In this document: in pieces, positions 1 to 5,674 of the stretch | How positions within the stretch are numbered: the first letter of the stretch is position 1 | Layout of the letters: every line of letters starts with the position of its first letter | Origin: a virus | Length of the DNA stretch: 5,674 nucleotides | IMG/VR virus record: IMGVR_UViG_3300045988_037143 | Coordinates: 1 to 5,674 of that record | Strand: one strand, 5' to 3' | Translations under genes and position numbers: made by a program | The notes under the pieces: generated by a model | Told to the model about the DNA's origin: nothing | The model's input: only the letters and a program-made list of their open reading frames with translations | The model's database searches: none

Positions 1-77
1 CGTTGTTGCTTATCTGGTTATATACACCCTGAGTGATTGCCGCCATGGTGTTATAGCCCATTTGTTCGAACATGCTT
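1..77. repeat. Terminal redundancy: 1-77 is identical to 5598-5674. This is an assembly overlap of a circular genome (unit length 5597 nt).
   Basis: Base-by-base comparison of the first 77 nt (cgttgttgcttatctgg...gaacatgctt) with 5598-5674 shows identity. The VP2 reading frame stays open and in frame across the junction. Confidence 0.9.
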
Positions 78-346
78 TTGCGGTTAAACTTCTGCTGGCT
101 TTGCATATTGCTTTGAATTGCCCCTAGCATACTGTTCCAGTCTTGTAGGTTTTGTTCTCGGTTTACGCCGCTGGCGGCGCTGCTGTAGCCTCCTCCCTGG
201 CTTGAGCTTTCGTTGTGCTGTTGGCTGCCTCCGTTGCTCTCCATCAGATTCCCGCCTAGGAATTTGTTTATGAGTCCTCCGGCGATTGTTGGGAGTAGTT
301 GTTTGCCGATTCCGAGCAGTGCGCTGCCGATTGCTGCTAACGCCAT
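1..346 (-). CDS. VP2: VP2 minor capsid / DNA pilot protein, N-terminal part. The complete CDS is 5098..5674 joined to 78..346 on the circle, 281 aa.
   Basis: The minus-strand ATG at 346-344 gives MALAAIGSALLGIGKQLLPTIAGGLINKFLGGNLMESNGGSQQHNESSSQGGGYSSAASGVNREQNLQDWNSMLGAIQSNMQSQQKFNRKS with no stop. It joins in frame to MFEQMGYNTMAAITQ..., the 190-aa ORF at the other end of the window. The joined length is 846 nt (282 codons). The hydrophobic N-terminus and Gly/Ser-rich middle are typical of microvirus pilot proteins. It sits immediately 3' of VP1, as in gokushoviruses. Confidence 0.75.
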   Translation of the reverse strand, partial: MALAAIGSALLGIGKQLLPTIAGGLINKFLGGNLMESNGGSQQHNESSSQGGGYSSAASGVNREQNLQDWNSMLGAIQSNMQSQQKFNRKSMFEQMGYNTMAAITQGVYNQISNN

Positions 347-354
347 AATAAAAT

Positions 355-377
355 AGCCCGGGGTTTTGCCCCGGGCT
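355..377 (-). terminator. Stem-loop between the VP1 stop and the VP2 start. A 9-bp GC-rich stem (355-363 / 369-377, a355:t377 then 8 G:C pairs) with a 5-nt loop, followed on the minus strand by ATTTTATT. Terminator-like or an mRNA/ssDNA structural element.
   Basis: Read directly: minus strand AGCCCGGGG-CAAAA-CCCCGGGCT-ATTTTATT-ATG(VP2). A purine tract AGGAAAGGGGGAAG lies immediately 5' of the stem on the minus strand. Confidence 0.5.
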
Positions 378-391
378 TCCCCCTTTCCTGT

Positions 392-2032
392 TTAATGATG
401 GTCGTCGAGCCCTGGAATGCTGTACATGGGCATAGGTCTCACGCTGGTGTTGTCAATGACCGTATCCATGATGAACTGCGGTTCGTCGTCCACCGCCAAG
501 GTTCGCTGGATTTCGGAGTCTCCTTCTTTCATCCATGCCTGGCTTAAGCTCGGCGTTTCCGTGTAGTTGTCTCCGTAGTGCCAACTGTCCAGCGTTCCGG
601 TCGCGTTGCTCCGGAATTTTCCGCTGATTCTGTTTGGCTTCATGCGGTATTCTGCCCATGCTTCTTGGTACCCAAATGCCTGTTCATCTGTGTCCGTTCC
701 GGTAAGGTACAGCTCCTTTTTGAGAATTGCTTGCTCTCCCAGATTTGCGAAGACCGGGTAATAGAAATCCAGATTGGTTTTTCGACTCCACATCCGCTCG
801 AGTCCCTGCTGATAGGTATGGTCATGCCGGATGCAGCATACTCCGATAACATAGCCGTGTTCCTCAAAGCTTTTTGTGAACATACTGCCGTTGTACGGCG
901 TAACGCTCACGGCTGCGGTGTTGCCCTGCGGACTTTCCGTAGTTGTGCCGCTGGTCTGGATGACCTGACTCATGTTGATGGTGATACGTGTACCGCCCAG
1001 ATACTCAGGAATTTGTACCGTCTTATCGCTGATTTTGGTGTTGAACAGCGAATAAATCATCTCGCGGTAACGGCTGCCTCCGCGTGCCAGCTGTTCGTAG
1101 TATTTTTGAACTTGAAATGCTTGTCTCAGCTGATTGACGGTTGCGGATGTTACGTTGTCCATTCTTGCGCCTAAGTAGATTTCTTTCTGGGTGGGTGTGT
1201 ATCCTACAACGCCTAAAGGTTTGGTTTGGTTTTCGATTTTTGCCAGCGCTCCGGTGGTGCTTAACTCTGTTCGTTTGATGTCTGAATATCCGAATATTGG
1301 AGCGTTTCCTTCCAGTGGAAGTTGTACTTCAGGGCCTTTCTGCGGACTCGGTAAAGCCGACGTGAAATAGTCGTGGTACTTGTTGACCGGAAGAGGTCTG
1401 CCGCCTGTGTATGCGTTCTGGAGAATATACTCCAAGTCCGGTTTTGCCGCGTCCATGCCCTTTGTTTCGTCGTCCGTATAGTTTACGGTTGCGTCTGTCG
1501 TGCTGTTGATGGCCGGATTGTCAACGTTCTGGTCTCTAAACCACTCCTGCCATATCATAGCGTACGCCCTCATGGGCAACGCGTTGATAGTGAATGCCGT
1601 ATCTTCTCCTTTGCTTACCTTGGTCGGAATACCCATGTAGTCAAGGATGCTTCCTTCATAAGGCGCGGGCTTATCTTTCGTTCCGACGACTCTTACTTGT
1701 GGGATGTAGTAGTTATTTGTTTGCGTCCAAGGTCCTTCATCGTTCTCGCCCATGAATCTCTTGAAGTTATCCCAGATGATTCGACAAGGTACGTTGAAAT
1801 AGTAGATGTCCATATGACAGTTATCCATAACCGGGAAGATAGGAGTTGTCATACGTATAATAGCGGCTTGGTCGACGCTGAACGTGTCTCCCGGTAACAC
1901 CTCGTCCACATAAAATGGGATGAGCTGTCCTGCATTGAGCGTCAGTTTGACATCTTGCCGCCGCTTGAATCGGCTTCGCGTAATGTCCAAGCGCGGGACT
2001 TGGTTAAATCCTGCGTTTTTGTTTCTGTTCAT
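392..2032 (-). CDS. VP1: Major capsid protein VP1 (546 aa), Microviridae / gokushovirus-like
   Basis: A 546-aa ORF. Its N-terminus (MNRNKNAGFNQVPRLDITRSRF...NAGQLIPFYVDEVLPGDTF...PIFPVMDNCHMDIYYFNVPCRIIWDNFKRFMGE) follows the conserved gokushovirus VP1 pattern. Its size fits Gokushovirinae VP1 (about 530-570 aa). SD GGAGG lies 7 nt upstream of the ATG, which overlaps the upstream gene stop (ATGA). Confidence 0.95.
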   Translation of the reverse strand: MNRNKNAGFNQVPRLDITRSRFKRRQDVKLTLNAGQLIPFYVDEVLPGDTFSVDQAAIIRMTTPIFPVMDNCHMDIYYFNVPCRIIWDNFKRFMGENDEGPWTQTNNYYIPQVRVVGTKDKPAPYEGSILDYMGIPTKVSKGEDTAFTINALPMRAYAMIWQEWFRDQNVDNPAINSTTDATVNYTDDETKGMDAAKPDLEYILQNAYTGGRPLPVNKYHDYFTSALPSPQKGPEVQLPLEGNAPIFGYSDIKRTELSTTGALAKIENQTKPLGVVGYTPTQKEIYLGARMDNVTSATVNQLRQAFQVQKYYEQLARGGSRYREMIYSLFNTKISDKTVQIPEYLGGTRITINMSQVIQTSGTTTESPQGNTAAVSVTPYNGSMFTKSFEEHGYVIGVCCIRHDHTYQQGLERMWSRKTNLDFYYPVFANLGEQAILKKELYLTGTDTDEQAFGYQEAWAEYRMKPNRISGKFRSNATGTLDSWHYGDNYTETPSLSQAWMKEGDSEIQRTLAVDDEPQFIMDTVIDNTSVRPMPMYSIPGLDDHH

Positions 2033-2505
2033 TCAGTCGCCTCCGTTTTCGGTTCCTCGGGTTTTTCTTCCTGATAGATTCCCAGATTTTTTGCCCACTC
2101 GACCGTTCCAAACGATGCAATAAATTTGTCGACATCGTTGTCAAATTTGAGCTTTATTTCTTTCGGCACCTCGTCCCAGATTTGCTCTGCTCGCATCATG
2201 ATGTTCTGGAGTTCGGCCAGATTCTGCGGCGCTTCGGTAAAGTCTTGGATGCCGCCCCCGATGTCTGGCTTGATGCGTGCTGCAATGTCTGGGTCGATGC
2301 TTGCCCGCCTGATGATGTTTTCCAGTTTGGTTTCTTCGAGATAGCTGTCTATCTCGGCTTGCTGGTCAATGGTTTGGTCGAGTCTCAGCACCTTTTCGCC
2401 TTTTTTATTGCGCTCCCAGAGGTACGTGCGCCTTACGCTTTCCCCGGCCTCGGTCGGCTTTGCTGTGGCGGTCTGCCGCCAGTTACTTACTGAGCGATAC
2501 GCCAT
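2029..2505 (-). CDS. Acidic 158-aa protein immediately upstream of VP1 and translationally coupled to it. Candidate internal scaffolding protein (VP3-like).
   Basis: The track ORF 2029..2532 begins with TTG. The likely true start is the ATG at 2505-2503, preceded by AAGGAG. The stop TGA overlaps the VP1 ATG (ATGA). The protein is acidic and Glu/Asp-rich, as scaffold proteins are. It has no recognisable enzymatic motifs. The assignment rests on position and composition only. Confidence 0.45.
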   Translation of the reverse strand: MAYRSVSNWRQTATAKPTEAGESVRRTYLWERNKKGEKVLRLDQTIDQQAEIDSYLEETKLENIIRRASIDPDIAARIKPDIGGGIQDFTEAPQNLAELQNIMMRAEQIWDEVPKEIKLKFDNDVDKFIASFGTVEWAKNLGIYQEEKPEEPKTEATE

Positions 2506-2725
2506 CGTAAATGTTCTCCTTTTCGTTCTCAAACAGGCCTGTTTTCTCGTCGAATTTTGCCAGGCGCACTAGCCGATAGTCGCTCGGCGTCTTACTCATC
2601 ATGTTGCGTTCATCGGTCAGCGCAATCTTAAAGTTGCGCTCTGCTACCTTGTCTTCTCGTTCCGTAAAGATAGTGATGTAGCCCATCACACACTGGTCAT
2701 AGATGCCGTATACGTTGTTGCTCAT
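2483..2725 (-). CDS. Hypothetical small protein (80 aa)
   Basis: Starts at the internal ATG at 2725-2723, preceded by GGGGGAAAAACAA. The 129-aa track ORF extends it upstream from a TTG through a low-complexity His-rich stretch built from CAT repeats, which is unlikely to be real. It overlaps the VP3-like start by 23 nt. No recognisable motifs. Confidence 0.45.
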   Translation of the reverse strand: MSNNVYGIYDQCVMGYITIFTEREDKVAERNFKIALTDERNMMSKTPSDYRLVRLAKFDEKTGLFENEKENIYDGVSLSK

Positions 2726-2829
2726 TTGTTTTTCCCCCAGTTTTTGATGATGTCGGTGCCCATTGCGATGAGCGCAAAGCTTGCGCTGCACATTGCGATG
2801 ATGCTGGCGATGACTCCTACCCATATCAT
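2722..2829 (-). CDS. 35-aa single-pass membrane peptide (MIWVGVIASIIAMCSASFALIAMGTDIIKNWGKNK). Candidate small membrane or lysis-type protein.
   Basis: Translated by hand from the minus strand. ATG at 2829-2827. The TGA stop overlaps the ATG of the downstream 80-aa ORF (ATGA coupling). There are 26 hydrophobic residues, then the charged tail KNWGKNK. An alternative in-frame GTG at 2838 has GAGGGGG 9 nt upstream (38 aa). It is absent from the ORF track because it is under 60 aa. Confidence 0.4.
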   Translation of the reverse strand: MIWVGVIASIIAMCSASFALIAMGTDIIKNWGKNK

Positions 2830-2937
2830 GATGTTCACAGTCTGATACCCCCTCGCATTGCGCCGCTCCCAAGGTTGATGGCCTTGGTTTTTCGTGCGGT
2901 CTTGTTGTAAATTTTTGCGTCCTTGGATTTGCGGACT

Positions 2938-3159
2938 TTACTCCTCTTTCCCATGGTTGATTTCCCTTCTGAGTATTTCTACCTCAATTTCTGTCGCTTT
3001 TGCTTTTTTTCGGAAGACCATGTCAAGGTAAAACTTTGCGTCGTCGTACTTTGCGGCCTGTCGTAGCAGTTTGTAAGCGGCGTCGATTTCCTTGTAGGTT
3101 CGCGTCAATTTCTCCATGAGTTTCGTGTCGGTCTGGTCTCTTACGTTCCATGTTTTCAC
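2938..3159 (-). CDS. Hypothetical small charged helical protein (73 aa)
   Basis: GTG start at 3159, preceded by GAGGAG with a 7-nt spacer. The protein is Lys/Glu-rich. No recognisable motifs. Confidence 0.45.
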   Translation of the reverse strand: MKTWNVRDQTDTKLMEKLTRTYKEIDAAYKLLRQAAKYDDAKFYLDMVFRKKAKATEIEVEILRREINHGKEE

Positions 3160-3163
3160 TTGG

Positions 3164-3310
3164 TTACTCCTCGGGCTTGTTTCCCTCTACTGCATGATAA
3201 ATCTTGTCCAGCATAGCCAAGATTTTGCGGATGTTGTTAAACAGCGCGTCGATTTCCTTGATAGACAGAGCGGACACCTTCTTTCTTAAGTTATTTTGTA
3301 TAAATGGCAT
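3164..3310 (-). CDS. Possible 48-aa ORF (MPFIQNNLRKKVSALSIKEIDALFNNIRKILAMLDKIYHAVEGNKPEE)
   Basis: Hand-translated. Its stop TAA lies within the GAGGAGTAA RBS of the 73-aa gene. It has no clear SD, and its ATG sits inside a candidate -10 element. The call is weak. Confidence 0.25.
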   Translation of the reverse strand: MPFIQNNLRKKVSALSIKEIDALFNNIRKILAMLDKIYHAVEGNKPEE

Positions 3311-3336
3311 TGTAAAACAGCACTTTCCGCTGTCTA
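3309..3336 (-). promoter_or_regulatory. Candidate secondary sigma70-like promoter just downstream of the terminator (minus strand TAGACA-16 nt-TACAAT)
   Basis: Minus strand TAGACA (complement of 3331-3336), a 16-nt spacer, then TACAAT (complement of 3309-3314). This is a 5/6 + 5/6 match to consensus. It could re-initiate transcription of the downstream genes after the strong terminator. Confidence 0.3.
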
Positions 3337-3352
3337 ACTATTTATGTTGTAT

Positions 3353-3390
3353 CAAAAAAAACAGGGCTTGTCAAGCCCTGTTTTAAAATT
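3353..3390 (-). terminator. Rho-independent terminator. Perfect palindrome ACAGGGCTTG-T-CAAGCCCTGT flanked by A8 and T-rich tracts. Bidirectional, but strongest for the minus strand (stem followed by T8).
   Basis: Plus strand: CAAAAAAAA-CAGGGCTTGTCAAGCCCTG-TTTTAAAATT. Minus strand: ...AGAGAAAAATAA-TTTTAAAA-CAGGGCTTGACAAGCCCTG-TTTTTTTTGAT. It sits immediately after the stop of the 58-aa ORF. Confidence 0.7.
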
Positions 3391-3565
3391 ATTTTTCTCT
3401 TCTGTTTAGTTCGTCTTTTGCTAGCGCGTGGATGTATTCACAACGGTAGCTTATGTCATTACATGGGCATTTTTCGCAATCTCTGTTGCAGTGCTTGAAT
3501 TTGTAGTCCATCCATCTCAAGGCCTCTGTGTCAAGGTCTTTGTACGTTGCTCTTAAAGTTTTCAT
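3389..3565 (-). CDS. 58-aa Cys-rich small protein (MKTLRATYKDLDTEALRWMDYKFKHCNRDCEKCPCNDISYRCEYIHALAKDELNRREK). Possible zinc-binding small protein.
   Basis: Hand-translated. ATG at 3565-3563, preceded by AGGGGAT with a 7-nt spacer, 20 nt downstream of a consensus promoter. The TAA stop abuts the terminator. The Cys/His cluster H25-C26-x3-C30-x2-C33-x-C35-x6-C42-x3-H46 resembles a zinc ribbon or knuckle. It is absent from the track because it is under 60 aa. Confidence 0.55.
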   Translation of the reverse strand: MKTLRATYKDLDTEALRWMDYKFKHCNRDCEKCPCNDISYRCEYIHALAKDELNRREK

Positions 3566-3591
3566 AGTCTTTATCCCCTTTCTTTAATTGG

Positions 3592-3620
3592 ATTATACCA
3601 CAACTTTGCTTATTTGTCAA
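3592..3620 (-). promoter_or_regulatory. Perfect consensus sigma70 promoter on the minus strand: TTGACA - 17 nt - (TGg)TATAAT with an upstream A/T-rich UP-like tract
   Basis: The reverse complement of 3591-3640 is AACTTTTTTTCAAAAACCTC-TTGACA-AATAAGCAAAGTTGTGG-TATAAT-C. Both hexamers match 6/6 and the spacer is 17 nt. The extended -10 TGn is present. The predicted TSS is near 3585, giving a 20-nt leader with an SD for the 58-aa ORF. Confidence 0.7.
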
Positions 3621-3661
3621 GAGGTTTTTGAAAAAAAGTTTAGATGTGCTATGCCTTGAAG

Positions 3662-3701
3662 GTCATGCGGTAGGCGCGGTGCGCCGTACGGAGAGCATGA
3701 C
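3662..3701. other. GC-rich nested stem-loop in the intergenic region. Outer stem GTCATGC (3662-3668) pairs with GCATGAC (3695-3701). Inner stem GTAGGCGC (3670-3677) pairs with GCGCC-(G bulge)-TAC (3681-3689), loop GGT.
   Basis: Inverted repeats read directly from the sequence. This is the only GC-rich island in an otherwise AT-rich non-coding region. Confidence 0.4.
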
Positions 3702-3743
3702 GAGACCTTCCGGTTTCGCTCGTCGGACGGCCTTTAATTCGAT

Positions 3744-3948
3744 TTTTCCACACTTTCAACATTTTCAACAGGTTTTCCACGAAAAGTTGCACAAATGGTT
3801 TTGTGCATATTGCTACACTTTCAACAATTCAACAAGTTATCCACAAAAGTATCAACATCAAAATAATCCAGAAAATATCGTTCCAAGGATAAAAATTCAT
3901 GGTATTCAACATTTCAACACTCCCTACTATTACGACTACAACAAGTTA
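3744..3948. repeat. Iteron-like array. There are six perfect TTCAACA heptamers in three closely spaced direct-repeat pairs: 3755/3764, 3820/3828 and 3905/3913. Flanking repeats are CACTTTCAACA (twice), TTTTCCAC (twice) and CAACAAGTTA (twice).
   Basis: Counted directly in the AT-rich intergenic region. Pair spacing is 8-9 nt, and the pairs are 65 and 85 nt apart. There is no minus-strand ORF here. The plus-strand 129-aa ORF across it is low-complexity. Confidence 0.5.
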
Positions 3949-3968
3949 ATAATAAATAATAATAATAT
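3949..3968. repeat. (AAT)n / AT-only tract (aataataaataataataata) immediately 5' of the GC hairpin
   Basis: Read directly. A 100% A/T 20-mer. Confidence 0.6.
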
Positions 3969-4008
3969 CATGCGCGTGCGTGCGCGATTACGTGCGCGCG
4001 CGTGCATG
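3969..4008. repeat. 40-nt alternating pyrimidine-purine (CG/TG) element. It forms an 18-bp hairpin (catgcgcgtgcgtgcgcg - atta - cgtgcgcgcgcgtgcatg) with 14 Watson-Crick pairs and 4 G:T pairs. It has potential to form Z-DNA or an ssDNA hairpin.
   Basis: Each arm alternates Py-Pu perfectly for 18 and 18+ nt. Arm pairing was checked position by position. It is embedded in 100% AT flanks. Confidence 0.6.
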
Positions 4009-4027
4009 TCAATATGAAATAAAATAC

Positions 4028-4063
4028 TCAGCCAAGTAACATACTTGATAGTTACTTGGCTGA
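4028..4063 (-). terminator. Perfect 13-bp inverted repeat (TCAGCCAAGTAAC / GTTACTTGGCTGA) with a 10-nt loop. On the minus strand it is followed by TATTTTATTT. Probable terminator downstream of VP4. The plus-strand loop is ATACTTGATA.
   Basis: The reverse complement of 4028-4040 equals 4051-4063 exactly. A second small hairpin TGACAC-caaa-GTGTCA (4065-4080) overlaps the VP4 stop codon. Confidence 0.6.
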
Positions 4064-4077
4064 GTGACACCAAAGTG

Positions 4078-5097
4078 TCAAAATACACCTTTGGCTTTGC
4101 TCATCTTTTTGGACATGGATGCTTCCTTGTCCTTTAGCTGCTCTGCGTATGACTTATCTGTTTCCGCGTTTCTTTCGATTAGGGACGCAATGGCTTTTTC
4201 CTGCCGATACTGTTTGATTCTCCACGCTTTTTCAGGGTTCTCCGCTTCCAGTTTTCGCCAGTAGTATTCCGGTATGGCTGCTCTCTTGCCGTTGGTAAGC
4301 TGTATGTATCCCTGCTGCCAGAGTCTCTCTTGATGGTCTCGGAACCATTGGTCTCCGAGTCCCGGCTTTCGGCTCATTGTGCAAAATGGTGGTATTAAAC
4401 CCATTTTTTGGAAACGCTTTTTGTCGTTGCCGTACAGCTTTTTAGTTACGTACCCTGCAACATAATTATATGTTTGTGGTACTGCTTGTGCGATGTCAAC
4501 TGTACCCTGCCCCCAGATTTTGACTAGCTTATCACTTGTGTAGTGACCGTGTCTTGATAGCTTATGGATTGGCTTTAAGTCGTCTGGGTGCCATCCGTAC
4601 AGTATCATGTGATAGTGTGGTCTCGCTGTGTTGTCTCCATACTCTCCGGCTAAAAAGTATCTCAGAGGCTCTTTGATGGCCTTTCTTAGCCTTTTAATAA
4701 AGAGCTGGGTATCCTCCACGCTCAATGTTTGCGTCGTTCTCGGACGCTCTGAGGTGCCTTTCCAGATATTTATGCCGCCTTTGTAGATTTCGCCTGTTTC
4801 TGTGTCTTGTGTTGGTACATGGTCATCGTCGTACGTTAGCGTGATAAACCAGACACTTTCTTTGTCGTATCCGTATGCTTCTAGCTCCATCCGCGTCGCC
4901 CAGTCTTTGCGTTTGCGCAGTCTGCACCCGGTACATTGTCCACATGGTATCAACATTACATCTTTGCGGTACATTAAATTTTCGTACGTCATTTTGGTCT
5001 TGTGTATCTCGTTAAAAGAGGCGAGTGAGTACACTCGCCCACTCGCCTCTCTGTCGTGAGGTACATAAAACCGAATTAACGGTTTATTGCATCCCAT
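4078..5097 (-). CDS. VP4: Replication initiation protein VP4 (339 aa), an HUH rolling-circle endonuclease
   Basis: The N-terminus MGCNKPLIRFYVP has the M-x-C-x-x-P-L form common in gokushovirus VP4. The CGQCTGC zinc-binding cluster is present. Motif I is FITLTY (residues 84-89). Motif II is HYH (residues 161-163, nt 4609-4617, verified). Motif III is YVAGYVTKK (residues 212-220, nt 4438-4464, verified), near-identical to phiX174 A protein YVAKYVNKK with its two catalytic Tyr. The ATG directly abuts the VP2 stop (TAAATG). Confidence 0.93.
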   Translation of the reverse strand: MGCNKPLIRFYVPHDREASGRVYSLASFNEIHKTKMTYENLMYRKDVMLIPCGQCTGCRLRKRKDWATRMELEAYGYDKESVWFITLTYDDDHVPTQDTETGEIYKGGINIWKGTSERPRTTQTLSVEDTQLFIKRLRKAIKEPLRYFLAGEYGDNTARPHYHMILYGWHPDDLKPIHKLSRHGHYTSDKLVKIWGQGTVDIAQAVPQTYNYVAGYVTKKLYGNDKKRFQKMGLIPPFCTMSRKPGLGDQWFRDHQERLWQQGYIQLTNGKRAAIPEYYWRKLEAENPEKAWRIKQYRQEKAIASLIERNAETDKSYAEQLKDKEASMSKKMSKAKGVF

Positions 5098-5674
5098 TTA
5101 TTTAAGTTTCCCTTTCCAATATTCGATGTTTTTGCTCCCGATGAAGTCTCTTCCCGGTTTGTAGTTGAGCTCATCTTTGGTCGGTTGTCTCCCTGCACCG
5201 CCGACGCCACTGTTTAGGTTGCTGAGGTCGTTGAAGACGTCCTTGAATGCATTAAACGCTTTGTCTGCGCTTGTGTGTGACCAGCTTGTAGCGTCTCCAA
5301 CCGCTTGTGCTGCGTTGTACCAGTTACTTTTGCTTTTGCTCCATGTGTTGTTGTGGTTCTGGCTTACTCCGAGTGCGCTTGCGGTCGCTGCACTGCTGCT
5401 TGCGAGGCCCATACTTGCCCCGCTGATAGTTCCCTGACTGCCGCCCGGTGTGCTTGCTCCGCCCTGTTGGTATGCTAAGATAGGGTTAATGCCTGCTTTT
5501 CGCATATCTTCCACGGCTCGCTGATAAGCTGTATTGCTCATTTGTTCTTGCCAAGCTCTGTTTTTGGCTGCTTCTGCGCTGTTGTAGGACATCGCCGCGT
5601 TGTTGCTTATCTGGTTATATACACCCTGAGTGATTGCCGCCATGGTGTTATAGCCCATTTGTTCGAACATGCTT
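5098..5674 (-). CDS. VP2: VP2 minor capsid / pilot protein, C-terminal part. Continues upstream across the circular junction to the ATG at 346.
   Basis: The 190-aa track ORF (MFEQMGYNTMAAITQGVYNQ...GGASTPGGSQGTISGASMGLASSSAATASALG...) is open to the window edge and in frame with 78..346. It has a Gly/Ser/Ala-rich low-complexity core typical of VP2. Its TAA is adjacent to the VP4 ATG. Confidence 0.85.
   Translation of the reverse strand, partial: SMFEQMGYNTMAAITQGVYNQISNNAAMSYNSAEAAKNRAWQEQMSNTAYQRAVEDMRKAGINPILAYQQGGASTPGGSQGTISGASMGLASSSAATASALGVSQNHNNTWSKSKSNWYNAAQAVGDATSWSHTSADKAFNAFKDVFNDLSNLNSGVGGAGRQPTKDELNYKPGRDFIGSKNIEYWKGKLK
5598..5674. repeat. Second copy of the terminal redundancy (identical to 1-77)
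   Basis: See the 1-77 feature. Confidence 0.9.

Follow-up and report, generated by a model that had tools for sequence, protein, structure and literature searches.

The window, which is the whole stretch of DNA that was analysed (5,674 nt), carries its credible genes on the minus strand only, in agreement with the original prediction that every real gene occupies one strand. Read along the coding strand, the order is VP4, a non-coding block, an accessory slot, o48, o73, VP8, (o38tm), VP5, VP3, VP1 and VP2. Pfam and PHROG matches account for all of the gokushovirus hallmarks: an F-type VP1, the scaffold VP3, VP5, the HUH Rep VP4 and the pilot protein VP2. The core genes and the features associated with them are:

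1..77, no strand: terminal overlap, identical to 5598–5674; marker of a 5,597-nt circle
78..346, minus: VP2 DNA pilot protein, N-terminal part; continues over the junction
355..377, minus: GC-rich hairpin and T-run between VP1 and VP2; likely attenuating terminator
392..2032, minus: VP1 major capsid protein, 546 aa; PF02305 (E=6.2e-145 over the full profile), phrog_514 (E=1.7e-207)
2029..2532, minus: VP3 internal scaffold protein; PF09675 (Chlamy_scaf, E=3.1e-21), phrog_1642; exact start codon uncertain
2483..2725, minus: VP5, 80 aa; PF20577 (Phage_ORF5, E=2.5e-18), phrog_1670
4078..5097, minus: VP4 rolling-circle replication initiator, 339 aa; PF23343 (E=2.2e-17), phrog_942 (E=1.9e-112)
5098..5674, minus: VP2 DNA pilot protein, C-terminal part; phrog_8742 (E=1.3e-79); 5598–5674 equal 1–77

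The VP4 translation contains an HUH-type motif (HYHMILY) and a tyrosine motif (YVAGYVTKK), and is 99% identical to VP4 of PV067914 at the amino acid level. VP1 (2032..392) is gokushovirus-sized, as predicted, and is separated from VP2 by a gap of only 45 nt. VP5 is also annotated as an 80-aa protein in KT264788, and its variability by codon position is 4.9/4.1/19.5. No Pfam or PHROGs match to a Bullavirinae-type external scaffold (D) or major spike (G) protein was obtained among the nine coding-strand ORFs.

Four further small genes lie between the accessory slot and VP5:

2722..2838, minus: o38tm, hydrophobic peptide, 38 aa
2835..2954, minus: VP8/ORF8, J-like basic protein, putatively DNA-binding, 39 aa; phrog_10695; C-terminal MRGGIRL
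2938..3159, minus: o73, conserved charged helical protein, 73 aa
3164..3310, minus: o48, conserved small helical protein; core of ~37 aa, true start probably the GTG at 3277

A cluster of small ORFs of 35–80 aa had been predicted, and exists; yet it includes two genes that the prediction missed, VP5 (PF20577) and the J-like VP8. VP8 is intact in 65/65 relatives (variability by codon position 1.6/1.2/7.6) and occurs in 135 microvirus records, a portion of which are annotated 'DNA binding protein'; its C-terminus is common to phiMH2K p10 and Chp2 ORF8. Of 58 relatives, 55 have an intact o73 gene (variability 10.5/7.6/16.4), with 45–55% identity in far clades; the far-clade homologue of o48 has 40 aa (MALISIKDVKQAIR..). 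The o38tm gene is limited to a subset of relatives (intact in 11/11 of these); its GTG start overlaps the VP8 stop (GTGA), and its stop overlaps the VP5 start (ATGA). A 129-aa minus-strand ORF in the ORF list was rejected: by coding signature, this stretch is really the 38-aa hydrophobic ORF, in its own frame, followed by VP5.

A self-comparison of the window revealed that positions 1–77 and 5598–5674 are 100% identical, at a spacing of 5597 nt. The truncated VP2 ORF, whose match to the phrog_8742 profile starts at profile position 100, reads through the junction to give a protein of 281 aa (346..1, then 5597..5098). This junction-spanning VP2 aligns end to end with VP2 of PV067914 (92.5%), providing independent support for circular continuity. 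We infer a circle from these two features of the assembly, the terminal identity and the continuous VP2, in line with the predicted complete circular microvirus genome of 5597 nt. Terminal overlaps are present in 44 of 89 relatives, which match the window in size and order; among relatives, the overlaps measure 55, 77, 99, 119, 127 and 141 nt. Since 77 nt is a common assembler k-mer size and overlap lengths vary among relatives, the overlap would be an assembly signature of a circle rather than biological terminal redundancy.

Placement among gut gokushoviruses

On the basis of identity levels and shared synteny, the genome is a member of a known mammalian-gut gokushovirus cluster (Microviridae, Gokushovirinae) that includes 'Gokushovirus WZ-2015a' and PV067914, and not a new lineage. 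In GenBank, PV067914.1 shows 90% nucleotide identity over 89% of the window length, while MG945657 and the WZ-2015a genomes KT264788–KT264790 are 82–89% identical to the window. The closest genome in IMG/VR is 91.3% identical over 97%, and VP4 has 223 relatives in that database. The WZ-2015a-like relatives (KT264788–KT264790, PV067914.1, MG945657, MG945780, MG945381 and UViG_3300045988_018446) have the same gene content and order in 5.3–5.9 kb, with amino acid identities of 86–99% for VP4, 76–94% for VP1, ~90% for VP3 and 92–100% for VP8. They also carry the conserved non-coding block and the slot at the same position, in an interval (VP4 to VP5) that lacks any annotation in the GenBank records. 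They differ from the window in whole-genome identity (at most 91%), in VP2, and in slot content (mostly other cassettes or none). The gene order is the same in 10/10 GenBank relatives and in 80 fetched IMG/VR loci, including all near-clade genomes, and most of the ~90 genomes examined measure 5.2–6.0 kb. The nearest relative is a different one for each gene; the comparison shows the genome to be a recombinant mosaic of its relatives. This placement amounts in substance to the outcome that the original prediction had named as its refutation, a position within a well-sampled gokushovirus group of the same gene order.

The layout that the original prediction called non-canonical is already in print: human-gut gokushoviruses (Roux et al. 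2012, PMC3394797) and enterogokushoviruses (Kirchberger & Ochman 2020, PMC7062461) have both been described with VP4-VP5-VP3-VP1-VP2. The 'canonical' order VP1-VP2-VP3-VP4-VP5 used for comparison holds for Chlamydia phages only, and phiMH2K differs again. In both published gut groups, VP8 is likewise a small DNA-binding protein, and VP4 adjoins non-coding DNA. Enterogokushoviruses differ from the window in being smaller (4.3–4.7 kb), in carrying VP8 after VP2, and in having a dif motif and prophages; in the window, VP8 precedes VP5, and there is an additional ~1.1 kb between VP4 and VP8. Chp2 and phiMH2K encode homologues of VP1, VP2, VP3, VP4, VP5 and the ORF8/J-like protein (C-terminal MRGGIR[LF]), but are 4.56–4.59 kb in length, have other gene orders, and lack the iteron array, C-purine tract and cassette slot described below. 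Further, four-fold sites are T-rich in Chp2 and T-poor in the window. The excess of ~1.1 kb over the Chlamydia and Bdellovibrio phages is shown to be common to the whole cluster. It consists of a conserved control or origin-like block, a slot flanked by a promoter and a terminator, and the conserved small genes. The predicted make-up of the extra DNA—a regulatory region plus a promoter/Cys-rich gene/terminator cassette—is supported by comparative sequence evidence.

The original prediction took the genome for a divergent, probably undescribed microvirus lineage. It is indeed ~0.8–1.1 kb larger than the isolated phages Chp2 (4,563 nt), phiMH2K (4,594 nt) and SpV4 (4,421 nt), and departs from Chp2 in gene order; with the nearest genome at 91%, below the 95% species-type threshold, it may even be a distinct species-level genome. 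A new lineage with a non-canonical layout is nevertheless very improbable, given the GenBank relatives of equal order and size, available since 2015, the 16 papers in which WZ-2015a is mentioned, the 223 IMG/VR relatives, and a gene order published in 2012 and 2020. The size is ordinary within the cluster, and microvirus genomes in general have a median of 5,078 nt and reach 8.3 kb (PMC9239249). We consider it equally far-fetched that the contig is chimeric or not truly circular, with a mis-joined cassette region. The correspondence between overlap length and k-mer size would fit such an artefact, but a full-length VP2 with 92.5% identity is restored over the junction, 44/89 relatives of equal size and order have terminal overlaps of their own, and the identical promoter/Cys4/terminator context recurs in independent contigs (L021, L040, L043 and L066). 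The favoured reading, to which we assign a probability of roughly 0.85, is that of a complete, 5,597-nt circular gokushovirus genome from a well-sampled gut cluster that shares its gene order, with an origin-like block and a replaceable slot holding a Cys4 gene.

A conserved non-coding block downstream of VP4

The block and its elements, in coding-strand order, are:

4077..3621, minus: non-coding block of ~0.45 kb between VP4 and promoter P1
4026..4065, minus: hairpin just 3' of VP4; covarying stem of 13–15 bp, invariant 5' loop TATCAAG, preceded by an invariant GTGTCA
3971..4004, minus: alternating C-purine tract; TAAT flanked by runs of 14 and 16 nt
3925..3970, minus: A/T run of 23 nt, then an invariant motif, TAACTTGTTGTAG..; AACTTG at 3942–3947; candidate viral-strand origin core
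3745..3919, minus: iteron array; six TGTTGAA in three tandem pairs, plus TGTGGA(T/A)AA variants
3650..3744, minus: GC-rich structured segment, moderately conserved (GTCATGC...GGCGC-ACC-GCGCC...GCATGAC), upstream of the promoter

Column conservation in the block exceeds 90% in 65 genomes. A blastn alignment persists at 57% VP4 and 55% VP1 amino acid identity (block nucleotide identity is 80–86% in clades with 57% VP4 identity), and the block is recognisable at 45–57% VP4 identity. An Rfam search with the block returned no family. A plus-strand ORF of 129 aa within it is intact in only 2/65 relatives and is not a gene.

The hairpin adjoining VP4 is maintained by compensatory change: pairing is kept in 90.4% of cells versus 20–44% in slid controls, both partners have changed in 7 of 13 pairs, and there are 53 compensatory cells versus 15.8 in shuffles (0/500). 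A T-run follows it in the near clade only. In the neighbouring C-purine tract, the alternation is kept while the exact sequence is not; an alternating run of at least 12 nt is present in 85/90 genomes and in 9/500 shuffles. The tract may be prone to Z-DNA or form an imperfect hairpin. The TAACTTGTTGTAG motif is invariant over clades with 43–97% VP4 identity, always 70–650 nt downstream of VP4, and lies downstream of VP4 in ~60 further genomes. Its AACTTG core shows no genome-wide enrichment (3 observed versus 3.3 expected, both strands), so its weight comes from invariance and position. The heptamer TGTTGAA, in contrast to an expectation of 1.04 genome-wide, has six copies in the iteron array, which also holds a second AACTTG (3833–3838) and a small hairpin (TGCACAAA/TTTGTGCA, 3807..3788). 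Folded as ssDNA, the whole block gives z = -2.68; the GC-rich stems are invariant and hence yield no covariation signal. The GC-rich segment may act as an origin for the complementary strand or in regulation.

In phiX174, protein A cuts the viral-strand origin at CAACTTG^ATATTAATAAC; the AACTTG core there is on the coding (viral-sense) strand beside an A/T-rich stretch, as in the window, and Rep is an HUH/two-tyrosine protein in both. The two differ in that the phiX174 origin lies inside gene A, whereas the candidate in the window is in a non-coding block downstream of rep, with iterons and hairpins; only 6 nt are common, and the rest of the ~30-nt recognition sequence is not conserved. Intergenic hairpin loops of Chp2 and phiMH2K contain ACTTG(A/T)T; the phiMH2K loop contains CTACTTGTTGTAAG, and phiMH2K has ACTTGTTGTA in common with the invariant motif of the window. 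The window has a second candidate nick motif besides TAACTTGTTGTAG: read on the non-coding strand, as its reverse complement, the loop of the hairpin next to VP4 gives TACTTGATA, the form seen in phiX174 and Chp2. The origin could therefore lie at either motif, and the roles proposed for the elements are tentative.

Taken together, the block is probably a replication origin or control region. We propose that the ~0.33–0.45 kb after VP4 would act in cis in replication and control. On the model of phiX174 (CAACTTG^A), VP4, an HUH Rep, may cut the viral strand at the invariant TAACTTG|TTGTAG or close to it. The A/T run and the Z-prone C-purine tract could help to melt the supercoiled replicative form, the TGTTGAA iterons are putative protein-binding sites, and the covarying hairpin and GC-rich stems may be signals on ssDNA for packaging, for termination or for priming of the complementary strand.

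Conservation could have other causes. A hydrophobic ORF of 27 aa (3912..3829) might be what is conserved, instead of or besides a role in cis. Among 65 aligned genomes, 46 keep it intact (35 when counted over the 47 distinct sequences); it has an SD-like GGGAG 7 nt before its ATG, and shows slightly higher variability at the third codon position (1.2/1.5/2.9). We regard this as unlikely: the ORF is broken in ~25–30% of relatives, overlaps the iterons and accounts for at most 84 of the ~330 conserved nucleotides; neighbouring ORF-free stretches are conserved to an equal degree, and L006, L009 and the far-clade genomes differ from the near clade over the ORF stretch. Somewhat less probable still is that the block is mainly a lysogeny module with a dif-like XerCD site, rather than an origin. 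VP2 is strongly mosaic among the relatives. VP2 mosaicism was reportedly linked to temperate microviruses in a PNAS study of 2021. In enterogokushoviruses, the dif motif lies in the non-coding stretch from the 3' end of the VP2–VP8 block to VP4 (PMC7062461). A search of the window for E. coli dif with up to 3 mismatches gave no match, although this is a weak test in that the host dif may differ; no related prophage was found by VP1 in 185,579 reference genomes, and the sole microvirus among motif matches in genomes is a 5.7-kb binned contig. An origin or control region remains the preferred reading of the block.

The accessory slot and the Cys4 gene

Between the block and the small conserved genes lies the slot, with three features:

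3592..3620, minus: predicted promoter P1; TTGACA, 17 nt, TG-n-TATAAT; 12/12 sigma70 consensus with extended -10
3389..3565, minus: cassette gene, Cys4 miniprotein, 58 aa, CX3CX2CX8C; AAAGGGGA ribosome-binding site
3358..3384, minus: predicted intrinsic terminator; 12-bp hairpin containing TTGACA, T8 run, -10-like hexamer

Homology to relatives is lost between promoter and terminator and regained exactly at the 3358..3384 element, which by its motifs appears to be a composite of terminator and downstream promoter (P2) forming the right border of the slot. The left flank of P1 is kept in all relatives, while the spacer and -10 change with cassette type. Slot content among relatives ranges from zero to two genes of at least six unrelated miniprotein families, with empty and remnant states; cassettes are common to distant clades too, and the far clade has a Peptidase_M15_3 at the same location. 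Cassette GC content is 0.37–0.39, versus ~0.48 in the surroundings. The near-consensus sigma70 promoter at the end of the block would drive the first gene(s) to be transcribed, which lie in a slot of replaceable content; the terminator that closes the slot would restore a -35 box serving the genes that follow.

The morons of tailed phages (Hendrix, Juhala) are promoter-gene-terminator units inserted between conserved genes. On sequence features, the slot resembles them in its consensus promoter, small ORF and intrinsic terminator, in its presence, absence and replacement among close relatives, and in its lower GC content. It is unlike them in belonging to a 5.6-kb ssDNA phage with no sign of lysogeny, in placing all cassettes at one fixed site directly after the conserved control region, and in having a terminator that also supplies the -35 of the promoter after it.

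The Cys4 gene is absent from 8/9 GenBank relatives and present in 13/65 near-clade genomes (10 labelled A and three A+D), as well as in L043 (full) and L004 (partial). Its family comprises 34 clusters, on contigs of at most 6.5 kb wherever contig data are recorded, and the four cysteines are invariant. An AF2 model (pLDDT 83) has three helices; no fold, Pfam, PHROG or PADLOC match was obtained for the protein. Cys4 is a miniprotein restricted to microviruses and probably binds zinc. Because the homology and fold searches returned no match, its function is a guess, the most likely being an early host-takeover, anti-defence or exclusion factor.

A wider reading follows. The VP4–VP8 interval may hold an undescribed, unmapped gokushovirus origin together with an exchange site in the main promoter, with Cys4 as an early host-takeover or anti-defence factor; taken jointly, these claims are tentative, with the odds somewhat against them. 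No description of such a composite origin and exchange site was found in the searched literature. If true, the origin of this cluster would be made up of several elements: the hairpin with its covarying stem, the Z-prone C-purine tract, the A/T run, whose ACTTG would be a nick core like that of phiX174, and the iterons. The exchange site would let even distant gokushoviruses trade miniprotein genes that have no relation to one another, drawn from at least six families and joined in a sister clade by an M15 peptidase. In a more radical form of this reading, the clade might package the antisense strand, since the phiX174/Chp2-type ACTTGATA of the hairpin loop belongs to the non-coding strand and the coding strand is T-poor.

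Completeness and lineage of the genome

The window begins and ends with the same 77 nt (1–77 and 5598–5674), giving a circular unit of 5,597 nt. That the ends are contiguous is supported independently by VP2: the linear ORF list gave only the last 190 aa of this protein, while on the circularised sequence it reads as 281 aa (start 346, through position 1, then 5597 to 5098), and the rebuilt protein aligns end to end with the VP2 of GenBank record PV067914 at 92.5% identity. The terminal overlaps of IMG/VR relatives measure 55, 77, 99, 119, 127 or 141 nt; these are typical assembler k-mer sizes, and we therefore infer that the 77-nt overlap is an assembly signature of circularity. With an exact overlap and a VP2 that reads through it, the description of the window as a complete genome is correct. 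The minus strand carries every ORF with family support.

Gene map of the coding strand (coordinates, strand, feature, support)
5097..4078, minus: VP4 Rep (PF23343, phrog_942)
4077..3621, minus: non-coding block (conserved from 4077 to about 3745, weaker to 3621)
3620..3592, minus: predicted promoter (12/12 sigma70 consensus plus TG)
3565..3389, minus: Cys-rich ORF of 58 aa (Cys4 family)
3384..3358, minus: predicted terminator, hairpin plus T8 (sequence)
3310..3164, minus: small ORF o48 (conserved)
3159..2938, minus: small ORF o73 (conserved)
2954..2835, minus: VP8, basic 39-aa ORF (phrog_10695)
2838..2722, minus: o38tm, hydrophobic 38-aa ORF (codon-position signal)
2725..2483, minus: VP5, 80 aa (PF20577)
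2532..2029, minus: VP3 (PF09675)
2032..392, minus: VP1, 546 aa (PF02305, E=6e-145)
377..355, minus: hairpin plus T-run (sequence)
346..1, then 5597..5098, minus: VP2 (phrog_8742)

Existing records and literature refute the central claim of the original prediction, namely a divergent and probably undescribed lineage whose layout is non-canonical. Megablast comparison with GenBank phages recovers PV067914.1 (Gokushovirinae sp., human, 5,583 nt) at 90.2% identity over 89% of the window, MG945657 (human faeces) at 82% over 92%, KT264788-90 (‘Gokushovirus WZ-2015a’, human and monkey, 5,548–5,895 nt) at 86–89%, and several pig-faeces genomes. All of these matches are annotated VP1-VP2-VP4-gap-VP5-VP3, and the name ‘Gokushovirus WZ-2015a’ appears in 16 papers. 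VP4 relatives in IMG/VR number 223; the 80 that were fetched are mostly 5.2–6.0 kb long and share the same order, and the best overall match, IMGVR_UViG_3300045988_018446, is 91.3% identical over 97.2%. The layout is likewise the published one for gut gokushoviruses: VP4-VP5-VP3-VP1-VP2 in human-gut assemblies (Roux et al. 2012, PMC3394797) and VP4-VP5-VP3-VP1-VP2-VP8 in enterogokushoviruses (PMC7062461). Family 3 shows all six orders of the conserved genes, and microvirus genomes have a median length of 5,078 nt and a maximum of 8.3 kb (Kirchberger et al. 2022, PMC9239249). The order VP1-VP2-VP3-VP4-VP5, previously taken as canonical, is that of the Chlamydia phages; phiMH2K differs again.

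The genome is thus a further member, at most 91% identical to its nearest relative, of a known gut gokushovirus cluster. Its nearest relative varies by gene—PV067914 for VP4 (99%), and the IMG/VR genomes L040 for VP1 (94%), L045 for VP2 (96%) and L043 for VP5 (99%)—making it a recombinant mosaic inside the cluster. Two contigs among the relatives, L071 (10.9 kb) and L086 (8.8 kb), are about 1.5–2 times unit length and may be concatemeric assemblies or contain large insertions.

Between the stop of VP4 and the start of VP8, GenBank relatives carry 917–1,395 nt that are blank in database records except for one ‘hypothetical protein’ in MG945381. This interval has three parts: (i) the conserved non-coding block, (ii) a slot, running from promoter to terminator and holding exchangeable miniprotein genes, and (iii) conserved small genes.

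The conserved block downstream of VP4

Most columns of the block are more than 90% conserved among the 65 aligned genomes of the near clade, in which VP1 is only 72–94% identical. Parts of it are still found by blastn, at 72–86% identity, in clades with 44–57% VP4 and 48–56% VP1 identity, a distance at which coding DNA is mostly unalignable.

Alignment across clades shows a fixed architecture. Nearest VP4 lies a hairpin (4026–4065, minus), preceded by GTGTCA, with an invariant 5' loop sequence TATCAAG and a stem that covaries (CTCAGCC/GGCTGAG, CTCGGCC/GGCCGAG, CTCCGCC/GGCGGAG; CCAAGT, CCCAGT, CCTAGT, CCTAAT). Across 28 distinct sequences, 90.4% of the hairpin cells are paired, versus 20–44% in slid controls; both sides change in 7 of the 13 pairs, and compensatory cells number 53, against 15.8 in shuffles (0/500 shuffles). 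The T-run that follows is confined to the near clade, which argues that the hairpin is not merely a VP4 terminator. Two strictly alternating C-purine runs follow (3971–4004), conserved in alternation and not in sequence; a run of at least 12 nt is present in 85 of 90 genomes, versus 1.8% of shuffles. A pure A/T run ends in the invariant motif TAACTTGTTGTAG. When the collection was scanned for it, about 60 more genomes of microviruses came up, always with the motif on the coding strand, 70–650 nt downstream of VP4, and with VP4 identities from 97% down to 43%. The window's coding strand holds only two copies of AACTTG, both inside the block. Six TGTTGAA iterons are arranged as three tandem pairs (1.04 copies expected genome-wide) and are more numerous in far clades. 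A GC-rich segment contains invariant nested stems, and the whole block folds better as single-stranded DNA than shuffled sequence does (z = -2.68).

Several other identities for the block were considered. No Rfam family was found for it; the weak tpke11 match (3954–4028, plus strand, over the C-purine/AT tract; E=0.036) reaches 25 bits where the gathering score is 43, and almost certainly arose by chance from base composition. Hidden genes were for the most part rejected: only two of the 65 relatives keep a plus-strand 129-aa ORF (3628..4017) unbroken, and it shows no codon-position signal, while a 37-aa ORF (3762..3649), also unbroken in 2 of 65, is not conserved. Coding evidence is ambiguous for a 27-aa hydrophobic ORF (3829–3912, minus; MLNTMNFYPWNDIFWIILMLILLWITC), which has GGGAG 7 nt upstream, overlaps the iterons and is unbroken in 46 of 65 genomes, under constraint no greater than that of flanking ORF-free DNA. 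Matches to the DnaA box number three, versus 0.5 expected; the candidates TTATCCACA (3837–3845) and TTTTCCACA (3744–3752) are read as iteron variants, and conserved DnaA sites were rejected because distant clades read GTTGAAAAC at the same positions. A search for an E. coli-type dif site found none.

We think that the block is a replication and control region: VP4 would nick at TAACTTG|TTGTAG or close to it, melting would be the role of the A/T run and the Z-prone tract, and proteins would bind to the iterons. This reading draws on the position of the phiX174 origin and on the hairpin loops of two gokushoviruses. The viral-strand origin in the phiX174 record is A4306, directly after CAACTTG; the intergenic hairpin loop of phiMH2K (about 3297–3334), GGACCCTACTTGTTGTAA, shares ACTTGTTGTA with the invariant motif of the window, and that of Chp2 (about 2912–2949) is TCTACTTGATC. 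No mapped gokushovirus origin was found in the literature searched.

The block's own hairpin provides a rival candidate site. On the complementary strand its invariant loop TATCAAGTA reads TACTTGATA; this is a better fit to the form seen in phiX174 (CAACTTG^ATA) and Chp2, but it lies on the non-coding strand. Since the phiX174/Chp2-type motif sits on that strand, there are two candidate origin motifs on opposite strands, with the hairpin-loop ACTTGATA as the antisense candidate. Strand composition proved uninformative as an argument for reversed polarity. At four-fold sites of VP1 (392–2032, minus) the coding strand is strongly T-poor and A-rich (T 0.14, A 0.32), the reverse of the pattern in Chp2 (T 0.51) and SpV4 (T 0.65); phiMH2K (A 0.46), however, is similarly A-rich and yet has its motif on the coding strand. 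Candidate causes of the T-poor coding strand are host codon usage, mutational asymmetry and polarity. In microviruses with 35–40% VP4 identity (carriers L206, L210, L221, L225, L247, L254, L258, L260, L261, L269 and others), the 18-nt motif TAACTTGTTGTAGNNGTA falls within VP4, on the opposite strand and at a fixed offset of about 870 nt; it would encode Y-x-Y-N-K-L there, and we read it as a coincidence of coding.

Small genes, VP2 and host

The 39-aa protein is the gokushovirus ORF8/VP8, a predicted J-like DNA-binding protein. All 65 relatives keep its frame unbroken, and variation falls strongly on third codon positions. The protein is present in 135 records of microviruses, of which several carry the label ‘DNA binding protein’, and its C-terminal MRGGIRL is common to phiMH2K p10 (‘similar to phiX174 J’) and Chp2 ORF8. 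The listed 129-aa ‘VP5’ ORF comprises two genes, o38tm and VP5, since the N-terminal codon-position signal follows the o38tm frame. The junctions of o38tm (GTGA overlap with VP8, ATGA overlap with VP5) suggest translational coupling. With a single hydrophobic helix and a coding signature in its own frame, o38tm is present in only part of the cluster and could be a membrane or lysis-type peptide; this is proposed because the near clade is without the M15 peptidase that a sister clade has in its slot. Between the terminator and o48 (3311–3357, minus), AATAGTTAGACAGCGGAAAGTGCTGT is conserved in all relatives and includes a small hairpin (ACAGC..GCTGT), which may serve as an operator or as a structure in the 5' UTR.

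Among close relatives, no other gene comes near VP2 (78–346 and 5098–5674, minus) in mosaicism, with partial alignments of 45–66% identity in genomes whose VP4 proteins are 93–97% identical. This mosaicism resembles the hypervariable pilot-protein regions reported for microviruses.

A VP1 scan of contigs from 185,579 reference genomes found no prophage relatives. Matches to the invariant motif in genomes (112) are at chance level (about 280 expected by our own estimate), bar one binned microvirus contig. This contig (L157, 5,739 nt, from the MAG Bacteroides sp. CAG:545) is a distant microvirus with 42% VP1 identity; small circular phage contigs contaminate bins, and its presence in a MAG is thus not host evidence. 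Most genes are preceded by SD-like motifs and the promoter has sigma70 consensus, weakly pointing to a host whose translation depends on SD motifs and whose promoters are of the sigma70 type.

The accessory slot and its cassettes

Homology with relatives spans the promoter and ends just before the start of the Cys-rich ORF (about 3578), or in some relatives earlier (about 3660 or 3744), and returns precisely with the terminator hairpin (3384), or from 3338. Between these borders, different genomes carry unrelated ORFs. Seed-based classification of the 65 near-clade genomes assigned the slot to family C in 15, family A (Cys4) in 10, family B in 10, family D in six, B+E in three, A+D in three, remnants in four and other combinations in four; the remaining 10 have none. 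Families A, D and E are present also in clades with 44–57% VP4 identity. In PV067914, whose VP4 is 99% identical to that of the window, the Cys4 gene is absent, indicating that cassette type is uncoupled from backbone.

All genomes share the left flank, CAAAAACCTC-TTGAC, and the promoter spacer and -10 element travel with the cassette. At the right border almost all genomes have a TTGACA-containing hairpin, a T-run and, about 17 nt downstream, TATACT/TATAAC, an arrangement that amounts to a predicted terminator doubling as the next promoter. Truly empty slots (L012, L015, L036, L063) have a single hybrid, ...CCTC-TTGACA-AACCCTC-TTTTTT..., and in some other slots the 3' remains of an ORF from family B or C persist. 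The sister clade with about 57% VP4 identity carries a Peptidase_M15_3 gene (E=5e-23) at the slot position, behind an equivalent promoter; in L070–L090, the region from VP4 to the o73 homologue sometimes has this gene beside D, E or other cassettes, among them a 77-aa ORF that belongs to yet another family. Cassette GC is 0.37–0.39, versus about 0.48 for the genome. Structurally, the slot content is a moron-like unit in a fixed slot. No account of such a slot, or ‘moron’ slot, in Microviridae was found in the literature searched; microviruses are generally seen as having very limited accessory repertoires, and small (~65 aa) accessory peptides link some of them (Kirchberger et al. 2022, PMC9239249).

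The 58-aa Cys4 protein of the window belongs to a family of 34 clusters in 5.8 billion proteins; all of those with contig data recorded come from contigs of 6.5 kb or less. Residues C26, C30, C33 and C42 are invariant (CX3CX2CX8C), and an AlphaFold2 model has three helices (pLDDT 83). Foldseek against the PDB gave no significant fold match (E > 3), Pfam, PHROG and PADLOC gave nothing significant, and a profile search run exhaustively over 1.84 billion representatives returned only family members and spurious Cys-repeat matches. From context only—the gene is first behind the strongest promoter, dispensable and exchangeable—we propose, with low confidence, an early host-takeover, anti-defence or exclusion factor.

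The genome as such adds little, its cluster being abundant in human, monkey and pig viromes. The origin-like block and the cassette slot, features of the whole cluster and not specific to the window, exceed public annotation and make a modest follow-up worthwhile. If the block is the origin, it would offer gokushoviruses a concrete model of nick site and iterons, which could use the synthetic-genome system already applied to enterogokushoviruses. If the slot is a site of cassette exchange, it would be a catalogue of 55–70-aa early proteins for anti-defence and exclusion screening, and microviruses would be more open to a flux of accessory genes than one would expect from their size.

Follow-up and report, generated by a model that had tools for sequence, protein, structure and literature searches.

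The window, that is, the whole stretch of 5,674 nt of viral DNA that we analysed, contains the complete circular genome of a gut gokushovirus, in which Pfam and PHROG scans placed all genes on the minus strand. Its two ends repeat the same 77 nt, so the genome is a circle of 5,597 nt and the VP2 gene spans the junction. The genes and features of the locus are collected in Table 1. A promoter-like site, recognised by its match to the consensus, precedes the gene string orf48-orf73-J-peptide-VP5-VP3-VP1, and the hairpin located after VP1 likely terminates, at the 3′ end, the transcript containing the peptide gene described here. Purine-rich Shine-Dalgarno-like motifs lie 7-11 nt upstream of nearly all genes. 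The presence of a perfect TTGACA-17-TATAAT promoter together with strong Shine-Dalgarno sequences suggests a host with canonical sigma-70 and Shine-Dalgarno usage, which would, in our judgement, argue against a Bacteroidota host; scans of the GTDB genomes with VP5 and with VP1 returned no match. The nearest GenBank relatives are gut genomes named "Gokushovirus WZ-2015a" and Microviridae sp., obtained from faeces of human, monkey and pig, and none of the nine carries an annotated feature in the interval between J and VP5.

Table 1. Genes and sequence features of the window discussed in the text (positions are those of the window).
Feature	Position	Strand	Basis or remark
Small membrane-peptide gene, 38 codons plus stop	2722..2838	minus	ORF list; kept in relatives; frame-specific dN/dS
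Hydrophobic transmembrane segment, residues 3-27, IMIWVGVIASIIAMCSASFALIAMG	2758..2832	minus	Kyte-Doolittle 19-residue maximum 2.29; AlphaFold helix
Juxtamembrane motif TDIIKNW, consensus [AST]-I-[DN]-I-I-K-[NDE]-W	2737..2757	minus	Per-position profile, alignments
Shine-Dalgarno-like GAGGGGG, 9 nt upstream of the peptide GTG	2848..2854	minus	From J-like Arg-Gly-Gly codons
Shine-Dalgarno-like GGGGGA for VP5, inside peptide codons 34-36	2733..2738	minus	GGAGG in most type-A relatives
J/VP8-like basic DNA-binding protein, 39 aa, upstream of the peptide gene	2835..2954	minus	phrog_10695, E=2e-8
VP5 (Phage_ORF5), 80 aa, downstream of the peptide gene	2483..2725	minus	PF20577, E=8e-19; phrog_1670
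TTG-initiated His-rich alternative ORF, 129 aa	2483..2872	minus	ORF list
VP3 scaffold	2029-2532, likely ATG at 2505	minus	PF09675
VP1 capsid	392-2032	minus	PF02305
VP4 replication initiator	4078-5097	minus	phrog_942 (replication initiation protein); PF23343
VP2 pilot	from 5670	minus	phrog_8742 (pilot protein for DNA ejection)
Promoter-like TAGACA-16-TACAAT	3309..3336	minus	10/12 positions match; consensus match only, putative role
Intrinsic-terminator-like hairpin after VP1	355..377	minus	9-bp stem, 8 GC pairs, T-run

The peptide gene has a 114-nt slot of its own, flanked by J and VP5, and overlaps each of them by 4 nt. It starts with a GTG at 2838-2836, stops with a TGA at 2724-2722 (minus strand) and encodes a GTG-initiated product of 38 aa, VNIMIWVGVIASIIAMCSASFALIAMGTDIIKNWGKNK, whose predicted tryptic fragments include one that contains FALIAMGIDIIK. 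At its 3′ end, the stop overlaps the ATG of VP5 (2725-2723, minus strand) in an ATGA arrangement (aaaaacaaATGAgc), as proposed in the original prediction, which had been made from the window sequence and had read this overlap as translational coupling, a reading that the arrangement of the two genes supports. At its 5′ end, the TGA stop of the J-like gene (2837-2835) overlaps the GTG start in an equivalent GTGA arrangement (cagacTGTGAac) that the prediction had not included. The prediction had also given the product as 35-38 aa, the shorter version starting at an internal ATG (2829). Position 4 is not a Met in relatives such as L003 (VNVIITVG...) or L005 (VNIIIW...) and, because the internal ATG is missing in several relatives, the 38-aa form starting at the conserved GTG is the conserved product. 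The Shine-Dalgarno-like motif upstream of the GTG reads AGGAGG in relatives. In 30 genomes that lack the peptide gene, the same motif, with the same spacing and overlap, serves a GTG start of VP5; the initiation context of the peptide is therefore one on which the phage demonstrably relies.

The gene was followed in a set of 72 genomes, made up of the window and 71 relatives, of which 9 came from GenBank and 62 were IMG/VR contigs retrieved by means of VP5. In 42 of the 72, an ORF starts on the J stop and reaches the VP5 start or comes to within a few bases of it. Frame-disrupting indels, which the prediction had named as evidence that would count against it, are restricted to one frameshifted genome (L022), the ORF being open in the other 41 of these 42. 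All the length differences among the open ORFs are in-frame (-30 nt in L052, with the loss of 10 transmembrane residues, +12 nt in L053 and +3 nt in L024). Two subtypes could be distinguished, type A of 38 aa, with the consensus MN(I/V)xI(W/A)xGxxxxxIA(M/I)CSAxFALIAMGIDI(I/V)KNWxxxK, and type B of 32 aa, exemplified by MSAVFASMTMAFLAAGFYLVINAINIIKDWFK. The start codon is GTG in most genomes, ATG in L020 and TTG in L036, and never CTG; the last Leu codon of J never has a C at its third base.

Selection was measured by pooled Nei-Gojobori estimates, obtained separately for type A and type B, with 95% intervals from a codon bootstrap. In the peptide frame, type A had a dN/dS of 0.39 (0.19-0.66) and type B one of 0.36 (0.21-0.60). 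The corresponding values were 0.87 and 0.76 in frame +1, and 0.99 and 1.99 in frame +2, which is the His-rich frame and, in the window, the frame of VP5. For the flanking genes, dN/dS was 0.04 (type A) and 0.03 (type B) in J, and 0.06 and 0.08 in VP5. Constraint thus falls on the frame singled out by the original prediction (0.36-0.39 versus 0.76-1.99 in the other two). Frame +1 is interrupted by stops in all the relatives that carry the segment and frame +2 in many of them, and variation at third positions dominates in the peptide ORF. Non-synonymous differences (pN) reach 0.165 in the peptide versus 0.027 and 0.058 in its neighbours, that is, the peptide evolves several-fold faster; the J-like protein is 92-97% identical in relatives. 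From the dN/dS values by frame we concluded that the peptide is under purifying selection in its own frame, far weaker than that acting on its neighbours.

These data bear on two readings in which the amino acid sequence would matter little. According to the first one, the ORF would be mainly a spacer that sets the rate of re-initiation at VP5. The 4-nt overlaps at both ends fit such a relay, as does the direct coupling of VP5 to J in the genomes devoid of the cassette, and the final codons of type A are themselves the VP5 Shine-Dalgarno: codons 34-36 read TGG AGG AA-, TGG GAG GA- or, in the window, TGG GGG AA-, and the A-rich codons that come after them are the spacer. However, a dN/dS well below 1, the dominance of third-position variation and the preservation of both the helix and the IDIIKxW motif in two subtypes that differ in nucleotide sequence and in their 3′ junctions (the type B ORF ends earlier and is followed by TAAGGAG) render this reading very improbable. 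Less credible still is that the ORF is not a gene but arose by chance in an intergenic spacer or is part of an N-terminal extension of VP5 (the 129-aa TTG-initiated reading). In favour of this view, chance alone not infrequently leaves 38 codons open in a gap of 110 nt, none of the nine GenBank relatives annotates the ORF, and L022 is frameshifted and L052 shortened in its transmembrane residues. Against it, purifying selection is specific to the peptide frame, valid start codons are conserved, the other frames contain stops, L005 and L002 have VP5 in another phase, and in 30 genomes the start of VP5 is at the J stop.

As regards the 129-aa reading itself, the His-rich frame is unconstrained (dN/dS about 1, and 1.99 in type B) and has stops in several type-A and most type-B relatives. 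In L005 and L002, whose VP5/peptide phase differs from that of the window, this frame would not join VP5, and in 30 relatives VP5 begins directly at the J stop. An N-terminally extended VP5 also finds no support in the Pfam match, which begins at residue 5 of the 80-aa form. The His-rich frame is consequently spurious, as the prediction had supposed, and it is the peptide frame that is conserved. Taken together, frame-specific selection and the predicted helix make it very likely that the ORF is a true gene whose protein product is a membrane helix, and the small single-helix membrane peptide that had been proposed, encoded in its own frame and unannotated in the GenBank relatives, can be considered genuine.

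The hydropathy of the peptide, with a Kyte-Doolittle 19-residue maximum of 2.29 (residues 3-27), is the highest among the coding-strand open frames of at least 30 codons, and the peptide is the sole ORF of transmembrane grade on the coding strand of the window. AlphaFold2, run on a 23-sequence alignment, modelled a single helix spanning residues 3-37 with a pLDDT of 86.7, and we infer that the peptide inserts into the membrane. Its helix is moderately hydrophobic: a rough sum of Hessa-scale values gives about -0.4 kcal/mol over 19 residues. A lipoprotein or secreted signal peptide was considered and rejected, since the N-terminus (M-N-I-M-I) is uncharged, IAMC does not match a canonical lipobox and most type-B members lack Cys17.

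Most of the conservation falls within the C-terminal two-thirds of the helix and the interfacial motif. Residues 14-27, a half of the helix, are nearly invariant within type A, and the juxtamembrane motif is the sole stretch common to the 38-aa and the 32-aa subtypes, which share IDIIKxW despite their nucleotide divergence, with I30, K32 and W34 invariant across both in the alignments. The conserved positions are not limited to one helical face (variability moment ~0.2), and this pattern would fit either a specific helix-helix partner or self-assembly. The tail behaves differently. The original prediction had described one hydrophobic helix with a Lys-rich tail, and the helix was borne out by hydropathy and by AlphaFold2, but the tail does not stand as a feature: its net charge, counted from the sequences, ranges across the family from about -2 to +3, and the Lys-rich end is largely a by-product, the translated VP5 Shine-Dalgarno and its spacer. 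Since the charge of the tail varies, the positive-inside rule does not set the topology of the peptide. The ribosome-binding site of a downstream gene, once translated, can therefore mimic a functional "basic tail".

The gene is absent from 30 of the 72 genomes (42%), and in these the J stop overlaps the VP5 start directly. Alignment of near neighbours revealed a clean indel of ~114 nt with both ends inside a TGAA(C/T) direct repeat. The J stop and peptide codon 2 form one copy of this repeat, and the peptide stop and VP5 codon 2 form the other. Presence and absence are interspersed on the J+VP5 tree and require at least 13 Fitch changes on both the VP1 and the VP4 trees, which implies repeated loss, gain or recombinational exchange of the cassette. 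Type B is largely one clade, type A and absence are mixed, and genomes with and without the cassette co-circulate in the same datasets. An origin of the cassette by duplication of the VP5 5′ end was rejected, because local nucleotide alignments scored no better than shuffles (p 0.05-0.75). The N-termini of the peptide and of VP5 look alike (VNIIIW and MNTNVY).

We searched the cassette-minus genomes for a gene that could compensate for the absence of the peptide and found none. Considering all coding-strand frames, most of these genomes have no ORF of transmembrane grade at all, and in a minority such ORFs occur only in a conserved regulatory block. No accessory ORF family in the variable regions was anticorrelated with the cassette, the best case comprising 4 genomes with an uncorrected p of 0.03. 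A 27-aa hydrophobic ORF at 3829-3912 (minus strand) was also discarded as a universal lysis gene: its third positions reveal no coding-like pattern, and only 45 of 66 genomes have it intact. Most columns of the block in which it lies are at least 95% identical, and the region is best read as a cis element and not as a gene. Among 10 distant gokushovirus genomes that were scanned, the T-rich ones yielded many spurious hydrophobic overprinted ORFs, and no such ORF was detected in four others, similar in size to the window (L132, L135, L136 and L138). Because 30 of the 72 relatives have neither the gene nor a substitute, the peptide cannot be the essential lysis gene of the lineage. It is an optional accessory membrane factor, not the sole or universal lysis gene of the clade, whose general lysis mechanism must, the gene being optional, lie elsewhere. 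More distant genomes of similar organisation (MG945694.1 and KX513868.1) carry instead an M15 peptidase, absent from the clade of the window; such microvirus peptidases have been proposed as endolysins (Roux et al.).

How widely the peptide is distributed was examined by profile search of 5.8 billion proteins, which retrieved 39 clusters, either unnamed or labelled "hypothetical protein [Microviridae sp.]". The recorded contigs nearly all have at most the length of a microvirus genome (~5-6 kb), the exception being an 11,966-nt contig that corresponds to a head-to-tail genome dimer. When 1.84 billion representatives were searched exhaustively with an HMM, nothing emerged beyond the peptide family and one repetitive protein of 2829 aa, judged to be a false positive. 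There was no match for the peptide in Pfam at E<=0.1 nor in NCBIfam, PADLOC, PDB or Rfam, and in PHROG it reached only E ~0.05 with two families of unassigned function. Our literature search found no paper describing it. The peptide thus represents a new small-protein family, restricted to one clade of gut gokushoviruses, of a known general kind.

Which function might such a peptide have? Our leading guess, a tentative one drawn from the sequence, is an accessory membrane-acting peptide that serves as a late egress or lysis effector or enhancer. Ribosomes ending J at its TGA would re-initiate at the overlapping GTG or, alternatively, initiate de novo on the GAGGGGG Shine-Dalgarno; once the 38-aa peptide is made, its stop would pass ribosomes to VP5 through the ATGA overlap. 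The product, a single hydrophobic helix, would insert into the host cytoplasmic membrane, and its functional core would be the half-helix rich in small residues (I14, A15, C17, S18, A19, F21, A22, L23 and G27) together with the interfacial IDIIKxW. Late in infection, it may act as a membrane-targeting egress or lysis factor in one of two ways: by packing against a host membrane protein of envelope synthesis, like phiX174 E and levivirus LysM, or by self-associating and dissipating the membrane potential, like holins and type-I toxins. In either case release would be hastened or enhanced. The gene itself is dispensable and, on this reading, conditionally useful.

Several observations favour the egress or lysis reading. 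Gokushoviruses have no identified lysis gene, as the original prediction correctly stated (PMC7062461, PMC3394797). They are devoid of a phiX-type lysis gene, phiX174 being the sole microvirus with a known lysis mechanism, and Pfam and PHROG scans detected no peptidase, lysozyme or endolysin domain in the ORFs of the window. The ORF has the properties used by Chamakura et al. 2020 to select candidate single-gene lysis (sgl) genes, that is, a length of 25 codons or more from an ATG, GTG or TTG, a Shine-Dalgarno and a predicted transmembrane domain (PMC7693330), and known Sgls can be equally small, LysM having 37 residues (PMC12506998). Like Sgls, the peptide evolves fast. On the other hand, the ~114-nt segment is cleanly missing from 30 of 72 close relatives and, given the 13 or more switches between presence and absence that the VP1 and VP4 trees require, and no substitute, lysis cannot depend on the peptide throughout the clade. 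A transmembrane domain by itself is also a weak indicator: in the E. coli screen of sgl candidates, 33 of 293 were active, about one in nine of the leviviral candidates bearing such a domain, and 178 with a predicted transmembrane domain had no effect (PMC7693330). The helix is only moderately hydrophobic, the unconserved tail charge makes the topology uncertain, and there is no homology to E, to K, to holins or to entries of Pfam, PHROG, NCBIfam, PADLOC or PDB.

The phiX174 E protein is a single-gene lysis protein that inhibits MraY and depends on SlyD; its activity resides in the N-terminal transmembrane helix, of ~35 residues, in which Pro21 is essential. The peptide resembles E in being encoded by a member of the Microviridae, in having an N-terminal hydrophobic helix and no muralytic domain, and in its predicted co-expression with morphogenesis genes. 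It differs in that it shows no sequence similarity to E (Pfam, PHROG), that none of the 59 family sequences contains a Pro, that it has 38 aa versus the 91 aa of E, that it occupies its own slot whereas E lies within the external scaffold gene, overprinted in the +1 frame, and that it is absent from 42% of close relatives while E is essential. With LysM (SglM) of levivirus M, a 37-residue MurJ inhibitor with a single transmembrane helix (PMC12506998), and the ssRNA-phage Sgls in general, it shares the size class, the single transmembrane helix, and a lineage-restricted, fast-evolving character. These Sgls, however, belong to another virus realm, have no homology to the peptide and are thought to be needed by each ssRNA phage; the peptide gene is optional, missing from 30 of 72 genomes with no substitute. 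Holins, pinholins and type-I toxins of the TisB, Hok and Fst class likewise have a short helix rich in Gly, Ala and Ser, for which self-association is possible, and a short polar C-terminus. Unlike holins, the peptide has no partner endolysin in its genome and, unlike type-I toxins, it shows no antisense-RNA or toxin-antitoxin context and no family match.

A second reading, to which we give clearly less credit than to egress or lysis, is that the peptide excludes superinfection or modulates the host membrane in the infected or carrier-state cell, with a conditional benefit unrelated to lysis: it might block DNA delivery by a competing microvirus, for instance at the VP2 pilot conduit, or alter a host membrane protein or defence. 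Accessory "moron" functions typically show such a patchy, cassette-like distribution (here at least 13 transitions) and such co-circulation of genomes with and without the gene, constraint is relaxed relative to the core genes, and the conserved interfacial motif suggests a specific partner. Nevertheless, no homology to known superinfection exclusion proteins or to defence and anti-defence models was found, the VP5 and VP1 scans of GTDB genomes revealed no lysogeny or prophages of the clade, and the gene sits in the structural operon and not in an early or immunity region. The catalogue of known accessory functions in microviruses consists of methyltransferases and of lysis-associated genes, for example peptidases (PMC9239249).

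A parallel can also be drawn with phiX174 K. This protein of 56 aa is non-essential and membrane-associated and affects burst size. The peptide may similarly tune replication or assembly, hence burst size, with no direct lytic activity. Both are small hydrophobic non-essential microvirus proteins, the dispensability of the peptide being shown by natural variants, and the peptide gene lies among morphogenesis genes, where coupling would express it stoichiometrically with J and VP5. Nonetheless, the peptide is unrelated to K in sequence (no match in PHROG or Pfam), K is overprinted across the A and C genes and its function is poorly defined, and nothing separates a K-like role from that of a lysis enhancer. 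We regard a K-like role as unlikely. Altogether, our ranking places egress or lysis first, followed by superinfection exclusion or modulation, the K-like role and the translational relay, with the absence of a gene in the last position.

Gokushoviruses are among the most abundant ssDNA phages of the gut. The peptide does not solve the problem of their lysis and exit from the host (PMC7062461, PMC3394797). The boldest form of the egress or lysis reading, doubtful as it is at present, would make the peptide the first identified gokushovirus lysis effector, a "protein antibiotic" of 32-38 residues that blocks an essential membrane protein of envelope biogenesis. If so, the half-helix and the IDIIKxW motif would bind a target in an uncultured gut host, and natural variants without the cassette would leave the cell by a slower, non-lytic or alternative route, the polymorphism being a switch of release strategy. 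Whatever its function, the gene is a clear example of a coding sequence of fewer than 60 aa that was overlooked in the annotation of every GenBank relative, and what began as an ORF read by hand is now a defined family, which comprises about 40 clusters in two subtypes and has a mapped conserved core. It constitutes a testable candidate, for which the natural near-isogenic genomes with and without the cassette provide a built-in control.

The two ends of the window carry a direct terminal repeat of 77 nt (positions 1-77 are identical to 5598-5674), and therefore the genome is a circle of 5,597 nt whose ends overlap in the assembly. The VP2 pilot gene runs across this junction, and the N-terminus of its product (MALAAIGSALLGIGKQLL...) forms a hydrophobic segment rich in Gly and Ala. 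Coordinates of the features discussed here are listed in the table.

Features of the window and of two more distant relatives
Feature	Sequence	Position	Strand	Remarks
VP2 pilot gene	window	start near 347, across the junction, to 5098	-	
GC-rich terminator (predicted)	window	355-377	-	after VP1
Bidirectional hairpin terminator (predicted)	window	3358-3384		12 bp; after orf58
orf58	window	3389-3565	-	small Cys-rich protein, MKTLRATYKDLDTEALRWMDYKFKHCNRDCEKCPCNDISYRCEYIHALAKDELNRREK
Promoter (predicted)	window	3592-3620	-	perfect TTGACA-17-TATAAT, extended -10 TG; ahead of orf58
Conserved nucleotide block	window	3800-3935	-	inside the 3566-4077 block, VP4-orf58 interval
Hydrophobic 27-aa ORF	window	3829-3912	-	MLNTMNFYPWNDIFWIILMLILLWITC; in the conserved block
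M15 peptidase	L135 (MG945694.1)	1915-2304		variable region between VP4 and VP5
M15 peptidase	L136 (KX513868.1)	2011-2403		variable region between VP4 and VP5

Comparison of 66 genomes revealed that the block upstream of orf58 is at least 95% identical at most columns, a conservation far above that of the synonymous sites of the genes, and that it contains repeated TGTTGAA motifs. A gene reading of this block, through its hydrophobic 27-aa ORF, is disfavoured, since this ORF displays no codon-position pattern and only 45 of the 66 genomes preserve it intact. The block is probably a cis-acting element, that is, a replication origin or a regulatory region, rather than a gene.

Regarding the 38-aa membrane peptide, two relatives carry altered, possibly decaying, alleles: in one (L052/L111) an in-frame deletion of 30 nt removes 10 transmembrane residues and leaves a 28-aa product, and in the other (L022/L083) a frameshift cuts the ORF off at 21 aa. 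The only long contig with the peptide, L128 (ENA ERZ1305919 NODE_2963; 11,966 nt), is an assembly concatemer, a head-to-tail dimer of a microvirus genome of ~5.4 kb, and not a prophage. In another contig (L139, ENA ERZ19243459 NODE_27452, 234-840), a 135-nt tandem duplication with its junction at an ATCACA microhomology generates the order J, intact peptide, chimeric ORF and VP5, the chimera (P0035) joining VP5 residues 1-18 to peptide residues 12-38. With a coverage of only 3.7x, this duplication may be either an assembly artefact or a real recombinant. The more distant relatives L135 and L136, whose gene order is that of the window, encode an M15 peptidase, and neither has on its coding strand an ORF hydrophobic enough for a transmembrane helix.

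Finally, orf58, for which no family match was found, stands alone between the strongest predicted promoter and a terminator. The perfect promoter, the terminators and the SD-like motifs preceding nearly all window genes point to canonical use of sigma-70 and SD sequences by the host.

Follow-up and report, generated by a model that had tools for sequence, protein, structure and literature searches.

The window analyzed here, which is the whole 5,674-nt stretch of DNA, is a complete circular gokushovirus genome (5.67 kb) linearized inside VP2, and every gene of this genome is carried on the minus strand. Its control region leads into ORF58, a reading frame whose translation agrees with the 58-aa sequence given in an earlier reading made from the letters of the DNA (the sequence-only reading). 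Beyond ORF58 and its terminator, a small ORF opens a late block that continues through VP5, VP3, and VP1, and a second strong terminator follows the capsid gene at 377-355. The features are as follows.

345-1 joined to 5674-5098, minus strand: VP2
5097-4078, minus strand: VP4
4077-3566, minus strand: non-coding control region of 510 nt, the only one in the genome
3662..3701, minus strand: conserved GC-rich nested hairpin block (GTCATGC ... GGCGC-ACC-GCGCC ... GCATGAC)
3625..3641, minus strand: A/T-rich, UP-element-like tract AAACTTTTTTTCAAAAA, upstream of P1
3592..3620, minus strand: predicted promoter P1 (TTGACA, 17 nt, TGgTATAAT), with -35, -10, and extended -10 all consensus
3574..3582, minus strand: Shine-Dalgarno-like GAAAGGGGA, its last G 9 nt before the ATG
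3565-3389, minus strand: ORF58, 58 aa
3354..3384, minus strand: predicted intrinsic terminator with a 12-bp stem, a 3-nt loop (by fold), and T8
3346..3374, minus strand: predicted promoter P2, overlapping the terminator, with its -35 TTGACA (3374-3369) in the hairpin loop
3164..3310, minus strand: small ORF (...LSIKEIDALFNNIRKILAMLDKIYHAVEGNKPEE), the first conserved gene 3' of the cassette; a GTG near 3277 may be its true start
Minus strand, after several small conserved ORFs and before VP3: VP5
2532-2029, minus strand: VP3
2032-392, minus strand: VP1

The sequence-only reading had described a genuine promoter-gene-terminator unit lying outside the canonical gokushovirus gene set, and both points hold: all elements of the unit are found on the minus strand where listed, and ORF58 is absent from that set. 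The nearest GenBank records are fecal gokushoviruses from human, pig, and monkey, with 82-90% nucleotide identity. The control region also holds iteron-like TGTTGAA repeats, which are possible protein binding sites. An Rfam scan of the whole window returned a sub-threshold match to tpke11 only, which we judge to be due to chance.

Promoter P1 and its conservation

A promoter agreeing with the sigma70 consensus at every position, with a TG element and a UP-like tract, had been proposed for this locus, and our analysis confirms it across 3641-3592. The -35 hexamer TTGACA (3620-3615) is separated by a 17-nt spacer from TGgTATAAT (3600-3592, with TGg at 3600-3598), giving a score of 12/12 plus TG that is reached by this site alone in the window. 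The expectation that such a match is rare by chance was also borne out, as none of 200 dinucleotide-preserving shuffles matched the pattern with one mismatch allowed. The upstream tract resembles the UP-element consensus (Estrem et al. 1998), and its proximal CAAAAA(A)C portion is retained in relatives. The good Shine-Dalgarno site reported for the 58-aa ORF is likewise present, as AAGGGG at 3580-3575, 9 nt ahead of the ATG at 3565, and an AAAGGA/AAAGGGG motif occupies the matching place in homologous loci.

Just upstream of P1, the GC-rich hairpin block forms the end of the conserved control region. A 17-mer from this block, ACGGCGCACCGCGCCTA (3687-3671), is found exactly in 91 IMG/VR contigs, nearly all of them microviruses of 5.2-5.9 kb. 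The best sigma70-type site was then recorded for each of 88 related gokushovirus genomes, the window included, and in these 88 genomes it lies 40-70 nt downstream of the hairpin block. The score is 12/12 in 36 genomes (32 of which also have the TG), 11/12 in 17, and 10/12 in 25. With 78 of 88 genomes thus scoring at least 10/12, a consensus promoter is the rule in this phage group. Since relatives have other genes or structural genes directly behind the same site, P1 is evidently the conserved main promoter of the group and not one dedicated to ORF58. The self-contained cassette proposed earlier stands as a unit, with a promoter that is not special to it. From their conservation, these sites are predicted to be used as sigma70-type promoters.

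Genes found behind P1 in related genomes

The ORFs found behind the promoter, referred to here as cargo, were clustered, and families were counted by the first cargo gene. At least eight families occupy this slot, singly, in pairs (c8+c10, c8+c7, c17+c7, c5+c11, c7+c31), or not at all. As first cargo, family c5 is found in 20 genomes, c7 in 13, c8 in 11, and c11 and c17 in five each; c31 is also recurrent. ORF58 belongs to family c10, which is the first cargo in 10 genomes and the second in two more. The single member of c33 is a peptidase M15 endolysin (Pfam PF08291, E = 5e-21; phrog_894). A family search found no helix-turn-helix (HTH) family in any cargo representative, and the c7 family, searched alone, gave matches confined to microvirus-sized contigs. 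The same cassette arrangement was recovered from independent samples. The spacer and -10 variant of P1 co-vary with the cargo family, c7 being paired with a 16-nt spacer, AATnnnAAAAGTGTGG, and c8 and c17 with TTGACT-17-TA(C/G)AAT; thus, the downstream half of P1 tends to move together with its cargo.

Among the closest GenBank relatives, the flanks of the slot are retained and the cargo differs or is missing. KT264790 has the identical consensus promoter in front of other cargo, and KT264788 and MG945657 have a near-consensus version (-35 TTAACA), again with other cargo. In PV067914 the conserved 17-mer block is missing and the sequence at the slot position is unrelated, and KT264789 has a deletion leaving just the 3' end of a c7 gene. 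A hairpin together with the remnant of a deleted c7 gene is also retained in L056, L103, L027, L108, L111, and L032. In the empty-slot genomes L070, L094, L026, L023, and L092 there is a single promoter and the 5' arm of the hairpin is absent; this promoter consists of the upstream context of P1 joined at TTGACAA to the 3' arm, T-tract, and -10 of P2.

The terminator and the overlapping promoter P2

The ORF58 stop codon TAA (3391-3389) is followed after 4 nt by the hairpin arms AAAACAGGGCTT / AAGCCCTGTTTT (3384-3358), which form 12 pairs by fold and measure 13 nt each in a separate count. An A-tract precedes the stem, and a T8 run lies at 3361-3354. The RNA has a dG of -16.2 kcal/mol (z = -5.2), and none of 200 shuffles folded equally well. 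The sequence-only reading was therefore right about the terminator and its T8, while the 10-bp palindrome that it placed immediately after the stop is a 12-bp stem beginning 4 nt beyond it.

What that reading missed is that the loop region spells TTGACA (3374-3369), the -35 of P2. The 17-nt spacer of P2 is made up of the 3' arm and the T-tract, and is followed by TGa (3354-3352) and a -10, TACAAC (3351-3346), which in this genome is without the conserved final T. This composite, defined as a 5' arm, TTGAC(A/G), a 3' arm, T6-13, and TAnAnn at 16-18 nt, is present in 27 genomes including the window. Across these 27 genomes the stem shows at least five compensatory variants, all complementary (CAGGGC/GCCCTG, GAGGGC/GCCCTC, GAGGC/GCCTC, GGGGC/GCCCC, GGGGG/CCCCC, AAGGC/GCCTT). 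A more distant gokushovirus lineage has a hairpin with a TTGACG loop, T13, and GGTAAAAT after its ORF58 homolog. P2 is a predicted second promoter that would restart transcription of the structural genes. It was preferred over another promoter-like site, scoring 10/12 at 3336-3309, that is not kept in relatives.

The composite comes after c7, c10, c17, or c31 cargo, and no terminator is found with c5, c8, or c11. The distant ORF58 carriers MT135258, MG945136, MG945157, and MG945199 also lack a terminator and are plainly polycistronic, with the ORF58 homolog as first cistron. From these two sets of genomes it follows that insulation is not required for the slot to work. The comparison supports the term "insulated" for the window genome, as one of two layouts. 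The idea of a terminator belonging to ORF58 is contradicted by its presence with other cargo families and its absence from the distant carriers. In the window genome the hairpin would both end the cargo transcript and mark the restart of the late genes at P2.

The ORF58 protein and its family

Homologs of ORF58 were recovered as seven clusters by word-index searches, and a profile search of 1.84 billion representatives yielded nine small homologs of 31-79 aa with E-values of 1e-33 to 8e-6. The closest of these is the cluster representative P0003 (1e-33), and the eight more distant ones range from 6e-13 to 8e-6; a few long, repetitive Cys-rich matches were left out of the family. The reading frame is intact in 17 homologs. 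The dN/dS ratio is 0.06-0.30 against diverged homologs, where dS is unsaturated, and 0.26-0.80 for three near-identical relatives, which with 4-10 substitutions are less informative. The ORF is thus conserved, and comparative evidence indicates that ORF58 is a real gene under purifying selection.

An alignment of 16 sequences, extending down to 33% identity, has L16, C26, C30, C33, C42, and R56 as invariant residues. The HCx3Cx2CxCx6Cx3H pattern pointed out by the sequence-only reading is present in the window's ORF58, and its cysteine spacing is conserved among homologs in part: C26, C30, C33, and C42 persist, while H25, C35, and H46 vary, leaving Cx3Cx2Cx8-9C as the only invariant cysteines of the family. 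The zinc ribbon suggested by that pattern, which would call for two CxxC (or CxxH) knuckles on beta-hairpins, was not borne out by structure prediction. AlphaFold2 with the deeper alignment gave a best model of five with pLDDT 91.2 and pTM 0.73 (the other four at 67-79; a model from an eight-sequence alignment scored 71.5), which has helices at 4-10, 13-24, and 42-57 and the cysteines in the connecting loop; paired CxxC knuckles are absent. ORF58 is therefore modeled as a helical hairpin and not as a zinc ribbon. The four invariant cysteines would most likely coordinate either Zn or an Fe-S cluster; the Fe-S option is raised given the anaerobic habitat.

For ORF58 and 15 relatives, nothing above threshold was found in Pfam, PHROGs, or NCBIfam. 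A sequence-profile search of the PDB with ORF58 returned chance Cys-rich matches only (E > 2), Foldseek searches of the PDB returned nothing below E 2.9, and fold searches in general recovered only generic helical hairpins. The top Foldseek match in BFVD is a Microviridae protein labeled "Hui1", 33% identical and probably a member of the ORF58 family; the name belongs to a peptide toxin that blocks K channels and was examined alongside the sea-anemone SAK1 toxins, and we consider the label to be a spurious Cys-rich annotation. The CX3CX2C motif of the radical-SAM/Fe-S class is present (C26, C30, C33) in a protein of only 58 aa. In radical-SAM proteins this motif lies in a SAM-binding TIM-barrel domain of about 250 aa or more. 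No radical-SAM Pfam match was obtained, and one member gave a chance match to TIGR04546 (E = 0.057). Sda, an inhibitor of sporulation histidine kinase that forms a helical hairpin of about 46 aa, was rejected as a relative, since it aligned with an hhalign probability of 4.8% over only 14 C-terminal columns and not over both helices. DUF5417 (PF17438) shows weak local similarity to three of 16 family members over the Cys-rich center (best E = 0.001), but the best member scores 19.7 bits against a gathering cut-off of 23.9 bits and the window's ORF58 has no match. No HTH, DNA-binding signature, or transmembrane segment was detected in ORF58. By these searches, the family appears to be without a characterized relative.

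The homology search proposed earlier also led beyond this phage group, to other gokushovirus lineages and to non-microvirus (dsDNA phage) contigs. On a 59-kb human-gut tailed-phage contig (with an SPP1-type portal, DnaB, and RepA_N), the ORF58 homolog forms a unit by itself, preceded by an extended -10 and followed by a terminator of its own. In three further contigs, each about 15.8 kb long, the homolog is found no more than a few hundred bases from the contig start; that of L020 precedes all other genes and follows TTGACA-17-TGgTATACT, and in the other two another small ORF lies ahead of it. No bacterial copy or prophage was found when 185,579 species genomes were scanned with the ORF58-family profile and VP1. 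The contexts of the homologs, the canonical promoters, and the strength of the Shine-Dalgarno sites together suggest hosts that use standard sigma70/sigmaA promoters and may be Firmicutes.

Discussion

The arrangement at this locus is, in our view, probably a natural accessory-gene unit of moron-like character, composed of P1, exchangeable cargo, and a terminator fused to the P2 restart. Host RNA polymerase with its primary sigma factor would initiate at P1, which is expected to be very strong because of its consensus -35 and extended -10 and the UP-like tract. The resulting transcript of about 230 nt would code for ORF58 alone, and the hairpin with its U8 would end most transcription from P1. 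P2 would act as a weaker promoter, with its -35 inside the hairpin loop; transcripts from P2 would not include the 5' arm, would therefore not terminate at the hairpin, and would continue through the small ORFs, VP5, VP3, and VP1. Recombination within the conserved flanks, for which the repeated TTGACAA (-35) would supply one junction, would account for the gain, loss, and replacement of cargo. Both promoter strength and termination efficiency are read here from the nucleotide sequence and are to be taken as predictions.

Several other readings of the locus were weighed against this one. The suspicion that ORF58 is open by chance or stems from misassembly, which its very short length and lack of database annotation might raise, has practically no chance of being correct and is already refuted by conservation: at least 17 intact homologs down to 33% identity, dN/dS well below 1, the profile E-values of P0003 and the eight more distant homologs, and the same cassette in independent samples all speak against it. 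A one-off insulated unit, whose promoter was shaped for the over-expression of this one gene, a zinc-ribbon regulator or host-takeover protein, would agree with the 12/12 plus TG promoter, the strong terminator, and a gene outside the canonical set. It is nevertheless very improbable and largely refuted by the comparative data, as P1 is found in 88 genomes ahead of other cargo or structural genes, the terminator accompanies other cargo, distant ORF58 carriers are without it, and ORF58 is predicted to be helical without CxxC knuckles.

A more serious alternative, still unlikely in our judgment, is that the hairpin serves mainly as a structure of the late promoter or as an ssDNA signal for complementary-strand priming or packaging, with ORF58 as first cistron of a P1 transcript that reads through. 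The TTGACA of the loop is better conserved than the stem, the hairpin is kept in cargo-less genomes with a broken upstream promoter (KT264789 and the six genomes with c7 remnants), and the packaged strand has the same sense as the genes, so the hairpin would also form in virion DNA. Microvirus terminators are known to be leaky, as in phiX174, which would favor read-through as well. The five empty-slot genomes without the 5' arm imply, however, that the hairpin is dispensable for the phage, and the full anatomy of an intrinsic terminator (A-tract, GC stem, U8) and compensatory changes preserving the stem argue for termination. It is also conceivable, if improbable, that ORF58 acts on the phage itself, either as a regulator of P1 and P2 (an autorepressor of a promoter strong enough to be dangerous, resembling the Aca proteins of anti-CRISPR operons) or as an accessory factor in lysis or assembly. 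Its place right after a consensus promoter, which probably has to be kept in check, the TGTTGAA repeats as potential binding sites, and the endolysin in the same slot of one relative are compatible with such a role. Most relatives are without the gene, though, and yet retain the promoter and repeats, the protein has no DNA-binding or membrane-spanning features, and members of the family are found behind different promoters in unrelated dsDNA phages. The moron-like accessory unit is retained as the preferred reading.

As for ORF58 itself, we tentatively propose a Cys4 (Zn or Fe-S) helical hairpin, made early and abundantly, that would bind a host macromolecule for takeover or counter-defence. 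This possibility is put forward by analogy with other phage loci of variable, strongly expressed small genes. More speculatively, and with considerable doubt on our part, the duplicated promoter (with TTGACAA at either end) and the terminator with a promoter in its loop might constitute a purpose-built slot by which these smallest known DNA phages trade accessory genes, ready for expression, among themselves and with tailed phages of the same hosts, in which case ORF58 would be a new Cys4 (Zn or Fe-S) helical-hairpin inhibitor of host defence or transcription machinery.

A comparison with known systems shows both parallels and disparities. A moron, in the concept of Hendrix and Juhala, is a gene added between conserved ones in lambdoid or other tailed phages and equipped with a promoter and terminator of its own; classically it is expressed from a prophage, independently of the phage program, and benefits the host. 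ORF58 resembles one in having a strong promoter upstream and a terminator directly after the gene, in being present or absent among close relatives at one position, in being unrelated to core functions, and in having a homolog that forms an independent unit in the 59-kb tailed-phage contig. The cassette is also lower in GC than its flanks (0.37-0.39 over 3151-3600 against 0.47-0.55 in VP1, VP3, and VP4), which is weak evidence for a moron because the whole control region is AT-rich too. Unlike a classical moron, it sits in a 5.7-kb ssDNA microvirus that is probably lytic and shows no sign of lysogeny, with no expression from a repressed prophage; its promoter duplicates the main promoter of the phage and is not foreign, and its terminator is fused to a restart promoter in a single fixed slot with alternative cargo. 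Phage phiX174 (promoters PA, PB, and PD; leaky terminators TJ, TF, TG, and TH) likewise has a circular genome with genes on one strand, and sigma70-type host promoters and intrinsic terminators that set transcript levels, as the window's terminator at 377-355 after the capsid gene might. Its elements are not homologous to those described here, and it has neither a unit with a single accessory gene nor a terminator loop that forms the next -35. Anti-CRISPR and other anti-defence loci of Mu-like and other phages share with the slot a fixed position, a consensus-strength promoter, replaceable small ORFs without known function, and families common to unrelated phages, but the slot is without the HTH repressor (aca) of those loci, and none of its cargo families is known to have anti-defence activity.

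Morons, consensus promoters, and intrinsic terminators are already known, and short accessory peptides lacking annotation have been noted in microviruses. Kirchberger, Martinez, and Ochman (2022; PMC9239249) described small accessory proteins (about 65 aa) that link microviral genomes and occasional acquisitions of peptidases and methyltransferases, and reported gene exchange to be rare across microviral families or with bacterial hosts; in contrast, the ORF58 family is common to microviruses and dsDNA phage contigs. Since the words "promoter" and "intergenic" are absent from its text, that study apparently covers neither a cassette of promoter and terminator nor a slot for cargo behind VP4. 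Searches of the accessible literature on gokushovirus promoters and terminators, Microviridae morons, and DUF5417 yielded no earlier description of the arrangement, although such absence is not proof. Within that scope, no prior account was found of one cargo slot at a constant place behind VP4 in a group of gokushoviruses, of a terminator loop that forms the -35 of a restart promoter, or of this Cys4 family common to microviruses and tailed phages.

In conclusion, while microviruses are usually seen as minimal and genetically isolated phages that are almost without accessory genes, the group described here departs from this view in having one fixed slot with a consensus-strength promoter that serves for the exchange of at least eight small-protein families, one or more of which are common to tailed phages. 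The Cx3Cx2Cx8-9C arrangement in about 55 aa would represent a protein family without a characterized relative, and the cargo set as a whole, drawn from gut phages of very high abundance, provides a defined and easily synthesized collection of proteins that are candidates for host takeover or counter-defence. The compact overlap of terminator and promoter would separate the cargo transcript from the structural genes, and this 31-nt terminator-restart module, together with what is predicted to be a very strong natural promoter, may be attractive as candidate genetic parts. Taken together, the slot offers a concrete test of whether or not microviruses stand outside the phage gene-exchange network.

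Genome ends and the VP1-VP2 junction

The VP2 gene runs from 345 to 1 and continues at 5674-5098, and its continuity across the window ends means that the window represents a complete circular genome. The list of ORFs leaves out any that extend past the window edges and so includes only the C-terminal part of VP2. A further transcriptional signal follows the VP1 stop at 392 and precedes the VP2 start at 345:

377-355, minus strand: second intrinsic terminator, also strong, with a GC stem of 9 bp (-19.6 kcal/mol)

This predicted terminator would reduce the expression of VP2 and VP4 relative to the capsid genes.

Non-coding control region

The sole large non-coding region of the window, 4077-3621 on the minus strand, is highly structured and contains the following elements:

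4065-4051 / 4040-4026, minus strand: perfect 15-bp inverted repeat, directly after the VP4 stop
4005-3972, minus strand: alternating CG/CA tract
3968-3940, minus strand: AT-rich stretch
About 3919-3905, 3834-3811 and 3774-3746, minus strand: TGTTGAA direct repeats, three pairs
3807-3788, minus strand: hairpin
3701-3662, minus strand: GC hairpin block

Segment 3958-3744 is kept in more than 40 GenBank gokushoviruses and may contain the replication origin or regulator binding sites. An Rfam match to tpke11 (3954-4028, plus strand) reached 25 bits, where the gathering score is 43 (E = 0.036); it falls in the CG/AT-rich part of the region and was judged to be a chance match there.

Cargo slot and the start of the late block

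The cargo slot behind the conserved main promoter also accommodates an enzyme in one relative, L033 (IMG/VR 3300045988_024321), where a 131-aa peptidase M15 / endolysin (PF08291, E = 5e-21; phrog_894, E = 1e-35) lies behind the same consensus promoter, about 90-485 nt past the start of the conserved 17-mer of the GC hairpin block. The slot therefore also takes lysis genes. In the genes of cargo family c7 (e.g., KT264788, L001 2020-2217), the coding sequence extends into the terminator: its last codons make up the 5' arm of the hairpin, and it ends at a TGA within the TTGACA loop. The same six nucleotides thus act as stop codon, as hairpin loop, and as the -35 hexamer of P2, the predicted late promoter that overlaps the terminator. 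Just 3' of the predicted P2 start is a small hairpin:

About 3332-3315, minus strand: hairpin ACAGCGGAAAGTGCTGT

Relatives carry it in the same place as AGCAC-A(A/G)AA-GTGCT, regardless of cargo, and it may form the 5' stem-loop of the late mRNA. At 3336-3309 on the minus strand, overlapping the first ATG of the following ORF, is a promoter-like site (TAGACA-16-TACAAT, 10/12); relatives do not conserve it, and it is probably due to chance. The true start of that ORF may be a GTG close to 3277, preceded by the ribosome-binding site AAGAAGG. In the extracted sequence of another relative, L032 (IMG/VR 3300045988_003155), the terminator/P2 region and downstream leader are present twice in tandem, which may reflect either a genuine duplication or a terminal-repeat artefact that arose when the contig was handled as circular.

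Small ORF with a predicted transmembrane stretch

A small conserved ORF is flanked by a basic 39-aa ORF and VP5:

2838-2722, minus strand: conserved ORF of 35-38 aa with one predicted transmembrane stretch (MIWVGVIASIIAMCSASFALIAMGTDIIKNWGKNK)

It is found in several relatives (cluster c16). The phage group to which the window belongs has no known lysis gene, and this ORF may encode a lysis or membrane peptide.

Follow-up and report, generated by a model that had tools for sequence, protein, structure and literature searches.

What a 512-nt non-coding region is doing in a gokushovirus genome is the question raised by positions 3566-4077 of IMG/VR record IMGVR_UViG_3300045988_037143, whose whole 5,674-nt stretch is called here the window. 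The window is a circular genome with a unit of 5597 nt and a terminal redundancy of 77 nt, and all of its genes lie on the minus strand. The region fills the gap between the VP4 stop codon (4078-4080) and the first small ORF, whose start is at 3565, and occupies 9.1% of the unit, in agreement with an initial annotation, made from the sequence, that had put it at about 510 nt and 9% of the genome. VP4 is an HUH-type Rep (Pfam REP_ORF2-G2P, PF23343), and the first gene past the region encodes a Cys-rich protein of 58 aa that matches no family in Pfam or PHROGs.

The statement that the gene strand carries no ORF fails when taken literally, since ORFs of 47 and 50 aa lie on the minus strand, besides one of 129 aa with a TTG start on the plus strand. 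The non-coding status itself stands, because none of these ORFs is conserved, the 129-aa frame being intact in 1 of 76 relatives, and because indel lengths among relatives are spread over the three phases (18, 16 and 17). Two objections had been foreseen, a conserved small ORF spanning the region and a chimeric assembly; relatives contain no such ORF, and the region sits at the same place in their records, from GenBank entries of human, pig, monkey and dog faeces to IMG/VR contigs of about two dozen datasets, and is not chimeric. Pfam and PHROGs searches with the small ORFs and the 129-aa ORF gave nothing informative, no tRNA or tmRNA was found in the region, and a permissive search with all Rfam families returned sub-threshold chance matches only (for instance tpke11, 25 bits against a gathering score of 43).

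Conservation of the region goes well beyond that of the flanking genes and is focused on the repeats, which supports a control or origin region rather than a passive spacer, as the initial annotation had proposed. Folding of the whole region indicates weak structure (z -1.75), and folding of both strands sorted the individual elements. The 15-bp hairpin next to VP4 is strong on either strand (z -7.8), and the 40-nt alternating pyrimidine-purine hairpin is real but stable on the plus strand only (-20 kcal/mol, z -3.1, against z +1.0 on the minus strand) because it uses G.T pairs. The GC-rich nested stem-loop proposed at 3662-3701 was discarded: it folds at the level of shuffled sequence (z -0.7 and -1.0), and in the alignment to relatives, where the repeats are conserved, it falls in a poorly conserved, variable part. 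The features of the region are collected in Table 1; at the place equivalent to the small-gene promoter, group B carries TTGACA-17-TAAAAT.

Table 1. Coordinates of features in and around the non-coding region (positions of the window; a dot marks features without assigned strand).
Feature	Position	Strand	Remark
RBS AAAGGGGA	~3571-3578	-	serves small-gene cluster
Sigma-70 promoter TTGACA-17-TGgTATAAT	3592-3620	-	consensus match 12/12 plus TG extension; predicted to drive small-gene cluster
GC-rich variable spacer	3650-3743	.	holds 3662-3701; second GC-rich block flanking module
Box cluster 1: TTTTCCACA, CTTTCAACA, TTTTCAACA, GG, TTTTCCACG	3744-3781	+	
Small hairpin TGCACAAA/TTTGTGCA	3788-3807	.	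between box clusters 1 and 2
Box cluster 2: CTTTCAACA, AATTCAACA, TTATCCACA, GTATCAACA	3818-3857	+	
Tandem DnaA-type boxes TATTCAACA + (A)TTTCAACA	3903-3919	+	directly upstream of trios
C-rich cluster CTCC	3920-3923	+	between proximal box and trios
Putative DnaA-trios CTA CTA TTA CGA CTA, then invariant CAACAAGTTA	3924-3948	+	3'-GAT-5' on other strand
AT-rich tract (AAT)n	3945-3968	.	23/24 A+T; presumed DNA unwinding element
Alternating purine-pyrimidine GC-rich hairpin	3969-4008	+	borders AT tract; one of two GC-rich blocks flanking module
15-bp-stem hairpin, 10-nt loop 4041-4050	4026-4065	.	loop ATACTTGATA on +, contains CTTGATA
GTGTCA lead-in of hairpin	4065-4070	-	reads TGACAC as 3' flank on +

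The repeats themselves turned out to be of DnaA-box type. All six TTCAACA copies listed in the initial annotation were found, each on the plus strand; chance would give about 0.97 copies over the whole window, and 0 of 200 shuffles reached the observed total. They form part of 9-10 co-oriented boxes of the type TTTTCAACA or TTWTCCACA, and nine boxes in the window, which share a strand, have at most one mismatch to TTWTCMACA. Counted per genome, there are 6-7 boxes in forward and 0 in reverse orientation. Among relatives the box columns are highly conserved and the inter-box spacers are not; in groups B and C the hairpin between the clusters is replaced by a different one, CGTCAAAATGACG, a few bases away. 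Cluster 2 includes a perfect match to the canonical DnaA box, TTATCCACA. The two trio-proximal boxes (3903-3911 and 3911-3919) differ from the E. coli box TTATCCACA by three mismatches in the window and by two in most relatives (TTTTCAACA/T), and are within one mismatch of the TTWTCMACA dialect that dominates dnaA-dnaN spacers of the presumed hosts. TTTTCAACA differs from the canonical box at a position that E. coli requires; from its position and the architecture around it in those spacers, we infer that these hosts use it as their DnaA box.

Downstream of the boxes, the module ends in what resembles the unwinding side of a bacterial origin. Published criteria place a DnaA box 0-16 bp from at least three trios of 3'-GAT-5' consensus and central A, usually with a spacer of 10-13 bp (PMC8287927), and both the box-trio spacing and the trio sequence of the module fit this description: CTA CTA TTA on the plus strand reads GAT GAT AAT on the other, giving three trios, and 12 bp separate the upstream box from the first trio, both in the window itself and in 177 of 186 modules. 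About 170 of the 186 contain CTACTACTA or longer, and the trio columns reach maximal information. The trios also resemble the C. difficile trio CACCTACTACTATTACTACTATGA, and a GC cluster preceding trios has been described (PMC7561715). In relatives CTCC is the commonest of several short variants at this position (others include CTA, TTGC, TACT and GCCC), host origins having CCCC or ACC there. The invariant tail CAACAAGTTA is absent from the host origins examined and is phage-specific. The annotated (AAT)n tract lies where trios should be followed by an AT element; over the 186 modules, the mean A+T content of the 30 nt past the trios is 72%, and host origins carry an AT-rich run at the equivalent place. 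Enterobacterial gokushoviruses possess a XerC/XerD dif-like integration site of 28 bp, with two 11-bp arms and a 6-bp spacer, and their prophage copies adjoin the host dif (PMC7062461). The length of the AT tract varies among relatives, a variation that a dif core would not tolerate, and no microvirus genes were found as prophage in the 120 bacterial loci with box arrays.

The same arrays recur in bacterial chromosomes. Arrays of the same boxes occupy dnaA-dnaN spacers in 9 of 120 genome matches (Oscillospiraceae, Ruminococcaceae or Clostridia), the flanking DnaA and DnaN being confirmed by Pfam in two genomes, and TTTTCAACA is the top 9-mer in these spacers as well as in the phage modules. 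The box-GG-box pair of cluster 1, TTTCAACAGGTTTTC[AC]ACA, is found in host origins too. Spacers of Oscillospiraceae and Ruminococcus share an end made of two boxes, a C-cluster, CTACTACTA and AT-rich sequence, their right ends reading GTTTTCAACAGTTTCAACACCCCCTACTACTACTACTA before the AT-rich part, and the right end of the module is about 85% identical to these ends over about 40 nt. By the match of boxes and origin end, Oscillospiraceae and Ruminococcus are the likely hosts. On balance, we consider it probable that 3566-4077 is a composite replication-control region in which 3744-3968 (~225 bp) mimics the host chromosomal origin, as a DnaA-driven unwinding module serving phage initiation; this architecture suggests that the phage recruits the host initiator DnaA.

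Such close identity might also be expected of a functionless passenger, namely host origin DNA gained by recombination, or of an assembly artefact. We regard this as extremely improbable: the module keeps to set positions in over 200 contigs drawn from many datasets, as well as in GenBank records of four animal origins; its conservation is position-specific; and lineages whose VP4 proteins are 34-57% identical have retained it in genomes where the rest is tightly packed. The more than 200 microvirus contigs fall into three such lineages and carry the module in two different intergenic gaps and in both orientations, group C having it upstream of VP4. The pattern is matched by 186 of 211 related genomes, and column information is high at the boxes, the trios and the one invariant tail only. 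Genomes with VP1 and VP4 identities of about 40% and 34% still have modules that are about 70% identical; recent horizontal transfer is not needed to account for this, as identity levels off near 70% whether genomes of one group or of different groups are compared. In every group the module, itself 28-30% GC, has a GC-rich block on each side, and the inversion breakpoints fall within these blocks.

The pattern is also specific, occurring once in the window, in 0 of 14 module-free microviruses and in 2 of 2000 resamples; the module-free microviruses were sampled from GenBank records, an alignment-based search for diverse gokushoviruses having returned mostly the same clade. Among other viral contigs, the canonical-box version (TCCACA...CTACTACTAC) identified a few large contigs and no further microviruses. 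A box-array match in a high-GC 17-kb viral contig (L197) was judged a chance match inside coding sequence. None of the literature searched describes DnaA boxes or trios in Microviridae.

By analogy, direct repeats beside an AT-rich tract and GC-rich sequence resemble plasmid iteron origins, to which the initial annotation had likened the region, and the small Cys-rich protein without family match encoded just past it would be, like VP4, a candidate to bind an operator array. The boxes, however, are of DnaA type and come with trios and an AT tract; the occurrence of the same boxes and architecture in host dnaA-dnaN spacers, and of the boxes in an unrelated phage, points to a host protein as the ligand. 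Besides, the boxes are identical across lineages whose VP4 proteins are 34% identical, no iteron-type initiator is encoded, and a search of a plasmid collection with the module returned no match. An iteron origin or an operator array for a phage protein is therefore very unlikely in our judgement.

DnaA could, on the other hand, be bound without any origin being fired, the module acting as a DnaA sink, as datA does, or as a DnaA-controlled switch of the adjacent promoter, so that a multicopy replicative form would disturb host initiation or time phage gene expression. With nine to ten boxes per genome copy, an array lying about 125 nt upstream of a consensus promoter in the window, and an unrelated TAG-recoded phage (L209) that carries 14 such boxes and no clear trios, this reading has some appeal; we nevertheless hold it to be unlikely, since the best-conserved elements, trios at a fixed 12-bp spacing and the AT tract, are unneeded for titration, and since the position relative to promoters is not conserved, the module of group C being upstream of VP4.

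Beyond the origin-like module lies the second conserved element, an inverted repeat which had been described as 13 bp long; the repeat is genuine, the stem measures 15 bp (arms 4026-4040 and 4051-4065), and its loop reads TATCAAGTAT on the strand opposite to ATACTTGATA. Of 211 related genomes, 197 carry GTGTCA and then a hairpin of 9 bp or more on the gene strand, and 2 carry this combination on the opposite strand. From one virus group to the next the stem sequence changes completely, but the loop keeps its CAAG/CTTG core. Nine module-free microviruses (Chp2, SpV4 and seven others sampled, including MG945541 and OM869699) have homologous hairpins with CTTGAT in the loop, and in them TGAC(AC) 3' flanks follow the hairpin. 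The inverted repeat is thus typical of gokushoviruses. Because it is a gokushovirus-wide hairpin with a phiX174-like CTTG/ATA loop, 4026-4065 is probably the nick-site hairpin of VP4 (Rep). The literature searched yielded no data on gokushovirus nicking. A plain terminator is unlikely, as the T-run is not conserved and the hairpin is upstream of VP4 in group C and in MG945541.

The two elements are arranged relative to each other: in 107 of 109 complete genomes the unwinding end of the module points towards the strand-specific hairpin, from one side of it or the other. This count amounts to about three independent rearrangements only, and the opposite orientation is carried by one viable lineage (L069, L079, L123, L147 and L178). 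In the common arrangement, a GC-rich hairpin separates the AT tract from the Rep hairpin, and in 74 of 78 genomes this hairpin, of the 3969-4008 type, folds more stably on the CTA-repeat strand. Strand composition at 4-fold sites is unchanged by module orientation. A nick site inside the module, whose flip would flip the packaged strand, was not supported, since the 4-fold-site skew is equal in both orientations. Because the module occurs in both orientations and in two gaps, and strand composition does not depend on its orientation, its function would be exerted at the level of duplex DNA.

In the mechanism that we propose on these grounds, host DnaA-ATP would bind the boxes on the double-stranded replicative form, and a DnaA oligomer would extend from the tandem boxes onto the trios and melt the AT tract. 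The opening would be directed at the Rep-type hairpin and start phage DNA synthesis, either by making the hairpin single-stranded so that VP4 could nick it, or by allowing the host helicase to load. In C. difficile, both origin halves are needed for unwinding in vitro (PMC7561715), a point against an oriC mimic in that the 225-bp module might not suffice. Further points against it are the mismatches between the trio-proximal boxes and TTATCCACA, the departure of TTTTCAACA from the canonical box, the few rearrangements behind the 107/109 count, the lineage with the opposite orientation, and the GC-rich hairpin between AT tract and Rep hairpin.

DnaA might instead act on the incoming single strand, where a box in a hairpin would load helicase and primase at an sso-like or ABC-primosome-like complementary-strand origin. 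Single-stranded phages require a start signal for the complementary strand, and in the window 3799-3809 can pair with 3838-3848, which would place TTATCCACA in a stem. DnaA is indeed able to prime ssDNA replication from a hairpin with one DnaA box, the A-site of the ABC primosome (PMC6127211). Yet the co-oriented boxes (6-7 forward, 0 reverse) would be single-stranded in the virion strand, a more favourable local hairpin competes with the sole possible box stem, which groups B and C lack, and the module is found both ways round with respect to genes and strand-specific hairpin, which a single-strand signal should not tolerate. We consider a complementary-strand origin quite unlikely.

The CTTG/ATA motif (loop positions 4044-4050) is on the plus strand, antisense to the genes, so that in this clade the hairpin is flipped relative to the genes. 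A doubtful but consequential extension of the oriC-mimic reading would be a two-origin system, in which a DnaA-fired oriC mimic and the flipped VP4 hairpin serve a negative-sense microvirus whose encapsidated strand is complementary to the mRNAs. The double-stranded form would then initiate in the manner of a minichromosome, which could allow plasmid-like persistence in dividing Oscillospiraceae. Three hints agree on the flip: the CTTGAT loop and TGAC flank are antisense here and on the gene strand in 9 of 9 module-free microviruses with the hairpin, the T-over-A bias at 4-fold sites is antisense here, whereas phiX174, Chp2, SpV4 and most others show it on the gene strand, and the G.T-dependent hairpin folds on the antisense strand only. 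Strand skew was rejected as decisive for the packaged strand, since A>T on the gene strand is also seen in phiMH2K and in two further module-free viruses. All microviruses are assumed to be positive-sense, and this assumption would be overturned if the flipped hairpin mirrored the packaged strand.

Microviruses are textbook rolling-circle replicons, thought to need Rep and host elongation factors only. If the DnaA module is functional, the host master initiator would join the replication or persistence of hundreds of gut microviruses. The module would offer a testable handle on how replication starts, and possibly on gut persistence, in abundant uncultured phages. The box dialect and origin end could serve as a sequence-based host predictor (Oscillospiraceae, Ruminococcaceae), and a natural minimal origin of ~225 bp would be of use for studies of DnaA-trio unwinding and for vectors in hard-to-manipulate Clostridia.

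Among known systems, the ABC primosome A-site is a precedent for DnaA in the replication of single-stranded phage-type DNA, but it needs one box in a duplex stem, whereas the module has co-oriented, unpaired boxes without inverted partners and occurs in both orientations. Iteron plasmid origins have repeats of 17-22 bp and a self-encoded initiator; here the repeats are 8-9 bp and the only initiator is the HUH Rep VP4. In P1, F, pSC101 and RK2, DnaA boxes sit next to Rep iterons; replication is of the theta mode and relies on an iteron-binding initiator that the replicon itself encodes. The module shares with DnaA-assisted plasmid and phage origins and with oriC minichromosomes the apparent recruitment of host DnaA by a mobile replicon, through boxes near an AT-rich tract, and differs from those replicons in that the sole encoded initiator is a rolling-circle nickase and that its trios stand at chromosomal spacing.

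With the phiX174 origin, CAACTTG|ATATTAATAAC, which reads CAACTTG|ATA at the annotated rep_origin 4306, the hairpin loop shares CTTG/ATA. The phiX174 site is inside gene A and has no hairpin, and the rest of its 30-bp origin is absent here: neither the AT-rich spacer nor the recognition sequence CACTATAGACCAC follows 3' of the loop, where the hairpin arm and then TGACACC are found. In the related hairpins of the nine module-free microviruses CTTGAT is on the gene strand, and in this clade it is on the antisense strand.

The closest likeness is to the basal unwinding system (BUS) of bacterial oriC, as in B. subtilis (incC) and C. difficile (oriC2), a system defined by DnaA-ATP-dependent strand separation that needs both boxes and trios and in which tandem boxes, a GC cluster, at least three 3'-GAT-5' trios and an AT tract follow one another, with 12-bp spacing and, in the module, further box clusters upstream. 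The BUS box, 0-16 bp from the trios and near the species consensus, corresponds to 3903-3919 in the host dialect; the spacer of about 10-13 bp, made of the second box and the GC cluster, measures 12 bp here, with a cluster that is variable in relatives; and the AT element directly after the trios corresponds to 3945-3968. Unlike oriC, the module spans only ~225 bp, resides in a 5.6-kb rolling-circle ssDNA phage, has all of its boxes co-oriented where host origins have convergent boxes too, and carries the phage-specific invariant CAACAAGTTA after the trios and GC-rich flanking blocks. Chromosomal origins are further marked by dnaA/dnaN and a replication skew switch, whereas the module lies between VP4 and small phage genes; because it is outside this chromosomal context, we class it as a probable mimic or derivative of a host origin rather than a chromosomal origin.

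The window is a complete circular genome of a gokushovirus-type microvirus, with a unit of 5597 nt plus a 77-nt terminal redundancy, in which every gene lies on the - strand. The initial annotation described the interval between the VP4 stop and the first small ORF as an unusually large, structured gap with no ORF on the gene strand. Its size holds (3566-4077, 512 nt, 9.1% of the genome), but short ORFs occur on both strands; none is conserved: only 1 of 76 relatives keeps a 129-aa + strand ORF whole, and indels among relatives lack triplet bias. The region as a whole is only weakly structured (z -1.75), the GC-rich nested stem-loop proposed within it folds no better than shuffled sequence, and Rfam and tRNA scans of the region returned no match. 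Six TTCAACA copies, all on the + strand where about one is expected in the entire window, were recovered as described, together with the (AAT)n tract and the alternating purine-pyrimidine hairpin. The latter is stable on the + strand only (-20 vs -10.8 kcal/mol) because it depends on G.T pairs, a behavior repeated in 74 of 78 genomes of the common arrangement, and its alternating character could favor Z-DNA. The perfect inverted repeat is also present, with arms of 15 rather than 13 bp, and AT skew changes sign across 3700-4100. Besides, a perfect hairpin with 13-bp arms (AAAACAGGGCTTG-x-CAAGCCCTGTTTT, 3358-3384), which has a terminator score in either direction, lies between the first small ORF and the remainder of the cluster; this ORF (3389-3565) encodes a 58-aa Cys-rich protein (CNRDCEKCPCN...C) for which no Pfam or PHROG family was matched.

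Features of the window and hairpins compared across microviruses
Feature	Position	Strand
VP2 pilot protein	5670-5098 and on across junction	-
VP4 Rep	5097-4078	-
Small-ORF cluster	starts 3565	-
VP5, VP3 scaffold, then VP1 capsid	VP1 2032-392	-
Box cluster 1: TTTTCCACA, CTTTCAACA, TTTTCAACA, GG, TTTTCCACG	3744-3781	+
Small hairpin	3788-3807	
Box cluster 2, with one perfect TTATCCACA	3818-3857	+
Variable spacer	between box cluster 2 and tandem boxes	
Tandem boxes	3903-3919	+
CTCC	3920-3923	+
CTA CTA TTA CGA CTA, then CAACAAGTTA	3924-3948	+
CTACAACAAGTTA	3936-3948	
AT tract	3945-3968	
GC-rich purine-pyrimidine hairpin	3969-4008	
Inverted repeat, putative Rep hairpin	4026-4065	
Compared hairpin, window	4026-4070	
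Compared hairpin, Chp2 (record L347)	2904-2941	
Compared hairpin, SpV4 (record L348)	512-544	
Compared hairpin, MG945541 (record L474)	4852-4893	
Compared hairpin, OM869699 (record L475)	2643-2679	

The region is kept in GenBank microviruses from the feces of human, pig, monkey, and dog, as well as in IMG/VR contigs. When viral contigs were searched with two short motifs of its core, almost all of the matches listed were microvirus-sized. Among 211 distinct genomes, three groups bear the element, with VP4 identities to the window of >80% (group A), ~57% (group B), and 34-42% (group C, VP1 ~40%); the IMG/VR contigs derive mostly from one very large dataset, with which about two dozen datasets and independent GenBank records concur. 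The core (~3744-3957) is still 72-86% identical where VP4 is only ~57% identical. One 10.9-kb contig, about twice microvirus size (L061/L222, IMGVR_UViG_3300045988_007630), has its best matches to group B genes and to MG945541-like VP1 and VP4, and may represent either a dimeric genome or two microviruses joined in a chimera.

Over 172 unique modules, high column information is restricted to the boxes, the trios, and CTACAACAAGTTA, while inter-box spacers vary freely, and TTTTCAACA, TTTTCCACA, and TTATCCACA interchange at homologous positions among relatives. Directly 3' of the trios, CTACAACAAGTTA is invariant in all 172; no copy was seen at those host origin ends that were examined. The complementary sequence, TAACTTGTTG, resembles phiX174 AACTTG. 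In all groups, GC-rich blocks lie on either side of the module, whose own GC content is 28-30%.

In Firmicutes, oriC lies in the dnaA-dnaN spacer. Scanning bacterial genomes for three closely spaced copies of TTTCAACA gave heterogeneous matches, among which Oscillospiraceae, Ruminococcaceae, Ruminococcus, and Clostridia formed a clear set. Box arrays adjoin dnaA in nine of the scanned loci, mostly in the dnaA-dnaN interval, which in C. difficile is the site of DnaA-dependent unwinding (PMC7561715); Pfam confirmed DnaA and the beta clamp at two compared records, L261 and L239. At the end of the host arrays, GTTTTCAACAGTTTCAACACCCCCTACTACTACTACTA precedes AT-rich sequence; in the window, GTATTCAACATTTCAACACTCCCTACTATTACGACTA precedes (AAT)n. 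The commonest 9-mer is TTTTCAACA both in host spacers (58 copies in 4967 nt) and in phage modules, and its position and the architecture of these origins suggest that it is the DnaA box of the candidate hosts. This match disfavors the reading of the boxes as iterons for a phage protein, and so does their occurrence in an unrelated phage, a 16.3-kb contig of 30% GC (L209, IMGVR_UViG_3300032038_001038). In that contig, TAG appears to be read as a sense codon (coding density 70% with table 15 vs 25% with table 11), and a non-coding stretch (10904-11124) carries ~14 GTTTTCAACA boxes, then an inverted repeat, a GC hairpin, and an AT-rich run; clear trios were not found in the stretch.

In the basal unwinding system, DnaA boxes direct DnaA to adjacent 3'-GAT-5' trios, where it oligomerizes and the duplex opens. 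Published search rules ask for three or more NAN trios with a box 0-16 bp away, usually with a 10-13 bp spacer (PMC8287927), and the C. difficile trio element, 5'-CACCTACTACTATTACTACTATGA-3', has a GC cluster before it and the unwinding element after it (PMC7561715). The strict box-trio pattern was matched by 186 of 211 phage genomes, with a spacer of exactly 12 bp in 177 of the 186 and 7-10 boxes per module; the window contains it once, none of 14 module-free microviruses has it, and 2 of 2000 resampled sequences matched it. The module's architecture is of the basal unwinding type, and its function is predicted accordingly from sequence. Pure DnaA titration or transcriptional control is a weaker explanation of the boxes, leaving the conserved trios and fixed spacing unaccounted for. 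Two contigs binned as Anaerolineae (L235, ~7210-7250, - strand; L288, ~1173-1211) have an unusually phage-like right end, TTTTCAACACCCCTACTATTACGACTAC, and could represent a mis-binned mobile element or a further host lineage with the same origin design. Several large contigs classed as viral (36-95 kb; L366 705-790, L393 3676-3760, L380 680-755, L431 9333-9410) carry canonical TTATCCACA-type boxes, after which come a GC cluster, CTACTACTAC, and an AT-rich segment; as many as 13 boxes lie close by. Either host origins within regions called as prophage or origin modules belonging to large phages or phage-plasmids could account for them.

The module of groups A and B follows VP4 and has its boxes antisense to the genes; most of group C carries it between VP2 and VP4, oriented the other way. 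In a small B lineage (L069, L079, L123, L147, L178; e.g., L079 2255-2490), it is inverted in place, with breakpoints in the GC-rich alternating purine-pyrimidine blocks on both flanks, which suggests recombination between short inverted GC-rich sequences; this lineage has itself diverged, so the inverted arrangement is viable. Composition at 4-fold sites is equal for both orientations, so the flip apparently leaves the packaged strand unchanged. A single-strand origin of the ABC-primosome type (PMC6127211) is disfavored because the boxes lack inverted partners and both orientations are tolerated, and the module's orientation, position, and flanks fit an element acting on duplex DNA. Module identity is ~70% both inside group C and between groups; constraint therefore explains the similarity, and recent transfer is not needed.

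The inverted repeat is preceded by gene-strand GTGTCA; of 211 genomes, 197 have this motif and hairpin together on the gene strand, and the opposite strand hardly ever does. Its stems are unrelated in sequence between groups, and the loop core CAAG is kept; on the complementary strand, the loop reads ATACTTGATA, with TGACAC after it. The annotated phiX174 rep_origin reads CAACTTG|ATA, and the strongest hairpins of Chp2 and SpV4 enclose loops TCTACTTGAT and ATTACTTGTTATA and carry a TGA(C/T) flank, that of SpV4 starting 7 nt past the VP4 stop. Of 13 module-free microviruses sampled, nine have such a hairpin, in every case on the gene strand, and that of MG945541 is visibly homologous to the window's. 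The inverted repeat is therefore an element shared across the family and the leading candidate for where VP4 nicks. In the module-bearing clade, the CTTGAT loop and TGAC flank are antisense to the genes, flipped relative to the nine module-free genomes, and the gene-strand T-over-A bias at 4-fold sites flips together with them (-0.36 to -0.61 vs +0.18 to +0.87 in most others), hinting that the packaged strand of this clade may be the complement of its mRNAs.

In 107 of 109 complete circular genomes, the hairpin lies nearer to the module's AT-rich end than to its opposite end (median distances 54-181 nt), whether the module is downstream (A, B) or upstream (C) of the hairpin, the inverted B lineage being the only exception. 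Such mirrored placement suggests that opening by DnaA is directed toward the hairpin, with statistics that are weak because about three independent rearrangements underlie them. Most likely, host DnaA opens the module on the duplex form to start phage replication: DnaA would bind the co-oriented boxes on the double-stranded replicative form and spread onto the trios, the AT tract would melt, and replication would begin from this opening. The opening could either help the Rep hairpin to become single-stranded for the VP4 nick or load the host helicase for Rep-independent, minichromosome-like replication, the second route being a possible basis of carrier-state persistence.

Full-text searches on gokushoviruses and Microviridae, mostly outside subscription journals, found no description of a DnaA-box, trio, or oriC-like module, and an earlier description in Microviridae is conceivable. 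The element would be of a known kind, an oriC-type unwinding module, in an unexpected setting, a rolling-circle ssDNA phage. Compared with oriC-type modules, its own features are the strictly co-oriented boxes, the invariant CAACAAGTTA tail, the GC-rich flanks, and the pairing with a Rep hairpin.

Follow-up and report, generated by a model that had tools for sequence, protein, structure and literature searches.

A full-consensus sigma70-type promoter sequence at the head of a putative exchangeable accessory cassette in a gokushovirus genome

Results

Genome organization

The window analysed here, the whole 5,674-nucleotide stretch of IMG/VR record IMGVR_UViG_3300045988_037143, is a complete circular gokushovirus (Microviridae) genome: bases 1–77 recur exactly at 5598–5674, a terminal assembly overlap that leaves a circle of 5597 nt. 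The GenBank records closest to it derive from uncultivated Gokushovirinae in human, pig, monkey and dog faeces; PV067914 matches best, with 90% identity over 89% of the query. In the window-wide ORF list all long ORFs lie on the minus strand, and the promoter must therefore be read on that strand, as are all features below unless otherwise stated. Specifically, the genes comprise VP1, the major capsid protein (392–2032; Pfam Phage_F, E = 6e-145), the VP3 scaffold (about 2029–2505; Chlamy_scaf), VP5 (2483–2725; Phage_ORF5), the VP4 replication initiator (4078–5097; REP_ORF2-G2P) and the VP2 DNA pilot protein, which extends from 5098 over the junction (PHROG pilot protein). Nearly every gene is preceded by a GGAGG-type Shine–Dalgarno site. 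Additionally, a 38-codon ORF at 2722–2838, with the Shine–Dalgarno sequence GAGGGGG, encodes a hydrophobic, single-pass membrane-like product (MNIMIWVGVIASIIAMCSASFALIAMGTDIIKNWGKNK), which may be a membrane or lysis peptide; a lysis gene is not known from such gokushoviruses.

A terminator-like hairpin follows VP1 (377–355, −20.3 kcal/mol), and its interrupted U-tract overlaps the likely VP2 ATG at 347 (347–377), so that expression of VP2 and VP4 would need read-through of this terminator. The hairpin after VP4 (4065–4026) begins 13 nt past the VP4 stop and combines a perfect 15-bp stem with a 10-nt loop and a U-rich tail (−26.4 kcal/mol, z = −7.8 by RNA folding), and probably serves as the terminator at which the transcription circle is completed. 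An Rfam scan of the whole window returned nothing above threshold, and its only hit, a tpke11 match at 3954–4028 lying on an alternating GC stretch, was taken as chance (25 bits, gathering score 43, E = 0.036).

The non-coding region upstream of the promoter

Past the VP4 stop (4078) extends a non-coding stretch of about 450 nt, which is closed by the promoter under study, P1. Directly upstream of P1 stands a GC-rich double-hairpin element (3732–3661; −30.3 kcal/mol, z = −2.8), whose almost invariant 3′ end, CGCCTAnCGCATGACC, is found about 400–415 nt past the VP4 stop in nearly every close relative and marks the upstream edge of a variable cassette; a complementary-strand origin is one possibility for its function. 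A different GC-rich element occupies that place in PV067914 and in loci L012 and L027.

The region also contains six copies of TGTTGAA arranged as three close pairs (3755–3770, 3820–3834 and 3905–3919). The window as a whole holds seven copies against 1.04 expected, a number reached in none of 200 shuffles, and the part of the region that bears them matches more than 40 gut gokushovirus GenBank records. These iteron-like copies may be binding sites for Rep or a host factor. The motif TAACTTGTTG occurs twice (3934–3943 and 3831–3840) and recurs in 62 of the 93 loci that were fetched, in most cases downstream of VP4; a clade whose VP4 is only 57% identical is among them. The motif resembles the phiX174 origin core, CAACTTG^ATATTAATAAC, and is a candidate Rep nick site or plus-strand origin. 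Closer to VP4, positions 3971–4010 form a 40-nt GC-rich imperfect palindrome of alternating purines and pyrimidines (catgcgcgtgcgtgcgcgattacgtgcgcgcgcgtgcatg), a type of sequence prone to Z-DNA or cruciform formation; a homologous stretch is visible in L001.

Sequence elements and rarity of P1

P1 unites two hexamers that match the sigma70 consensus at six of six positions, the −35 element TTGACA (3620–3615) and the −10 element TATAAT (3597–3592), across a spacer of exactly 17 nt (AATAAGCAAAGTTGTGG, 3614–3598). The 3′ end of the spacer reads TGTGg (3602–3598), an instance of the TRTGn extended −10 or '−16' motif, with its TG at 3600–3599 (−15/−14). The preliminary description had placed perfect hexamers, a 17-nt spacer and a TG extended −10 at 3592–3620, and these elements do lie there, on the minus strand, which it had left unstated. 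Immediately upstream is an A/T-rich, UP-like element (3644–3621), whose −59 to −38 segment, TCTAAACTTTTTTTCAAAAACC (3644–3623), agrees at 13 of 15 specified positions with the UP consensus nnAAAWWTWTTTTnnAAAAnnn, reportedly that of Estrem et al. 1998; the UP subsite positions are given in PMC2613000. Its distal T-tract spans −52 to −46 and its proximal A-tract −44 to −40.

On the downstream side, the −10 hexamer is followed by an A/T-rich discriminator (CCAATT) and by a predicted transcription start at the A at 3585 (3586–3584), placed 7 nt past the −10 from the usual −10-to-start distance (PMC12641261); the leader beyond it is AG-rich. P1 lies on the gene strand with a Shine–Dalgarno sequence and an ATG 26 nt past the −10, an orientation and distance that fit a downstream gene.

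A consensus scan of both strands reveals P1 as the sole 12/12 site in the genome, TG included. Next in rank come two sites of 10/12, located 246 and 284 nt downstream of P1 on its own strand, and nothing on the plus strand exceeds 9/12, so that equal or better hexamer pairs are not frequent elsewhere in the genome. Of 3000 shuffles of the 5597-nt genome that preserved dinucleotide composition, 2 contained a 12/12 site (spacer 16–18 nt, either strand); for 12/12 with a 17-nt spacer and TG, about 1.4e-5 to 2.4e-5 sites per strand are expected analytically. Loose promoter-like matches are not in excess, the window containing 5 against a shuffle mean of 6.2; P1 is thus distinguished by its quality and position, not by the number of promoter-like sites. 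A repeat search of the window found no inverted repeat over P1 (3592–3644).

The predicted first transcription unit and the promoter-like sites downstream

The first gene after P1 is a 58-codon, cysteine-rich ORF (3565–3389), whose ATG at 3565 stands 8 nt past the Shine–Dalgarno sequence AAAGGGGA (3581–3574). Five cysteines and one histidine of its product (C26, C30, C33, C35, C42 and H46) are invariant. The protein has no Pfam or PHROG match, and a search of 5.8 billion proteins returned homologues in only 5 clusters, all unannotated, four of them on contigs of 5.3–5.8 kb and one on a 1.6-kb contig. Its AlphaFold model consists of three helices (pLDDT 74), for which Foldseek found no significant fold match in the PDB, none being better than E = 2.5. 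A radical-SAM assignment suggested by the CX3CX2C spacing was dropped, 58 residues being far too short.

Five nucleotides past the stop of this ORF begins T1 (3384–3354), a 12-bp hairpin with a 3-nt loop and a U8 tract (−16.2 kcal/mol, z = −4.9), which has the GC-containing hairpin and U-tract by which intrinsic terminators are recognized. Embedded in it is a second promoter-like site, P2 (3374–3346), with TTGACA in the T1 loop (3374–3369), a 17-nt spacer and TGaTACAAC (3354–3346) after the T-tract. The same P2-in-T1 arrangement is present in L002, L003, L004, L011 and many IMG/VR loci; a perfect-stem terminator finder proved too strict across the loci, missing many T1 homologues, and the sequences were read directly instead. 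The TGA within the P2 TTGACA doubles, in several relatives, as the stop codon of the ORF before it. A third site, P3 (3336–3309), has the form TAGACA-16-TACAAT with an inverted repeat, ACAGC..GCTGT, in its spacer, and the homologous block AAACAGCAC..GTGCTTTTT..ACAAA is kept in relatives; the repeat AAACAGCAC..GTGCTTTTT could serve as an operator or as a second small terminator.

Conservation of P1 among relatives

The relatives compared comprised 12 GenBank loci and 80 IMG/VR loci (of 223 IMG/VR relatives), the latter with VP4 identities of 56–99%. A sigma70-like promoter is located 430–560 nt past the VP4 stop in 57 distinct sequences, the window included. Sixteen of them score 12/12, another 16 score 11/12, 21 score 10/12 and 4 score 9/12, figures that are inflated by the picking of sites on consensus match; 40 of the 57 have a 17-nt spacer and 15 a 16-nt one, and 42 contain the TG. 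Across these promoters the proximal A-tract is nearly invariant, with A at frequencies of 0.86–0.98, whereas the distal T-tract varies; the UP-like element noted in the preliminary description is thus borne out in the window and retained in relatives through its A-tract.

As a scan-free control, 34 close relatives were aligned from the anchor CGCCTAnCGCATGACC at the 3′ end of the GC-rich element. Mean pairwise identity in this alignment is 0.85 for the A-tract, 0.76 for the −35 hexamer, 0.81 for TRTG and 0.88 for the −10 hexamer, against 0.51 for the rest of the spacer, 0.38 for the upstream segment with its indels and 0.60 for the discriminator and start region. The TRTGn motif of the window appears in 27 of the 34 aligned homologues, and the Shine–Dalgarno block is likewise kept. 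A sigma70-like promoter occupies the same place in more distant genomes too, namely those of the 57% VP4 identity clade and L093, a 49% relative. The contrast between 0.76–0.88 in the promoter elements and 0.38–0.60 in neighbouring columns argues for purifying selection on the former, although part of this conservation is inherited through shared ancestry and not selected. The parts that RNA polymerase would contact are the conserved parts, which provides the strongest computational evidence that P1 functions as a promoter.

A probable exchangeable accessory slot

P1 (3620–3592), the 58-codon ORF (3565–3389) and T1 (3384–3354) form a promoter–ORF–terminator unit set between the GC-rich element and P2/P3. 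MT135258 shares only 3389–4003 with the window and is otherwise dissimilar, and PV067914, the closest genome overall, differs from the window exactly in that segment. Among genomes with VP4 at least 85% identical, the first ORF after P1 belongs to at least six mutually unrelated families of 55–65 codons, and several genomes carry two small ORFs before T1/P2 in varying combinations. The slot gene is longer, at about 130 codons, in a distant IMG/VR clade (L072–L092, VP4 about 57% identical), where its product looks, by eye and from an SGYR...H...D motif, like an M15-type peptidase.

Loss is recorded in several forms. In L014, L049, L051 and L054 the GC-rich element leads almost directly to the P2 hairpin, leaving P2 as the sole promoter; L011 and L061 keep the UP element and −35 of P1 and have lost its −10 together with the ORF; and L038 joins the UP element and −35 of P1 to the T-tract and −10 of P2, a hybrid that would be the expected product of recombination between two TTGACA-containing segments. 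Eight related genomes are without P1 and have only a P2-type promoter left, from which it follows that P1 is dispensable for the clade. By its layout and its pattern of presence, absence or replacement, P1 with its ORF behaves as an exchangeable, moron-like accessory cassette and not as an indispensable part of the phage.

A broader reading, to which we give slightly less than even odds, holds that gut gokushoviruses set aside the interval from the GC-rich element to T1/P2 as a hypervariable slot for accessory genes, with a full-consensus promoter that is maintained in nature to serve it. Unrelated genes of 55–65 codons, single or paired, would replace one another in this slot or be lost from it through recombination at the conserved flanks formed by promoter and terminator, and L038 would be a scar of such an event. 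Against it stands the published view that microvirus accessory repertoires are very limited (PMC9239249). Were the slot reading true, the small proteins would be host-takeover, exclusion or anti-defence factors.

Discussion

Proposed mechanism and promoter strength

The evidence favours, at roughly two chances in three, the reading that P1 is a genuine primary-sigma (sigma70/sigmaA family) promoter, carried by a gut gokushovirus on its double-stranded replicative form and heading an exchangeable accessory cassette. Sigma region 4 would recognize TTGACA, region 3.0 the TG of TGTGg and region 2 TATAAT, while the alpha C-terminal domains would bind the A-tract; because this is a full set of sigma and alpha contact elements, initiation should be activator-free, and because no operator-like repeat is present, it should be constitutive. 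Transcription would start near 3585 and proceed leftwards on the gene strand, yielding as first product a transcript of about 230 nt with a strong ribosome-binding site and the 58-codon accessory ORF. T1 would then halt part of the polymerases, and read-through together with starts at P2 and P3 would supply the small ORFs, VP5, VP3 and VP1; polymerases passing the presumably leaky terminator at 377–355 would continue into VP2 and VP4 and end at the 4065–4026 hairpin, with the later terminators grading expression as in phiX174.

The preliminary expectation of very strong, factor-independent recognition is upheld in that P1 possesses all sequence elements of an activator-independent housekeeping-sigma promoter, but a perfect match does not safely imply the strongest promoter. 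Within an E. coli library, expression was lower from promoters in which both hexamers were consensus than from those in which only one was, and an UP element lowered the output of some consensus −10 promoters, promoter escape being the proposed limit (bioRxiv 10.1101/207332). Since a consensus promoter with an UP element can be escape-limited in this way, high output from P1 is not assured.

Alternative explanations

The alternative that fares best makes P1 the major promoter of the whole genome, with T1 weak and most structural and replication mRNA originating at P1. P1 scores highest and stands first in the sole promoter cluster, all three gene-strand sites of at least 10/12 falling within 312 nt (3309–3620) at the head of the gene array, and the consensus scan found no site of at least 10/12 ahead of VP1, VP2 or VP4. 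Leaky termination is also known from phiX174, whose terminators block 20–40% of transcription (bioRxiv 10.1101/2020.03.05.979765). However, T1 is a canonical 12-bp hairpin with a U8 tract, P2 and P3 follow it directly and would be redundant if read-through from P1 sufficed, and eight close relatives manage with a P2-type promoter only. We therefore regard this alternative as unlikely, and the earlier suggestion that P1 may be the major early promoter of the whole genome retains its positional basis, the cluster at the array head, while losing ground to the terminator and renewed promoters behind the 58-codon ORF and to the relatives that lack P1. To our knowledge, no temporal programme of early and late expression is known for microviruses.

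A non-transcriptional role is much less probable still. RNA polymerase-primed single-strand origins operate in filamentous phages and in ssoA-type rolling-circle plasmids, and P1 might by analogy be part of a replication origin, or a single-strand origin at which RNA polymerase makes the primer for the complementary strand; its position at the edge of a long conserved non-coding region with iteron-like repeats, a candidate nick-site motif and GC-rich hairpins is compatible with this. Such origins, however, need the −35 and −10 in an intrastrand duplex, and the single-strand origin was rejected because no inverted repeat covers 3592–3644; moreover, some relatives lose P1 together with the accessory ORF and retain the upstream non-coding region, and P1 is followed at standard distance by a Shine–Dalgarno sequence and an ORF. 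Lastly, a functionless compositional match, which A/T-rich non-coding DNA and an unexceptional count of promoter-like matches might suggest, is effectively refuted by elements kept in place across dozens of relatives while spacer and flanks vary; the rarity of 12/12 sites in shuffles (rarer still with TG and the exact 17-nt spacer) and the correct orientation ahead of a Shine–Dalgarno sequence and ORF also speak against it.

The host

P1 does not identify the host. The preliminary description had read from it an E. coli-like sigma70 and a host such as Proteobacteria, a conclusion that finds no support, TTGACA/TATAAT being common to phyla other than Bacteroidota: these hexamers are conserved across the 49 species analysed, Bacteroides thetaiotaomicron excepted (PMC12641261). 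Three weak hints lean towards a Firmicutes-type host: TRTGn, a motif that PMC12641261 calls common in Firmicutes; the AG-richness of the first transcribed bases; and Shine–Dalgarno sites that are uniformly strong and of GGAGG type. CRISPR-based host assignments of gut microviruses agree with this lean (PMC8530359), against which stands the small number of confirmed microviruses of Gram-positive bacteria (PMC9239249).

Searches of 185,579 species genomes, covering prophages and contigs, gave no match to VP1, and a VP4 profile retrieved only one free contig of 5.8 kb with 49% identity, assigned by CONCOCT to a Prevotella MAG. Prevotella was not accepted as host on this basis, since binning of small circular contigs is unreliable and the contig's sigma70-type promoter would misfit Bacteroidota promoters.

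Significance

Gokushoviruses are the dominant ssDNA phages of the mammalian gut, and their transcription signals appear essentially unmapped; a full-text literature search found no paper describing gokushovirus promoters or transcription signals. The present analysis offers a concrete and testable map of predicted promoters and terminators for one gokushovirus clade. P1 itself is an ordinary kind of element from a well-known promoter class, although perfect promoters have been called 'not biologically relevant' (PMC2613000), so that its natural recurrence is mildly noteworthy as a counter-example to the notion that full-consensus promoters are absent from nature. As a compact, probably portable strong promoter it could also be of practical use. 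The exchangeable, variable gene slot under P1 is a more interesting lead than the promoter and indicates where accessory functions of microviruses may be sought.

Comparison with known systems

In element composition P1 is identical to the 'ideal' sigma70 promoter with perfect −35, TGn, perfect −10 and 17-bp spacing (PMC2613000); whereas such promoters are known mainly as engineered constructs, the P1 type is natural and occurs in at least 16 natural genomes. The A/T-rich upstream element is shared with strong phage promoters, for example the T5 N25 early promoter, and with rRNA promoters. With its TGTGgTATAAT sequence the window also resembles Gram-positive sigmaA '−16' TRTGn promoters (Voskuil & Chambliss, cited in PMC2613000; PMC12641261), and it shares with them an AG-rich initial transcribed region and a GGAGG-type Shine–Dalgarno sequence, a likeness that amounts to a hint and not an assignment because TGn, and even TRTG, is also found in E. 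coli promoters.

The layout of the cassette recalls a different group of elements. Morons are autonomous promoter–ORF–terminator units inserted between core genes of tailed phages, and the P1 cassette resembles them in pairing a short ORF with a promoter and a terminator of its own and in being present, absent or swapped among close genomes. Unlike morons, it resides in an ssDNA microvirus and not in a lambdoid prophage, and it heads the operon in the orientation of the core genes; lysogeny is not known for this gokushovirus clade.

The closest parallel as a whole genome is phiX174, likewise a circular microvirus transcribed from one strand through host-sigma promoters without phage factors (bioRxiv 10.1101/2020.03.05.979765). 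phiX174 uses the constitutive promoters pA, pB and pD and the leaky intrinsic terminators TJ, TF, TG and TH (bioRxiv 10.1101/2020.03.05.979765), and both genomes possess intergenic terminators, predicted ones in the window, that would grade mRNA levels. Promoter and terminator overlap in each, as pA with TH in phiX174 and as P2 inside T1 in the window (bioRxiv 10.1101/2020.03.05.979765). The two differ in that the window promoters stand in tandem at one place whereas those of phiX174 are spread around the genome, and in that P1 is fully consensus whereas the phiX174 promoters are described as low-strength (bioRxiv 10.1101/2020.03.05.979765). Finally, unlike phiX174, the window devotes its first transcription unit to a variable accessory ORF.

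Follow-up and report, generated by a model that had tools for sequence, protein, structure and literature searches.

In bacterial chromosomes, the basal unwinding system (BUS) is defined as tandem DnaA boxes, a gap of about 4 nt, at least three DnaA-trios and an A+T-rich region (Pelliciari 2021, PMC8287927). Under this rule, one box has no more than two mismatches to the standard motif of the species and lies 0-16 bp from the first trio, and a second box in the same orientation, with no more than four mismatches, is 0-3 bp away. The gap was once called the GC-rich cluster, and the trios are consecutive NAN triplets, read 3'-to-5', with the consensus 3'-GAT-5'. The whole element is typically located in the spacer between dnaA and dnaN, and on it DnaA-ATP binds the boxes, forms oligomers along the trios and parts the strands (PMC8287927).

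Mobile replicons also borrow the host DnaA: plasmid and temperate-phage origins have boxes for it beside an A+T-rich region. P1 oriR, F, pSC101 and RK2 use their own Rep on iterons of 17-22 bp, with one to a few helper DnaA boxes. Furthermore, E. coli datA and the DnaA-box clusters of B. subtilis titrate DnaA. Gokushoviruses count among the commonest ssDNA phages in the gut of humans and animals. To our knowledge, rolling-circle phages have no need for DnaA, and we know of no involvement of DnaA in phiX174. No report of DnaA boxes or DnaA-trios in gokushoviruses or Microviridae was found in the searchable literature, in agreement with the preliminary description of the present array, which had held that nothing like it is described for gokushoviruses. 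Here, we describe a cassette of about 225 bp (3744-3969) in a gokushovirus genome, which, judged from its sequence, appears to copy the architecture of the host dnaA-dnaN chromosomal origin.

The repeat array and its location

The window, i.e. the whole stretch of 5,674 nt that was analysed (IMG/VR record IMGVR_UViG_3300045988_037143), represents a gokushovirus genome, circular with an assembly overlap of 77 nt, and encodes VP1, VP2, VP3, VP4 and VP5. Its sole replication protein is a HUH rolling-circle initiator (Pfam REP_ORF2-G2P, PHROG 942). The array is non-coding and lies where a gap of 512 nt (3566-4077) separates the VP4 stop from a 58-aa ORF, both on the minus strand. No gene was called in this gap in four independent assemblies. 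A coding region on the plus strand was rejected, as the ORF at 3628-4017 is open in just 3 of 60 distinct relatives and has no Pfam match.

On the plus strand, exact copies of TTCAACA start at 3755, 3764, 3820, 3828, 3905 and 3913. These form three pairs within 3755-3919, with start-to-start distances of 9, 8 and 8 nt within the pairs. The six heptamers in three pairs, 8-9 nt apart, which had been noticed in the preliminary description, were thus confirmed by exact coordinates, and the longer repeated contexts were all found: CACTTTCAACA at 3751 and 3816, ATTCAACA at 3827 and 3904, TTTTCCAC at 3744 and 3773, and CAACAAGTTA at 3830 and 3939. The suggested shuffling also bore out an enrichment over composition. 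When 3744-3948 alone was shuffled 20,000 times, TTCAACA occurred 0.05 times on average (maximum 2) in mononucleotide shuffles and 0.30 times (maximum 4) in dinucleotide shuffles, and six copies were never reached with either type. Six copies of any 7-mer were seen in just 0.2% of the dinucleotide shuffles of this region. The whole window contains seven TTCAACA, compared with 0.97 expected from dinucleotide shuffles. Two points had to be revised. The true repeat unit is a 9-mer of the TTTTCAACA type, of which TTCAACA is the core, and the array starts at 3744 as proposed, but the functional unit runs on beyond 3948 to about 3969.

Architecture of the cassette

The cassette contains about 11 boxes in the same orientation: TTCAACA-core 9-mers together with the canonical DnaA boxes TTATCCACA (3837) and TTTTCCACA (3744). 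Nine 9-mers with no more than one mismatch from TTWTCMACA, including one perfect TTATCCACA and one perfect TTTTCCACA, are found in 176 nt of one strand, compared with three in the remaining 5.5 kb of this strand.

Box cluster A (3744-3793, plus strand), delineated by the box scan and an alignment of 60 relatives, consists of five DnaA-box-like 9-mers in the same orientation: TTTTCCACA (3744-3752), CTTTCAACA (3753-3761), TTTTCAACA (3762-3770), TTTTCCACG (3773-3781) and the degenerate AGTTGCACA (3785-3793), for which most relatives read TGTTGCACA. The box at 3744 is TTTTCAACA in 50 of the 60 relatives, and the box at 3773 is TTTTCAACA in 19. Between clusters A and B is a perfect inverted repeat of 8 bp (3788-3807; TGCACAAA/TTTGTGCA), at the site of which a divergent clade has another small hairpin, CGTCATTTTGACG. 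Box cluster B (3818-3857, plus strand) comprises CTTTCAACA (3818-3826), AATTCAACA (3826-3834), the perfect E. coli-type DnaA box TTATCCACA (3837-3845) and GTATCAACA (3849-3857). Among the relatives, position 3837 reads TTATCCACA in 31, TTTTCAACA in 15 and TTTTCCACA in 8. TTCAACA and TCCACA swap at homologous positions among relatives, which means that both belong to one class of site.

A variable A+T-rich spacer (3858-3902), poorly conserved between clades, leads to the terminal tandem box pair (3903-3919, plus strand), TATTCAACA/(A)TTTCAACA, with a spacing of 8 nt. Among 120 distinct cassettes, this spacing is 8 nt in 79 and 9 nt in 41, a range that is set by the search pattern itself (1-3 nt between heptamers). 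A GC-rich gap of 4 nt, CTCC (3920-3923, plus strand), adjoins the pair; the mean GC content of the gap is 0.61 over the 120 cassettes. Next are DnaA-trio-like triplets on the minus strand (3924-3944). The plus strand reads CTA CTA TTA CGA CTA CAA CAA, and the minus (gene-sense) strand 3'-GAT GAT AAT GCT GAT GTT GTT-5'. In other words, the window has three consecutive trios before the CGA interruption; most relatives have five, and at least three are present in 116 of the 120 cassettes. The trio tail CTACAACAAGTTA hardly varies among the phage cassettes of the TTCAACA type that were examined, and host origins lack it. The A+T-rich stretch (3945-3969; 92% A+T) is a candidate DNA unwinding element, whose composition is kept but whose sequence is not. 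The 40 nt beyond the trios have a mean A+T content of 70%, compared with 54% genome-wide.

A GC-rich alternating purine-pyrimidine palindrome (3970-4007), kept in kind but not in sequence, forms the cassette boundary on the VP4 side. It is a likely substrate for cassette inversion. Outside the cassette, a 15-bp perfect hairpin with a T-rich tail (4026-4065, minus strand) is probably the VP4 terminator, and a sigma-70 consensus promoter (3592-3620, minus strand; TTGACA, 17 nt, TG-TATAAT; 12 of 12 matches) precedes the 58-aa ORF. It should be mentioned that the sequence around this promoter repeats cluster A in degenerate form, at an offset of 148-150 nt (repeats D3, D6 and D8).

Comparison with the bacterial BUS

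The region 3903-3969 conforms to the sequence definition of the BUS (PMC8287927). In an ungapped alignment with the B. subtilis BUS (PMC8287927 Table S1), 27 of 37 positions are identical; the next best score elsewhere in the window is 21 (mean 9.3, sd 2.6). The downstream box ATTTCAACA (3911-3919) is 4 bp from the first trio and has one mismatch to the host-type TTTTCAACA and three to the E. coli TTATCCACA. Each of the terminal-pair boxes has three mismatches to TTATCCACA, so that the limit of two mismatches is respected with the host-type motif only. The use of TTTTCAACA as the standard is supported by the host origins described below and by PMC8287927 Table S1. In the clade with 57% VP4 identity, the position of 3911-3919 is occupied by TTTTCCACA, which has one mismatch to the E. 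coli motif.

The second box, TATTCAACA (3903-3911), abuts the downstream box, and this pair has the same 9+8-nt layout as DnaA-boxes 6 and 7 of B. subtilis, TTATCCACA/AATCCACA, to which it also corresponds in position. The gap is CTCC in the window, GGCC in B. subtilis, and CCCC, GCCC or TACC in host origins. The consecutive trios GAT GAT AAT are exactly the minimum of three, and resemble the trio of C. difficile oriC2, CACCTACTACTATTACTACTATGA. The A+T-rich stretch is located directly beyond the trios. Thus, parts, order and orientation are as in B. subtilis incC, C. difficile oriC2 and the Ruminococcus and Oscillospiraceae spacers, and so are the additional boxes that lie upstream and point the same way.

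There are also differences. The cassette is found in a 5.6-kb rolling-circle ssDNA phage and not between dnaA and dnaN; because of this location in a gokushovirus genome, it should be called a BUS-like module, not a chromosomal oriC. It is about 225 bp long, compared with 350-1500 bp for host spacers, and has almost no reverse-oriented boxes. Unlike the host BUS, it has the invariant CTACAACAAGTTA after the trios and GC-rich palindrome boundaries, and occurs in either orientation.

Host origins with the same boxes

A genome scan was performed with a phage-derived 19-20-mer pattern; host names are the labels of metagenome-assembled genomes. At least 120 bacterial loci were matched, compared with an estimated 17 or so expected. 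The bacterial loci among the matches listed include many from Ruminococcus or Oscillospiraceae and no microvirus. In at least 11 loci, the match is within 1.5 kb of dnaA. For L096, L125 and L088, DnaA on the upstream side and the beta clamp on the downstream side are confirmed by Pfam.

As in the cassette, TTCAACA boxes, a GC gap, trios and an A+T-rich stretch make up the dnaA-dnaN spacers of Ruminococcus and Oscillospiraceae genomes. These spacers carry 9-20 TTCAACA boxes and end with a tandem pair, CCCC, CTACTACTAC and the A+T-rich stretch. This BUS end is 100-250 nt from the searched string, and therefore was not imposed by the query. One bacterial contig (L085) has CCCTACTATTACGACTAC, with the same trio string as the window, and a Ruminococcus contig (L147) is 94.6% identical to 3744-3780. 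Dense box clusters are present in L147 and L174, where the 8-kb locus contains no dnaA. The predicted BUS of Ruminococcus albus 7 opens with two TTTTCAACA boxes, and the standard DnaA-box motif is given as TTTTCAACA for C. pneumoniae AR39 and as TTATCAACA for Borrelia burgdorferi (PMC8287927 Table S1).

In the DnaA proteins of L096, L125 and L088, three of the six base-contact residues differ from those of E. coli and B. subtilis (P423, T435 and H439). These changes are consistent with a shifted box preference. The enrichment in dnaA-dnaN spacers and the database motif suggest that TTCAACA serves as a DnaA box in the host bacteria. The phage hosts are likely to be Clostridia of the Ruminococcus or Oscillospiraceae type. 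However, TTCAACA-type boxes are also found in Treponema, Parabacteroides and others, so that this host assignment is tentative.

Conservation, orientation and distribution

Conservation in relatives had been proposed as a check, and the array was found in every VP4 relative whose contig extends far enough. The cassette is present in gokushoviruses with VP4 29-100% identical to that of the window, and is thus kept even across clades with a VP4 identity of just 29-57%. Between clades with 57% VP4 identity, the consensus agreement is 0.91 for the boxes, 0.90 for the trios, 0.53 for the spacers (all 79 spacer-class columns of the cassette, with 3858-3902 as the largest share) and 0.40 for the A+T-rich stretch. 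A distant lineage (L242) has the same architecture, built of canonical TTATCCACA and TTTCCACA boxes; L243, L300 and L307 share its VP4 identity of about 29-30%, and the canonical-box cassette was read in L242 alone.

In L069 and L079, the inversion of the cassette involves one discrete block of about 213 nt, and both orientations are common across clades. The BUS end, 3860-3960, is unstructured as single-stranded DNA (z +1.6). Orientation flips together with this lack of single-strand structure point to a function on duplex DNA. GenBank records of human, pig, monkey and dog origin also contain the cassette. It was looked for in Chp2, phiMH2K and SpV4 and is absent from all three, which means that it is not essential to gokushovirus replication and that a universal gokushovirus feature is ruled out. 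Since the cassette is in more than 100 independent microvirus contigs and in these GenBank records, and its matches to bacterial loci span just 37-40 nt, we rejected a chimeric assembly or a recent uptake of host DNA.

Interpretation and alternative explanations

The TTCAACA pairs are very probably DnaA boxes of the host variant type TTTTCAACA. With moderate confidence, the cassette as a whole may be regarded as a module that depends on host DnaA and serves for unwinding, or as an origin, when the replicative form is double-stranded. What the sequences show is the identity of the parts, the match to host-origin architecture, selective conservation, orientation independence and accessory distribution. 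Both assignments come from sequence comparison.

The array might instead be a DnaA sink or sensor that titrates host DnaA without firing as an origin. As a result, host initiation would be blocked or re-timed, or phage expression would be coupled to DnaA-ATP levels. Many boxes on many replicative-form copies would bind much DnaA, and the orientation independence and accessory nature of the cassette agree with such a role. Non-origin clusters of DnaA boxes do exist in bacteria, as in L147 and L174, and a preprint on the injection stop signal of phage T5 reports DnaA boxes in that phage. datA and the B. subtilis clusters resemble the cassette in having dense DnaA boxes outside the chromosomal origin. 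However, the conserved trio and unwinding module of the cassette is missing from them. Titration requires boxes alone, whereas the GC-rich gap, trios and A+T-rich run are conserved in 116 of 120 cassettes, as in origins. This explanation is therefore unlikely.

It is also quite unlikely that the cassette is a DnaA-assisted rolling-circle origin, in which melting driven by DnaA would bare single-stranded DNA that the HUH endonuclease VP4 could nick, perhaps at CTACAACAAGTTA. HUH initiators cut ssDNA, the cassette lies in the sole large non-coding region, and the nearly invariant CTACAACAAGTTA lies beside the A+T-rich stretch in the examined phage cassettes of the TTCAACA type but not in host origins. 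In phiX174, the nearest counterparts are the origin of viral-strand synthesis (J02482 position 4306) and the primosome assembly site. The origin is, like the cassette, a cis-acting microvirus replication element with an A+T-rich stretch, but it is a 30-nt site inside gene A that is cut on the viral strand by the phage A protein. When the first 18 nt of this origin (CAACTTGATATTAATAAC...) are compared with the window, the highest score is 13 of 18, at 3939 on the plus strand, which is the antisense strand. This likeness (3939-3956) is not above background: the runners-up have 12 of 18, and the 30-mer gives no standout match, which does not speak for a phiX174-type origin. Furthermore, the canonical-box lineage L242 has no CAACAAG, frequent inversion would switch the nicked and packaged strand, and Chp2, phiMH2K and SpV4 replicate without the cassette.

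A transcriptional control array is very improbable. Here, DnaA, or RNA polymerase at a minus-strand -35-like TTGAAA, would regulate the promoter at 3592-3620 and thereby the downstream genes. The cassette starts 124 nt upstream of this 12/12 sigma-70 promoter, box-like sequences overlap its -35 and -10 in the degenerate duplicate of cluster A, and DnaA is a known transcription factor (PMC13438810). However, other clades have the cassette inverted or directly upstream of VP4, and regulation would not require trios and an A+T-rich module. Promoter-like sites are not in excess (2 in the scan, 2.1 in shuffles), and a promoter array was rejected.

The preliminary description had read the repeats as iterons or operators. 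Its general idea, direct-repeat sites for a replication initiator beside an A+T-rich stretch, still holds, but its specific proposals do not, and binding by a phage-encoded protein, either VP4 or the 58-aa Cys-rich protein, is likewise very improbable. Rep-binding iterons are known in other HUH replicons, and the direct repeats are about one helical turn apart, beside a rep gene and a strong promoter. The spacing of 8-9 nt, from which a dimeric binder had been deduced, is that of abutting 9+8 nt boxes, as in B. subtilis DnaA-boxes 6 and 7, and does not speak for such a binder. The 58-aa protein has no family match. Of 145 microvirus loci with the cassette, just 13 have a detectable homologue of it, and even relatives at 97% VP4 identity lack one. 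TTCAACA stays constant among VP4 proteins of 34-100% identity, which is not as expected of a cognate Rep-iteron pair. In addition, the boxes are identical to those of bacterial dnaA-dnaN spacers and interchange with canonical DnaA boxes, and their unit is 9 nt, compared with 17-22 nt in plasmid iterons. The boxes are followed by DnaA-trios and an A+T-rich stretch, an unwinding module for which plasmid iteron origins have no counterpart. Unlike plasmid and temperate-phage origins, the cassette has neither 17-22-bp iterons nor a theta-type Rep, but a full chromosomal-type array with trios. A Rep-dependent theta plasmid origin was rejected because of the 9-nt unit, the presence of a HUH initiator only and the 58-aa ORF that is not co-conserved; a plasmid-derived origin was rejected as well, with no meaningful match among 72,556 plasmids.

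A structured RNA (Rfam gives only tpke11 at 3954-4028, 25.2 bits against a gathering score of 43) and a ssDNA hairpin signal were discarded, the latter because 3860-3960 is unstructured, unlike the R6K A site (ABC-primosome) or a complementary-strand origin of this type, which acts as a single-strand hairpin, the small hairpin at 3788-3807 is not conserved in sequence, and the cassette flips orientation.

Proposed mechanism and implications

For the host-DnaA-dependent module, the following course can be proposed. Host DnaA-ATP would nucleate on the consensus boxes of the replicative form and fill the array. DnaA would then spread from the terminal pair onto the trio strand, so as to melt the A+T-rich stretch. 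The opened DNA might draw in the host helicase and replisome, and the initiation machinery of the host would copy the replicative form, either alongside the rolling-circle replication by VP4 or with no dependence on it. Helicase loading in Firmicutes also requires DnaD and DnaB. DnaA binding, unwinding and helicase loading, as well as the identity of the host, are what we infer here.

If this reading is true, the phage recruits the master initiator of its host, a strategy that is undescribed for Microviridae in the searchable literature. The DnaA/oriC field would gain a minimised unwinding module of natural origin, about 225 bp long and independent of orientation, and hundreds of cassette sequence variants would reveal which positions matter. 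The box variant may also hint at the host from sequence: TTCAACA suggests Clostridia of the Ruminococcus or Oscillospiraceae type, and the canonical boxes of the other lineage point elsewhere.

It is a more doubtful, though conceivable, step that the cassette is a working origin of the oriC type, by which the double-stranded replicative form would replicate like a minichromosome under the control of DnaA, in time with the cell cycle of the host. In that case, the boxes would track the DnaA specificity of the host, so that the cassette might be used as a host barcode for gut microviruses to which no host is assigned. Furthermore, gut gokushoviruses that lack an integrase would gain a plasmid-like carrier state or a lysogeny-like state, which would explain their long persistence.

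Organization of the repeat array

The sole large non-coding gap of the genome (3566-4077) holds the TTCAACA array; it follows the VP4 stop and precedes the sigma-70 promoter in front of the 58-aa ORF. Pfam and PHROG searches identified a gokushovirus genome with every gene on the minus strand: VP1 capsid (392-2032), VP3 scaffold (2029-2532), VP5 (2483-2872), VP4 replication initiator (4078-5097), and VP2 pilot protein, which runs off the window end. The Cys-rich 58-aa ORF (3389-3565) is also on the minus strand, and the promoter scan gave a perfect sigma-70 promoter before it (3592-3620, minus strand). Positions 1-77 are identical to 5598-5674, indicating that the genome is circular, measures about 5,597 nt, and was assembled with overlapping ends; the VP2 gene crosses the circular junction and encodes 281 aa in other assemblies. 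Four independent metagenome assemblies each contain this phage as a separate contig of 5.6-5.7 kb. Two VP4-related contigs, L061 (10,917 nt) and L076 (8,781 nt), are far longer than a microvirus genome and may be concatemers or chimeric assemblies. A plus-strand ORF overlapping the array (3628-4017) is uninterrupted in just 3 of 60 distinct relatives, which makes the array region non-coding.

The six TTCAACA copies that the preliminary description read as paired iterons (3744-3948) were all found in place, with within-pair spacings of 9, 8, and 8 nt. In 20,000 shuffles of 3744-3948, whether mononucleotide or dinucleotide, six copies never arose (means of 0.05 and 0.30, respectively), and any 7-mer whatever reached that number in only 0.2% of the shuffles. 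Extended to 9-mers, the heptamers read [C/T/A][T/A]TTCAACA; they are interspersed with the plus-strand boxes TTTTCCACA at 3744, TTTTCCACG at 3773, and a perfect TTATCCACA at 3837. Nine 9-mers with at most one mismatch to TTWTCMACA lie within 176 nt on the plus strand, whereas the other 5.5 kb of this strand has three. At 3744, 50 of 60 relatives have TTTTCAACA, and at 3837, TTATCCACA occurs in 31, TTTTCAACA in 15, and TTTTCCACA in 8; in the divergent clade, the box at 3911 is TTTTCCAC[A/T]. Since relatives interchange two box forms at homologous positions, these forms constitute one site class, the consensus of which is TTTTC[A>C]ACA.

Similar elements occur outside the array. The region 3582-3640, which includes the promoter of the 58-aa ORF, duplicates box cluster A in degenerate form when set against 3732-3788 (repeats D3, D6, and D8; offset 148-150 nt). 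A decayed box, TTGTCAAGA, coincides in part with the promoter -35 element TTGACA, and the box-like ATTATACCACA with the -10 element, so that DnaA could also affect the promoter of the 58-aa ORF. Inside the VP4 gene (plus strand, 4936-4955), two box-like 9-mers, TTGTCCACA (4936) and GTATCAACA (4947), are 11 nt apart in the orientation of the cassette boxes, which may be due to chance.

Predicted terminal unwinding module

The array ends in a tandem pair, TATTCAACA and TTTCAACA (3903-3919), followed by the GC-rich gap CTCC, the trio-like triplets CTA CTA TTA CGA CTA CAA CAA (3924-3944), and a 25-nt stretch of 92% A+T (3945-3969). By the published definition (Pelliciari 2021, PMC8287927), a basal unwinding system (BUS) at bacterial oriC comprises a DnaA box with two mismatches at most, frequently joined by another box in tandem; a spacer no longer than 16 bp, of which about 4 bp form a gap; three or more DnaA-trios (3'-GAT-5'); and, past these, the region that unwinds. 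The terminal boxes of the window conform to the box rule with the variant motif only. The B. subtilis BUS, written 3' to 5' in Table S1 of PMC8287927 as TTATCCACA, AATCCACA, GGCC, and CTACTATTACTTCTACTA onward, agrees with the window at 27 of 37 positions when placed ungapped at 3903; the second-best position on either strand gives 21, and the mean is 9.3 (sd 2.6). The C. difficile trio CACCTACTACTATTACTACTATGA resembles those of the window.

The arrangement was tallied over 120 distinct phage cassettes. Spacing of the terminal pair is 8 nt in 79 and 9 nt in 41, the gap after it is GC-rich (mean 0.61), at least three consecutive trios are present in 116, and the 40 nt past the trios average 70% A+T, as against 54% genome-wide.

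It should be added that CTACAACAAGTTA (3932-3948), directly after the trios, is a nearly invariant, phage-specific string. Its minor variants include CAACAAAT in L001 and L002 and AAGTA in several relatives. It is kept in three gokushovirus loci, L201, L204, and L259, despite VP4 proteins only 34-45% identical to that of the window, and is absent from the bacterial origins examined and from the canonical-box lineage L242.

Conservation among gokushoviruses

The gap was found by blastn in 44 GenBank gokushovirus records, with 3744-3959 as the most widely retained piece. Eighty loci were chosen by VP4 similarity, which makes the sample unbiased as to the motif; every contig among them that reaches far enough has 5-9 TTCAACA copies in the same place. 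This conservation extends to a clade with VP4 only about 57% identical. In the alignment of 60 distinct cassettes, the consensus sequences of the two clades agree in 91% of the box columns and 90% of the trio columns, as against 53% in the spacers and 40% in the A+T-rich stretch. A pure DnaA sink or sensor would account for boxes, but it leaves the conserved gap, the trios, and the A+T-rich run unexplained.

Viral contigs were also scanned for a tandem pair, gap, and TAGTAG, which gave at least 119 loci. Among the matches listed, 91 of the 113 new loci are gokushoviruses, with VP4 proteins 29-100% identical to that of the window, 57 of them below 50%. L201, L204, and L259 retain the TTCAACA architecture. 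In L242 (VP4 about 29%), canonical boxes make up the same architecture, with four TTATCCACA followed by TTTCCACAtTTCCACA atgc CTACTACTACTACTAC and then an A+T-rich stretch; L243, L300, and L307 have similar VP4 identity, and the canonical-box cassette was read in L242 alone. A box type that varies with lineage within a fixed architecture is what adaptation to the DnaA of different hosts would produce. No such cassette was found in Chp2, phiMH2K, or SpV4 (4.4-4.6 kb), which points to an accessory module of larger gut gokushoviruses and not to the core rolling-circle origin.

BUS-like modules, for example GTTGTCCACA..TTTTCCACA..TTATCCACA...TTTTCCACAgTTTCCACAgcaCTACTACTACTAatatatat, are also present in viral contigs without a VP1 or VP4 match (L225, L265, L290, L296, L304, and L312, and also L215, L260, L301, and L306). 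These contigs are up to 44 kb long, some of the fetched stretches being only 4-6.5 kb, and may represent further phages carrying origin mimics, or else predicted prophages that take in a host origin.

Orientation of the cassette and alternative roles

In L069 (2181-2393) and L079 (2271-2483), a block of about 213 nt comprising the boxes, trios, and A+T-rich stretch is inverted relative to L062 (3156-3369) and L067 (3825-4037), while both flanks are collinear with close relatives. The block edges are GC-rich: the one facing VP4 is a palindrome of alternating purines and pyrimidines, and the opposite one is ACGCGCACAGCGC; the inversion was likely caused by recombination between these putative short GC-rich inverted repeats. 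In the window, a 38-nt imperfect palindrome of alternating purine-pyrimidine (CG/TG) sequence (3970-4007) adjoins the A+T-rich stretch and is of a kind prone to Z-DNA or cruciform formation; relatives have a similar element whose sequence differs.

Gokushovirus clades commonly show the cassette in either orientation. Relative to gene sense, the cassette is opposite in 70 and the same in 0 at VP4 identity of at least 70%, 11 and 5 at 50-70%, and 12 and 40 below 50%, these counts including some contigs fetched twice. Furthermore, the BUS end (3860-3960) as single-stranded DNA is less structured than shuffled sequence. Together with the inversion, these features point to function on duplex DNA.

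A DnaA-assisted VP4 origin, to which the phage-specific invariant CTACAACAAGTTA could be relevant, seems difficult to reconcile with the inversion, which would flip the nicked strand, and resemblance to the phiX174 origin is at background level. Iterons for a phage-encoded protein are less probable still. VP4 and the 58-aa protein had been suggested as binders, but the box stays the same even where VP4 has diverged widely, and only 13 of 145 loci with the cassette contain the 58-aa ORF; neither candidate was upheld. This ORF is absent even from relatives at 97% VP4 identity, which marks 2873-3565, between VP5 and the promoter, as a variable accessory region; other assemblies' gene calls give only small ORFs there (58, 48, 59, and 39 aa), for which no family matches were found. 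A transcriptional array is disfavored by the varying position and orientation of the cassette.

Bacterial origins and DnaA of the probable hosts

The predicted BUS of Ruminococcus albus 7 starts with two TTTTCAACA boxes, and the standard DnaA-box motif is TTTTCAACA for C. pneumoniae AR39 and TTATCAACA for Borrelia burgdorferi (PMC8287927, Table S1). The most conserved string of the phage, TTTCAACAGGTTTT(N)CMACA, was used to scan 185,579 species genomes. This phage-derived pattern gave at least 120 loci, as against about 17 expected by our own uniform-composition estimate; among the matches listed, many are Ruminococcus, Oscillospiraceae, or Eubacteriales, and none is a microvirus. At least 11 matches lie within 1.5 kb of dnaA. 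In L096, L125, and L088, Pfam placed DnaA upstream and the beta clamp downstream of the matched spacer. The dnaA-linked spacers have 9-20 TTCAACA boxes with TCCACA boxes interspersed.

The origin-end sequences of the bacterial spacers, 100-250 nt away from the searched string, are TTCAACAgtTTCAACAccccCTACTACTACTACTAaacatatatac (L088), ttTCCACAgtTTCAACAtaccCTACTACTACTACTAactatatac (L094), TTCAACAgtttcaacaccccCTATTACTACTActgtatttatatta (L098), and TTCAACActtTTCAACAcccCTACTATTACGACTAC (L085), the trio string of the last being that of the window. L085 (DAOTTU010000130.1), labeled as an Anaerolineae metagenome-assembled genome, has 12 TTCAACA-type boxes and the phage-identical trio string CCCTACTATTACGACTAC. 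No dnaA was found in this 7.9-kb contig, and its taxonomic label may reflect mis-binning.

The DnaA proteins of the Oscillospirales loci L096 (gene at 3416-4774), L125 (3613-4983), and L088 (2330-3712) depart from those of E. coli and B. subtilis at three of the six positions that PMC7561715 lists as contacting bases: P423 is replaced by T, A, or V, T435 by S, and H439 by Y. In the origins of these loci, TTCAACA boxes dominate over TCCACA, which suggests a lineage-specific, shifted box preference. We infer that TTCAACA serves as a DnaA box in Ruminococcus/Oscillospiraceae-type bacteria, the tentative host assignment resting on metagenome-assembled genome labels and on the matches listed by the phage-seeded scan. 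TTCAACA-type boxes also occur beyond Clostridia, for example in Treponema and Parabacteroides.

Proposed mechanism

The sequence data establish which parts the cassette has and in what order, that they match host origins, and that they are selectively conserved and orientation-independent. DnaA boxes are known in P1 and lambda. A preprint reports them in phage T5, and BUS elements are already known in chromosomes. In the literature searched, no paper joined gokushovirus with "DnaA box" or Microviridae with "DnaA-trio", and none of the listed papers with both "Microviridae" and "DnaA" seemed, from title and abstract opening, to concern such a cassette. A complete BUS-type origin mimic in Microviridae, as deduced here from sequence, appears to be unreported before.

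In the proposed mechanism, host DnaA-ATP would nucleate at the consensus boxes of the replicative form and fill the head-to-tail array. DnaA would spread from the terminal pair onto the trio strand, which in the window is the gene-sense minus strand (3'-GAT GAT AAT-5'). The stretch 3945-3969 would open, and the host helicase and replisome would then be loaded. Such an origin could permit VP4-independent amplification of the replicative form or plasmid-like persistence, or could couple phage replication to host growth.

Follow-up and report, generated by a model that had tools for sequence, protein, structure and literature searches.

The intergenic region of the Ff phages carries the minus-origin hairpins [B] and [C], with the plus-origin nick hairpin [D] following a short distance 3' of them; RCR plasmids are arranged similarly, their sso elements immediately preceding the dso. 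The Microviridae are defined as positive-sense; in phiX174, the viral strand is cleaved at CAACTTG/ATA by the gene A protein, and it is this strand that becomes displaced and packaged. Complementary-strand origins of the same family, such as G4 ori-c (used by the DnaG primase) and the n'/PriA site of phiX174, are intergenic hairpins; formed by virion ssDNA, they withstand SSB and attract the priming proteins of the host. Gokushoviruses are the dominant ssDNA phages of the human gut, and their replication signals are essentially uncharted. Hairpins have been sought as candidate minus-strand origins in other microvirus clades (PMC9865509). Our literature search returned no description of a gokushovirus origin or ACTTGAT-loop module, of a CG/TG hairpin or of antisense packaging in Microviridae.

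The DNA analysed here (the window, 5674 nt) is a complete circular gokushovirus (Microviridae) genome with a 77-nt terminal assembly overlap, so that the true genome length is 5597 nt. All recognisable genes lie on the minus strand of the window (Table 1). Between a minus-strand promoter and the end of VP4, the gene of the rolling-circle initiator (Rep), lies a non-transcribed spacer of about 450 nt that contains a hairpin with alternating CG/TG arms (the CG/TG hairpin). About 17 nt 3' of it, on the same strand, begins a second hairpin, a putative rolling-circle origin (the ori hairpin), and the VP4 gene ends beside this ori module.

Table 1. Features of the window in order of position.
Feature	Position	Strand	Remarks
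VP1 capsid	392-2032	minus	
VP3 scaffold	2029-2532	minus	
VP5	2483-2872	minus	
Perfect sigma-70 promoter	3620 to 3592	minus	
Iteron array	3744-3919	plus	six TTCAACA copies forming three tandem pairs
TTWTCCACA variants	at 3744 and 3837	plus	part of iteron array
(CTA/TAC)n trinucleotide run	3924-3939	plus	
Conserved 16-mer CTACAACAAGTTAATA	3936-3951	plus	coding-strand reading TATTAACTTGTTGTAG
A/T-only tract TTAATAATAAATAATAATAATAT	3946-3968	plus	23 nt; abuts 5' side of CG/TG hairpin
Alternating CG/TG hairpin	3969-4008	plus	arms 3969-3986 and 3991-4008; loop ATTA 3987-3990
A-rich unstructured spacer between the two hairpins	4009-4025	plus	
Putative rolling-circle origin hairpin	4026-4065	plus	perfect 15-bp stem; loop ATACTTGATA; TACTTGAT at 4042-4049
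Conserved 3' flank of ori hairpin, GACACCAAAGTGTCA	4066-4080	plus	mini-hairpin; overlaps VP4 stop codon on other strand
VP4, rolling-circle replication initiator (HUH Rep)	4078-5097	minus	PF23343; phrog_942, E = 2e-112
VP2 pilot protein	from 5098 across junction	minus	

A preliminary description of this DNA had pointed out a 20-nt A/T tract (3949-3968) next to a 40-nt element whose arms alternate between pyrimidines and purines and pair as an 18-bp stem, with 14 Watson-Crick and four G:T pairs, around an ATTA loop. All of these details proved accurate, and the pure A/T run extends slightly further 5'. The alternation is strict in both arms, the G:T pairs are 3974:4003, 3977:4000, 3981:3996 and 3984:3993, and the A/T-only and A-rich DNA on either side of the hairpin is unstructured. 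The element does not represent the sharpest GC spike of the genome, as had been stated, since its 40-mer has a GC fraction of 0.70, compared with 0.75 near position 2441. The statement that it has no coding role is borne out: a 129-aa plus-strand ORF across the element matches no protein family and is not conserved, the median stop-free stretch across the hairpin being about 45 codons on either strand in 61 relatives.

Folded as ssDNA, the plus strand of the element reached -19.1 kcal/mol (z = -2.7; two of 200 dinucleotide shuffles were as stable), while the minus strand, weakened by A.C mismatches in place of the four G:T pairs, reached -9.8 kcal/mol and did not exceed its shuffles in stability (z = +1.2). 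When the genome was scanned in 50-nt segments, the segment with the CG/TG hairpin gave the most stable plus-strand fold (-20.0), and the strand asymmetry there, -9.5 kcal/mol, was the largest outlier (genome mean 0.08, sd 1.08). The folding strand is antisense to every gene, and it was this main point that the preliminary description had missed.

These energies also bear on structures in double-stranded DNA and in mRNA. The 40-bp duplex is worth -67.6 kcal/mol, compared with -28.9 kcal/mol for both hairpins combined; a cruciform or palindromic operator was therefore rejected, as an extrusion cost of more than 38 kcal/mol exceeds the approximately 30 kcal/mol gained from relaxing 4.2 turns at sigma -0.06 (a figure that we estimated with the supercoiling constant also applied to Z-DNA below). 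An intrinsic terminator was rejected as well, as the CG/TG hairpin has four A.C mismatches on the mRNA (minus) strand and a terminator scan made no call there; on the plus strand, no T-run was found 3' of the hairpin. A role at the level of the coding-strand mRNA is likewise excluded, because the stem would carry these same four mismatches, and the element lies beyond the likely VP4 terminator. The likelier VP4 terminator is the ori hairpin, read from 4065 to 4026, because a T-rich run, ATTTTATTT, follows it on the minus strand; in addition to its putative origin function, this hairpin thus probably terminates the VP4 mRNA.

Among GenBank microvirus records, 44 matched the spacer, and the closest five retain the CG/TG hairpin. 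A Rep-based search of IMG/VR yielded 80 relatives, which together with the window and five GenBank loci gave a set of 86 sequences. We found the alternating hairpin in 71 of them; 14 of the remaining 15 are loci that end before or within the region, leaving an odd 8.8-kb contig (L081) as the sole true absence, and in every other relative whose locus extends that far the hairpin lies just beyond VP4. It is also carried by a second, more distant clade, with VP4 56-57% identical, and by more distant GenBank relatives (L196, L197, L199, L200 and L202). The A/T-only tract is kept in the close clade at variable length and is shorter or detached from the hairpin in part of the distant clade, and the sequence of the A-rich 3' spacer varies among relatives.

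The hairpin is not universal. It is missing from L198, in which the A/T tract adjoins the ori hairpin directly, and an alternating hairpin was absent from all 80 other gokushoviruses surveyed. Different GC-rich hairpins (G6/C6) fill the same slot in other clade members, and in many typical gokushoviruses the ori hairpin is directly preceded, on its 5' side, by a hairpin rich in GC. The distribution in L198, L081 and other gokushoviruses implies that the CG/TG hairpin is dispensable or replaceable. A search of 185,579 bacterial and archaeal genomes gave a (TG)n microsatellite as its only match, and thus neither a host clue nor a plasmid counterpart.

The preliminary description had also considered an assembly artefact in a low-complexity region. 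The window does have a terminal assembly overlap, and low-complexity GC repeats can misassemble, but the element recurs, without a change of position, in GenBank genomes of human, monkey and pig origin, which belong to several separate record series, and in about 65 IMG/VR contigs. Across these dozens of independent assemblies, from varied hosts and countries, the differences preserve the pairing, which effectively rules out an artefact.

When 33 distinct close-clade versions of the hairpin were aligned, all 594 of 594 pair cells showed standard pairing on the plus strand, and double-sided changes were present at 10 of the 18 stem pairs (63 cells). In a control in which the partner was slid by two columns, with alternation kept, pairing was 87% and double-change cells numbered 4-6. 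With G:T permitted, all (YG)n arms can pair with one another, which leaves the A positions as the informative ones. In the close-clade alignment each A stands opposite T and never opposite C, and the stem cells comprise 140 G:T (G:U-type) but no A.C on the plus strand. Pooling 41 distinct sequences, including the distant clade, gave 70 A-T versus four A.C cells, the latter being distant-clade rows forced into the close-clade register, and G paired with T in 26% of the G-pyrimidine pairs. On the plus strand TG is frequent, and every CA has a TG as its partner in the opposite arm. Judged from the aligned sequences, the CG/TG stem is under selection for pairing on one strand.

A duplex cannot distinguish TG from CA, and a duplex-level property therefore cannot yield a one-strand bias. 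This point weighs against a role of the element as duplex, be it as a Z-DNA supercoil sink or barrier near the origin and promoter region or as a protein site on the CGTGCGCG-ATTA-CGTGCGCG core. Several features would fit such a role. Alternation is strict over 18 and 20 bp in every relative, with not one transversion breaking it, and the loop-proximal core GTGCGCGATTACGTGCGC, a direct repeat as well, hardly varies within the close clade. As in known (CG)n/(TG)n Z-DNA tracts, the alternation at 3969-3986 and 3989-4009 is strict, CG-rich and longer than the roughly 12 bp that Z-DNA needs at least. Two-state B-Z thresholds, calculated for the 5.6-kb circle with energy parameters taken from the literature, were sigma -0.040 and -0.042, which is within the level of purified plasmid-like DNA (-0.06) and beyond the usual unconstrained level in vivo. 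The earlier suggestion that the element is a Z-DNA former is thus physically possible, with a threshold near sigma -0.04, but it is disfavoured by the comparative data (140 G:T, no A.C), which reveal no strand-symmetric selection on alternation itself. Z-DNA neither requires nor explains the inverted repeat, the one-strand G:T bias and the compensatory changes; alternation is the expected by-product of a stem that changes only via G:T intermediates and 2-nt slippage; and in the distant clade the hairpin persists although neither core sequence nor loop is kept. We consider a function in the duplex improbable.

The element might also be neutral or selfish, a CG microsatellite that grew where non-coding sequence tolerates it. 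Slippage of the self-complementary (CG)n suffices to create hairpins, and arm length does shift by 2-nt steps, from 18 to 26 bp, between clades. The absence from L198 and other gokushoviruses would suit this explanation, as would L171, an unrelated microvirus in which the ATTA loop recurs in a shorter version of the element. It does not account well for persistence across lineages whose Rep is only 56-57% identical, nor for the perfect pairing, the compensatory A-T changes and the strict avoidance of A.C on one strand, which instead argue for purifying selection on a plus-strand structure; we consider neutrality as improbable as a duplex function. Neither CpG depletion nor TpG excess was seen. 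Some gokushoviruses carry dif sites (PMC7062461). A XerCD/dif-like integration site was rejected here: GTGCGCGATTA bears only a superficial likeness to a XerC arm, and the covariation marks the element as a hairpin.

In the ori hairpin, TACTTGAT (4042-4049, plus strand) is the only copy in the window. Across both clades the stem of the ori hairpin covaries while its loop TACTTGAT is invariant, and wobble cells of this stem on the plus strand amount to 19 G:T versus one A.C. In the window it is followed by GACACC...GTGTC. We surveyed 80 diverse IMG/VR gokushoviruses and found 46 distinct TACTTGAT-loop hairpins, typically with (C)TGACACC...GTGTCA 3' of them; 45 are on the coding strand and one, in L142, is antisense. 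An equivalent arrangement, ctagcgtataacag-TCTACTTGAT-ctgttatacgctag, is present in the coding strand of the Chlamydia phage Chp2. The window's whole ori module aligns with the coding-strand modules of other phages and, on the strength of this alignment, is homologous to the typical gokushovirus module but inverted relative to the genes. We consider the inverted origin a more surprising result than the CG/TG hairpin, which we would class as an origin-region ssDNA hairpin. L142 apparently represents a separate inversion of the ori.

Further 5' on the plus strand, TTCAACA matches seven times in the window, six of them within the iteron array, compared with about one expected; in L200, L074 and L084 the iteron block has the opposite orientation with respect to the hairpins. 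The (CTA/TAC)n run and the adjoining 16-mer CTACAACAAGTTAATA (together 3924-3951) are kept in both clades and in the GenBank relatives L196-L202. The window also contains the DnaA-like sequences TTATCCACA and TTTTCCACA; in relatives, DnaA-like boxes swap with TTCAACA, and the iteron block can flip relative to the hairpins. We left an oriC-like reading (DnaA box, DnaA-trio, unwinding element) as a side observation, since only three relaxed-consensus DnaA boxes occur in the window and three of 200 shuffles equalled that count.

The loop of the ori hairpin resembles known nick sites, and the module very probably contains the site nicked by Rep. The loop has ACTTGATA, which is identical to eight nucleotides of the phiX174 origin CAACTTGATATTAATAAC (CAACTTG/ATATTAATAAC) and also matches the pC194-type nick site CTTG/ATA; this phiX174/pC194-type consensus is found on the plus strand, in the loop. 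A candidate nick sequence for VP4 would thus be TACTTGATAG on the plus strand, with the motif TACTTG/AT in the loop. A second conserved coding-strand motif, TTAACTTGTTGTAG, could serve as an alternative nick site, and the coding-strand motif TATTAACTTGTTGTAG, the reverse complement of 3936-3951, may allow for an origin of conventional polarity. With double-strand origins of the phiX174/pC194 type the ori hairpin has in common the nick motif, with an 8-nt identity to phiX174, and an HUH-type initiator. In phiX174, however, the nick site lies inside gene A and outside any hairpin loop, whereas the putative gokushovirus site lies in the loop of a covarying hairpin that is followed by TGACACC, and in the present lineage the module is on the non-coding strand.

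An HUH Rep nicks the strand that will be displaced, and in Microviridae this strand also enters the virion. The orientation of the ori module therefore suggests that the single-stranded form is the window's plus strand, the one complementary to the mRNAs. An origin acting on ssDNA at the CG/TG hairpin would work only if this lineage displaces and packages its non-coding strand, and the inverted ori module suggests that it does. We lean, by a modest degree, towards the view that the clade with the inverted ori packages the mRNA-complementary strand and thus represents negative-sense Microviridae, with the CG/TG hairpin as second-strand origin.

Base composition and substitutions are equivocal in this respect. 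At 4-fold degenerate sites of VP4 the coding strand has 44-47% A and 12-14% T, i.e. the plus strand is T-rich, and by parsimony the coding-strand rate of G>A is 2.25 times that of C>T and the rate of C>A 5.6 times that of G>T, as would be expected if the plus strand takes ssDNA-type damage. However, several genomes with a coding-strand ori have a similar AT skew and equally A-rich coding strands, and a small set of synonymous singletons opposes the pattern. We therefore set composition skew and substitution spectra aside as indicators of the packaged strand, as they are not decisive.

Covariation on one strand that tolerates G:U is also a classic signature of RNA, and the hairpin might act with G:U pairs in a plus-strand transcript, for example in a small RNA that would regulate VP4 through its 3' end. 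An Rfam match to tpke11 (3954-4028, plus strand; E = 0.036) would point the same way, but at 25.2 bits it falls short of the gathering threshold of 43, and we treated it as a chance match that probably reflects only the GC hairpin. A tRNA scan of the window returned none. Upstream promoters for such a transcript are unconvincing, the best sigma-70-like sites scoring 9/12 and not being conserved, neither plus-strand hairpin is followed by a U-run, and ssDNA better explains why the element shares its orientation with the nick-type module. A plus-strand RNA therefore ranks for us among the improbable explanations, at the level of a duplex function.

In all members that have it, including L200 with its flipped iterons, the CG/TG hairpin lies 5' of the TACTTGAT-loop hairpin on the same strand. 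Between the two lie 16-23 nt in close-clade members (63 nt in L011, owing to an insertion) and 33-100 nt in those of the distant clade. The constant order and the short distance might also reflect an accessory function in rolling-circle replication, with the hairpin forming on either the displaced strand or the template as the fork is about to regain the origin. It would then make synthesis pause or help the nick hairpin to start folding, and Rep could thereby cleave and join cleanly at termination. The G6/C6 hairpins in the same slot of other clade members and the GC-rich hairpins directly 5' of the ori hairpin in many typical gokushoviruses would agree with this. On the other hand, L198 and most gokushoviruses manage without so strong a hairpin, and the A/T-only flanks are explained no better than by priming. 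We know of no precedent for an accessory hairpin in phiX174-type replication, which needs only a 30-nt origin. We regard an accessory function as unlikely, though clearly less so than a role in duplex DNA or in RNA.

The best reading, in our view, is a role on ssDNA such as complementary-strand priming, because the hairpin is conserved with compensatory changes, is strand-specific and lies immediately 5' of a nick-type hairpin. Tentatively, and with slightly more doubt than confidence, we propose that the CG/TG hairpin is an SSB-resistant landmark for complementary-strand initiation, that is, a minus-strand origin or sso. The preliminary description had suggested a complementary-strand origin, and the idea gains from the comparative data: the fold is orientation-specific, on the strand that would be displaced according to the orientation of the nick motif, and it is positioned 16-100 nt 5' of the putative plus-strand origin. 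The part of the idea that found no counterpart is a recognisable priming signal, as the region around 3946-4025 contains no known signal for primase, PriA or RNA polymerase, neither a G4-type triple hairpin with CTG, nor the RSB or CS-6 of ssoA, nor a promoter-like -35/-10.

In the mechanism that we envisage, the CG/TG hairpin would form in the single-stranded plus strand, antisense to all genes. Rep (VP4) would nick the plus strand inside the ori hairpin loop, and rolling-circle synthesis would displace this strand and probably lead to its packaging. If the nick is in the TACTTGAT loop, it lies 3' of the CG/TG hairpin, which would therefore be displaced last in each round and be the last structure to turn single-stranded before the round ends. 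The folded hairpin would persist on the SSB-coated phage ssDNA and mark the entry of the host priming machinery, be it primase, primosome or RNA polymerase, for complementary-strand synthesis. The G:T pairs would leave the working strand stable and the opposite strand mismatched, making cruciform extrusion prohibitive in the double-stranded replicative form.

The nearest parallel is found in the Ff phages (M13/f1/fd), in which stable hairpins of the packaged strand lie immediately 5' of the nick hairpin of the Rep (gpII), as the CG/TG hairpin would on the probably packaged plus strand. A function on one strand, in our case a putative one, and A/T-rich flanks are also shared. RNA polymerase recognises the M13 hairpins through their likeness to a promoter (-35/-10), whereas the present element has no such motifs and is a single stem of pure CG/TG alternation. 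It also belongs to a different family (Microviridae) with a different Rep, and its folding strand is antisense to the genes. Within the family, G4 uses three hairpins and a CTG start site and phiX174 a hairpin recognised by PriA, in contrast to the single alternating hairpin described here. The complementary-strand origins of G4 and phiX174 are moreover far from the plus-strand origin in gene A, while the CG/TG hairpin is 17 nt from the putative nick hairpin. The plasmid elements ssoA, ssoU, ssoT and ssoW are similar in being orientation-specific, imperfect hairpins upstream of the dso that are exposed last, and in deriving their strand specificity from these imperfections. They differ in being plasmid-borne and 150-300 nt long, as opposed to a 40-nt phage element without RSB and CS-6 (TAGCGT).

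With respect to gokushoviruses at large, we propose a pan-gokushovirus origin module that consists of a TACTTGAT-loop hairpin and then TGACACC. In the present lineage, this module is accompanied by a very stable, lineage-specific hairpin whose G:T pattern points to action on one DNA strand, by our reading the strand antisense to the genes. The hairpin and the ori module may be useful for engineering or reviving these uncultured phages. If the proposal is correct, the strand asymmetry of the hairpin would provide an independent, sequence-level read-out of which strand exists as ssDNA, and strand-aware virome methods and annotation pipelines would have to account for antisense packaging. A widespread clade of human and animal gut gokushoviruses would then be negative-sense Microviridae, and if their virions hold the antisense strand, the definition of the Microviridae as positive-sense would need qualification.

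In a conserved, pan-gokushovirus module, a covarying hairpin whose loop reads (C)TACTTGAT(GT) has (C)TGACACC..GTGTCA on its 3' side, and this module is probably the rolling-circle origin (coordinates of this and the other features are collected in the table). We found no account of the TACTTGAT-loop/TGACACC module in the searchable literature. Of 46 distinct survey genomes, 45 carry the module on the coding strand, as does Chp2; in the clade of the window it is antisense. It also lies opposite the genes, all of which occupy one strand, in another gokushovirus (L142, IMGVR_UViG_3300026518_000187). This genome lacks the alternating CG/TG hairpin, and apparently represents a second lineage with a gene-opposed module, independent of the window's clade.

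We also considered whether base composition bears the mark of an exposed plus strand. At 4-fold degenerate sites of the replication initiator gene VP4 (window 4078-5097, minus strand), the coding strand is strongly skewed (44–47% A, 12–14% T), with G>A exceeding C>T and C>A exceeding G>T. Damage of the ssDNA type on the plus strand could account for this pattern; however, genomes whose origin lies on the coding strand show comparable skews.

Features of the window and of related genomes
Feature	Location	Strand	Details
ori module	window 4026-4080; Chp2 (L086) 2893-2940; L089-L168	+ (window)	covarying hairpin and 3' motif
TACTTGAT/TGACACC module, L142	about 4110-4150	-
(CTA/TAC)n trinucleotide run, then 16-mer CTACAACAAGTTAATA	window 3924-3951	+
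Iteron array	window 3744-3919	+	six exact TTCAACA, as three tandem pairs
Extended sigma-70 promoter, perfect	window 3592-3620	-	TTGACA, 17 nt, TGnTATAAT
13-bp perfect palindrome	window 3358-3384		A-run and T-run flanks; between two small ORFs
VP2 (pilot protein)	from 346, across the junction, to 5098	-	281 aa
Short alternating palindromes	about 1.4 kb from hairpin		L066, L072-L074, L079, L083-L085
Short alternating palindromes	about 3000-3250		L196/L197

The first and last 77 nt of the window (1-77 and 5598-5674) are identical because the assembly of this circular genome overlaps at its ends; the genome itself is 5597 nt long. The sigma-70 promoter is directed toward the small ORFs and the late genes, and the 13-bp palindrome looks like a bidirectional terminator. 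The six TTCAACA iterons compare with about one copy expected for the whole window, and among relatives they swap with DnaA-box-like variants, represented here by TTTTCCACA at 3744 and TTATCCACA at 3837. In three relatives (L200, L074 and L084) the iteron block is flipped with respect to the hairpins, which suggests that a duplex-binding protein recognises it. The 16-mer after the (CTA/TAC)n run is kept throughout the whole gut clade. On the coding strand the sequence is TATTAACTTGTTGTAG, after which come TAG/TAA trinucleotide repeats and a TTATT tract rich in T; it resembles a DnaA-trio/unwinding element as well as a phiX-like AACTTG nick motif.

At other sites, related genomes repeatedly show short palindromes of alternating purine and pyrimidine (TGCACGTATGTGCA, CACATACGCACATGT). 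In a different microvirus, whose genes lie on the plus strand (L171, IMGVR_UViG_3300008807_000328, 778-817), a CG/TG hairpin of 12 bp also has ATTA as its loop (CGTGCGTGCGCG-ATTA-CGCGCGTGCGCG), its G:T pairs falling on the coding strand; it could reflect transfer or convergence of the alternating element. In an 8.8-kb contig (L081), foreign coding-like DNA replaces the spacer that normally carries the iterons and the alternating hairpin, with the breakpoint directly 5' of the ori module, in the region just 5' of TTTGATAGAC (window orientation); either recombination or chimeric assembly produced this contig. Further GC-rich hairpins of a different kind (for example CAAGGGGGGAC...GTCCCCCCTTG and GCAGCCCCTTGGGG) lie between the alternating and ori hairpins in L196, L197, L199, L073 and others. 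The same slot in L198, a GenBank relative without the alternating hairpin, holds no such GC-rich hairpin. The slot 5' of the ori hairpin, which these additional hairpins occupy, seems to gather stable hairpins.

Follow-up and report, generated by a model that had tools for sequence, protein, structure and literature searches.

A conserved nick-motif hairpin beside VP4, inverted in a gut clade, as a candidate rolling-circle origin of gokushovirus-like phages

Immediately after the stop codon of VP4, a gokushovirus-like genome carries a long hairpin whose loop repeats the core of the site cut by the A protein of phiX174, on the strand that is antisense to every recognisable gene. What is this hairpin for: does it end a transcript, its loop resembling a nick site by accident, or does it mark the place where rolling-circle replication begins? 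And if the latter, which strand would be packaged? A sequence-only reading of this DNA had considered a terminator of the VP1-VP2-VP4 transcript the simplest explanation and had allowed for the loop being either coincidental or a hint at where the origin lies. Among ssDNA phages, gokushoviruses rank with the most abundant in guts and waters.

The hairpin downstream of VP4

The window, by which we mean the whole stretch of DNA analysed here, is a complete circular gokushovirus-like genome of 5674 bases as presented. Its bases 1–77 return as a direct repeat at 5598–5674, so that the true genome length is 5597 nt. Faecal gokushoviruses from human, pig and monkey are close relatives, with DNA identities of up to 90%. 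The minus strand carries all recognisable genes, VP1, VP2, VP3, VP4 and VP5, arranged as follows:

5670–5098, minus strand: VP2-like open reading frame, which runs on across the junction
4078–5097, minus strand: VP4 (PF23343, E 2e-17), a two-tyrosine HUH rolling-circle initiator and presumed nickase
2872–2483, minus strand: VP5
2532–2029, minus strand: VP3
2032–392, minus strand: VP1
minus strand: two small open reading frames

The longest inverted repeat of the whole window is formed by 4026–4040 and 4051–4065. It had been described as a perfect 13-bp repeat; perfect it is, but its length is 15 bp. The repeat and its surroundings comprise the following elements:

4026–4040, plus strand: 5' arm of the hairpin, ACTCAGCCAAGTAAC, a perfect 15-bp complement of 4051–4065
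4041–4050, plus strand: loop of 10 nt, ATACTTGATA, with the VP4 nick predicted between G4047 and A4048 by analogy with phiX174
4051–4065, plus strand: 3' arm of the hairpin, GTTACTTGGCTGAGT
4064–4071, plus strand: conserved 3' flank, GTGACACC, a candidate Rep-binding element
4065–4080, plus strand: small second palindrome, TGACAC-caaa-GTGTCA, overlapping the VP4 stop codon (TGA, 4080–4078 on the minus strand)
4017–4025, minus strand (read 4025–4017): T-run, ATTTTATTT, after the stem on the gene-sense strand
3969–4009, plus strand: alternating purine/pyrimidine GC tract, adjoining the hairpin

Along the plus strand, the hairpin is thus followed by GTGACACC and then by the 3' end of VP4, which runs towards it. 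As single-stranded DNA the hairpin folds with −19.2 kcal/mol on the plus strand and −19.0 kcal/mol on the minus strand (z-scores of −8.9 and −8.6, with none of 200 shuffles equal). The second palindrome folds on both strands into a hairpin of 5–6 bp, and the 3969–4009 tract into one of 18 bp with four G·T pairs, on the plus strand only. An Rfam scan of the window gave no match above the gathering score, only tpke11 at 3954–4028 with 25.2 bits vs 43, and a tRNA scan found nothing relevant.

The likeness of the loop to the phiX174 cleavage site could be confirmed from the phiX174 record (ccccCAACTTGATATTAATAAC, CAACTTGATA, CAACTTGATATT; rep_origin annotated at 4306): the 8 nt ACTTGATA, at 4043–4050 of the plus strand, are identical in both. 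Whether the 8-mer recurs elsewhere at the chance rate had been proposed as a check; it is found only here, as a single copy, for an expected count of 0.17. At least one copy appears in 30 of 200 shuffles, so the 8-mer by itself is not significant. For it to land by chance in this very loop of 10 nt, whichever the strand, the probability is about 8e-5. All other matches to the 6-mer CTTG(A/T)(T/C) in the window are flanked by stems of at most 5 bp, save for a palindromic terminator at 3358–3384.

VP4, encoded on the same replicon as the hairpin, is an HUH-superfamily initiator with catalytic tyrosines. Its HUH segment is alignable with phiX174 A: RPHYHMILY, with HYH at residues 161–163, corresponds to LHFHAVHF, and YVAGYVTKK, with YVAGY at residues 212–216, corresponds to YVAKYVNKK. 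The phiX-A-like active site that had been recognised in VP4 is therefore borne out, as is the placement of the loop motif antisense to the genes. The nick-site core CTTG/ATA of the window's loop is common to phiX174 and the pC194 family; in the pC194/pUB110 plasmids, the origin motif is CTTGATA (PMC5031790).

Conservation of the loop and of the module

Transcription termination has evidence of its own. As sense RNA, the stem just behind the VP4 stop folds with −31.9 kcal/mol (z-score of −7.6) and leads into UAUUUUAUUU, as would be expected of a plain rho-independent terminator of the VP1-VP2-VP4 transcript whose 8-mer had arisen by chance. A terminator scan nonetheless left the hairpin unflagged, because its 10-nt loop exceeds the 3–8 nt limit of the scan.

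Close relatives weigh on this reading. In a set of 80 IMG/VR loci with VP4 at 56–99% identity, almost all those that include DNA 3' of VP4 have a hairpin at most about 25 nt from the stop codon, with ATCAAGTA in its loop on the sense strand, equal to TACTTGAT on the antisense strand; a search for perfect stems failed for two of the relatives (L032 and L062). Their stems differ by paired substitutions (TCAGCC/GGCTGA, TCCGCC/GGCGGA, TCGGCC/GGCCGA, GCCCAG/CTGGGC). In the group with 56–57% VP4 identity the stem is altogether different (AGCCCAGTACCT; TAGCCCAGTACCT) and the loop is exactly ATCAAGTA. Conservation of the loop among relatives, raised earlier as the point to verify, thus extends from 99% down to 56% VP4 identity, on stems that change in a compensatory manner.

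The T-run is retained in the 85–99% relatives and absent from the 56–57% group; termination therefore cannot be what preserves the element. The loops of terminators are normally free in sequence, whereas this one is conserved to 56% VP4 identity and beyond, and the module of most other genomes is located upstream of VP4, with GTGACACC after it. Termination as the sole function is already contradicted, and we regard a plain terminator with a fortuitous 8-mer as very improbable. From the terminator reading, the stem and the T-run right after the stop codon stand, and a conserved function as terminator does not: it is plausible that the hairpin and T-run serve, as a secondary use, to end the VP4 transcript of the window and of its near relatives.

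We define the module by three features: a stem of 8 bp or more that is perfect or nearly so, CTTG(A/T)(T/C) in the loop, and GACAC at most about 16 nt 3' of the stem. The window conforms: its stem has 15 bp, its loop is ATACTTGATA, and GTGACACC stands at 4064–4071. In each of Chp2, phiMH2K and SpV4, TACTTG(A/T)T is found on the gene-sense strand in the loop of the longest perfect hairpin that the genome contains. Of 165 genomes, 155 have a hairpin with CTTG(A/T)(T/C) in the loop and a stem of 8 bp or more, and in 41 of the 55 sense-type and 91 of the 100 antisense-type genomes among them this is the longest hairpin present. With the 3' GACAC-type flank also demanded (the strict definition), the module is found in 202 of 231 genomes.

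Genomes were added by sampling ten evenly from 3672 tblastn matches in GenBank phages and by two alignment-seeded IMG/VR scans. Such alignment-based scans did better than single-protein scans with VP4 of Chp2 and of phiMH2K, which returned 2–3 loci each. The hairpin classifier, built on a regular expression for the motif, made a few errors (L146, L189, L210 and a second hairpin of phiMH2K). By these simple criteria, the distant microviruses L245–L248 have no recognisable module. Altogether, the hairpin is the window's copy of a module found across about 200 gokushovirus-like genomes.

Oriented by CTTG, the consensus reads stem, (T)(A/C)CTTGAT(G/A), stem, (G)GTGACACC, the flank also occurring as (G)TGACAC(C). 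Among 130 unique modules CTTG is invariant and CTTGAT nearly so; GACAC is placed 3' of the stem in 115 of them and 5' of it in two. Broken down by orientation, 35 of the 48 unique modules of sense type and 80 of the 82 of antisense type have it within −7 to +16 of the 3' stem end; none of the 48 and two of the 82 have it on the 5' side. The flank gives the module a polarity that is independent of the loop and, since GACAC is consistently 3' of the stem, whole modules have been inverted, not loops alone.

A MAFFT alignment of 40 diverse modules has both CTTG and TGAC invariant, and shows compensatory changes in 11 of the 12 in-register stem pairs. The covariation score is 0.449 vs 0.174 in shuffles, none of 500 being as high, and slid controls reach at most 0.163. 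An invariant loop and flank, together with the covariation of the stem, indicate that the folded hairpin, its specific loop and its specific flank are all under selection. Between the two options offered at first, coincidence is ruled out by the conservation of the loop and the covariation of the stem, and the clue to an origin is supported in part.

The same alignment bears on integration. Phage-borne dif motifs serve the integration of some gokushoviruses (PMC7062461), and the element might in principle be a dif-like XerC/XerD hairpin, as in CTX phage or in enterobacterial gokushovirus prophages. Two conserved 11-bp arms around a spacer of 6–8 bp would then be expected; here, the arms vary and covary, and the centre alone is conserved. 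Furthermore, most gokushoviruses are devoid of dif motifs (PMC7062461), whereas the module is nearly universal. We give a dif-like site hardly any credence.

Orientation of the module and base skew

In most genomes, the reference phages included, CTTGAT lies on the gene-sense strand, like in phiX174 (type S); the module is then usually just upstream of VP4, and in SpV4 just downstream of Rep. In type A, the whole module, including its flank, lies on the antisense strand. Type A comprises the window clade, the 56–57% group, the L114 group and the L121/L149 group, with L138, L092, L101 and L096 and the environmental genomes L214, L240 and L243 in addition. The gene-sense placement of the nick motif, found in Chp2, phiMH2K, SpV4 and most gokushoviruses, is thus absent from the window clade. 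The antisense position of the motif had been flagged as a reason for caution; it proves to be the key point, the inversion being systematic in the clade and going with an inverted base skew.

AT skew was measured in long open reading frames of the sense strand, at their fourfold-degenerate sites. Its median in type S is −0.62, the coding strand being mostly T-rich (T 40–75%). This fits the known signature of ssDNA phages, a preference for NNT codons that has been ascribed to C-to-T change in single-stranded DNA (PMC3278643). Type A is the mirror image, with a median of +0.58 (T 7–15%, A 35–75%): the skew is positive in 99 of 100 genomes, the sole exception being a spurious hairpin call. With coding strands that are A-rich, the motif strand of type A is the T-rich one.

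Grouped into VP1 clusters at 60% identity, positive skew occurs in 10 of 10 type A and 5 of 19 type S clusters, where one of the ten is phiMH2K, a sense-type phage that was miscalled, so that the genuine count is 9 of 9; the Fisher p of 2e-4 was computed on the 10-versus-19 table that includes this miscall. The inverted genomes L214, L243 and L240 have skews of +0.77, +0.53 and +0.73, and their closest VP1 relatives (66–70% for the first two, 54% for L240) are of type S with negative skew. In the half of the VP1 tree that comprises the gut lineages, four type A clades are interspersed with three of type S, all of them well supported and the two types opposite in skew. The deep nodes of the tree have bootstrap values below 55%, which leaves between 1 and 4 inversions among the gut clades; the gut type A clades may thus trace back to a single inversion, and a limited number of independent events underlies the association of orientation with skew.

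Two non-coding observations, one next to the hairpin and one within it, agree with the skew. In the GC tracts that adjoin it in 84 type A genomes, the motif strand has 339 T vs 133 A; by genome, T exceeds A in 59 and A exceeds T in none. Mismatches in type A stems, read on the motif strand, are G·T 14 times and A·C never; type S stems have no such asymmetry. Counter to the skew, the intergenic region of the window, taken as a whole, is not rich in T on the plus strand. Among polarised fourfold substitutions of the window clade and the 57% group, where saturation leaves 40–70 usable sites, G>A exceeds C>T per base, in line with the prediction but with counts that are far too small; in a sense-type control clade, C>T is above G>A.

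The skew rule has exceptions. Some 10% of the genomes of type S have an A-rich coding strand: phiMH2K (+0.30), L087 (+0.45), L168 (+0.39), L173 (+0.42), L237 (+0.59) and L239 (+0.35). These A-rich type S genomes are all very G-poor, with 2–10% G at fourfold sites, which implies that AT skew has a second determinant and that skew by itself cannot prove polarity.

Such exceptions leave room for a site that acts in duplex DNA, a protein-binding or regulatory element (for autoregulation of VP4 or docking of the procapsid) that is blind to orientation, with the nick elsewhere and the gene-sense strand packaged. The flank GTGACACC frequently forms a small palindrome, as would suit a binding site. 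In addition, AACTTGTTG has two copies on the sense strand in a conserved intergenic array, and it is present in 77 of 99 antisense-type genomes. However, covarying stems of free sequence favour a folded hairpin over a duplex operator. The sequence AACTTGTTG itself belongs to a TGTTGAA array and is flanked by a stem of 2–5 bp that is not conserved; it is antisense in the L121 group and missing from seven other antisense-type lineages. A duplex site would also leave the link between orientation and skew unexplained, and we consider it quite unlikely.

The sense-strand AACTTGTTG was also considered as the true origin and rejected: it is a member of the TGTTGA(A/T) array, has no conserved hairpin and changes strand between clades.

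The candidate origin and the packaged strand

The hairpin 4026–4065 with its flank is most likely the double-strand origin of rolling-circle replication. On the best reading, made by analogy with phiX174 and the pC194 family, VP4 would cleave it at TACTTG/ATAG on the plus strand, that is between 4047 and 4048. The orientation of the module suggests, moreover, that the window clade displaces and packages its antisense strand. The complete account, that the module is a double-strand origin nicked by VP4, that its inversion here leads to displacement and packaging of the plus strand, and that the repeat probably also terminates the VP4 transcript, seems to us reasonably probable.

The proposed events are as follows. 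In the supercoiled replicative form, the inverted repeat would extrude and expose the loop as single-stranded DNA. VP4 would bind the flank, the palindrome 4065–4080 being its likely binding site, and cut the loop as protein A cuts CAACTTG/ATA. The 5' end would stay joined to VP4, while the 3' OH would prime displacement synthesis. The strand nicked, displaced and packaged would then be the plus strand of the window, antisense to every gene. In the mRNA, the same repeat followed by UAUUUUAUUU may end the VP4 transcript as well.

The phiX174 viral-strand origin (nick CAACTTG/ATATTAATAAC) shares with the window the 8-nt core ACTTGATA and an initiator with HUH and Y-x-x-x-Y motifs, and both phages belong to the Microviridae. 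It lies, however, inside gene A, without a hairpin and on the gene-sense viral strand, whereas in the window an intergenic hairpin of 15 bp, with the GTGACACC flank, carries the motif in its loop, on the antisense strand. The 30-bp origin of phiX174 consists of a recognition sequence, an AT-rich spacer and a binding sequence, ATATTAATAACACTATAGACCAC; comparison with the window's element revealed no similarity beyond the 8 nt.

The double-strand origins of pC194/pUB110 have the CTTGATA core and rolling-circle initiators of the same broad superfamily, but belong to plasmids; their flanking origin sequence, TTCTTTCTTAT, is a different one, and the GTGACACC flank is absent. A nick motif presented in a loop, with a Rep-binding element beside the stem, is also the principle of the origins of CRESS-DNA viruses (geminiviruses, circoviruses, nanoviruses) and of plasmids of the pT181/pMV158 type. 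Their nonanucleotide (of the TAATATTAC type) and the architecture of their Rep are unrelated, and the analogy is functional only.

A hairpin under such clear selection could instead be a complementary-strand origin on the packaged strand, read by host primase, primosome or RNA polymerase, the likeness to CTTG/ATA being fortuitous. Microviruses need a signal of this kind. In reekeekee- and roodoodoo-microviruses, conserved loops on compensatory stems occur in the Cap-Rep intergenic region and were tentatively proposed as negative-strand origins (Olo Ndela et al. 2022, PMC9865509). As far as the published description allows them to be likened, these hairpins of small microviruses resemble the module in their conserved loop, compensatory stem and intergenic position near Rep; they differ in that no nick-site similarity, orientation or skew analysis is reported for them.

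The core of the loop is, by contrast, the nick motif of the phiX174/pC194 type, whose initiators share the active-site motifs of VP4. Host signals would be expected to differ from host to host, whereas the motif is retained in the phages of Chlamydia, Bdellovibrio and Spiroplasma as well as in lineages from the gut and from the environment. We consider a complementary-strand origin unlikely. It would still make the motif strand the packaged one, so that the problem of the inversion remains: with the polarity of the module fixed, it predicts the same packaged strand as the double-strand origin. Only an orientation-blind function in duplex DNA would escape the prediction of antisense packaging.

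For the double-strand origin, this prediction follows from the mode of replication. In microviruses, the nicked strand is the strand displaced and packaged; with an inverted module, the clade is predicted to package the antisense strand. A broader claim, on which we are evenly divided, is that a large gut clade and several smaller lineages independently inverted their origin and encapsidate the strand complementary to mRNA, which would make them negative-sense microviruses, that their codon bias towards NNA in place of NNT would be the footprint of this, and that the module is the gokushovirus origin.

To our knowledge, the Microviridae are described as uniformly positive-sense. In the searchable literature, we found no paper tying a gokushovirus hairpin to the CTTGATA nick site, although an earlier mention in the original Chp2 and phiMH2K papers is possible; nor are negative-sense microviruses or a gokushovirus replication origin described there. 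The module would offer a candidate origin for the whole subfamily and a testable prediction of strand polarity for a major gut clade, and a defined module of 50 nt with a predicted cut site makes the question of the origin testable. It is also a landmark by which thousands of metagenomic genomes could be annotated and oriented.

If the inverted orientation means the same as in phiX174, it is the non-coding strand that some members of the family package. This would change the reading of strand-aware virome libraries, the models of mutation bias and codon usage of these phages and the rebooting of synthetic genomes, and it would show that inverting a small cassette can reverse the polarity of an ssDNA virus.

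Flank palindromes like that at 4065–4080 are also present in other genomes. In the window, this palindrome falls within the interval 4028–4080 that the sequence-only reading had assigned to the hairpin.

Genome ends and an origin-like region beside the hairpin

The window begins and ends with an identical direct repeat of 77 nt (1-77 = 5598-5674). It therefore represents a whole circular genome, 5597 nt long, whose assembled ends overlap. The VP2-like ORF, listed with 190 aa, in fact extends over the junction, running on the minus strand from near position 345.

Four elements lie on one side of the module, the candidate rolling-circle origin made of a hairpin, a CTTGAT-type loop and a 3' GACAC flank:

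3755-3919, minus (gene-sense) strand: array of seven TGTTGA(A/T) copies
3837-3845, plus strand: DnaA box TTATCCACA, matching the consensus, within the array
3946-3968: run of 23 nt of only A and T, adjoining the region of the array and DnaA box
3969-4009: GC tract of alternating purines and pyrimidines, Z-DNA-prone, with an 18-bp hairpin

The repeats are arranged as three doublets, with copies 8-9 nt apart and about 55 nt from one doublet to the next; over the entire window, chance would give about 0.4 on each strand. The array looks like a set of iterons. The surrounding stretch, 3744-3960, has matches of 70-95% in 44 GenBank phage records. The array is kept in three groups of type A genomes, those with the whole module on the antisense strand, and is missing from type S genomes, whose module motif is on the gene-sense strand. 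In the group of L121 and L149 it is inverted and located on the opposite side of the hairpin. Roughly 35% of the type A genomes have the consensus DnaA box. Theta-plasmid origins have a similar anatomy, and the combination of iteron-like repeats, DnaA box and A/T run resembles in its layout either such an origin or a complementary-strand origin.

The hairpin of the GC tract contains four G·T pairs on the plus strand; their minus-strand counterparts are C·A mismatches. Comparable tracts are present in 84 genomes of type A but in only 2 of type S. The Rfam match to tpke11 at this tract (25 bits, for a gathering score of 43) is weak and probably due to chance.

Variant modules and composition

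Three compared genomes carry a module with an altered loop core and a retained flank:

L096, 2771-2810: CTCGGT (type A, skew +0.57)
L249 (Fen685_11), 3410-3444: GCTTGCC
L160, 3342-3378: CTTGGT

Because the flank is kept while the loop core changes, these variants suggest that VP4, the presumed nickase, and the loop motif evolve together. No hairpin with CTTGAT loop and GACAC flank was recognisable in the distant microviruses L245-L248 (Tortoise microvirus 13, Rhizobium phage RHph_Y2 and two large-capsid faecal microviruses), though L245 is strongly A-rich at fourfold-degenerate sites (+0.56).

Some type S genomes, namely L082 (phiMH2K), L087, L168, L173, L237, L239 and L179, are also A-rich at coding-strand fourfold sites, with G at only 2-10% of them. 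Theirs is a second kind of composition bias, one that does not track module orientation.

The L061 contig (IMGVR_UViG_3300045988_007630) reaches 10.9 kb, about twice the normal length. It bears a type A module, its skew is near neutral (+0.11) and its longest VP1-like ORF groups with those of type S. Two microviruses may have been joined in this contig, as a chimera or a concatemer.

Promoter, small ORF and terminator-like hairpin

3592-3620, minus strand: perfect promoter TTGACA-17-TGnTATAAT
3389-3565, minus strand: cysteine-rich ORF of 58 aa
3358-3384: palindromic 13-bp hairpin, terminator-like and bidirectional

The ORF, without any family match, is preceded by the promoter and followed by the hairpin.
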